DNA of 63,114 nt, filler included, from Octopus bimaculoides (taxonomy: Eukaryota): assembly GCF_001194135.2 (NCBI RefSeq). It is 5 parts of 5 records of this genome, joined end to end, with 100 filler letters (N's around TTAATTAATTAA, not from the genome) between each part and the next. Parts side by side here need not be neighbours in the genome. Positions count along the whole stretch, not along the records: positions 20,745 to 30,972 come from NC_068993.1; 4 more parts are not named here. One strand, written 5' to 3'. A model generated the notes under the pieces. It was not told where the DNA came from and made no database searches. It saw nothing but the letters and a program-made list of their open reading frames with translations. Shown in pieces: positions 1 to 63,114 of this stretch (position 1 is its first letter; each line of letters begins with the position of its first letter). The translations under genes and the position numbers were made by a program.

Positions 1-62
<62 letters not shown>
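1..62. repeat. (TG)n microsatellite; representative of dozens of (TG), (TA), (TC), (TATC), (TATG), (AAT), (TAG) SSRs across the window
   Basis: Others include (TA)n 4164-4232, (TC)n 7264-7345, (TAG)n 9764-9802, (TATC)n 14749-14806, (AG)n 15070-15135, (TG)n 36125-36196. Confidence 0.98.
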
Positions 63-65
<3 letters not shown>

Positions 66-544
66 ATGCACATATGTACCTATGTACCCTAACATATTTA
101 TAGACATACGCACACACACATATTTTAATTTTTCGCTTAGACATAGCGATACTAATAAACTGGTGTGAGACCTCAATATATACACACACTTTAAAATTAA
201 GCGTTAGTTGAGTACAGAGTATAAATATGAAATTAAATAAATAGTAAGGTAACAGAAATTATGTAATCACACATACATATATGTGTACATACACGCTCAC
301 ACAAACACCCATATATATATATATTTACTCATTTGTATGTATGTATGTATGTGCGTGTGTGTGTGTTTGTGTGTATGTACATGTATGTACATGTGTCTGT
401 ATATGCACGCATGTGCGTATGTATACACGTGTATATATTCACCAGGTTAAGAAAATGACCAAGACACATATGTCAAGATGGCGTCCCAACGGACCCATTA
501 GGAGTTGGCGGCCCAAGAAAGGAATACACTTACATACATTATAA

Positions 545-594
<50 letters not shown>

Positions 595-995
595 ATATAC
601 ACACTATACACACATGTTTATATATATATACACACACTTACGCGCATATTTACCTACGTACATAGGTACATAAGCATGGAGACAAGGAAGCAAGTGTTGA
701 TGAGATAATTCACATGTCAGTGTATCATCCTCTGCCACTGAACAGAGATATCACAACAGACTAAATGCCGTAACATATTGTCTTCAACACCATTATCTTA
801 TCTTCGTGGAATGTCGTTGACAGCAACTAATAAACTAGACTTTGTTAATAATAATTTTCTTTCAGGTTACGTTCATACTTTATTAATAAGCAGAACAACA
901 AAAACAGCAGCAGCAGCAGCAGCAGAAGGTTATTTAACAAAACAATTGGCTCGCTAGAAGAGGCAGTAAAATATCCCTTATATCAATCATATTCT

Positions 996-1385
996 GTGGA
1001 GGCGCAATGGCCCAGTGGTTAGGGCAGCGGACTCGCGGTCACAGGATCGCAGTTTCGATTCCCAGACCGGGCGTTGTGAGTGTTTATTGAGCGAAAACAC
1101 CTAAAGCTCCACAAGGCTCCGGCAGAAGATGGTGGCGAACCCTACTGTACTCGTCCACCACAACTTTCTCTCACTCTTACTTTCTGTTTCTGTTGTGCCT
1201 GTAATTCAAAGGGCCAGCCTTGTCACACTGTGTCACGCTGAATATCCCCGAGAACTACGTTAAGGGTACACGTGTCTGTGGAGTGCTCAGCCACTTGCAC
1301 GTTAATTTCACGAGCAGGCTGTTCCGTTGATCGGATCAACTGGAACCCTCGACGTCGTAAGCGACGGAGTGCCAACACACACACA
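996..1385 (+). mobile_element. Full-length tRNA-derived SINE with (CA)n tail and 12-bp TSD
   Basis: A box TGGCCCAGTGG, B box GTTTCGATTCC; TSD CAATCATATTCT at 984-995 and 1386-1397. Confidence 0.92.
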
Positions 1386-2411
1386 CAATCATATTCTACT
1401 GTAAAACAAACGTGCACATTAGAAAATCTAGTCCTATATATAAATAAGTCAGGTGGATCATGGATGGAATCTTTTTAATCACTGGTCAGCTCGATCACGG
1501 CTAACCTGGAGTGAGAGGAACAACTATTTGATGGAAAAGCTTCTACGTAGGTTGTTAATTGGTCAATGTAATTAATTCTTTCTCAAAAATACTCCCTTGA
1601 TGTATATAGTATATATGCTTGATTTGTAGAATATAACAGCCAAAGCATCCTCCCATACAATCTTCTCCACTGTTTGTTTGCAAAAGGAGGTTATACATTG
1701 GTTTCTACTGCTTTTACTCACGCCATCTCCTAAATGGTCGAATGGTTAAAGAATGGAACTACCAACCCTCTGACGTAATGAGTTCGATCTACGGATGTTT
1801 TACTGAGTATCTGTAATTAACTGAAGTACTCAAATTGTACGTCTGTAAATAAAGTTTTGTATGCAACCGAACGGGAGACAAACACAGAAGGTCACTGATT
1901 CTGCATCAGTTATTAACCAATTGGTAATGCTCAGTTCCGCACCATTAATAATAAGACTGGAAGTCCTCAGTTGCCATAGCTACTTTGAATAGATACAAAG
2001 TTGTGTTTCTTTATTACGGAATATTACTTGCAATAATTACTTGTCCTTAAAAAGACACAATTCTCTGTCCCTGTTTAGAGAAAGCATGTATATTCTGTCA
2101 ATAATTGTGATAGAAAGCAAAACGAGTATCAACGACCTTTCGATTGTTTGCAGTTTGTGAAATGATTGACTCTTAACGACAATGGGCGTATTCGAAAACA
2201 ATGTGTATGTGTGTGTGTGTGGTATAGAGGTGGTGATGGAGGTGATTATGTGTGTGTATACATATATATATATATATGTATATATATATATTTATATATA
2301 TGTATGCATGTATATCTGTATATATATAGATGTATATATAGAGATTTATATACATATATGTATATATATATATATGGATCAATATGTATATACATGCATA
2401 TATGTATAAAT

Positions 2412-2490
2412 AAATCCTGGGGTCGATTTCTTTGATTAAGGGTGGTGCTCCCGCATGGCAGCAGTCACATACCCGAAACAAGTAAAACAA
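2412..2490 (+). mobile_element. OR-like SINE tail fragment
   Basis: aatcctggggtcgatttctttgattaagggtggtgctcccgcatggcagcagtc after a long (TA)-rich SSR. Confidence 0.7.
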
Positions 2491-3269
2491 TAAAAAAAAA
2501 ACTATGCCATTTCAATCCTAAGCAACGCCGGGTATCTCTAGCATGTCTACAGCTCATGAGCTCAAACTAGATCAAATCAAATCTAATATATATATATATA
2601 TATATATACACAAACACACACACACACATACGCACATGCACATATGCACATATACACAGACACACACACATTCATCGACACAGACATGTGCGCGTTCATT
2701 CATGTATATGTTTTTATGTACGTATATATATATATGCATTTATTCCATTAATGTATCTGGAAAACAAACAACGACTTAACGCCATTAAATACAGATGTAA
2801 CAGTTTTAAAATGTTACATTTTCTTTTCGTTTTGTTTTTGTTTTAGTGCTTTTCGCTGGATTCAATTTTATATTGTTTGTCTGGTTAATTAGATGACAAA
2901 AGCAGTAAGAGGCACAAATCAGAACGATGTTTCACTTCAATGACGGATTACTTTCGATTTTGAATATGATACCAGAACTCATGCCTTGAAATTAGCCTTG
3001 AAGCAGACGATACAACACTGAAACAATGAAACAATGGCGGGTGTGGGTTATGAGTTTGTTGCTTCAGTGAGCTTAATGTGAATAGATGGTCATCAATAAA
3101 TAGTATACATCTATACTATAATTTATGTAACTGGTATATGCTGCGTCTATAATCTATTCACTATAAAACGGTGATGTTAAATGGCTAAGTTGTTAAGGAT
3201 GACAGACTAAATGCATTAATCTATGGTTTTCACCCGATTAAGGTTGATAAAATAAATGCTAGTATCTTA

Positions 3270-3492
3270 TATTTGTTTTAGTCATTGGATTGCGGCAAAG
3301 CTGGAGCAGCACTTTGAAGGATTTAGTCGAACAACTCGACCCCAGAGCATATTTCTTTTCAAAGCGTGGTAATTCTATCAGTTTCTTATGCCAAACCCCT
3401 AAGTTACAGGAATATTAAAAAAAGACCAACGCCGATTGTCAAGCAATGAGAGGGACAAACACAAAGAAACACACACACACACACACACACTA

Positions 3493-3576
<84 letters not shown>

Positions 3577-3716
3577 TATACACACACGACGGGTTTCCAC
3601 ACGCAAGGAATTGGTCGGCCCAGGGTTTTATAGAATGCCCTTGCCATGCAGTGAAACTGAAACCAAAACCACGTGATTGTAAAGTGTGCTTCTTAACCAC
3701 ACAACCGTACTTGCAA
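3270..3716 (-). mobile_element. Older OR-like SINE with compound internal SSR (CA)(TATC)(TC)(TA)
   Basis: Degenerate tail 3270-3465, SSR block about 3468-3575, degenerate head 3580-3716. Confidence 0.75.
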
Positions 3717-4159
3717 CTATTATACACTATTTTCGATTAAATACTACACTCTCTTTCCTAAATAATCATATATGTACTATAGGCGTCAAGTGGATAAGCG
3801 TCATAGCACTGAGATCAAATCTGGCCTAGTTGATTTCGTCAGCCATTTCTCTCGGTTCGATAGTACCAGTAATATAAAAGCTTAGTTAAATTAACTCTGT
3901 TCATTCTTTTGTAAAAGAAAGACTTGTATCTGGTTAACTGGACGCCATAGTTATAGACTTGTGTCTTAATCTTTCCAATATCGACTTTGTCCTTTGAGTA
4001 AAAGCCAGTAAAATATATCGATTCATTTAGCCCTAATTTTGTCCTTTCAAAATTTTAGTTTAGTGCCTTGAATAATAAGCCACTAAATATAAAAAGTTCA
4101 TATTGTTCGCAGGTGTCAAAATTGTGATAATATTTGGCCACATTATTATTATTATTATT

Positions 4160-4236
<77 letters not shown>

Positions 4237-4539
4237 ACTAATGTTTGACAAATCATGCAACTTCTGTAACTTTTATGTTCATTTATTAGAGCATGTATTT
4301 CATTTTAATAGACACTTCTTGGAAACAGACTAACTTTTAAAATAGATTGTCTACAGTAAATTTCATTGAACCACTATACTACTGGTACAATCGACCCGGG
4401 AGAAAAGAATAGGTGACAAAATCAGTCTGATTAATATTGCAGTGCGTTTCCGTCTGTGGGTGTTTGTGTCAAGCAGGAATCCCTACACAGAGTTGAGACA
4501 ACTTTTAAAGCGTGTTGTTGTATAGAGCAGAAGAAGAAG

Positions 4540-4680
4540 TTAGTTAGTTAGCTAGTTAGTTAGTTAGTTCTCTCTGTGTCATGAGGTACATGAGGCTGCA
4601 ATACAATCTCTTCAACCAGCCCTGTTTTCTTCCGCTGCTTGGATCTCGTCCCAGCTTCTCCACTCTTCTCGGCTCCTTTA
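4540..4680 (-). mobile_element. 3' end of an RTE-clade LINE with (CTAA)n tail
   Basis: Minus frame reads SWDEIQAAEENRAG*RDCIAASCTS, matching the RTE ORF end pattern W..ie..A.dR..WR..v.AlC, followed by (AACT)n. Confidence 0.65.
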
Positions 4681-6241
4681 CAATAGAGATGTTATTGTTT
4701 GACTTTTGACACGTAATGTCGACACCGTGTAATAGATTGCTTCGGGCTCGCATTAGGCTAGAAGTTGAAAATCTTTTTGGCCCATGACACTCCATGGACT
4801 GCAAGTAATACATGCGTAAAATTTGAATAAAGACACACAACACACAACACACAGACACATTCTCAGTTTTACACACACACACACACATATGCATACACAC
4901 AGTACGTACTTCCGTTTCGTTTTTTTTTTCTATTTCGTTTGCAATATTCTTGATGTAAATTCGTGTGTTGAAACAAATCCTGTTGTGTCTAGGGGCGGTC
5001 GTTATACCAATAGAAAGTTAAATAGCGACGAAAGGACACCGACAGAGAAAACTAACAACAGATTCATTGTTCAGTCATTCACATTTTTTGGTATTTTGTC
5101 CTGTTCTTATCTCTCGTGTGCTTACGTATTTTTCACTCGTCGGTGAGGTCCTGTACTTAATGTGTATTTTATAAATATATNNNNNNNNNNNNNNNNNNNN
5201 NNNNNNNNNNNNNNNNNNNNNNNNNNNNNNNNNNNNNNNNNNNNNNNNNNNNNNNNNNNNNNNNNNNNNNNNNNNNNNNNNNNNNNNNNNNNNNNNNNNN
5301 NNNNNNNNNNNNNNNNNNNNNNCATACACGAACATATAAACACACACACACGCGCGCGAAATATATTTAATCGAAGATTGTCAGTCCGACAAAATATAAT
5401 TTGGTAGACTAACGATTAGTTAGATTTCGCTTTGAGTTCTTTATTCAAAGCGGCCGAACATGCATACATACGTATGTAATGCGCACACAAGCGTTCACAC
5501 ATATATGTGTATATGCATGTATATATACCACCCTACACATATATCTACATAAAAATACATTTATGTATATTTGTAAGCACGTGCATATGTGTATGTGTGT
5601 GTATGTGTGTGTGGGACATGTGTGTGTGTGTGTCTATCCTTCACCGATTTACTTCGGCGGATGACGTAGATAAAATACCTTGAAAAACTCAGCACGAACG
5701 CACACACTCAAACACACAGAGAAAAGAAGAAGAATTTTAAAATGAGTGATCTTTCAGTGAATATCCGTATCGCCCGACTCCCTCGCCACTCGCCATCGCA
5801 AATGGACCAAACCAGTGATTAACTCATTAGAAATCCGCAACCAATTACGCTGCTTTTGCTAACCAACTGCAAAATTAAAAGCAAAAAGCACTGCGGTCGA
5901 TAAACGTTTTCTGTTTAAAATCGCACAAGTGAGTGGAAATACGTATTATTGAAAATAACTCGGGCAACAATGACAACAACAGCAGTGACGTCAACTGCCG
6001 TTGTAAAATCTGCAATGATTGAGACAGCTACAATAACGACACCGAGCAGGAACGAGGGATACAAAAAGCATTTATCTAAAGAGTGTTACGGTGATGACTC
6101 GTCTCGTCTGTTCGTAAAGTCAAGGGAAGTCCGTCATTGAGCAATAAGATTACGACTTTCACAGAATGTAGGAATGTTGAACAATAAACAACTACACACA
6201 CAGACGTGGAAATGACTAGATAATCACAGAGCGAGGTCGGG

Positions 6242-6339
6242 ACATACCTACACTCATACGTACATACATACATACATACGTACATGCATACATACACATA
6301 CATACATACATACATGTGTACATGCATACATACATACAT
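6242..6339. repeat. (CATA)n microsatellite at the 5' flank of the first R4-like copy
   Basis: Read directly from sequence. Confidence 0.95.
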
Positions 6340-6845
6340 TGTGGAGTTAACACCGAAGATATCACCCACATCATAAGCAGTTGTCCGAAAATGTCATCAC
6401 AGCATAATCTACCGATGAGACATGATGTTGTAGCTAGGACACTATGGAATGAAATCCGTCGGAAGGATAATCCCGAGGACAAAGAAATAAGAACCCACGG
6501 TATGGTAGAAGCCATAACTACTCATAATAAAAAGGAGTACTCGCGGAATGTCCCAGTGAAAACCCCAATAAAATGTAAGCACAACAGACCTGATATCATG
6601 ATTTGGGATATTGAGAAACTGCGTACAGTTGTGGAAATTAACTACCCAACGGGTGTTAATGCAAAGCTAAAGAACAGCGAAGAAGAAAATATCTACGCCG
6701 AACTATTGAGGAATCTACAGTTACTCTATCCAGATTACAAGTTCAGGTTTTATACCAATAATTATTGGGGCACTGGGATATGTAATACACTGCCTAAGTA
6801 TCAATCTTGAGAAATTAGACTTCTCAAAATCGGAAAGGAGAAAGC
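6340..6845 (+). mobile_element. Second, shorter copy of the same R4/Dong-like retrotransposon (endonuclease region, frameshifted)
   Basis: CGVNTEDITHIISSC...RHDVVARTL...HNRPDIMIWD...VVEIN aligns closely with the 23.4-24.5 kb copy. +1 frameshift near 6748. Similarity stops at AGAAAGC near 6845. 5' end abuts (ACAT)n. Confidence 0.88.
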
Positions 6846-7009
6846 AGAATGATCGTTAGGTATATAACAAATGAAAGATATCTGCACCACCGGATACTCC
6901 TGAACCAGTTGTTGAGTGTCCCACAAGAGGAATCGATGGTAGATGTGTCGAAACAATTGCCGTGATTAATAATAAATTCTCGCATATTCCATCTTCTGTC
7001 TTTCATTTG

Positions 7010-7049
<40 letters not shown>

Positions 7050-7051
<2 letters not shown>

Positions 7052-7261
7052 ATTTGTATGTGTCTGTGTTTGAGCCCTACCATCGCTTGACAACCGATGC
7101 TGGTGTGTTTATGTTTCCGTAACTTAGCGGTTCGGCAGGAGAGACCTATATAATAAGTACTAGGATTATAAAGAATAAGTCCTGGGATCGATTTGTTCGA
7201 TTAAAGGCAGTGCTCAGGCATGGCCGCACACAAATGAGTGAAACAAATAAGACTATAAAAG

Positions 7262-7262
<1 letters not shown>
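7050..7262 (+). mobile_element. OR-like SINE 3' half
   Basis: catcgcttgacaaccgatgctggtgtg...aataagtcctgggatcgatttgttcgattaaaggcagtgctc; begins after (TA)n. Confidence 0.85.
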
Positions 7263-7349
<87 letters not shown>

Positions 7350-7423
7350 TCTCTACGAGTGTATGTGTATGTGTGTATACATGCATAGATGCACACATAC
7401 ACACGCAAACGCTTGTATACCTA

Positions 7424-7637
7424 CGATGGGCTGCTGAAAAGTTCCTGGCTTTGTATAAAAGAAAATACAGGAGGAACAGTTAATTGATTTTATCCAACGT
7501 ATTCCCCTCTCAGATTCACACACTTATTGCAGCGGTCCTTCAGTATTTTTTAAGACTTACAAAAGAACTTAAGGTTGGGCCACCAGCCAGGCCTTACGTG
7601 ACACCATTAAAGCCAGGAAATTTTCAGTACCCTTTCG
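7424..7637. mobile_element. Mariner-type MITE with TA target duplication
   Basis: TA|CGATGGGCTGCTGAAAAGTTCCTGGCTTT ... AAAGCCAGGAAATTTTCAGTACCCTTTCG|TA; about 29-bp imperfect TIRs, no ORF. Confidence 0.85.
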
Positions 7638-7722
7638 TATGTGTGAGTGTAATATATGCGTAGATGAACATGTGCTTACGTATATTATAAAGTCTGTCTG
7701 TCTGTATGTATATATGTATGTC

Positions 7723-7753
<31 letters not shown>

Positions 7754-8010
7754 ATCTATCTATCTATAAATGTGTACTTATATATGAGTGTGTGTGTATG
7801 TGTGTTTGTGTATCATACATGCACACGTATACACGCACATATACGCACACATACGCTCATATATATGTGCGTGTGTGTGACTATGTATGTATATATATAT
7901 ATGGACATGCGGAGTGAACGATGGGAAGAGACAAACCAATGAGAAGGAGCGATACAGAACCAGAGCGGATCAGAGATGATGGGTAAGAAAGTAGAAATAG
8001 AAGTTAAGAA

Positions 8011-8063
<53 letters not shown>

Positions 8064-8880
8064 AGGGAGGGAGTGCAGAATTCTGGGAATTGGTATACAA
8101 TTTNNNNNNNNNNNNNNNNNNNNNNNNNNNNNNNNNNNNNNNNNNNNNNNNNNNNNNNNNNNNNNNNNNNNNNNNNNNNNNNNNNNNNNNNNNNNNNNNN
8201 NNNNNNNNNNNNNNNNNNNNNNNNNNNNNNNNNNNNNNNNNNNNNNNNNNNNNNNNNNNNNNNNNNNNNNNNNNNNNNNNNNNNNNNNNNNNNNNNNNNN
8301 NNNNNNNNNNNNNNNNNNNNNNNNNNNNNNNNNNNNNNNNNNNNNNNNNNNNNNNNNNNNNNNNNNNNNNNNNNNNNNNNNNNNNNNNNNNNNNNNNNNN
8401 NNNNNNNNNNNNNNNNNNNNNNNNNNNNNNNNNNNNNNNNNNNNNNNNNNNNNNNNNNNNNNNNNNNNNNNNNNNNNNNNNNNNNNNNNNNNNNNNNNNN
8501 NNNNNNNNNNNNNNNNNNNNNNNNNNNNNNNNNNNNNNNNNNNNNNNNNNNNNNNNNNNNNNNNNNNNNNNNNNNNNNNNNNNNNNNNNNNNNNNNNNNN
8601 NNNNNNNNNNNNNNNNNNNNNNNNNNNNNNNNNNNNNNNNNNNNNNNNNNNNNNNNNNNNNNNNNNNNNNNNNNNNNNNNNNNNNNNNNNNNNNNNNNNN
8701 NNNNNNNNNNNNNNNNNNNNNNNNNNNNNNNNNNNNNNNNNNNNNNNNNNNNNNNNNNNNNNNNNNNNNNNNNNNNNNNNNNNNNNNNNNNNNNNNNNNN
8801 NNNNNNNNNNNNNNNNNNNNNNNNNNNNNNNNNNNNNNNNNNNNNNNNNNNNNNNNNNNNNNNNNNNNNNNNNNNNNNNN

Positions 8881-8917
<37 letters not shown>

Positions 8918-8935
8918 ATATATGCATATGTGAAA

Positions 8936-9175
8936 GCGTGCTGTGGCTTAGTGGTTAGGCGTTGAGCTGAAGATTGTGGTTTCGATTCCTGAACTGGGCG
9001 ACGCGTTGTGTTCTTGAGCAAAACACTTCGTTACAGGTTGCTCCAGTCCACTCAGCTGACAAAAATGAGTAACCCTTGCATTGGAGAGGCGTCCCGTGCT
9101 GCGGGGAAAATATACCTCACGGAAACCGGGAAATTAGCCTTAGGAGTCTATATGACTCGGGAAAGATCTTTTGTC
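8936..9175 (+). mobile_element. tRNA/CORE-like SINE with a different 3' module
   Basis: A box TGGCTTAGTGG, B box GTTTCGATTCC, gtgttcttgagcaaaacact core, ccagtccactcagctg..aaaatgagta, then ggagaggcgtcccgt...ggaaaccggg. Confidence 0.8.
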
Positions 9176-9765
9176 TTTGTGTGTATATGTGTGTGTGTAT
9201 ATATATATATAGATCCTATAAATGTTACACATGTAAGCGTGTGCTATTGCCTGTTAGTGTGTGTGTGTGTGTGTGTGTGTGCTTACGTGTGCGTGTCTTC
9301 GTTTGTGTGATTGTGTGTGTGTCTATGTTTTCGTGCATGTGTGTACGTGTGTGTGTTTGTGTGTGCGAGGATGAAATAACCGGATATACGTTTTAGTCAG
9401 ACGTAATTCGGGTAATCCCCTCGTCATTTATGAAACAAATACAATAGGTAGTTTATTATGTCTGTATGTTTTTCAGTTCACTTACTTTCTCGTTTCGTAC
9501 ATTTGTTTGTTTGTTTATTATCATTCAATCCCCCCCTCTCTCTCTCTCCCTCTCCCTCTCCCTCTCCTCCCCTTTCTGTGTCTGTAGATCTATTATTCTC
9601 TTCGTGTTACGTTGTCTCGCTCAAGCAGCTTACAATATTTAGGTATTTCCACTCGTGCCACGCTCTACAGTGGGTCTCTGCCGCCTCTCATCTTTTGCTA
9701 CCTACCCACTTAAGCCAGTCATCCTCTCAATGCGACGCTCAGCGGTGGGGGGGGAGGGACGGTGA

Positions 9766-9802
<37 letters not shown>

Positions 9803-10465
9803 NNNNNNNNNNNNNNNNNNNNNNNNNNNNNNNNNNNNNNNNNNNNNNNNNNNNNNNNNNNNNNNNNNNNNNNNNNNNNNNNNNNNNNNNNNNNNNNNNN
9901 NNNNNNNNNNNNNNNNNNNNNNNNNNNNNNNNNNNNNNNNNNNNNNNNNNNNNNNNNNNNNNNNNNNNNNNNNNNNNNNNNNNNNNNNNNNNNNNNNNNN
10001 NNNNNNNNNNNNNNNNNNNNNNNNNNNNNNNNNNNNNNNNNNNNNNNNNNNNNNNNNNNNNNNNNNNNNNNNNNNNNNNNNNNNNNNNNNNNNNNNNNNN
10101 NNNNNNNNNNNNNNNNNNNNNNNNNNNNNNNNNNNNNNNNNNNNNNNNNNNNNNNNNNNNNNNNNNNNNNNNNNNNNNNNNNNNNNNNNNNNNNNAAATC
10201 GGAACATCCACCGATCCCATTGCCCGACCGGGAGAGGACTGAGAGGGCCTGACGACATTCTGGGTGCCAAGTATATAGAACATACCGAAAATAGCACTAC
10301 TAGACACCGCACACACCCTACGTAAAACACTTTCAATACAGTGAAAAAAAAAACACCACAACAAACCACAGCAAATACCCAAGGCACACAGAGCTGCGCT
10401 CGGTAGAGCAGTGAAAGCATGGGATAAAAATAAGACTACTGAATAATAAAATAATAATAATGATG

Positions 10466-10510
<45 letters not shown>

Positions 10511-10514
10511 GTAA

Positions 10515-10733
10515 TAATCCTTTCTACTAAAAGCACAAGGCCTGAAATTTTTGGGGAGGGGGCTAGTCAGTTACATCGACCCCAGTGTTTCACTAGTACT
10601 TAATTTATCAACCCTGAAAGGATAAAAGACGAAATCCACTTCGGCAGAATTTGAACTCAGGCCGTAAAGACGGAACGAAACGTCGCTAAGTATTTAACCC
10701 GGTGTGCAAACGATTCTGCTACCTCGCCGCCTT
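10515..10733 (-). mobile_element. Second major tRNA-SINE family (Meta-domain-like centre) with (ATT)n tail at 10441-10515
   Basis: Reverse complement: ggcggcgaggtagcagaatcg...ctgagttcaaattctgcc...tcctttcagggttgataaattaagtactagt...ggggtcgatgtaac; domain name from recollection only. Confidence 0.85.
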
Positions 10734-10755
10734 CATCTTCGAAATAATAAGGGCA

Positions 10756-10789
<34 letters not shown>

Positions 10790-10819
10790 CTAACCCAGTT
10801 TTACCAACAAGCCAACAAT

Positions 10820-11040
10820 AAGATATACATCAGCCTTACCAAAAGCAGATATTAGAATAATCAGCAATGTCGAACATCAAAAAGATAATTCTCTCAAAAC
10901 CAGGGCAGCTTCTTATCTGTCTTTTTGGTACAATTCCAAGAGGTATCACATTGTTGAAAGCGACAAATAACAAACAAAGCTGCAAATTCATACAATCTAA
11001 TAGAAAGAACTGCTGTCCATATATTTCGAAATAGCTATTA
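10820..11040 (+). mobile_element. Possible highly decayed GIY-YIG (Penelope) endonuclease fragment
   Basis: IYISLTKSRY*NN...ANSYN..RKNCCPYISK loosely resembles YIG.T...FK.RY.NH and PY....C.LC..EK; many stops. Confidence 0.3.
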
Positions 11041-12552
11041 ATGGATGTTTTGAAATTTGTAAGACCTTTTCACCCATCATTAACACAGAAATCAATATAA
11101 TTCTACACACTAGAAAGAAAAAAACGAATTATTCTGCGACAATAATATATGGATTAAGAAACACTAAGAACGAACGCTACGTTTGATATTTGTATAGAAG
11201 CTGTAGGTAAGACGATATATCCTTCACCGCTTGTATACCAAATTTCTACATATCTTCAATGTCTTTTACAAAGTCGACAGTCTTCTTCTAAGAAACATAA
11301 ATAAATAAATAAACAGCGTTCTCAGAAATTCAAGATAGAACTCTACATCCTTTTTTTACCATTGAATTCATCTTAAAAATATGAGTGGAACATAACCTCA
11401 AGATGATAAACTAACTACCTTGATGTTACGTTTAACTTACAAATTCACAATTCACAGAAAACCAGATGAGTCATTGCATTACATACATAAACTCTCCAAT
11501 CATCCTAATGATATTTCATATAACCTGATCATAGTAAATATTTCCCTTTGAGTATCCTGCTTCAGTGGATGTATTGAAAAATATAGATACGCAAAAGAAA
11601 TGGCAAACCACAAACTCACATTAAAACCAAAATAATTGTTGCTTCATAGTTACAAGGACAGAAATTTGGAGGAAAAGATATTTTACTAGTACTTAAGTTC
11701 TCGACCTCGGAAATGATGAAATGCAACATTGACATCAGCAGTAGTTGAATTCAGAACGTCAAGAGCTAGAACAAATATTGCAAGGTACTTTATCTGACAC
11801 GCTCAACACCAATTTTTTCAGTCCTCATTGAATATGAACCCACCCAAATTCCATGATTCGTCCAATACCCAAAATGTACGACCTTGTAACTGCATACACC
11901 TAACAGAATGTCTACTCAAGTATAGATGCAACTCTAAAGTTATTTACTGTGCAACATTTTTTTTATCACTAGATCGAAACTTAATATTACCTTAACTACT
12001 AATTATTTCAAAATAGATATTTGCCACAGAGACCGACTTTCCAAAACCAGCTTAAGAGTACTTGTTCATTTACATAGGGGGCCTGTAAAAATTAAGAGTA
12101 CCAGGTTTAAGAAAAATAATTTATGCAGTCAATTTTCTCGACTAAAACCCTTCAAGGCCGCATTCCAGTGACTGAAGCAAGTAAAAGTTAAAAGATAATC
12201 TCGTGGGTATAACTCAGTTGATTTTAAACTCTAAGGTGAGATCTGAAACTAATAGTTTCGATCTTCAGACTCCATCTAGATAGGCTCTCAGTTTAAATCT
12301 TAAATTTCATCATCAGTACGTCACACTTATACAATATTGAAACAATGAGCTAGCTTTTAGAACCGAACCAACCACACTGAATCATTAACAAATGAAACGT
12401 CTTTATCCTTCCTGTAGCATGAATAATTTCATACTAAATCAATCATTTATTTACAGATGATTCAGACAGCTGACACATTCTGTATGACATTCCGTAATAC
12501 CCGAAGATACACGTTCCAGTCATATTCGAATTTTAGCGTATTTCTGTAATTT

Positions 12553-12619
12553 ATCATTCATGTCTGAATTCATGTATTTATGTACAATCATTCATGTCTG
12601 AATTCATGTATTTATGCAC
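12553..12619 (+). repeat. 34-bp tandem duplication
   Basis: ATCATTCATGTCTGAATTCATGTATTTATG(T/C)AC twice. Confidence 0.9.
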
Positions 12620-12976
12620 TCCTTTATTCCTCAGATAATATCATTTTAATTTATCCTATTTTGTGTGGCATTCTATTATAGGTCATGTTATTCTATTATA
12701 GGTCGTATGTTATTTAATTATACTAATTTTTTTATCTATCTGCAATCATGTTTAATATTACAATATGTCTTCTTTCATCAGACAGTAACTTACCCTCCAC
12801 CCGCCACCAGTTTACACCTTCTTTTCTCATTTTACTTCTCCTATTGTAGATTATTCTCTCTCACATCTCAAGTTATATAAACAATGTTACAAGTGGGTTT
12901 TTATCATAATTTTGCCAATGCGCCAGATGATCCTGAACCGTCTCTTCAAACTAATTTAAATATATGCATATGTATA

Positions 12977-13275
12977 TGAGGGCACATGGTTTAGTGGTTA
13001 GGACGTTGCAGTCACGATTGGTGGATCGTGATTTCAATTCCTATACCGGATGATGTGTTATGTTCTTGAGCAAAACGCTTCATCTCACGTTGCTTTGAGA
13101 TCACTTCAACACCTGACGCGTGGTGCACCGTTCACTTGTTCAGACAATGTCGATTTGACGGAGAGAGTGAGCTAATGTGTGGCACAAACATTTGATCACT
13201 ATAAGCAAAATGATTTGTGCAGGTCATTTGGCAAAAGCTGAATGTTCACACATCATCTTTGATGGAAGAGTCTTT
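12977..13275 (+). mobile_element. tRNA/CORE-like SINE with a third 3' module
   Basis: TGGTTTAGTGG A box, GATTTCAATTCC B-box-like, gttcttgagcaaaacgcttcatctcacgttgct core, then unrelated body cacctgacgcgtggtgcaccg... Confidence 0.7.
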
Positions 13276-13894
13276 CATATATATACACATACATACATAC
13301 ATACATACATGCATACATGCATATATATATATATATNNNNNNNNNNNNNACTCAAATTAATAGGTATCTTTAAATCCGACTTAACGTGCATCTCATGTTA
13401 GAACGTTGAATGATGATTTATCCCCCTTGAGAGGTCCTCTCATATTGACGCATGATGCATGAAAGCACAAACACATATCTTAGCAGAGAAAGAACTGGGC
13501 GCCGGAACTGACAGACCATGTGATTTTCAGCGTGCTGTGCTTCAGTGGCAAGTGTCCGGCGACCAAATACCAGCCAAATATCGCGGCCAACGTTACAAAG
13601 AATAACAGTATATGTTAAGTCACTGTGTTGCAAATAATCAGTAGATTTATTAAGAAATAATTATTAGCAACGGAAGCGTATAAATACGAAAAGACAACCT
13701 TTAAATCAAACTCAATGTGTGAGGACTTCTGAACGCTAATATCAAGGCATCCACGTTAATTTGGATTTAACGATTACCTCTTGACAATATTTAAATCCAA
13801 ATTTACAGCTGTTTCAAGGATGCGGTGATAAATACATGCAGTAATGTGTATTATGCATACATAGACATGTACTAAACTGATGTTAACAAATATG

Positions 13895-14018
13895 TATAGA
13901 TGTTTTCGATCTAGTTTGGATTCTTTGCCATCACATTTGAATTCTTTGCAATCAAATTTGATGGCAAAGAATTCAAACTTGATGGTAAAGAATCCAAACT
14001 AGATCGAAAACATCTATA
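13895..14018. repeat. 124-bp loopless palindrome (62-bp arms, 4 mismatches)
   Basis: TATAGATGTTTTCGATCTAGTTTGG...ATCAAA|TTTGAT...CCAAACTAGATCGAAAACATCTATA; centre 13956/13957. Confidence 0.95.
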
Positions 14019-14065
14019 TATATGGAATACGTCAATTTAAGAGGTAGTCGTGATGCTAGCACTCA

Positions 14066-14107
<42 letters not shown>

Positions 14108-14746
14108 TCACTACTGTAGGCAGCTGGGTTTCCATGGCATTCTCCAGTAAGTCAAATTTGAAAATGCTCATGGATGATCGATCATCTTACGGAAGTTAGT
14201 TTTGTGAATGTTTGCGAAACTATTCGCTTAACGCATTAGTTTGTTGCAATTAACCCCTATTTACCTTACAGTTCAACTTTATCCCTTCAACAATGGATGC
14301 CTAAGCTTGTACAAAACTGAACAACAGTTTCGGTCGGAGTCGCATACCGCTTTACCAATCCACTAATCGTTAAGGATAATGAAAATTCGTTAATTGTAAG
14401 AGGATAAAGATTAAATCGAGAGAAATGTACTTTTGTCTGAGTACTCCTATTTAACTGTATGTCAATACATACATGCATAATTGCATACGTATATATAAAT
14501 ATATAGGTATGTGTATATGTATGTAAGTGTGTGTGTGTTGTGTGTGTTTGTTATTTGTTTGTGTGTGTGTGTTGTGCATATGCACGTATGTATGTGGTTC
14601 AGGAAAGTGGAATAATTTCTATATGAAGCCCCTATCGTCAAGAGAACGCAACTCCGAGTTCAGTGTAACCGCTTTCGTCGCTTGATGAAACAAGCAACGC
14701 GAAACTCGGATTCGAAATTTGTGCATATACACCCTCAAGTAAAAAT

Positions 14747-14809
<63 letters not shown>

Positions 14810-14889
14810 GCATGCATGTAAGTATGTATGTATGTATGTATGTATGTATGTATAATGCGTATATACATACGTGTGTGTGTGTGTGTGAG

Positions 14890-14934
<45 letters not shown>

Positions 14935-15053
14935 CTGAATTAATGGGCCTAACATCGTTTTCGACAAATGAGATTCCCAGTTGTTTAGAGAATGTGATAC
15001 AGAGAGAGAATGACAGGAAGAGAGCAAAGAGAGATAGATAGACAGACAGACAG

Positions 15054-15138
<85 letters not shown>

Positions 15139-15580
15139 AAGTGAAAATAAGAGACATACAAACTAAATGAAATCGTTAATGACTTACACTTAATCTACTT
15201 AACAGATCGGCTTAATGAAGTGATTTTAATTACCAAAAGTTAATCCGCAAAACAATCAGTATAACAACAGCAACAAAAACAACTGCAAGGGCAAAAACAA
15301 CAACAAGCTCCTTTAAGCAGTAACTTGATCTGCTACAAAATATGCCGAATTCCCTCAAATGGAAAACTAGCTTAAAAATAAATAAAGGGAGACATGGAAC
15401 AACGCAATCCGAAATGTACATAAGAACCGTATGGTCACGCTTGGAACGTCTTTGATAATAGAGCTGCTGGATCTAACCTGAACTAGGGCCAAACTGCGAT
15501 AACGACTATCAGTAACAAAGCAGCCTGCATGTGTGTGTGTGTGTGTGTTCATAAATCATTTTTCGCGTAGACACACACAC

Positions 15581-15611
<31 letters not shown>

Positions 15612-16063
15612 NNNNNNNNNNNNNNNNNNNNNNNNNNNNNNNNNNNNNNNNNNNNNNNNNNNNNNNNNNNNNNNNNNNNNNNNNNNNNNNNNNNNNNNNN
15701 NNNNNNNNNNNNNNNNNNNNNNNNNNNNNNNNNNNNNNNNNNNNNNNNNNNNNNNNNNNNNNNNNNNNNNNNNNNNNNNNNNNNNNNNNNNNNNNNNNNN
15801 NNNNNNNNNNNNNNNNNNNNNNNNNNNNNNNNNNNNNNNNNNNNNNNNNNNNNNNNNNNNNNNNNNNNNNNNNNNNNNNNNNNNNNNNNNNNNNNNNNNN
15901 NNNNNNNNNNNNNNNNNNNNNNNNNNNNNNNNNNNNNNNNNNNNNNNNNNNNNNNNNNNNNNNNNNNNNNNNNNNNNNNNNNNNNNNNNNNNNNNNNNNN
16001 NNNNNNNNNNNNNNNNNNNNNNNNNNNNNNNNNNNNNNNNNNNNNNNNNNNNNNNNNNNNNNN

Positions 16064-16126
<63 letters not shown>

Positions 16127-17601
16127 TACATACGATGATGCACACCACTCCGTGTCGCCTTACGACCGCGTCGATTTCCTTCCACTTGTAATGTCTCTGG
16201 CACCACTCAACCCTACTGAAATCGCTAATTAAGGTCTTAAGCAATTGAGATCTGGACAACGAGAAGAGGCGCGGATGTACGTCGATTCAAGATTGACTAA
16301 TAATATGCTAAATTATGACTGATTTGAACATTATCAACGACTACAAGACTCAATGACTCAGTACACCTCTTTGCAAGTTGTTATTTAACATTACGTCAAA
16401 TATGATTAAGTAAAAATTCTTCTTAGGCGTTTCCGCCATCTTTATTTTATTATATTTTTGCATATTCATGACTGTATTGTCTCTCATGCGTTCTACCTCT
16501 TTTTCTTAAGACGGGAGAGTAGGCTCATCAAACCAGTATGATCTCAAGCTCAGATTCACAGCCTCTACAATAGACTGTGGTTGATGGAGAGAACATGCTG
16601 AGGCCTTCGTCCGGCAATGAACTGAACATAGGCAATCCAATCCAGAAAGAGATATACATATAGGAAAATTCATGAAGAAAAAATGGAAAATGGTGTATGA
16701 AGTGAGTAATTAGACACTCGTAATAGGGTCAATAATTAAATGAATTTAGAGGGAAGAATGAGTTAATGGAGAACATTAGGAAGAAGGAAGAGAAGTTGGA
16801 GGCCTGCTTGTCTGGATTTTTTCATTATTGTAGCATGCGGTGTACGACAGCGGCGTCAAGAAAGATAGAAGATAAAAAGATTGCGTGGGACATATTTATA
16901 TAAGGGACGAAAGTTAGAAAATGGAAGCGCTCCTCGAGTGATCCATACATACTGACATAAATACACGCACACATACATACATGCCTACACACATACAAAC
17001 TTGCCTACATATATATACATACAAACATACATGCGTGTGCATATATGTACACTCACACGCACGCACACACATAAATCCTGTTGTATAATTTCGTATGTGT
17101 GCGAGAGAGAGAGAGAGAGACAGAGTGATTTATAGCACCATCGATATAGAAGCAATGTTCCATTGTGAGTCCTACTGAAGCTTTGTAAAAAGTGAATAGC
17201 TGTTAGTTTTGAAGTATTTTCTAGTCCCAAAGAGGAAGACCAGTCTTTGTGAACAGAACACGGTTTATAGGTAAGACAAATAAAGATAAATATCATTTGG
17301 AGCGCAACAGTTTTCCAAATGGACAACTGATATCTTATTTTGCACAACTAAAACAATATTCTTTTCAAAGAACGCTTTTTTTGTGTGTGTAAAAAAGAAA
17401 AAAACAGAACCCTATTTACAACCATCTTACATTCTACTTAAAATAGCCAAGCACTACATTAGATAACCAACGTAACATCTCACATACTAATACTTTTGTT
17501 CTCTTCTTTGCCACTTTCCTGATAATCCCCACCCTACATTTTGTTTATTATTATTATAATTATTAGTTACTATGGTGACAACAGTCTACCTACCTACCTA
17601 C

Positions 17602-17660
<59 letters not shown>

Positions 17661-17855
17661 CCTATCATCAGACACACACACTCTCTCTCACTATATTTCT
17701 CAACAACAACCATTTATCTTTATCATGAAAGTCTTTTTCTAAAGTATGTGTTGCGTTGTCTCAATGTTGAAAGACATACAGAAACACAGACACAGAGAGT
17801 TATAGATAGAGATAAAGATCTATATATATACATATATATACATACATGCATACAT

Positions 17856-17894
<39 letters not shown>

Positions 17895-17944
17895 TATATA
17901 TANNNNNNNNNNNNNNTATATATATATATATATATCATATATCT

Positions 17945-18158
17945 ATATGTATGGTCTCCCACCACCGTTTGATAACCGGTGTTGTTGGGATTTTTTTTAT
18001 GTTCTCATCACATAGCAGTTCAGCAAAGGACACCGACAGAATAAGAACCAGACCTTAAAAAGTAATTACCGGGGTTGATTCGTTCGACTAAACCCTTCCA
18101 AGGTGGTGCTCCAGCGTGGCTACAATCGAATGACAGAAACAAGTAAAAAATGAAAGAT
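17945..18158 (+). mobile_element. OR-like SINE 3' half (degenerate)
   Basis: ttgataaccggtgttg...ggggttgattcgttcgactaaa...ggtggtgctccagcgtggc; begins after an SSR and gap. Confidence 0.75.
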
Positions 18159-18571
18159 ACCCGTAAAAGATTCCCGATTTTACATCTTGCGAAACCACTC
18201 CTGTTATACAATTACCATATAAGGACATAAAATTTTAAAGTATTTTTTATTATATTTTCCGCTTGATATTTATCAATATTCTAATTATCCTGAGGCTAAT
18301 CGTTTTTATTCAAATTAATTCTAGAATGTGTTAACACCATTCTTAGACACATTAATACACGACGGCTAAATTCTCATATTTATAATACACAGATAATCAT
18401 ATACGTATATGCATGCATGCATATATATATATATATATATCATGCGTATTGAGTACTGGTACTAACGGCAGATTATTTCTTCCAAGCTACTTCATTCTGT
18501 CAACCTCAACGAGTGTGATGGTCTAACATATGTACTCGTAACTATGGCAACATAATCACGCTCCACATCAG

Positions 18572-18611
<40 letters not shown>

Positions 18612-18849
18612 TGCACATATGCAAGCTACATGTGCGAATACAACGATTCGAAGTGATGATGTTGCTAATAGATTTGAGTAAACATGCTTCACTGTCGCTA
18701 TTGATAAGGCAGCTAATATTGTCAGAGATCCAACCGTCAACAGCTTACATCACTCCAAAGACAGAGAGAGCGAGAGAGAGAGAGAGAGAGGGAGAGAAGG
18801 AAAATAAGAGAGAAAGGCAGATAGCCATTATAGTGCTATAATACGCATC

Positions 18850-19130
18850 ACAATCTTCTACAAGCTCGATGTGAACTCAGAGTTCTATAACTACCGCAGT
18901 ATGCATTAAAGGGCTAATGTAATACACCCACACTTCTGCACACACTCTCACGATGTCTGATGCCAAAGACCCACGTTTATAAGCACTTAGTTTCTGCACT
19001 CATAAAGCAACATATGGGACAAACTTATGGCAGCAGTGTTTGGAATCATATCAACTGATAGGCTACAGAAGATCAGTACGCAAGCACCTCCTGTCACTTT
19101 CACGCTGGACTCAGCTGAGAAAATTGAACT
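18850..19130 (+). mobile_element. Possible decayed LINE RT C-terminal fragment
   Basis: YGSSVWNHIN..(fs)RLQKIS resembles Y.ssVW....LQ.iQ. Confidence 0.3.
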
Positions 19131-19162
19131 ATTGATATATATATATATATGAACCATTGATA

Positions 19163-19195
<33 letters not shown>

Positions 19196-20204
19196 NNNNN
19201 NNNNNNNNNNNNNNNNNNNNNNNNNNNNNNNNNNNNNNNNNNNNNNNNNNNNNNNNNNNNNNNNNNNNNNNNNNNNNNNNNNNNNNNNNNNNNNNNNNNN
19301 NNNNNNNNNNNNNNNNNNNNNNNNNNNNNNNNNNNNNNNNNNNNNNNNNNNNNNNNNNNNNNNNNNNNNNNNNNNNNNNNNNNNNNNNNNNNNNNNNNNN
19401 NNNNNNNNNNNNNNNNNNNNNNNNNNNNNNNNNNNNNNNNNNNNNNNNNNNNNNNNNNNNNNNNNNNNNNNNNNNNNNNNNNNNNNNNNNNNNNNNNNNN
19501 NNNNNNNNNNNNNNNNNNNNNNNNNNNNNNNNNNNNNNNNNNNNNNNNNNNNNNNNNNNNNNNNNNNNNNNNNNNNNNNNNNNNNNNNNNNNNNNNNNNN
19601 NNNNNNNNNNNNNNNNNNNNNNNNNNNNNNNNNNNNNNNNNNNNNNNNNNNNNNNNNNNNNNNNNNNNNNNNNNNNNNNNNNNNNNNNNNNNNNNNNNNN
19701 NNNNNNNNNNNNNNNNNNNNNNNNNNNNNNNNNNNNNNNNNNNNNNNNNNNNNNNNNNNNNNNNNNNNNNNNNNNNNNNNNNNNNNNNNNNNNNNNNNNN
19801 NNNNNNNNNNNNNNNNNNNNNNNNNNNNNNNNNNNNNNNNNNNNNNNNNNNNNNNNNNNNNNNNNNNNNNNNNNNNNNNNNNNNNNNNNNNNNNNNNNNN
19901 NNNNNNNNNATTTCCTTCTTTGGTTTTAAATTGCGTCTAGCCACCCTAATTATTTTACAATTTTCACATTCCCATTTTGCTGACTCAGCCATTGATTCCT
20001 ATGGTAAATTCTATAAATACTGACAAGGGAAATTTAGCTTCAACACCAGCAATGAAGTGTCATTGATGATCATTAATTTCATGTGAAATTAGCGCGCTTA
20101 TCTGACGCCCTCGCTTGGTGTGGGGAATTTTATCTTCCTTGTTAGTACATAGAACATGTGCTTTGTTTGTGGTTAAAGAGTTTGTGGCTCTCATTTCTAG
20201 CAAT

Positions 20205-20378
20205 GCTCATCGCTTGACAACCGGTACTGGTTTGTTTACGTCCTCGTAGCATTAGTTGTTCGGTAAAAGAGACTTATACTATATGTACCAGACTAATTTG
20301 TTCGACAAAACCCTTCAAATCGGTGCCCCAGGATGGCCACAGTCCAATGACTGTAACACGTAACAGATACAAGTTACA
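20205..20378 (+). mobile_element. OR-like SINE 3' fragment
   Basis: catcgcttgacaaccggtactgg...atttgttcgacaaaacccttcaaatcggtgccccaggatggccacagtc. Confidence 0.7.
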
Positions 20379-20644
20379 TAGAACCAGAATTATATTATGC
20401 TTTTCTGTTTTCTCATGGTGGAAAGTGGTTTTTATTAGTGCGAATTGGCTGTTACTTTTAGCATGTCGAATGACTCATATTAGATCTATATGTTGTGCTT
20501 TAAGTGCATGCACTAAATATTATATTTATCCTTTTCACCCGCGCTGCTGTTTCACCAATGACTATGGTTGATTTGTGTAAAATAGAGAGAAGAATATACA
20601 GGAAGAATAGAGGAGAGAAAAACAGAAGGAAACATCGGTGGGGG

Positions 20645-20744
20645 NNNNNNNNNNNNNNNNNNNNNNNNNNNNNNNNNNNNNNNNNNNNTTAATTAATTAA
20701 NNNNNNNNNNNNNNNNNNNNNNNNNNNNNNNNNNNNNNNNNNNN
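20645..20744. other. Artificial scaffold-join spacer N44-TTAATTAATTAA-N44 (also 30973-31072, 40273-40372, 54135-54234)
   Basis: Four identical 100-bp spacers; TTAATTAATTAA gives stop codons in all six frames. Confidence 0.95.
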
Positions 20745-20777
<33 letters not shown>

Positions 20778-21629
20778 TGTGTGTGTGTACGTGTGTATGC
20801 ATGTATGTATGTGTGTATGTATGTGTGTATGTATGTATGTGTGTATGTATGTATGTGTGTATGTATGTATTTCTTTGAAAGTACAAAGTTTTGTGGTGAT
20901 CATTATCGCTACTGACTTTGTTGTTGTGGAGTCGTTGATTTCGGTTTTTTTTTTCTACTTTTGGGTTGGGGAGAAGCCATTCCTTCGGTTGTATTTTTGA
21001 TGTTTGACCTCCTCTTCCATTGACCTTTTATGTCTTGTCCCTTGAGACAAATATTGTAGTTGGTTTGCAAAGGTTACTTGTGTTATAATTGATTAGAATA
21101 ACTTGCTTAAGGTTAATGTAGTTGGAGAACTAAAGTTTCAATGTTGCTACAATCTATCTCTCCCCCACCCACGTTGATCTGCAACAGAGGAATAGGTTTA
21201 AATAGATGATGTTTACACACATAAGCGTATATGTGTGCTTATATATTATACATACATACATAATACATACACATATATATATATGTATACATATATATAT
21301 ATATATATANNNNNNNNNNNNNNNNNNNNNNNNNNNNNNNNNNNNNNNNNNNNNNNNNNNNNNNNNNNNNNNNNNNNNNNNNNNNNNNNNNNNNNNNNNN
21401 NNNNNNNNNNNNNNNNNNNNNNNNAAACATAAAATTAAGTTTGAAGCCTATTGTATCATGCTTAATAAATAATATCAAGAGTATAAAAAATATATAAACC
21501 TTGATGCCGAGTGTACACGAAAGTATTTGTATTATAAATGTAATTAGAAATGGCTAGAGAGTAGTTTTCTTATATTCGTGTTTTATTAAACATAGATCTA
21601 TTTTCAAGTGTTATTTTTTTATTTTAGAT

Positions 21630-21861
21630 CAGGGGTTCTCAACCGGGGTTCATATGACCCTTGAGGGTCCATATAAGATGCTTTGTAATTAAAGTTTATG
21701 AGCAATAAATTAGTTATACTTCTATAATACACAAAATATTTAAACAATTTTTTATACAATCCTTTATAACTAATTATAAAAATATAACTGGATTTTTTTT
21801 AACATCAGAGTAAAATAGGAATTTAAGGAGTCCGTAAGCAAAAGACAATTGAGAATCACTG
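21630..21861. mobile_element. hAT (Charlie-like) MITE
   Basis: TIRs CAGGGGTTCTCAACC / AATTGAGAATCACTG; 8-bp flanks TTTTAGAT and TCTTAGAC (6/8 identical, NTCTAGAN-like). Confidence 0.8.
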
Positions 21862-23177
21862 TCTTAGACTTTTCGTATGTTGTCAGCTTTTTACGGTTGG
21901 TTTAGTTTCTAAAATCATCTTCGCCGTTTCTACACCTTCTGTTTCCCTTTCGAGAATTGAATGTATTGGGAGTTTGTGTTGTTTCTGGTTGAATTCCTGT
22001 TGACTTTTCTGTCAAATTTTTTGGCGGTTAGCTTCACGCATCAGCAGTTGATTTGTTTATCGAGTCAAATTTTCACCGTAAGTCTTTTGCTGTATTTTTT
22101 TATGCTACGGGTTAAATTTTTGATGTCTATGTTTTGCGATATGACTATTATTATCATAATCAATCTTCTATTGTTGTGAGGAATTTTATACTGTATGTAT
22201 ACTCTTCTAGTATTTTCCAATCTTTTTTTTTTTGTGCAGTGGGTGATGCAATGTTACACAATATTTCCACGCTATGAGTGCATGGTAAATCTATGTAAAT
22301 GATCCACTGTAAGAGCTAATGACCTGAAGTTTGCAGCTTTCAGTTTTACAGTAAAATTTATAGATCAGTTTGGTCTAATGTGATGCACCTTGTGTTCCGT
22401 TTTACGAGGATTTTAATTATGCAATGATATAACAATATATCGGGAAATGCACATCATAGAAATACACAAACAGCATATAAAAATCTAATACGTGAACTAA
22501 ATTCTCAAAAACTATCGAACAGACGAGCATATTACTATAATCCTCGTAAAGCAGAACACAAAAGGCAACACTCTCGACCATAAACTTAAACTATCACTGC
22601 ACTACAATGATGCCAAAACCAAAAACCTTCTTATCAATAACTAACCACAAGCTTGTAAACCCTCGAGAAAAACTGCGAATAGCCGATGCGATCAATAAAT
22701 CTTACTGTAAAACTGAAAGTTGCAAACTTCATGACTCTAGCTGAGACATTGAACAGATCAATACAACTCTCTCACGTAGGCTCGCTGAGAACTGTCACCT
22801 CCCATTTAACATTGCCTATCAACAGAGCTTGGTAAATAACAACGGAATGAAGATCTGGCGTTTCAAGGTGATCGTTCAATCTTTTAACGATTACTGCACA
22901 ATGATTGCATTTACTTGAGAAACGTATATTGATTATGTAATTTATGATGTATTGATTATGTAAATTATGATATAATTCTACTCTTGAATATACACACTGT
23001 AAATTATTCAAATGTGTATAATACAATAAAAAAAAAACAATCAGAGTCCAAATTATATCAAATACTTGTCAGAAATTTGGATACGCAGAAATTAACATGC
23101 AGTTCAAAGCATCGGTTAACCACTCTAAATGACAATCTTTCACTGGATACAAACAAACACACATCATATATGCACAC

Positions 23178-23181
<4 letters not shown>

Positions 23182-23208
<27 letters not shown>

Positions 23209-23364
23209 TGTATGTATGCATGTATGTATTTATGTATGTACGCAAGAACGTACGTATGTATGTATTTATGTATGTATTTATGTATGTATGTATTATGTAT
23301 GTATGTATGTATGTATGTATGTATGTATGTATGCATGTGCATGCATGTATTTATGTATGTATGT
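23182..23364. repeat. (TATG)n microsatellite at the 3' flank of the R4-like element
   Basis: Read directly from sequence. Confidence 0.95.
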
Positions 23365-24511
23365 CATTATTCAATTTTAGTTCAAGATTTCTTGCCAATA
23401 GAGAAAAAGTCGGTTTCTAACCAAGATCCAAGAATATCCTCCATGCTTCATTGGAATTTCCACAACATCAACAGGGTATTTTTTTACATGTATGTATGCG
23501 CATGTGCAGATTTGTATCTTTTATTTTATGTATGTCTTCTCATGCATATACTTACATATCTAGACATGCTCATATATACTTAAATGATAAACTTCTGGAA
23601 CGTTTTACAGATTTTTACAGTTCCAGTGATGGTTTGGATCAGTAATCTTCGAATTAGCTTTCTCTTTTCTGATTTTGAGAAGCCTAATTTTTCAAGACTG
23701 GTATTTATACAATGTGTTACATATCCCAGTGCTCCAATAATTACAGTTATAAGCCTGAACTTGTAATCTGGATTGAGTAACAGCAGATTTATCAATAGTT
23801 CAGCATAGGTATTCTTTTTTTCACTGATCTTCGTCTTTATATTAACATCTACTGGTCGGCTGATTTCCACAACTGTACATAGTTTATCTTTTCTATCCCA
23901 AATCATTATATTAGGTCTATTGTGTTTACATTTTAATGAGCTTTTCACAGAGACATTCCACCAGTATTCCTTTTTATTATGAGTGTCTATGGCTTCCACC
24001 ATACTGTGGGTTCTTATTTCTTTATCCTCGGGGTTACACTTCCAACAGATTTCCTTATATAGTGTCCTAGCTACAACATCATATCTCATCGGTAGATAAT
24101 AATGTGACGACATTTTCGTACAACTGCTTATGATGTGGGTGATATCTTCAGTGTTAACTCCACAAAGTCTACATCGGTTGTCACATTCTACTGCTTTTCC
24201 TGCATTGCTATCCCTTTTGTGCATCCGGTATTTGGTTGATATTTCCTGTTCCTGGATTGTAAACGCATACTCTTCAAAGTGGGTGGTACTAATCCAGTTG
24301 TTGGTCAACGATAGACTGCTTTGATGATCAATGTCATTATCATTTCAGAGTTCTCTTCGAACATATCCATGCGTGGCCTTCTGCTCATTCTTTCAGTCGA
24401 TAATATGTTACGGTAGAGTCGTGAGACTTCTTTGAGTATGTATTTCAGGTTATCATACGAGGAATGCTGCTCAAGGAACTGCCTTCCAGGTCTTATGATA
24501 TTATCAACCTC
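23365..24511 (-). mobile_element. 5'-truncated R4/Dong-like non-LTR retrotransposon (CCHC zinc knuckle + restriction-like endonuclease) with 3' UTR
   Basis: ORF 23580..24308: HFEEYAFTIQEQEISTKY, CRLCGVNTEDITHIISSC (CCHC), HNRPNIMIWD..CTVVEIS (PD-(D/E)xK-like, D>N), VIIGALG. About 215-nt 3' UTR ending AATAATG. Flanked on both sides by (ACAT)n. Confidence 0.9.
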
Positions 24512-24639
24512 ATGTATGTATATGTGTATGTATGTATGTATGTATGTATGTATGTATGCATGTATGTATGCATGTATGTATGTATGCATGCATGTATGTA
24601 TGCATGCATGTATGTATGCATGCATGTATGTATGTATGT
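24512..24639. repeat. (TATG)n/(TGCA) microsatellite at the 5' flank of the R4-like element
   Basis: Read directly from sequence. Confidence 0.95.
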
Positions 24640-25176
24640 AAAATAAGTGAAGCTTAAAAAGACAACACAAGAAAATTTAACAGCTTATTTGTCTAACTGC
24701 TATTCCTGTATTATCTTTTTTTCGCGTTCATCTTGCATTTAAGGCTGACGCGACCTCCTCCGGATTCGACCTCGTAACTACAACTCTGAGCTCTATATGA
24801 GATTACCACACGTATTCCTATGGATATCCATTTATAGATATATTGTATGGTTACCTTATTGTAGGTATGGTGGAATGCTTGGTGCTTATAAGGGAATGCA
24901 TGGTACTTATAGTAAAACACCATTTAATTGCGAGCACTACACATCTGTTGATGGGTGCTACATCAACATTACTAAAATGTATGCACAGGATATGTTGCAA
25001 GCCTGCATACATCTTCAAGCACAATAAACACATGCGTTATACACTCTTTGTTTACATGGTGAGAAACGTGTTTCACACACAGCACTGTTGGCGAACACTG
25101 GCAAATGCCACTGTCTGAATTTGTACAATGGCGTGACTTTGGTATACCTAAAAACATTTAGTTAATCGCTAGATCA

Positions 25177-25200
25177 ATGGTTCTCAACCTTTTTTGCCTG
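25177..25200 (+). mobile_element. Solo left TIR of a hAT (Charlie-like) element
   Basis: GCTAGAT|CAATGGTTCTCAACCTTTTTTG; right TIR not identified. Confidence 0.4.
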
Positions 25201-25970
25201 AAGATTCTAACATGAATATGCTAATCACTGCTGATTTCGTCACAGGGGAACAGATTCTCCTTTACGATGAACATGTGTTCATAACACACTCGATTCATAA
25301 GTGCAAGGGATTCCAGGACATCCAAGGTTTTGACATCATTGTGTCTCATCAACCGGAAGTACCCCTGGACCAAAGAATCTAACAAGTGCCGAGGGTCCAA
25401 TCCATAATTTCAGCGAACAAGCTGTTTGTTGATCGGTGCTGATAACTGACAACCGATATATGAACATTATATGCAAGCTTTCTTGCTTCTCAAGCGATCT
25501 TGTCCTTTCACTGGTCAGTCGTTTATTTTTTTCCATCTTTGTCTAAATCTTGTTTTTTCCAAAGCCGACAGACACATTATCTTTCCCCCTTATCGTGCAA
25601 TACTTACCTTTCTATCATTTTTATTTATCGATGTCTCTATCCATCTGTCCACCCATCCATCCATCCATCTCTATATCTATCTATGACCCTGTCTGTATAT
25701 CTGACTCTTTATATATCTATCTACCTATCTATCTATTCCTCTTTGTACTTGCCTTCCTATTGCTTTTCCTGTTTACCATTTTCACATAACTGTTTCTTTT
25801 TCTCTATTTTTGTATTATTCTTTCAATTTTTGCGTTCATTTACCTGTCTATCGTATTTACACTCAGTCTTCCATCATTGTAATCTAACTATGCTTATCTC
25901 TATCCATCACTTTCTCTCCTCATTTCATACTTCCAGCTCTGTTTTATCTCCGAAACAACACTCGCACCTC

Positions 25971-26019
<49 letters not shown>

Positions 26020-26281
26020 NNNNNNNNNNNNNNNNNNNNNNNNNNNNNNNNNNNNNNNNNNNNNNNNNNNNNNNNNNNNNNNNNNNNNNNNNNNNNNNNN
26101 NNNNNNNNNNNNNNNNNNNNNNNNNNNNNNNNNNNNNNNNNNNNNNNNNNNNNNNNNNNNNNNNNNNNNNNNNNNNNNNNNNNNNNNNNNNNNNNNNNNN
26201 NNNNNNNNNNNNNNNNNNNNNNNNNNNNNNNNNNNNNNNNNNNNNNNNNNNNNNNNNNNNNNNNNNNNNNNNNNNNNNNNN

Positions 26282-26329
<48 letters not shown>

Positions 26330-26971
26330 GTTTTATATTTTCAATGTTTCTGTCCTCGTCTATATTTTTGTCTTTGCATATATTATTTTTCTGCTCTCCT
26401 CGAAACACGTCTTTATTCACTGTTCAGTCTACATACTACACATTTTATTTTTATTATTGTACTTCTCTCAATATTTTTCTGTCCTTCTAGTTTCTCATGT
26501 CCGATCGTTTATATTCTAGTTGCGTACGTTCATGACACACCAAATTTAAATTATATTGCTGGGGAGTATCGGAATTGTGATGTTATTTGGTTGACAACTG
26601 ATGAGAGTTGAACTTGTCTGCATCCGTTGTTTGTGTTGTTCTCTGTATTTAGTTCAGAGAATTCGTCGTCCTCTTTTACCACATTTTTATCATACATAGA
26701 TAGATACACTCACATATATATGTGGCGGGTGTATGTATGTACATCTAAATAATACAAATACACACACACTTACACACACCTCCCTTCGGCGATCCCTTCT
26801 TCGTATATTCACACCATTCGCATACATTCGCATACCTCTATTCATCTATCTTATCTCTATGAAACACAGATATTCACATTGGTATGCGGATACGATAACA
26901 CCACGCACGCACGCACACACACACACACACACATACACACACATACACAAACAAACACACACACACACAAA

Positions 26972-27005
<34 letters not shown>

Positions 27006-27628
27006 TACACACACACACGCAAACAAGCAAACACACGAACGAACACAAACACACATATAAACACTTTCACACTCTACATTGCTTGACAGCTTTGCATCAC
27101 ATTTTTCCCCCGTCTTTTCACCAACCATTTGTGATCAACTATTACTCACTGTTCAGCTTGCCAACGCTGAAAGCACATACATAGACACACACAACACATA
27201 TAAACATGCAACGAATGGCACTATCCTTCAACATTTGCACACTTCAATACGTATACACAGAACATACCAACACGCACGTCACTACCACTCATGCTTGTCT
27301 TCAGACAAAAACACCCTTTGATACTTGCATCAACACACCTCTGCTTTTAACTGTTCAAAAGAACAGCATTCCCACCTCGTTTCCAACCCTTTGCATTCAT
27401 TTCTTTCAATATCTATTTCTTCCTTACTCCCTCTATGCTCCTCTCTTTTTTTTTTTCTTCTGATGGATGGCTAGCGTTCGAAAGGTTTAAGTCACTCTTT
27501 TTTCATTAAGGCATTAAACTACTAACATATTTGACAAATTTTGTCCTTCCTGTATCATCTTTTCAATGTTCATTGTCTTTATACAATACATACATACATA
27601 TGTGTGTATGTGTGTGCGTGTGTGTGTG

Positions 27629-27659
<31 letters not shown>

Positions 27660-27751
27660 ACGTATGTATGTATGTATGTATGTATGCATGTATGTATGTA
27701 TGTATGTATGTATGTATGTGTATATATATTCTTTTATTCTTTTATTCTTTT

Positions 27752-27958
27752 ACCCTTTTACTTGTTTCAGTCATTTGACTGCTGCCATGCTGGAGTACCG
27801 CCTTTAGTCGAACAAATCGATCCCAGGACTTATTCTTTGTAAGCCAAGTACTTATTCTATCGATTTATTTGGCCGAACATAAATGATGTGGATATGAGAA
27901 CATAAACACATCAACATCTGTTGTCAAATGATGATGAGGGACAAACACAGACACACAA

Positions 27959-27993
<35 letters not shown>

Positions 27994-28172
27994 AGCCCGT
28001 CGTATATATATGACGGGCTTCTTTCAGTTTCCATCTACTAAATTCACTCACAAAGCTTTGGCCGGCCCAAGGTTATAGTAGAAGATACTTGCCCAAGGTG
28101 CCACGCAGTGGGACTGAACCTGGAACCATGTGGTTGGGAAGCGAGCTTCTTACCACACACCCACACGCCTGC
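27752..28172 (-). mobile_element. OR-like SINE with internal (TA)n
   Basis: Reverse complement of the 37115-37500 element; head, core, SSR and tail present. Confidence 0.88.
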
Positions 28173-28606
28173 ACCATATAGTTCACTACATCTGTTTCTT
28201 ACGTATCTTTTTAATAGAAGAATGAGAACATTACTCCGTTACAAAAAGCCGTAATCGTCAGATGAAACGTAACTTTACAAACAAAAAAATATCCCAAGAA
28301 TACAGCAGGGGCGTGGCTGAAGTCTGTCGATACCAACTATGAAATTTGAGATTGATTAACAAAGTTGGCCGTTGAGGTTAAGAATATAGTTTGTGAAAGG
28401 GTGTAATATGATATCTAAGGTCTGCGACCCAAGTGAGATAGGAGTCTGCTACACTAGTTCTTAGGTAGGCTGGAGTGGGGGTGTAGGTAATATTTTATTA
28501 TAGCAGGCATAGAGCAGTGGGTAGCAAGGAGAGGACCTAAGATAAATTAAGGATAAACAATAAAGAAAACTAAAGCAATAAAAAAAGTGAATAAAAATAA
28601 CAAATT

Positions 28607-28897
28607 GCAGTCATATCCTGGTTACATCATTACAGAATACAAGTTCTCGTTCCTTCAATTTGATATAAATGCATAGCATTCAAGAATATCCTCCATACTC
28701 CTAAATAAGGCCCTAATTTATGCAAGAAACTTCACAGCCATTACCAATGGTAAGATTGAAATTATTCTATTAGCTAGAAGAGCTATAATTGAATTTGAAG
28801 GTAGTATGTGGACGAGAAGTGACACCCGACAATTTTGATATAGCCATGGGTCGAGCGACTCGGCCCAGATTACTGACATTGTAGGAATCTACCTTTT
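28607..28897 (+). mobile_element. Penelope-like element reverse-transcriptase fragment
   Basis: With frameshifts: KFSFLQFDI..*.SRISSILLNKALIYAR...IEIILLARRAII...W...FDIAMG(S)SDSAQITDIVGIYL, matching the PLE RT pattern FDI..FYPSI..LL.KAL / FDVTMGSYDGAE..ELVG.Y.L. Confidence 0.75.
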
Positions 28898-28999
28898 TCA
28901 TTACCTTATATATATATATATATATAAAACAAGCAAATATATATACACACACACATACACACACATACACACACACACATACACACACACATACACACA

Positions 29000-29045
<46 letters not shown>

Positions 29046-29710
29046 TATATATGAGAGAGAGAGGGTAAGACAGATTGTATTAGTTCCGTGGAAATTGAAT
29101 CAGACAAAGGTGCCTACTTTCAAATGTAGCAACTTAATACAGGATACATGTACAGAGTTATATTCTTTGTTTTTAATACAAATAATGGTATATTCTTTAG
29201 ACAATTACATGGCATATATCGAACAATCCATTAAAGTACACAGTTTCATCGAGTAAACAAAGAACGTATGCGAGCACCATTACATACAAAAGCTTCTTAC
29301 TAACATCATGGGTACGTGTTTGTCTGTGCGTGTGTGTGTGTGGTTGTGTGTGTGTGGTTGTGTGTGTGAGCGTGTGTGTGTGCGTGCGTGCATTCTTCCT
29401 TACTTTGGACATTGTCTTCAATTCAATATCATTACTTGTTGAAGGCTTTTCAATTAATATTAAAATATATACACGTGACTATAGGTATTCAGCTAATGGG
29501 ATATCAAGATTTAAAGCTTACCACTGAGGAACTATTTCTGGAGCGATGTTTGATTCTTGACAGGTGCTGTCAATATAGATATATCTGGTAATAAAATTTA
29601 AAAAATAAATCCATTGGTAATCTAGATTAAGTCAGCGTCTGTATGTTAACTAATGTATAATTAAATTATATCTAGGTCACACGAGCAAATATGATGTCAA
29701 TATGTTTGCA

Positions 29711-29743
<33 letters not shown>

Positions 29744-30602
29744 ATGTGTGTATGTGTGCGTGTGGGGNNNNNNNNNNGGGGGGTGTCTTTGTGTGTGTGT
29801 GTGTGTGTGTGTGTGAGTAGTGAGTGTTAGCATATGGACATAGCTTGCCACTTCAATTCACCAAGCCAGTTACCTTGCATTTGGCTGTTCGTAGGGTTTT
29901 ACAACATTATGAAACACCAGTTTCCTATCTGTCGTTGCTTTTCCTGGTATCAATAACCAACGTGTCTTTTCTGGAAATACACACATGCACATACACACTC
30001 ACACACACACACAGACACACATACACACACACGCGCATACACACACACGTACACACACACAGCACACACACGTGTACATGCACATACGCACGTGCACACA
30101 CAGGAGCACGCACGTATGCACGCACACGCACGCAAGTACATGCATGCACGCACGCACACGCATGCGCATATGCACACCACATTCACGCACACACACACCT
30201 CAATAAACGGTTATACGTGCATTTTCACAACATCTCCCTTTTTCTTTCCATATATTCATATATAATTAGTTATACCTTTACGAGCCGTACATTCCCACAC
30301 TTCACAAACACTCATACACACATTCTATGGAGTGTTGCTCATGGCTTCAACACAATTTCTTACAATTCAACACAATGCAATACCACGCAGTAGCACACCT
30401 CACAGGTTTACACTCACCTATATAAACATTAATTCCCACAGGCATACAAATTCGTGGTTGAAAAAATGTTTCATTTCTCTTAACCACAAATATTTATGCC
30501 TGTTACTCTTATTTGGATGTAAATAAACCAACCCCGGTTGTCGAGCAATGGTGCGATAAACACAAAAACATATATACATATCATATATGCATATATAATA
30601 CG

Positions 30603-30730
30603 TATAGAATAAGTACTAGGCTTACAAAAAATAAGTCCTGGGATCGATTTGTTCGACTAAAGGCGGTGCTCCAGCATGACCGCAGTCAAATGACTGAAAC
30701 AGGTAAAAGAGTAAAAGAGTAAAAGAGAGT
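30603..30730 (+). mobile_element. Well-preserved OR-like SINE tail with (GTAAAAGA)n end
   Basis: tagaataagtactaggcttac...gactgaaacaggtaaaagagtaaaagagtaaaagag. Confidence 0.85.
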
Positions 30731-31072
30731 ATATATATATATATATATTTATATATTATATAGATAATATAGATATATGTATATATCCATACATATATGT
30801 ACATACCTACATCTATATGTATACATACATGCATATATGGGTACAGGACAAAAAAAACGTTAAACTCAATAAGAAACGAAAACATAAAAACGAAAACAGA
30901 AAACGAACTTTTTTCGAGCAACGAAAACAAACAGAGAAACGAGACATGCAACATAAAGAGTATACCCCTTCGNNNNNNNNNNNNNNNNNNNNNNNNNNNN
31001 NNNNNNNNNNNNNNNNTTAATTAATTAANNNNNNNNNNNNNNNNNNNNNNNNNNNNNNNNNNNNNNNNNNNN

Positions 31073-31443
31073 GGGGGACAAACAGACACACAAACACACA
31101 CACATACATCATCATCGTTTAACGTCCGCTTTCCATGCTAGCATGGGTTGGACGATTTGACTGAGGACTGGTGAAACCGGATGGCAACACCAGGCTCCAA
31201 TCTAAATTTGGCAGAGTTTCTACAGCTGGATGCCCTTCCTAACGCCAACCACTCAGAGAGTGTAGTAGGTGCTTTTACGTGTCACCTTACAACGGGTTTC
31301 TTTCAGTTTCCGTCTACCAAATCCACTCACAAGGCTTTGGTCGGCCCGAGGCTATAGTAGAAGACACTTGCCCAAGGTGCCATGCAGTGGGACTGAACCC
31401 GGGACCATGTGGTTGGTAAGCATGCTACTTACTACACAGCCAC
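31073..31443 (-). mobile_element. OR-like SINE interrupted at its internal SSR by an RTE-derived element
   Basis: Head/core 31288-31443; insert 31107-31286; SINE resumes 31073-31106. Confidence 0.8.
31107..31286 (-). mobile_element. Short RTE-derived non-autonomous retroelement with (GAT)n tail
   Basis: Reverse complement: ggtgacacgtaaaagcacc...gagtggttggcgttaggaagggcatccagctgtagaaac...cccatgctagcatggaaagcggacgttaaacgatgatgatg. Family assignment is from recollection of RTE 5'/Ceph-domain motifs. Confidence 0.7.
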
Positions 31444-31976
31444 GGGGGTGCTGCTGTTCCTACACACGAACCGCCACTGGATTTGGCTGCTATTTCTACT
31501 AAATTTAGCTATTATGCGGCATGCAGAGGTCTCTCTCTCGTTGGTTCATACGTACATATATACATTGATAAGACAGAAATAGCAGCCAAATCTCTCTCAA
31601 ATCAGACCCTCCTAAGTCTTGCTTGTACGTATATACATGGATAAGACTGTAAGGTGTGATTTGAGGGGGATTTCATTGCTATTTTCAGCAGGTCTAGCTA
31701 TGATTTAAATATCTATTGTTAAAAGGTAATTATAAATAATATCCAATGTTAAAGTTTTAATTAAAGAGAAAATTTAATTAGTATCATCAGGGAAACGGAA
31801 CTAAAAATAAACACACTGTAGGGTACAATTAACATTGTAGTTTAATTAACATTGGTTAATTAGCTAATTAATTTAGTATTAAGCATTTAGATATTGTTTT
31901 AAATTTATCTTAATGCATTAGTTATTAATGAGGAATAAACAAAATTTTAATTATTTTTTTTCTTAATATTTTAATG

Positions 31977-32145
31977 GTGTAGGCATAGTTGTGTGGTTAA
32001 GAAACTTGCTTTGCAACCACATGGCTTTGGGTTCAATCCCACTGCGTGGCACCTCGGGCAAGTGTCTTCTGTTATAGCTCTAGGCTGACCAAAGCTTTGT
32101 GAGTGGATTTGGTAGATGGAAACTGAAAGAAGCCTGTCGTATGCA
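31977..32145 (+). mobile_element. OR-like SINE head/core
   Basis: gtgtggttaagaaacttgc...gggttcaatcccactgcgtggcacctcgggcaagtgtctt; followed by an opposite-strand tail at 32158-32316. Confidence 0.85.
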
Positions 32146-32457
32146 TGCATATGTACATGAGGCCATGCTGGAGCACCACTTTGAAGGGTATAGCTGAACA
32201 AATCTACCCCAGTATTTATATTTTTTCTTTTAAAGTCTGGCTCTTTTACTATTGGTCCCTTAATGCTGAATTGCTAATTCTCAGGGATGTAAACAAACCA
32301 ACACTGATTTTCAAGCCGTGTATCTCCTCTACAGCAAGCACTTATGTTTGGCACCTGGCATACTGCCACTCACATCCAAGTTCCACTTTCAAATACTCCC
32401 TCTTTGTAGTGGGAGCTGTTTTCTTTTCTCTGTCCTTTTCCGTCTTGCAAATTACAG

Positions 32458-32650
32458 GACAACCTCACCAGTGCTGGTGCCACATAAAAAGTACCCACTG
32501 CACTCTGTAAAGTGGTTTGTATTAAGAAGGGTATCCAGCCATAGAAACCTCGTCAAAGATGATATTGTTGCTCGACGCAGCCCTTCAGCTTGCTGGTTCC
32601 CTCTCAAACTGTCCAGCCCATGCCAGTATGGGGAAAGTATGTTAAATAAT
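32458..32650 (+). mobile_element. Degenerate second copy of the RTE-derived short element
   Basis: gtgccacataaaaagtacc...aagaagggtatccagccatagaaac...cccatgccagtatggggaaag..gttaaataatag. Confidence 0.65.
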
Positions 32651-32669
32651 AGCCTGGTCTAGCTTTTTT

Positions 32670-32907
32670 ACAGTTGATTTGATCAACCAACAGCCTGCTT
32701 GTGAAATTAATATGCAAATGGCTGAGCACTCGGGGAGATCCAGCACAACACAGAATGTGACAAGGCTGGTTCTTTTGAAATACAGGTACAACTCAATTTT
32801 GCTAGCTGAGTAGAGTGGACCAACATGAAAAGGTGTCTTGCCAGTGAGAATTGAACTCACAGCCTTCTGATTGTGAGGTGAACGCCCTAACCACTAAGCT
32901 ATGCCTC
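32670..32907 (-). mobile_element. tRNA/CORE-like SINE sharing its 3' module with the 996-1385 element (degenerate)
   Basis: Reverse complement of gccttgtcaca...gagtgctcagcc...aatttcac.agcaggctgtt tail; head ends ...ccctaaccactaagctatgcc. Confidence 0.75.
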
Positions 32908-32912
32908 TTTAC

Positions 32913-33237
32913 AAAAAAAACTGACACTCTGTCGATTACAATAACAAATTTCCCAGTTGATCCGATCGACAGATCAGCCTCTTGTGGAATTAATGTGCAA
33001 GTGGTTGAGTACTCCACTGACACACGTACCTTTACTGTTAGATCTCCGAGAGATTTAGTGTGACACAGAGTGTGACAAGACTGGCCCTTTTGAATTACAG
33101 GTAGAACTCGTCTTTGCCAGCCTAGTGAACTGGGGCAATGTGGAATAAAGTATCATGCTCAAGGACACAAAGCACCTCTGGGAATTGAACTCCTGAGCTT
33201 AAGATTGTGAACCGAATGCCCTAACCACTAAACCACC
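32913..33237 (-). mobile_element. tRNA/CORE-like SINE, same family, tandem to the previous copy
   Basis: cagttgatccgatcgacagatcagcc...gtgacacagagtgtgacaag...gctcaaggacac...gggaattgaactc...ccctaaccactaa. Confidence 0.8.
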
Positions 33238-33345
33238 ATCATGATGTCCTCTCTGTCTGTTTGTCTGTCATTCTCTCTTTTTCTCTCTCACACACATGCC
33301 ACCTATAGCCATCCATCTTATGATGTAGTTCTATATACACTATGT

Positions 33346-33546
33346 ATCTCTTTTACTTGTTTCAGTCATTTGACTGTGGCCATGTTGGAGCACCGCCTTT
33401 AGTCGAGCAAATGGACCCCAGGACTTATTCTTTGTAAGCCTAGTACTTATTCTATCGGCCTCTTTTGCCGAACCGCTAAGTTACGGGGACTTAAACACAC
33501 CACCATTGGTTGTCAAGCGATGTTGGGAGGTCAAACACAGACATAT

Positions 33547-33583
<37 letters not shown>

Positions 33584-33729
33584 CCTATATACGACAGGCT
33601 TCTTTCAGTTTCCGTCTACCAAATCCACTCACAAGGCTTCGGTCGGCCCAAGGCTATAGTAGAAGACACTTGCCCAAGGTGCCACGCAGTGGGAATGAAC
33701 CCGGAACCATGTGGTTGGTAAGCAAGCTA
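33346..33729 (-). mobile_element. OR-like SINE with internal (CA)/(TA)n; head runs into a gap
   Basis: Reverse-complement match to 37115-37500. Confidence 0.9.
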
Positions 33730-34399
33730 NNNNNNNNNNNNNNNNNNNNNNNNNNNNNNNNNNNNNNNNNNNNNNNNNNNNNNNNNNNNNNNNNNNNNNN
33801 NNNNNNNNNNNNNNNNNNNNNNNNNNNNNNNNNNNNNNNNNNNNNNNNNNNNNNNNNNNNNNNNNNNNNNNNNNNNNNNNNNNNNNNNNNNNNNNNNNNN
33901 NNNNNNNNNNNNNNNNNNNNNNNNNNNNNNNNNNNNNNNNNNNNNNNNNNNNNNNNNNNNNNNNNNNNNNNNNNNNNNNNNNNNNNNNNNNNNNNNNNNN
34001 NNNNNNNNNNNNNNNNNNNNNNNNNNNNNNNNNNNNNNNNNNNNNNNNNNNNNNNNNNNNNNNNNNNNNNNNNNNNNNNNNNNNNNNNNNNNNNNNNNNN
34101 NNNNNNNNNNNNNNNNNNNNNNTTTAACCAGGTGTTGACTGTTATTTCTAGCATATGGAATGACCAAGCAGTGTTTGATAGTGTTTAACTCCAGGTCATT
34201 TCTGGCTGAGTAGACCTATGATCAATGGCATCCCAACTCTGATCATCCTGTGGTTTTCTTGTAGCTCACTTTCAGATGCTGACTAAGTTTAGCTGCTATT
34301 TCTTGCACGTCATACAACCACCTAGAGACACTGGTTGCAGGTGGATGACTAAATAAGTGTGCAGGTTTCTCCAAATATAAACGCTGTAGTTACCACATA

Positions 34400-34461
34400 T
34401 AAATAGATACAATATATAAATAGTTACTATATGCATATATATATGTGTGTGTGTATGTATA

Positions 34462-34493
<32 letters not shown>

Positions 34494-35362
34494 TGTGTAT
34501 GTATATATATGTATGTGTGTGTGTGTATGTATATATATATGTGTGTGTGTGTGTATGTATGTATGTATGCATGTGTGAGTCAACGGCTGTTTATATATGC
34601 GTATGTGTGTAAGTGTGGTGAGTAAGAGTGTAGGTGTGTGTGTGTGAAAGAGAGCATGTCTGCTTTGTGATGTGCATGGGTTTATCTTTGTGTATTTAGT
34701 GTAGTGTTAATATATAATGGGTAAGTGAATGACTGCATATGCATTGTATGTGATGTGTATGTGTGTGTATGTGTGTGTATGTGTGTGTGCGTGTTTGTGT
34801 AAGCGTATCAGGTTTGCGAAATGCATGGATTTATGTATGCGCTTTAGCGTAGTGTTCGAGTGTGAGGGACTGGTGGTGGTACTGGCGGCGGTGGCGACTG
34901 TGCTATTTGTGGTGGCGGTGTTGGTGATGGTGGCGGTGGCGGTGATGGTGGTGGTGGTGGTGGTGGTGGTGAAGTGTACTTGAATTCTACGTGTGTGTGT
35001 ATATATATATATATACATCTGACTTACGCTTGTAGTTGTATGCAAATATATTCAGTGTGATGTGTCTGTGGTCTGTGGGCGCGTGTGTGTCTGTGTCTAT
35101 GTGTTTTTCATGTCCGTGACAATTGAGACAGCTTTTCATTTCCCTCACTCTTTGCTTGTGCTCGCTTTATGTCTCTACGTGTTCTGGTGTGGGTATGTCT
35201 GTCTGCCTATCTGTCATGTTGTCTTTCTGTTAGTCAGTATGTATGTATGTATGTATGTTTACGTGTGTGAGAGTGTAGTAAGACACGTGTGTATTAGTGT
35301 TATTACTTGCGATAGCGTGTGTGTGACCGTAAGTGTTAAAATTGAAAAAAAAAACATACACT

Positions 35363-35402
<40 letters not shown>

Positions 35403-35522
35403 CTATATTTATACATACATATATATACATATGTGTGTGTATGTATATATGTATGTATGTATCTATGTATGTGTATATATATATATATATATATACATAC
35501 ATACATACATGCATGCATGCAT

Positions 35523-35556
<34 letters not shown>

Positions 35557-35741
35557 CACTTCGGCTATGCGTACATGTGTGTATGTGTGTAGTAGAGTGT
35601 TTGCCATGCGTATGCCATGCATATACGACTAATGTATGGAGTATACATGCGTGTGTGACAAATTAGACAATATCTCATTTCATTTATTATACAACTGTAT
35701 GTATGTATGTATATATGTATGCATGTATGTGTGTATGTGTA

Positions 35742-35814
<73 letters not shown>

Positions 35815-36123
35815 ATTACAGCTTATTTGTGTATGTTTGCGTGGTGTTGAAACGTAGCGTCATGCTGCGGACTACGTGTAAGTGTTTGTGTGAGTTATAT
35901 ACTAGCTATCTATTCGTATGTGTATGGGCAAGTGTATGTACATGTGTTTTGCTCTGTGTTAGCGGTTCTGTGTTTTGATGTGTGGGACATAGTATTTGTG
36001 TGCGTATGTGTACACGTATATTGTGTGTGGGTGAGTGTAAATATCATTGCGAGCAAGTATAAAGGGTGCACTTGTGTAAAATTCTGCGTGTATGTTTTCA
36101 TGTGTATGGTTGCATGCGTGTGT

Positions 36124-36201
<78 letters not shown>

Positions 36202-36280
36202 ATGTGTGTGTTTGTTTGTTTGTTTGTACGTGTGTTTGCTGCGCGCTTGTGCGTGTGTGCGTAGAGGAAAGCTATAATGA
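34400..36280. repeat. About 1.9-kb compound degenerate purine-pyrimidine-alternating SSR field
   Basis: Mixed (TG), (TA), (TATG), (CA) plus a (GGT)n tract at about 34870-34970. Confidence 0.9.
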
Positions 36281-37114
36281 TATTACTATTCGGGCAAGCC
36301 ATCTCTTCCATGTGAAGAGATGGTTTGTTAAAAGATATGTCTACATCAACAACTATAAATGGCTGCTGAAATGATAACAGCCGTAACGAAAGCTTGTTAA
36401 AATGGCTGCTTACGAACACTCCTCTGTCATTGTAATTACTGGCTGACATGTTAATTCTTGAACACGACACCTACCCATCTCGCTCTTTTTCTCTCTCTCT
36501 CCCTCAATTACACACACATTAACACACACGTACATATATATGTTTTCAGTGCCAGACACGCATACGCACACGTAGTTACACATATATAGTTCCATATAAA
36601 CATACACAAATACATACACAAACACATATACATATACACACGCACAGTGTGCAAACATATGTACATACATATTCACTGCTGCGCACACAGACAGAGGCCT
36701 GCACGTAGTGTTTGTCATTCTGACAAACACAAACACAAGCGCAAGCATATCATCACGTGTACGCAACACACTTAGCAATACGTATACACACACTAACAAA
36801 CACACAGATGTACACAAAAGCACTCTTTAAGAGCCATATTCCCTCTAATATGGAAATGGCTCTGAAGGAAACGAAACACCAATGAGAAACCAAATGAGAT
36901 ATGAACATCACAGACCAAACCCGATGCCGTTTTGTCAGTTTTTGAGCAGTCTTTTATGTGTTTCAGTTTCACATTTTCTTCTTTAGAATATATGAGTGCA
37001 TAATACAAACTTACGAATGAGCTGCTTTCAGTTGTTTTATCGGAGGACAAGGGACGACTTAAACGCGCTTAGGGCAAAGTGAAGTATCATTACCATATTT
37101 AGATATGTTTTCTA

Positions 37115-37500
37115 TAAGTAGCTTGCTTACCAACCACATGGTTCCAGGTTCAGTCCCAATGCGTTGGCACCTTGGGCAAGTGTCTTCTACTATAGCCTCG
37201 GGCCGACCAAGGCCTTGTGAGTGGATTTGGTAGACGGAAACTGAAAGAAGTCCGTTGCATATGTGTGTGTGTGTGTGTGTGTGTGTTTGTGTGTCTGTGT
37301 TTGTCCCCCAACATCGCTTGACAACCGATGCTGGTGTGTTTACGTCCCCGTGACTTAGCGGTTCGGCAAAAGAGACCGATAGAATAAGTACTAGACTTAC
37401 AAAGAATAAGTCCTGGGGTCGATTTGCTCGACTAAAGGCGGTGCTCCAGCATGGCCGCAGTCTGACTGACGCAAGTCAAAGAGAGAGAGAGTAAAGAGTA
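37115..37500 (+). mobile_element. Near-complete copy of the abundant tRNA/CORE SINE with internal (TG)n microsatellite (OR-like)
   Basis: Head gcttgcttaccaaccacatggttccaggttcagtccc, core ggcaccttgggcaagtgtctt, internal (TG)n, tail ...ggggtcgatttgctcgactaaaggcggtgctccagcatggccgcagtc...gtaaagag. Confidence 0.9.
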
Positions 37501-38480
37501 TAGTAGTTATAATTGCCTTCAAGTTTACATAATCAGCTTTTCGGAGAACAAATTCGTTCCCTACCAGGTTGTGATCTAAATAACACATCTGGATAGAAAT
37601 CCAGATACTGCAATCTTAACGTATCATTCTCAGGTTAGAATAGTTACTAAAGCAGGATTGCAAAAATATAAATCTAATGAGAGCTAAAAGGAAATATACC
37701 TGTAGGATCAGTTAGAGTTGTTAAGTAATTGCAACAGAAAACTGTTCTGCTAAGGGAGAAGTAGATGGGTATGTAGGAGAGTGTTCTAGATTTGGACGCG
37801 TAACCAATATGTTAGTATCTAGATCAGTGCTGGGTTTTGTCTTTGATTCAAAATGACGAGGCTAAGGTATATTCTCCCTATAAGATTCAAGGGAATGAAA
37901 TATTTGTGTTGGGCCCAGGTGGTAAACATGCATCCCAGCAACAAAGCCATTAAATTAATATATGTCATTAGATATTGTGATGGCTTCTGACTAATTCCCA
38001 AGCTGTTCAAAGATCAGTGGAATTGTTAGTAATAAACCCGCGTTTCTATTACAACCAATTTTCTCCAACCTAAATAGGCACGAGAAACTGATCGCAGAAC
38101 CGGATGTACGAGTAATGCAAGAAAAAAGAGTATGTACTCTGGTTCATATGGCCTACCCTAGAAGTTTATTCATCGACTGCAAGCTTATCGCGACTAGTCG
38201 TCTTTGCACCCATCTTCTTTGACGTTTATTGTAACGGTCAGTAGACTATGCATGGATATGTGGTGGCATTAATGAAAAAAGTTGCAACAAAATATTTAAG
38301 TTAGACAACTTCAGTCCCTTAAATCTGCTTATCGCTTGTCCAAACTGAGAATATGGGACCAGTGCAAACATATACATTTCTGGACAGGCTTATCTCATGT
38401 GATACAAAATAGGGAGAGTAGGGAATAGATTTTTTTTGGGGCGCTCAGTTTTCTATCGGTTAGATATTATAGCTAACGGT
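37500..38480 (-). mobile_element. Decayed CR1/L2-type LINE, AP-endonuclease region
   Basis: Minus-strand remnants LLLGC..PPG (YRPP-like), LIGE (GDFN-like) and LDHNLV...LRKADYVNL in the expected order. Confidence 0.45.
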
Positions 38481-39500
38481 AAAACGACAGTGTTATTGTA
38501 AAAACGATTAATGGAAGACATGGTTATGGATGATGTGGGCGTTATTCTGTGTATCTATGAAGAGGCATTAAGTAGACTCTTCTGGACGCTTTCCAGAATT
38601 AGTACAACTGAGCTACCAAGGGACAATACTTGTCTGTGAGAAGATGGCCAGTTGGACATAACTGACGAATGTTCGTACTGATAAAACCCTTTCACATATT
38701 ATCATTGTCTATTAATCACTTACATGAGACTGACCTAAATTGAAACAGTTGCTACGAGATGCTGGACAAATCCAATTGTCCTTTGGATCCATAATGAAAC
38801 ATCAGTTACCCCTCACTTTTTCATATAGAAGACCGGGCAGTGTTGTTGTGCCTGCAGGCTATAAGAGTTAGGAAGATGGATAAATGAAGTCGAGAAATTT
38901 GCACTTACACCGTTTACCTCCAAACAATCACCAAACTTCTACCAGTATCACTGATAAGGAAAGTAGAGAAGAAAAATTATCTGGAATCCAGTAAATTCTA
39001 TAAAATGTGAATGGCAGTAGCAAAAATCTTATGAATGGATCCACGAGTTCATTGATAAAGCAATTTGAGAAAAAGACATTGCAGATCAGTAGCAGACATA
39101 AGAAGAAATATATATANNNNNNNNNNNNNNNNNNNNNNNNNNNNNNNNNNNNNNNNNNNNNNNNNNNNNNNNNNNNNNNNNNNNNNNNNNNNNNNNNNNN
39201 NNNNNNNNNNNNNNNNNNNNNNNNNNNNNNNNNNNNNNNNNNNNNNNNNNNNNNNNNNNNNNNNNNNNNNNNNNNNNNNNNNNNNNNNNNNNNNNNNNNN
39301 NNNNNNNNNNNNNNNNNNNNNNNNNNNNNNNNNNNNNNNNNNNNNNNNNNNNNNNNNNNNNNNNNNNNNNNNNNNNNNNNNNNNNNNNNNNNNNNNNNNN
39401 NNNNNNNNNNNNNNNNNNNNNNNNNNNNNNNNNNNNNNNNNNNNNNNNNNNNNNNNNNNNNNNNNNNNNNNNNNNNNNNNNNNNNNNNNNNNNNNNNNNN

Positions 39501-39740
39501 CCTCCACCTCGCACATATTCCCCAACCTACCCCTTCCCTCCTTCAAACGAGCCCACAACTTGCGTGACCTCATTGCCCAGTTTCTTCCCTAACCCCACCT
39601 CCCAACCTGGCTCGTTGCCCTACTCCCGGCCACGCTGCCCAACTTATCCCTACCTCCCCGACCACGCTGCCCAACTTACCCTACCTCCCCGGCCACGCTG
39701 CCCAACTTGACCCTACCTCTCCAATACCACCATTATCGTC
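39501..39740 (+). mobile_element. Penelope-like element fragment (RT thumb to Cys linker) with internal triplication
   Basis: IFPNLPLPSFKRAHNLRDLI and PGSLPYSRPRCPTYP resemble F...P...frR..NLRD.L and G..PC.RPRC.tCP. Confidence 0.65.
39618..39722 (+). repeat. About 31-bp minisatellite, about 3.4 copies
   Basis: Unit CCCTACCTCCCCGGCCACGCTGCCCAACTTA starting at 39618, 39648, 39679 and 39711 (partial). Confidence 0.9.
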
Positions 39741-40084
39741 CTTGTGTAAAAGAAATATATGAGCAATAAAACTATAAAACAATATCTCTATAAATATGTA
39801 AAAAAATATATAAAAAGTGTATAAGAAATATAAGTAAAAAGTATAGGGAGATAAAAAGCTTGTATGTGGACACAATATAGAAAGCAAGCCCTATCTGTAT
39901 TCTCGGGGGGACCAAAAACGTAACAAATATTTAGCCACATATGGACATGATCTGAAAAGTTCAGTTCTTCAATTTAGATATGTGGCGGGGTCTAAGCTGC
40001 TTTTCCAGATGAGCCATCTTTCCATATCACAAATCTCACACTGTGCTACCATTTCTGCCAGTTCGCCGCCTTATTTCAGTTTCT

Positions 40085-40250
40085 ATCTTTCAGGCTTCTT
40101 TCAGTTTCTGTCTACCAAATACCCTCACAAGGCTTTGGTTGGCCCTAGGCAACAGTAGAAGACACTTGCCCAAGATGCCACGCTGTGGAACTGAATCCGG
40201 AACGATGTGGTTGAGAAGCAAGCTTCTTACCACACTGCCTCACCTTCACC
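40085..40250 (-). mobile_element. OR-like SINE head/core
   Basis: caggcttctttcagtttctgtctacc...gacacttgcccaagatgccac...cttcttaccacac. Confidence 0.8.
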
Positions 40251-40699
40251 TACATATATATATATATATATANNNNNNNNNNNNNNNNNNNNNNNNNNNN
40301 NNNNNNNNNNNNNNNNTTAATTAATTAANNNNNNNNNNNNNNNNNNNNNNNNNNNNNNNNNNNNNNNNNNNNGTTAATGTCAACCAGAGAAGTTGAATTG
40401 TTGGGAATGTTTTTAACTTGGGTGTAATATGCATTGTTTGAATTTCTTTGAAATAGGAAATATATGTATGTTCACTGGGTTTGTAAAAGAGGGCAAAGCT
40501 ACAGGAAACCAAAAGACGAATGATCACGATAATCAGTCAGCTACTCTAACCTAGTCGTTACTACTCCCCAATGTAGGATTCCTCATCATACAGGTGACAG
40601 GCACAGCTGTAAGATGCATTACGGATGTATAGCAATTGGAAGGACATGACCCAATTGAAATAACAACGTGTGACGTTTGTAGTAAAGGTAAATGAAAGC

Positions 40700-41050
40700 G
40701 TCGCCTCTGGAGTTTGCAAATGACCACTATACCGATAGGTAACTGGACAGAAAAAAATTACAATCAATAAATGTCTTAGAACAAACAGTCACTCATCTGG
40801 GAAGGCCTTGAAATCAATGTTACCAACTGGGGACTATGTGTGACCCAGTGATAATAAAAAGACTCAAAGGAAGTCTGCAACGAAATAATTTTACTCTACA
40901 CTTCGGAAGTGAATCAGTGGAGGTAAAAATGCGTCTCATTTACTTGACAATTTATGCACCACATTGCAGAAATCACAATGTAACTATATTTGAAAGGATA
41001 GTCTTACACTGTTGTACCGTTGAATTAGAAATAATGCTCATCTGTTATGT
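40700..41050 (+). mobile_element. Possible decayed RTE-like RT fragment
   Basis: HYTD, GLEINVT, NFTLHFGS..VEVKMRL in the order of YADD, GL.IN..KT, F.YLGS..EI..RI. Confidence 0.3.
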
Positions 41051-42781
41051 TCGGGCGACCCTATAGCTTCCAATAGTACAACTGTATTCGTCTTTGCTTA
41101 GGAAAAATGACTAAATTGTGGGTGTGAAGTCTCATTGAAGAGGTCTTTGTAACTTTTAAGAAGAAATTTTAGAAATATTACTTCATTTGTGTGTAATATG
41201 TATGGTTAAAATTTCATCAACATCAAAAATATATGAATTTTCATGGGGGTTATGGCCGTTATGCATAGAATATAATTTCGAAATTTCATAAAGATCCATT
41301 CAGTACTTTTGACGTAGTTTTGGATAAAAAAACAAATGACTAATGTGTGTGTTTGTGTGCATGTGTATGTGTGTATGTATGGGTGTATATATGTATAGAT
41401 ATCTGTATGCATGTATATATGTGTACATATTACATGTACATCTATATATATACATCTACACATATGTATACATATAAATGTATGTATATAGATGTATATC
41501 TATATATATATATATNNNNNNNNNNNNNNNNNNNNNNNNNNNNNNNNNNNNNNNNNNNNNNNNNNNNNNNNNNNNNNNNNNNNNNNNNNNNNNNNNNNNN
41601 NNNNNNNNNNNNNNNNNNNNNNNNNNNNNNNNNNNNNNNNNNNNNNNNNNNNNNNNNNNNNNNNNNNNNNNNNNNNNNNNNNNNNNNNNNNNNNNNNNNN
41701 NNNNNNNNNNNNNNNNNNNNNNNNNNNNNNNNNNNNNNNNNNNNNNNNNNNNNNNNNNNNNNNNNNNNNNNNNNNNNNNNNNNNNNNNNNNNNNNNNNNN
41801 NNNNNNNNNNNNNNNNNNNNNNNNNNNNNNNNNNNNNNNNNNNNNNNNNNNNNNNNNNNNNNNNNNNNNNNNNNNNNNNNNNNNNNNNNNNNNNNNNNNN
41901 NNNNNNNNNNNNNNNNNNNNNNNNNNNNNNNNNNNNNNNNNNNNNNNNNNNNNNNNNNNNNNNNNNNNNNNNNNNNNNNNNNNNNNNNNNNNNNNNNNNN
42001 NNNNNNNNNNNNNNNNNNNNNNNNNNNNNNNNNNNNNNNNNNNNNNNNNNNNNNNNNNNNNNNNNNNNNNNNNNNNNNNNNNNNNNNNNNNNNNNNNNNN
42101 NNNNNNNNNNNNNNNNNNNNNNNNNNNNNNNNNNNNNNNNNNNNNNNNNNNNNNGCAAGCTACTTACCACAAAGCCACTCCTGCACCTTAATCTTCTCAG
42201 ATAAATTGCGCTCACAATTTGTAACTGATATTCTAGAATTGGCCAATACGTAAGGTTAGTGGGGTGAAGTTCTTTGAATTTCAAACATTTTTGCTATCAA
42301 CTCAAAAAACAAAAACAAAAACACTTTATAAATCAGTATATTGAAGAATTTACATATATCTTTATTTTTTTTTATTTAAGACATCAATCAGTATATGAAA
42401 AAATCAAAAGGAAACAACTCAAACAATAAAGAAAATTTTATTAAGTTTTAGAATTCGTTTTTATCTTAAACAAATTTACTTCGATTTGTTTTGAGGGTAG
42501 TAAAATAGTTTGAGAACAAAATTTAAAATATAGAGTAAAATAATTATCTAAACCAAAATTGATATTGATCAATTCACAAATGTCCTTGAAAAATTTAGAA
42601 CATGAACCATAATTAGTTTATGGATTTCTACTGATTTCATCGAAATTCATTTCGTTATTAAATACTTAATTATGTACGTTGATTGCATTCCAAAATTTCG
42701 ATGAAACCCATAAAGTAGCTCGGCTTTAATGTCGAGTTATTTCTTCTTTCTACACGAAAGTTATTGGAATAAAAACCGAAT

Positions 42782-42787
42782 TTTATT
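42782..42787 (-). promoter_or_regulatory. Candidate polyadenylation signal AATAAA of the vWA gene
   Basis: First AATAAA on the minus strand after the stop codon, about 150 nt downstream. Confidence 0.45.
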
Positions 42788-42938
42788 ACCTATAGTAGTT
42801 TTAAGTTTAAATTCTCTTATTCTTCAGGGTGTCAGTCAACTAGAAAGAAGAATAGCGTCTACTGTAGAATATTCCAGTAAATGTGTTCATCGTACACCAT
42901 TTTTGTACTGGTGAAAACAGCAAAACCTAAAAGGATGT

Positions 42939-43510
42939 TCAGGATTTCCTCTTATATACTGCGAATACTTTCGGTAGCAACTGGCTGTGTGCTACGTTGT
43001 CGACAAGATACTGATATGTCGGTATGTTGATTAAGTATTTGCTGTGTGGCTGTGTGCTTAATGACACAAGAGCTCTTATGTTTCGCCAACGTCGCTTGCC
43101 AACACTGACCAAATACATTTCAAAACCCGAATCTTTAAAAGCATTAGCTTCGATCAACATATCAGGGGTGATATTCGTTACTGAAGGGTCAATAAAGAGA
43201 ACACCGATTAAGCGTTTTAAATGGTTGCCCTGATCTGCTATACCTTTTTTATATAGTATGTCACCCATTCTCTTGATGACTCCAATTATACCCGAAGACT
43301 TTTTAATTCTTATGTCTTTAGTGAAATTATAATTCTTTCTTTTAGTGAATGGAGATAACGGTATGCTATAATCTTTTGGTAAGTAAGAGTTCGTCACAAC
43401 GCCAAAATATCCGGAAGATTTATTTGGAAGTAATAAATTGATAAACTTGAAGATCATTTTAGTACGATATTCCCCTAGGCTCAAGTAGTCGAAACCAAAT
43501 AACACAGTAT
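42939..43510 (-). CDS. Terminal exon of the same gene: degenerate vWA-like domain, ends at TGA
   Basis: Acceptor ttttacag|AT at 43511/43510, phase 1. DTVLFGFDYLSLG...YFGVVT...LIGVLFID...MYLVSVG shows the vWA beta-strand pattern without DxSxS. Stop at 42941-42939. Confidence 0.85.
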
Positions 43511-43832
43511 CTGTAAAATACAAAAAACAAAAAGAAACAATTACTATAGAAGAAATGGATAAATGGTCATTATATGCTTTCTTATGTAGAAATGTGTGAA
43601 AAGTCTCATCGAGTAAAATCGCGTTTTCCGTGAATCTAGCTGGCAATCCCACTCCTAGCTAGAAAGATTTTACACACGACTATTGCGTCATGTATAATAT
43701 CCAGAACAACATTTGTTCACTGTCCTTTCTTTTTCAAGACAACAAGGTGTGATTAGAGAGTGATATAGCTGCTCTTTCTTAGCGATCGAGCGACGCTGTA
43801 GAAGCATTCTCGTTGGCTCGATTATGAATATA

Positions 43833-45090
43833 CAGGGGTTGGACAAAATAATGGAAACACCTAGCATCATAGCATCATAATTTTGAAATACCCATAAAAC
43901 AGTCAAAAGCTTGTTTATTTTTATGTTTTTTTGATTTATTATTAGTGTTGCTTAATATGGTTTGCTAAAATTGCTATTTCTTTTCAGATATCATCAGAAA
44001 AGCGTAATTAAAATTCATTAAAATGACAGATCTATCGGATTTTCAAAAAGGTCAAATTGTTGGTGCTCGTATGGCAGGCGCTAGCGTAACGAAAACAGCC
44101 GAAATATCTGGTGTATCAAGNNNNNNNNNNNNNNNNNNNNNNNNNNNNNNNNNNNNNNNNNNNNNNNNNNNNNNNNNNNNNNNNNNNNNNNNNNNNNNNN
44201 NNNNNNNNNNNNNNNNNNNNNNNNNNNNNNNNNNNNNNNNNNNNNNNNNNNNNNNNNNNNNNNNNNNNNNNNNNNNNNNNNNNNNNNNNNNNNNNNNNNN
44301 NNNNNNNNNNNNNNNNNNNNNNNNNNNNNNNNNNNNNNNNNNNNNNNNNNNNNNNNNNNNNNNNNNNNNNNNNNNNNNNNNNNNNNNNNNNNNNNNNNNN
44401 NNNNNNNNNNNNNNNNNNNNNNNNNNNNNNNNNNNNNNNNNNNNNNNNNNNNNNNNNNNNNNNNNNNNNNNNNNNNNNNNNNNNNNNNNNNNNNNNNNNN
44501 NNNNNNNNNNNNNNNNNNNNNNNNNNNNNNNNNNNNNNNNNNNNNNNNNNNNNNNNNNNNNNNNNNNNNNNNNNNNNNNNNNNNNNNNNNNNNNNNNNNN
44601 NNNNNNNNNNNNNNNNNNNNNNNNNNNNNNNNNNNNNNNNNNNNNNNNNNNNNNNNNNNNNNNNNNNNNNNNNAAGCATTTTATCTGATCAAATTCATCC
44701 TATGGTTGCGGAACTGTTTCCGGAGGGAAACGCAATCTTTCAGGATGATAATGCACTAATTCACACAGCTAAAGTTGTTACTGAATGGCACGAGGAACAT
44801 TTTAGTGAAGCTGAACATCTTATATAGCCACCACAGTCCCCAGATCTCAATATTATTGAACATTTATGGTGCATTTTAGAAAAACAAATGAGTCGATATC
44901 CTCCACCATCATCACTACAAGAACTGGAGACTGTTTTAGCTGAAGAATGGACAAAAATTCCTTTGGAAACAATTCAAACTTTGTACGAGTCCCATACCTC
45001 GTAGAATACAAGCTGTAATTACTGCGAAAGGCGGTCCTACACCATATTAAAATAATTTGTTTGAAATTTTAAGGTGTTGTCCAATACCTG
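43833..45090 (+). mobile_element. Tc1-family DNA transposon (defective) in an intron of the vWA gene
   Basis: TA|CAGGGGTTGGACAAAATAATGGAAACACCT left TIR; right TIR AGGTGTTGTCCAATACCTG|TA with an internal deletion. Transposase N-terminus MTDLSDFQKGQIVGARMAGASVTKTA and C-terminus IFQDDNA...*PPQSPDLNIIEHLW (premature TAG at 44825-44827). Middle lies in an N gap. Confidence 0.93.
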
Positions 45091-45222
45091 TATATAGGAA
45101 TTACAGACACTTGGCATAAAGAGGATCGAACAAACATTTCATTGTTTCTGCTGTTCATCCTAATTATTAACGCAGAATAAATCAAGATATATCTTAAAAC
45201 AAATATACATAAGTTACTCTAC

Positions 45223-45810
45223 CTGAATTAGTATCCTCTTCATATTCTTTGTGTTCTTTCGTGACATATTTAGGTTTTTTAGTAGGACTGACATGCTTTT
45301 TTGGCGTTGTTTTTTTGTCTTTTTTCGATGCTTCAGTGGGTTCGACGACATACTCTACCTCACCTTCAACAATTTCGTTTCCATTTTTATCGTCTGGTGC
45401 CGTTTTCTTTCCTGGAGATACCTCACTTGAAGCTGTTGGTAAATTCTTCGGCAGAGTTTTATTTTTTTTATTAGGTCGTTTCTTTTTCGATTTTGATTTT
45501 TTGTTTTTCTTTGGTTTTACAGGTTTTTTCTTTGTTTTGGTGTTATCTTTAGTAGATTCGGAAGTATTTTCAGCTAATCCATCGAAATCAGAGTCACTCT
45601 CAACATCCGTCTCAATATCACCATCAATTACTGATTCGATATCAAATTCATTGGTAGTTGAGTTAGTTGTCTTTTTTGAGGTTATTTCTTTCTCATTTGT
45701 ATTTGCACTCTGATAGGATTTTATCTGTTGAAATTGTAAAATAGGAAGAATTGTCGGTGATTCAGGTGCTAATTCACTTCGTTCTTTTCGGCCAGTTTTC
45801 GCGGGGGAAT
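45223..45810 (-). CDS. Exon of the same gene: acidic then Lys-rich low-complexity linker (absent from the ORF track)
   Basis: Acceptor ttttaag|AT at 45811/45810, donor TCAG|gtagag at 45223/45222; 588 nt open by my translation, phase 1-1 (NSPAKTGRKERSE...EFDIESVIDGDIETDVESDSDFDG...KTKKKPVKPKKNKKSKSKKKRPNKKNK...EEDTNS). The track ORF 45249..45713(+) is its antisense shadow. Confidence 0.88.
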
Positions 45811-47688
45811 CTTAAAATATAAAACGATACCAGATTAATGAAATCATTTAGAAAGATAATTGCTGCTAGTTATTTGATTGCTGTAACAGTGGCCTATAGT
45901 GAAACATACGATCATTATACAATTGGTACAGACTATATATAGTCATATTTTTTGTTTTATGGTATTTAGTTAAACGCATTTATGCTCCTAAACTCAGTTT
46001 CAGACGATAGAACTTACCATTAGGCTAATCAACTCTCTTAGATGTTAATGTCATATTGTCTTAATAGTTGTCAATAGAAATTTGTAAAAGAATTATTATT
46101 TTTATTAATCGTATTTATTTATTATTCTATTTGAAAAGGTTTGAAGAGGTCTTCGGTAGATTGAATCCCTCTATAGTATAAATGATATTTATTTTGTAGT
46201 TATCTGCAGTCCTAAACTCAATTCAAGTAGGATTTGAACCTAGAATATAGCAGGACAGAACTAAATAAAAGCATTTCATATGGGGATTTACTGTTACTAG
46301 CATTATAGTTGCATGTTGAAACTTAATACACAATAAGTTCGAATAAGTTATTCCCATGTAACATTAACCTTATCCAGTGGATCACCTCTTTCATTAAATT
46401 GGTTGTTTCTTTAAATATAAATAAACTATGATGAAAGTCGAATAAAATTCTTTGAAAGACTATTACGTCCCTCCAATGCTGAATTTTCTTACACTTATGA
46501 TTAGCCATTTTTGACCAATGCGGTCACCAGATATAGTCAGACATGATTAGAGTTAATGTAAGCTTTTCCCACGTATCAGTCTTTGTAAAGAATATTCTAA
46601 GTTTCTTACAACATGAAGAGAGGCAGTTTGGATTGACTGTAGGACATAAGAACAAAGTTAAGTTTGACCAGCTATGTTTCAGTTACTGGTACTTCGGATA
46701 CTATGCGTTGCAAACGATACGAGAACCCCTCCCCCGTCCAAGAAAATACTAATTAACGTTTCTGAGGGATAAACAATTTGTCGGTGAAAGAAAGCAAGAA
46801 ATTAGAGCCTTATTTTCGATCATCTTAACTGGTCATAATTTGCCACCAAAATTTTGCTTCAAAAACGCAGGTAGATTATAGTACTAATTATAAGTGAAAA
46901 TTTTCAAGAATCACATATCAGTAAGAAAAAGTAAACGTAGCTAAATGATTTCGTTTGAAGATTTTAAACTTAAATTAATAACCGATATCAGTGACATAAT
47001 GTAACAATGGAAATCGAAAACGCCACAAGAAATCAAAATTCTGATATTTTACTGCTTTATACATGCATTACCTTATACTTGCATATAGGTTTTATATACA
47101 CTTTTATATCTTTTTACCTTTTCTACAAAACAATAGCGAATTTGTTAATAGACTGATAATACAAATTTGTTTTCAGAGTTCCTCATTTTCTCTTCCTCAA
47201 TTTAAGTAATCTTGTAGAATTCACATTGTCAAACTTATTGCTTCAAAACTTGTGAATATATATCAAAATGCAAGTATTTAAGATCTTTACATAAGGCAGT
47301 GGATCAGAATCGTCTTATCTGTAATAACTAGAACAAAGGTCATTGTATTTATATACTCATAGTGCGTATAGTGGAAGCAGTATGTGGGCATGCGCTGTAC
47401 CAAAGCGTCGCTGCATCCACCATTTGTTGATGATTCCCTAATCCTGGTGGATGCCTTCTTTGTACTACTCAGAAAATAAACTTCCAACCCATGAGCCTGT
47501 ATGGGTAATCGTTTCTGGTTAGGATTTTACGAGGTCGGAGTGCAAATCCTAACTCAACCTCTTTTGGTTGCCTTTTAGGACATGCAGAGGAAACGCTGGG
47601 TTTATTCTTTGGCATGCCGGTCTCCACACAGTGCGTATCAGACAAATAATTTCCAATTTAGTTTATCAAAATAAATAATAATTCTTAC

Positions 47689-48129
47689 TTGCTCCTCCTT
47701 TATTATCATCTGCTTTTCTTACTGCATCAGATAATTGAAATATGTTTCCGAAGGAGGATATTTTATCAAAGTTTTTTGATGATGGTGTTATCGACTTTTG
47801 AGTACCATTTACCGCCATATCTAAATTCTTAGAATGAGAATCTTTGTTAGTCGAAGAGGGTATCGGTTTTGTAAATCTTGGCGAAGTTTTTGCTTTTAAT
47901 TCTCCGTTTTGAACTGAATTCACCGATGCATAGCTGATTTGTGCATGACTTGCCGGAGCATAATTATCAATTGCACTGTCACTTTTATGTGCTAAACGTA
48001 CTGTTGCAGTCATAAGTGAGGGTGAAGTTATAAGTCGTTGTAACGTAGTAGGAAATATTTCAGTTGTTGTTGTTGCAGCTGATGTAGTTGGTATCGGTGT
48101 TGTCGTTGGCGGTCGAGTAGTTGTTTCTT
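47689..48129 (-). CDS. Exon of the same gene: Thr/Ser/Pro-rich mucin-like linker
   Basis: Acceptor tttttag|AA at 48130/48129, donor GCAA|gtaaga at 47689/47688; 441 nt, phase 1-1, in frame with the previous exon (ETTTRPPTTTPIPTTSAATTTT...KGGA). Confidence 0.88.
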
Positions 48130-48299
48130 CTAAAAATAAAATGAAACAAGAATGAAACAAAAATGTATTCGATAAAATCTTTTTGTATGACATATCATTT
48201 TTGAAACTACAAATCATTGATTATTAGCCATGAAAGGATAAAAGCTGAGATCAATGCAATCGGCTTACATTCTACCCCTAAATCTGATGAACTTGAGTC

Positions 48300-48508
48300 T
48301 GAGATGGCAGAATTGTTTGAGCAGCTGACAAAATAATGTGCGATATTTCTTCTGGCTCTTTACGCTCTGGTTTGAAATCCTGTCAAGAACAACTTTGCTT
48401 TTCATTCATCGGGGTCGATAAAATATAGTACTAGTAAGTACTGCGGTCGATAGCATTAAATAACCCAGTCGCTATAAAATTTCTGGCTTTATTCCTAAAT
48501 CATGGACC

Positions 48509-48565
<57 letters not shown>
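48300..48565 (+). mobile_element. Degenerate Meta-like SINE with (TTA)n tail, in a vWA-gene intron
   Basis: tggcagaattg...tttgcttttcattcatcggggtcgataaaatatagtactag..tactgcggtcgat...(tta)n. Confidence 0.7.
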
Positions 48566-49533
48566 TATTTTTTTTTTTATTTATTTACGCAAGACNNNNN
48601 NNNNNNNNNNNNNNNNNNNNNNNNNNNNNNNNNNNNNNNNNNNNNNNNNNNNNNNNNNNNNNNNNNNNNNNNNNNNNNNNNNNNNNNNNNNNNNNNNNNN
48701 NNNNNNNNNNNNNNNNNNNNNNNNNNNNNNNNNNNNNNNNNNNNNNNNNNNNNNNNNNNNNNNNNNNNNNNNNNNNNNNNNNNNNNNNNNNNNNNNNNNN
48801 NNNNNNNNNNNNNNNNNNNNNNNNNNNNNNNNNNNNNNNNNNNNNNNNNNNNNNNNNNNNNNNNNNNNNNNNNNNNNNNNNNNNNNNNNNNNNNNNNNNN
48901 NNNNNNNNNNNNNNNNNNNNNNNNNNNNNNNNNNNNNNNNNNNNNNNNNNNNNNNNNNNNNNNNNNNNNNNNNNNNNNNNNNNNNNNNNNNNNNNNNNNN
49001 NNNNNNNNNNNNNNNNNNNNNNNNNNNNNNNNNNNNNNNNNNNNNNNNNNNNNNNNNNNNNNNNNNNNNNNNNNNNNNNNNNNNNNNNNNNNNNNNNNNN
49101 NNNNNNNNCACACACACACACACACGCACGCACGCACGCACGCACGCACGCACACAAGCTCTCTCATGCATAAATTTTCTCGAAGTATCTTCAACTTTTC
49201 TCGACCTTTCCCCACGGACTTCTGAAGGAAATAGTTGCTGCTAATGTATGCTGCTAGCAGCTTCAGAAACATCCTCGTTGATAGCTTTTAGCTGTCAGAT
49301 AAAGTTTTTATATTATTTTGTATCTTTTGTATGTTATTTGTGCTCCACTGGGTTTAGAAATATTAAATTATTTTTTTGTAGCATTCATTTTTTTCTGATC
49401 ATATGAATTACTTTTGAGTATATATATATTCATTACGTTATAAACCAGTGTCACCAGATTTTCGAACGACTAAGAAAATCAGAAATGGTTATTAAAAGTA
49501 AAATAATGTAACTTGAAGAAATAAATACATCAC

Positions 49534-50085
49534 CTATACATAAACGGTCCCTGAAAATCTTGGCAATGCCCGTAAGAGCTGCGTAACTGGTGACCTCGTG
49601 AATGTTTCGCTCACTGCTTGCTATTGATCGTAATTCACTCATATCGTATCTGCTGCCAACACCGATTGCATGTACCCTTATGCCAAGTTTATGTATCTTT
49701 AAAGCTTCTTCTTTGGTTTTTTCAGAATTGAGAGACCGCCCATCCGTAATGACGACTGCTATCAATGTGCGATTGCTGTTGCCAATATAAGGTGTCAGTT
49801 CTTCTTGCAGAAGACGAAGAGCAGCAGCAGTATTAGTTTCTCCAGCCTCGTACTTGATTTGGGATATAGCCTCTTTCACTTCGTCACGAGTTGCGTAGCG
49901 ATCAAATGAAAATTTAAGGCGTGCTATATCATTGAATGTTATCACACCTACTCGTACTTGCGACTCGTTCTCTCCTATCTGAAAAGTATCCACAAGACCT
50001 TTAACAAACTTCAGTTGTTGATTAAAGTCTTCTTGCCAAATGCTTGCAGAGGAATCCATGACGAAAAATATATCCCCAGTGCAAC
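49534..50085 (-). CDS. Exon of vWA-domain (matrilin/collagen VI-like) extracellular protein: canonical vWA domain
   Basis: Translation CTGDIFFVMDSSASIW...VRVGVITF...GETNTAAAL...AVVITDG...VHAIGVG has an intact MIDAS (DxSxS = DSSAS, T, D). Acceptor ttttag|GT at 50086/50085, donor ATAG|gtgatg at 49534/49533; 552 nt, phase 1-1. Confidence 0.95.
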
Positions 50086-50775
50086 CTAAAAGCATAGATA
50101 TAGATAAGCAAAATATTATGTATTATATTACAGTAATTATATAACACAAAGGTTAAACAATTATTGCATTACATCAGATTAGGAATGAAGATGAGCATTC
50201 TAAAAGCACAAAGTAGTACGCCTGAATAACAATGGCAGATGCTAAAAATCTGCTGTAACATTTAATTTCAGATACAATTATGCATTTTTAGCAAAAAAGT
50301 AACAACAAACTAATAAAGGAATAGGGACGAAAGAAAATAGTGAGGTCGGTGCTAACATATTTAATGTTGTGAGGCAAGAAATTTTAATGAATTAAAAATT
50401 TCTTGGTTCACTGCATTTTGTATGTTGAACCGACATTAACTAAAAATGAATATTTAAATTAGTGGTATAACATTTAACGTAATTCTCATTATTAATCTAA
50501 TCAGAAATACTCATGTGGTGAAGAAAAAGACAGCATTAGCTCAATAACTAATATTCCCGTGAAGTTTATACTTAGTTAAGGGGTTCTCTAGCCAGGCCGA
50601 TATGTTCGTAATTGCCTCCCGTACATGACAAAAAGAATTAAAATAATATCAATCATTAAACTTAGTTTTGTCTTTCTCCACTGACAAATATTTTCAATTA
50701 GGGTTTTCACGTTCATTGTAGTAAATATCTTAACATTAATATAATTGCTCTGTTTCATGCGGATAACATCTCAAA

Positions 50776-62859: not shown

Positions 62860-63106
62860 GTACTTTTGTCTTAATAACGGTCAATCACACAGTAATTTCC
62901 CTTTGTTTAACGGTCATTTTCATAGCATTTTTTCGATGGCCAGATAACTGAAGAAATAGCGGCGTGGGTTTCCGCCCCGACATCCGAAACTCGGAGTTTT
63001 ATCATGACTACCGAATAATTGTCACATATTATTTACAGATAAATTCCTCTATTTACATAATATCGAGGACTCTTTCCTTTTTTTGTTGTCTTACCTTTTC
63101 TATCAA
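62860..63106 (+). mobile_element. Probable Penelope-like terminal-repeat (pLTR) segment ending at (TA)n
   Basis: Contains a type-I hammerhead motif and runs into (TA)n at the window end; left boundary uncertain. Confidence 0.5.
62943..63003 (+). ncRNA. Type-I hammerhead ribozyme motif (possibly inactive variant)
   Basis: Stem I GATAA/TTATC, core CUGAAGA (62948-54), GAAA (62986-89), stem III CT-CGG-AG, GUU triplet (62996-98). Base of stem II is A.C rather than G-C. Confidence 0.55.
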
Positions 63107-63114
63107 TATATATA

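What the first reader, a model, noticed from the sequence alone, without database searches (positions are those of the whole stretch)
23182..24639. Candidate (ACAT)n-microsatellite-specific R4/Dong-clade retrotransposon
Seen: a 5'-truncated element with CCHC knuckle, restriction-like endonuclease and 3' UTR sits inside a tetranucleotide repeat. On the element strand the junctions are ...ACATACAT|GAGGTTG and AATAATG|ACATACAT..., so both fit insertion at ACAT^ACAT. A second copy at 6340 has the same 5' register. Established: restriction-like-endonuclease LINEs (R2, R4, NeSL, CRE) are often sequence specific, and Dong elements target (TAA)n. Inference: a lineage retargeted to (ACAT)n, using one of this genome's commonest SSRs as a very large safe-harbour pool and perhaps propagating it by target duplication. 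I do not know of a described (ACAT)n-specific family but could not search Repbase/Dfam.
Basis: partly seen in the sequence, partly recalled or inferred. Interest (0 to 1): 0.78.

Follow-up and report, generated by a model that had tools for sequence, protein, structure and literature searches.

The report
Octopus jumping gene targeting (ACAT)n repeats
A dead, front-truncated copy of an abundant octopus retrotransposon sits inside an (ACAT)n microsatellite, and its relatives show that this Dong-like lineage inserts specifically, in a fixed orientation and phase, into tetranucleotide repeats rather than into the (TAA)n repeats used by classical Dong elements.

Summary
On the minus strand, window 24509-23366 holds a 1144-bp, 5'-truncated, inactivated copy of a LINE with a restriction-like endonuclease (RLE). 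It keeps a CCHC knuckle, the RLE and the 3' UTR, and (ACAT)n lies on both sides.

The host is Octopus bimaculoides. The family has roughly 2,500 copies, and nearly all end in (ACAT)n. At least 13 other truncated copies have (ACAT)n directly upstream. DNA beyond this copy's 5' array is single copy, so that array is not another element's tail.

Fourteen further copies were scored in other animals. Every one has the same repeat on both sides, always on the same strand: (ACAT)n in five, (ACTT)n in four, (TAA)n in five.

In a C-terminal-domain tree, the tetranucleotide-flanked elements form a 100%-supported clade. Its sister clade is (TAA)n-flanked (Dong-like) and comes from an insect, a coral and a fish. 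ACAT and ACTT users are interspersed.

The family is already labelled "Dong" or "Dong-R4" in octopus repeat libraries. I found no paper describing this target. It is a new target variant of a known kind, of moderate interest.

The parts
24512..24640 (-). 5' flank: (ACAT)n array, about 32 units with CATG variants. It abuts single-copy DNA at 24641 onward.
   Evidence: TRF; sequence; read depth drops to about 2 beyond 24647.
24309..24509 (-). 5'-truncated start of the element. This is the linker region between RT and the CCHC knuckle; no RT is left. Relative to copy L001 it is broken by a stop (TGA at 24347-24345, where L001 has CGA) and an approximately 10-nt deletion near 24375.
   Evidence: Alignment to P0007/L001; reading; tblastn.
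24120..24173 (-). CCHC zinc knuckle, CRLCGVNTEDITHIISSC (aa 46-63).
   Evidence: aligns to the CCHC of R2 proteins; weak Pfam zf-RVT hit.
23721..23924 (-). Restriction-like endonuclease core: HNRP(N)I, VVEIS, K..EK..Y and IGALG. In this copy the family's RPD is RPN and SCPAD is SRPVD, so the catalytic site is probably dead.
   Evidence: Alignment A1; profile match to the RLE of R2 structures 9nl3 and 9dou; coordinates.
23580..24308 (-). The 242-aa ORF, the C-terminal part of the single LINE protein.
   Evidence: homologues at E 1e-66 to 1e-35.
23484..23540 (-). Degenerate internal (ACAT)n inside the 3' UTR, variable in length among copies. Some copies end here.
   Evidence: In one search, 637 reads show a (GTAT)n loose end at 23483. 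In one search, contigs join the 3' flank directly to 23526 and 23533.
23366..23483 (-). Conserved 3'-terminal module of the 3' UTR, ending ...TTGAATAATG(A).
   Evidence: Depth about 1,700-2,900. Predicted fold is not unusual (z = -1.0).
23179..23364 (-). 3' flank: (ACAT)n array, about 46 units. It is a mix of target and tail that cannot be separated.
   Evidence: TRF. Family-wide, read depth continues from the element into (TATG)n, and the window's odd T at 23351 is G in 672 of 789 reads.

Best explanation
The feature is a dead, 5'-truncated copy of an abundant Octopus bimaculoides LINE, with roughly 2,500 copies at 80% likeness. The LINE has a single ORF with RT, a CCHC knuckle and a restriction-like endonuclease.

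It belongs to a tetranucleotide-repeat-targeting sister lineage of the (TAA)n-specific Dong elements (R4/Dong group).

Shown:
- Members lie inside (CATA)n or (CTTA)n arrays.
- The repeat is always on the sense strand.
- Both junctions are compatible with insertion between A and C of the repeat, in phase.

Inferred mechanism, by analogy with R2 and Dong:
1. The protein binds its own 3' UTR RNA and recognises the (CWTA)n duplex, probably through the conserved N-terminal Myb-like domain together with the RLE.
2. It nicks the bottom strand.
3. The exposed (TATG)n 3' end anneals to the (ACAU)n run that read-through transcription adds to the RNA, and it primes reverse transcription.
4. The cDNA often stops early, which gives 5' truncation.
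5. The 5' end is joined to the upstream part of the array, sometimes at internal ACAT-like microhomology, as in this copy.

The repeat is extremely common in this genome, so it offers a large and mostly harmless landing pool.
For: Organism: P0007 is an O. bimaculoides protein and locus L001 is GCA_001194135.2.

Copy number and truncation profile: depth about 1,800-2,000 in about 0.7x of reads.

3' junction, family-wide: depth is 2,017 at the element end. It is still 1,939, 1,723 and 1,441 at 4, 8 and 12 nt into the flank, and the flank consensus is pure (TATG)n.

5' junctions in octopus: contigs or reads join element positions 23482, 23550, 23631, 23636, 23992, 24022, 24023, 24101, 24187, 24320, 24333/4 and 24343 to the (TATG)n flank. 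The 5' array abuts single-copy DNA.

Relatives with both ends present all have the same repeat on both sides, on the sense strand.
- (ACAT)n: L002, L005, L010 x3.
- (ACTT)n: L003, L004, L006, L009.
- (TAA)n: L007 x2, L011, L012.

Phase: five 11-12-nt 3'-end mini-fragments in L005 each sit between ...CATA and CATA....

Tree: the tetranucleotide clade and the (TAA)n clade each have 100% bootstrap.

Architecture:
- L010 holds an intact 1225-aa ORF with RVT_1 followed by zf-RVT.
- The RT and RLE match R2 structures.
- There is a conserved N-terminal domain without zinc fingers.

Literature: R4/Dong elements insert into rDNA or microsatellites and carry an N-terminal Myb-like domain (PMC7998251).

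Repeat abundance: a pure 32-nt (TATG)n collects depth of about 16,000.
Against: - No full-length octopus copy was obtained, so RT and N-terminus are known only from relatives at 35-50% identity.
- The share of octopus copies with (ACAT)n upstream could not be quantified, because read laying lists only the best-supported joints.
- No empty orthologous site was examined.
- The clade assignment rests on a neighbour-joining tree of the C-terminal domain and on (TAA)n-flanked outgroups. No bona fide Dong, R4, Rex6 or HERO reference sequences were available.
- HMMER did not recognise the N-terminal domain as Myb.
- The phase argument uses about a dozen junctions, several with one ambiguous base.
- Nothing here separates protein-directed from RNA-tail-directed target choice.
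Confidence: 0.85

Rival explanations
1. Target choice is set mainly by the RNA, not the protein. The endonuclease needs only a short motif such as TA^C. Productive priming requires pairing between the nicked repeat and the repeat run carried at the 3' end of the read-through transcript. A copy that lands in or next to a different repeat would then pass the new specificity on to its progeny.
For: - ACAT and ACTT users are interspersed in the tree.
- L002 ((ACAT)n) is 81% identical in DNA to L003 ((ACTT)n) over its whole length. That includes a homologous 3' UTR end, TAATAATGGAATATAT..ATGAAA.
- The cut phase TA^C is shared by both repeats.
Against: - CATA and CTTA differ at one base, so one DNA-binding surface tolerant of W at that position would explain the same data.
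- R2 and the proposed Dong Myb-like domain argue for protein recognition (PMC7998251).
- (ACTT)n was not seen in the octopus piece, so availability alone may decide which repeat is used.
- No experiment was done.
Confidence: 0.25
2. The repeat is only a self-made 3' tail, as in many LINEs. The upstream arrays are coincidences, or are tails of older neighbouring elements, so there is no target specificity.
For: - Nearly all copies end in (ACAT)n.
- Tandem copies separated by short repeats exist (joints; L007; L010).
- The repeat covers about 5% of the local sequence.
Against: - All nine scored tetranucleotide-flanked relatives, and the five (TAA)n-flanked ones, have the same repeat directly upstream, always in the same orientation.
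- In L002, L003 and L004 the upstream array is far longer than the downstream one.
- The window's 5' array abuts single-copy DNA.
- In L005, L006 and L009 the upstream arrays begin in sequence that does not resemble the element's 3' end.
Confidence: 0.03
3. The family belongs to another RLE clade, for example HERO, some families of which are microsatellite-specific, or a NeSL-related group like the (TG)n-specific Togen. It would then not be R4/Dong.
For: - No reference Dong, R4, Rex6 or HERO sequences could be included.
- The N-terminal Myb-like domain was not confirmed.
- PMC4640811 notes microsatellite-specific HERO families and Togen.
Against: - The nearest outgroup in the C-terminal tree consists of (TAA)n-flanked elements from an insect, a coral and a fish, which is the Dong hallmark.
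- Full length is about 4.1 kb with one ORF and no N-terminal zinc fingers.
- Published octopus annotations call the abundant RLE LINE 'Dong' or 'Dong-R4' and find HERO and R2 rare (PMC13282606, PMC9115989).
Confidence: 0.1

Closest known systems
Dong (R4/Dong clade RLE LINEs; Bombyx mori Dong, DongAg, DongBg and relatives)
   Same: - Single ORF with RT, then a CCHC knuckle, then a restriction-like endonuclease.
- About 4 kb full length.
- No N-terminal zinc fingers, but a conserved N-terminal helical domain.
- Strict, orientation-specific insertion into a microsatellite that also forms the 3' tail.
- Frequent 5' truncation and head-to-tail nesting within one array.
   Different: The target is a tetranucleotide repeat, (CATA)n in octopus and (CATA)n or (CTTA)n in relatives, not (TAA)n. 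The tetranucleotide users form their own 100%-supported clade, sister to the (TAA)n-flanked elements sampled here.
Waldo (WaldoAg1/2, WaldoFs1; R1 clade)
   Same: Inserts specifically into (ACAY)n microsatellites, which is essentially the same target repeat (PMC3812793).
   Different: Waldo is an APE-type LINE of the R1 clade, with an N-terminal apurinic-like endonuclease. The octopus element has a C-terminal restriction-like endonuclease. The shared target is convergent.
R2 (28S rDNA-specific RLE LINE; solved structures 8gh6, 9nl3, 9dou)
   Same: The RT and the CCHC-RLE module are detectably homologous. R2 is the mechanistic model for target-primed reverse transcription with a sequence-specific first nick.
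   Different: R2 targets one site in 28S rDNA through N-terminal zinc-finger and Myb domains. The element here targets a dispersed simple repeat and lacks N-terminal zinc fingers.
Togen (NeSL-related, fish) and microsatellite-specific HERO families
   Same: They are RLE LINEs with microsatellite targets; Togen uses (TG)n (PMC4640811).
   Different: They use different repeats and belong to different clades.

Membership tests
R4/Dong clade of RLE non-LTR retrotransposons | One ORF with a reverse transcriptase followed by a CCHC knuckle and a C-terminal restriction-like (PD-(D/E)xK) endonuclease. | tested here: met
   The window copy keeps the CCHC and RLE. Relatives carry RVT_1 upstream in the same ORF (P0014, P0015, P0025; L010 has an intact 1225-aa ORF). 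The RT and RLE align to R2 structures. The window copy itself has lost the RT through 5' truncation.
R4/Dong clade of RLE non-LTR retrotransposons | Site-specific insertion into rDNA or a microsatellite (PMC7998251). | tested here: met
   The same repeat lies on both sides, on the sense strand, in the window copy and in all fourteen scored relatives (nine tetranucleotide, five (TAA)n). This is supported by the family-wide 3' junction and by at least 13 further 5' junctions in octopus.
R4/Dong clade of RLE non-LTR retrotransposons | Divergent N-terminal Myb/SANT-like domain and no N-terminal zinc fingers (PMC7998251). | tested here: inconclusive
   Full-length relatives share an N-terminal block, W-T-x-E ... 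Y ... GY..R ... W ... P.L ... L, and have no C2H2 or CCHH motifs. HMMER against Pfam and PDB sequences finds no Myb; the published detection needed HHpred. No full-length octopus copy was available.
R4/Dong clade of RLE non-LTR retrotransposons | RT-domain phylogeny groups the element with reference Dong, R4 and Rex6 sequences. | not testable with these tools
   No Repbase/Dfam or named reference sequences could be retrieved. As a proxy, in a neighbour-joining tree of the C-terminal domain the nearest clade (100% bootstrap) consists of (TAA)n-flanked elements from Diaphorina, Oculina and Nothobranchius. Published octopus annotations label the abundant RLE LINE 'Dong' or 'Dong-R4' (PMC9115989, PMC13282606).
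Dong sensu stricto | Target and tail are (TAA)n. | tested here: not met
   The flanks are (ACAT)n in the window and family-wide. No (TAA)n of four or more units occurs in the piece.
Waldo (R1 clade, (ACAY)n-specific) | N-terminal apurinic/apyrimidinic-type endonuclease; R1-clade RT. | tested here: not met
   The endonuclease is a C-terminal restriction-like domain homologous to that of R2. Full-length relatives show no APE domain in Pfam.
R2 clade | N-terminal zinc finger(s) plus Myb; insertion at a fixed 28S rDNA site. | tested here: not met
   Full-length relatives have no N-terminal zinc fingers. All flanks are simple repeats, not rDNA.

The most novel reading that the evidence does not exclude
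In this lineage the repeat run carried on the 3' end of the transcript, not the protein, decides where the element can integrate. Target specificity would then be heritable through the tail and could switch, for example from (CATA)n to (CTTA)n, without any protein change. That would make it a naturally RNA-programmed RLE retrotransposon.
Probability: 0.2. Interest if true: 0.8.

Novelty: new variant of a known kind. Interest (0 to 1): 0.5.

Why it matters
Site-specific RLE retrotransposons, above all R2, are now being developed as tools for break-free gene insertion. How they choose and change targets is therefore a practical question.

This lineage offers a natural series of close relatives that use (TAA)n, (CATA)n or (CTTA)n, all with a fixed cut phase. 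Some pairs are about 80% identical in DNA yet use different repeats. [quoted passage not shown]

For cephalopod genomics, it means that a LINE family of thousands of copies is confined to one of the genome's commonest simple repeats. This may explain why tools such as MELT found few new 'Dong' insertions. It also bears on how repeat arrays are interrupted and on how they are annotated.

Tried and rejected
All later calls used flanks shorter than 31 nt.
- L001 (O. bimaculoides LOC106878562) and L008 (Hydractinia) are old fragments without ends and gave no junctions.
- A third protein search with P0007 returned no further octopus proteins. No full-length octopus copy or 5' end could be studied.
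- The fraction of octopus copies with (ACAT)n upstream could not be measured. Only the 15 best-supported joints and 6 loose ends per run are listed, and most loose ends reflect subfamily divergence, for example at 24334 and 24343.
- Microhomology at 5' joints is clear for the window copy and for positions 24333/4. It is not a general rule.
- The 3' UTR shows no exceptional fold (z = -1.0).
- ARAGORN found no tRNA in the tRNA-like sequence upstream of the L003 array.
- I tested whether the abundant octopus SINE in the window shares the (ACAT)n tail and could be this LINE's partner. Its 3' flank consensus is heterogeneous and A/T-rich, not (TATG)n, and this SINE copy has no repeat upstream. The idea was dropped.
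- Pfam and PDB sequence searches did not identify the N-terminal domain.
- Literature searches for an (ACAT)n-specific R4/Dong element found none. Repbase and Dfam could not be queried, so prior cataloguing of the target cannot be excluded.

Full report
**What is in the window.** Tandem Repeats Finder reports (TATG)n on the + strand at 23179-23364 and 24512-24640. Between these arrays, on the minus strand, lies a 1144-bp retrotransposon fragment at 24509-23366. It consists of three parts:
- about 200 nt of coding sequence (24509-24309);
- a 242-aa ORF (24308-23580);
- a 214-nt 3' UTR (23579-23366).

The ORF carries C-x2-C-x8-H-x4-C (aa 46-63; 24173-24120). It also carries the motifs HNRP(N)I, VVEIS, K..EK..Y and IGALG (23924-23721). 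A profile of the family aligns these to the CCHC and restriction-like endonuclease of solved R2 proteins (9nl3 and 9dou, E about 2e-5).

**State of this copy.** It is dead.
- It has no reverse transcriptase, because of 5' truncation.
- It has a TGA at 24347-24345 where the related copy L001 has CGA.
- It has a deletion of about 10 nt near 24375 that shifts the frame.
- The family's RPD and SCPAD motifs read RPN and SRPVD.

**Organism and family size.** The closest named protein is an "uncharacterized protein" of Octopus bimaculoides (P0007). Its locus L001 comes from GCA_001194135.2. About 0.7x of raw genomic reads laid on the element at 80% likeness give a depth of about 1,800-2,000 over the 3' two-thirds. 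That corresponds to roughly 2,500 copies. The fall in depth beyond 24340 is partly this copy's own divergence: the loose ends there match the homologous sequence of L001.

**3' junction across the family.** With 28 nt of flank included, depth is 2,017 at the last element bases. It is still 1,939, 1,723 and 1,441 at 4, 8 and 12 nt into the flank. At 23351 the window's atypical T is G in 672 of 789 reads, so the consensus flank is pure (TATG)n. Essentially all copies therefore end in (ACAT)n. On its own this would also fit a self-made tail.

**5' junctions in octopus.** Contigs and reads from O. bimaculoides join internal element positions directly to the (TATG)n flank. The positions are 23482, 23550, 23631, 23636, 23992, 24022, 24023, 24101, 24187, 24320, 24333/4 and 24343. 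These are independent copies, truncated at different places, that have (ACAT)n upstream. The tool lists only the best-supported joints, so I cannot give the fraction of copies.

The DNA beyond this copy's own 5' array (24647-24800) is single copy, with depth about 2. The upstream array is therefore not the tail of another repeat.

In L001 the place homologous to the window's truncation point reads CCATACATGATT. Up to nine bases at the window's 5' junction (CATACATGA) may therefore belong to the element. The junction lies in a microhomology.

**Relatives elsewhere.** Protein searches and look-ups of the encoding contigs gave eleven further loci. Nine of them hold copies with intact ends, and three of those hold more than one copy. 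Every scored copy has the same simple repeat on both sides, always with the same strand on the sense side.

| Locus | Source | 5' flank | 3' flank |
|---|---|---|---|
| L002 | unidentified host (ENA assembly contig) | (ACAT), about 50 units | (ACAT)3 |
| L003 | unidentified host (ENA assembly contig) | (ACTT)21 | (ACTT)6 |
| L004 | unidentified host (ENA assembly contig) | (CTTA)38 | (CTTA)6 |
| L005 | unidentified host (ENA assembly contig) | (ACAT)66 | (CATA)56 |
| L006 | unidentified host (ENA assembly contig) | (TTAC)8 | (ACTT)27 |
| L009 (near full length, 4.09 kb) | unidentified host (ENA assembly contig) | (ACTT)18 | (CTTA)75 |
| L010 (three elements head to tail) | unidentified host (ENA assembly contig) | one (ACAT)n array | same array |
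| L007 (two nested copies) | Diaphorina citri | (TAA)n | (TAA)n |
| L011 | Oculina patagonica | (TAA)n | (TAA)n |
| L012 | Nothobranchius furzeri | (TAA)n | (TAA)n |

One element in L010 has an intact 1225-aa ORF.

Loci were chosen by protein similarity alone. This makes coincidence, and a tail-only explanation, untenable.

**Phase of insertion.** Every 5' flank can be read as ending ...CATA| or ...CTTA|. Every 3' flank can be read as starting |CATA... or |CTTA.... In L005 the upstream array holds five 11-12-nt fragments of an element 3' end (ATGAATGTAAAG). Each lies exactly between ...CATA and CATA.... These are extreme 5' truncations at the same phase.

The data fit in-phase insertion between A and C of the repeat (TA^C). 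The sample is about a dozen junctions, and several contain one ambiguous base.

**Clade.** I could not obtain reference Dong, R4, Rex6 or HERO sequences. As a proxy I built a neighbour-joining tree of 244 aligned C-terminal columns, rooted on R2.
- All tetranucleotide-flanked elements fall in one clade with 100% bootstrap support.
- The sister clade, also 100%, holds the (TAA)n-flanked insect, coral and fish elements.
- Within the tetranucleotide clade, the two L010 (ACAT)n elements branch first.
- (ACAT)n and (ACTT)n users are interspersed above them.
- L002 ((ACAT)n) groups inside L003 and L006 ((ACTT)n) with 100% support. L002 and L003 are 81% identical in DNA, including a homologous 3' UTR end.

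(TAA)n flanks are the Dong hallmark. Schön et al. state that R4/Dong elements insert into rDNA or microsatellites. [quoted passage not shown]

Full-length relatives here have a conserved N-terminal block and no zinc fingers. HMMER does not call it Myb.

Published octopus annotations already label the abundant RLE LINE "Dong" or "Dong-R4":
- There is a full-length consensus in the 2015 O. bimaculoides library (PMC9115989).
- O. vulgaris has five families with 1,129 recent insertions, against 13 for HERO and 1 for R2 (PMC13282606).

I conclude that the element belongs to the R4/Dong group, in a tetranucleotide-targeting sister lineage of the (TAA)n Dongs.

**Mechanism.** Three things are shown: the repeat lies at both ends, the orientation is fixed, and the phase is consistent. 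By analogy with R2 and Dong, I infer sequence-specific nicking of the repeat. The exposed (TATG)n end would then prime on the (ACAU)n run of a read-through transcript, with frequent early termination.

Whether the protein or the RNA tail sets specificity is open.
- The repeated ACAT/ACTT switches among close relatives, and the shared TA^C phase, allow an RNA-guided reading.
- A DNA-binding surface tolerant of CWTA explains the same data.
- That protein-directed reading has the better precedent.

**Known versus new.** The following microsatellite-targeting LINEs are known (PMC3812793, PMC4640811):

| Element | Target | Type |
|---|---|---|
| Dong | (TAA)n | R4/Dong clade RLE LINE |
| Togen | (TG)n | NeSL-related RLE LINE |
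| some HERO families | microsatellites | RLE LINE |
| Waldo | (ACAY)n | APE type, R1 clade |
| Mino | (AC)n | APE type |
| Kibi | (TC)n | APE type |
| Koshi | (TTC)n | APE type |

I found no paper describing an (ACAT)n- or (ACTT)n-specific R4/Dong lineage. Repbase and Dfam could not be searched. The finding is a new target variant of a known kind, in a family whose sequence is already catalogued.

**Side results.**
- The 3' UTR contains an internal (ACAT)n of variable length. In one search, 637 reads show a (GTAT)n loose end at 23483, and some copies end at this internal repeat.
- The 3' UTR has no exceptional predicted fold.
- A pure 32-nt (TATG)n collects a depth of about 16,000, so the repeat is extremely abundant in this genome.
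- The abundant SINE in the window is not tailed by (ACAT)n as a rule and is not evidently this LINE's partner.

Noticed in passing
window 27722-28190 (minus strand) and 30540-30725 (plus strand): Two copies of a tRNA-type SINE. It has the head ...GGTAAGAAGCTCGCTTCCCAACCACATGGTTCCAGGTTCAGTCCCACTGCGTGGCACC, the core ...CGACTAAAGGCGGTNCTCCAGCATG.CCGCAGTCAAATGACTGAAAC, and a (GTAAAAGA)n tail. The core has read depth of about 64,000 in 0.7x, or roughly 90,000 copies. Its 3' flank consensus is heterogeneous and A/T-rich, not (TATG)n. The first copy merely lies next to an (ACAT)n/(AC)n array and has no repeat upstream.
   Followed up: partly
window 23484-23540 (minus strand): The LINE's 3' UTR holds an internal (ACAT)n of variable length, followed by a conserved terminal module of about 118 nt. 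Some genomic copies end at the internal repeat and lack the module (joints 23364 to 23526 and 23533). This suggests two alternative 3' ends, or a captured downstream segment in the master copy.
   Followed up: partly
L005 1992-2283: The (ACAT)n array upstream of the element is peppered with five 11-12-nt fragments (ATGAATGTAAAG and variants). They look like the extreme 3' end of a related subfamily, and each lies between ...CATA and CATA.... They are apparently abortive insertions only a dozen bases long.
   Followed up: yes
L010 788-10612: Three elements of the lineage lie head to tail in one (ACAT)n array, separated by only 7-9 repeat units. The first has an intact 1225-aa ORF. Their 3' ends differ, so they belong to different subfamilies.
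   Followed up: partly
L001 8117-9846 and 10001-10837: The NCBI gene LOC106878562 of O. bimaculoides ('uncharacterized protein') is a fragment of this LINE family, truncated at both ends. It lies beside an array of 84-bp C2H2 zinc-finger repeat units. It is likely a transposon fragment annotated as a gene.
   Followed up: no
L003 5540-5810: Directly upstream of the 5' (TTAC)n array lies a tRNA-like sequence (GCGATAGCGTAGTGGTTGG...GGTTCGAATCCCAC). It could be a SINE whose tail is the (ACTT)n array into which the LINE inserted. ARAGORN does not call a tRNA there.
   Followed up: partly
P0122 / L008 (Hydractinia symbiolongicarpus) versus octopus P0007: A hydrozoan element is 42% identical to the octopus protein over its whole length. 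That is as close as the unidentified relatives found on ENA assembly contigs. Either the family is strongly conserved or it has moved between phyla. The hosts of the ERZ25... contigs are unknown.
   Followed up: no
window 20745-30972: All four (TATG)n arrays in the piece (20748-20870, 23179-23364, 24512-24640, 27599-27719) have the same strand orientation. The piece also holds many (AC)n and (TG)n arrays and two runs of N (about 21310-21430 and 26020-26280), with no evident host gene.
   Followed up: no
L009 6-1571: A 17-bp satellite (GTTTATTCATCGACAAA, about 85 copies, followed by an inverted block) lies 1.5 kb upstream of the near-full-length (ACTT)n-flanked element.
   Followed up: no
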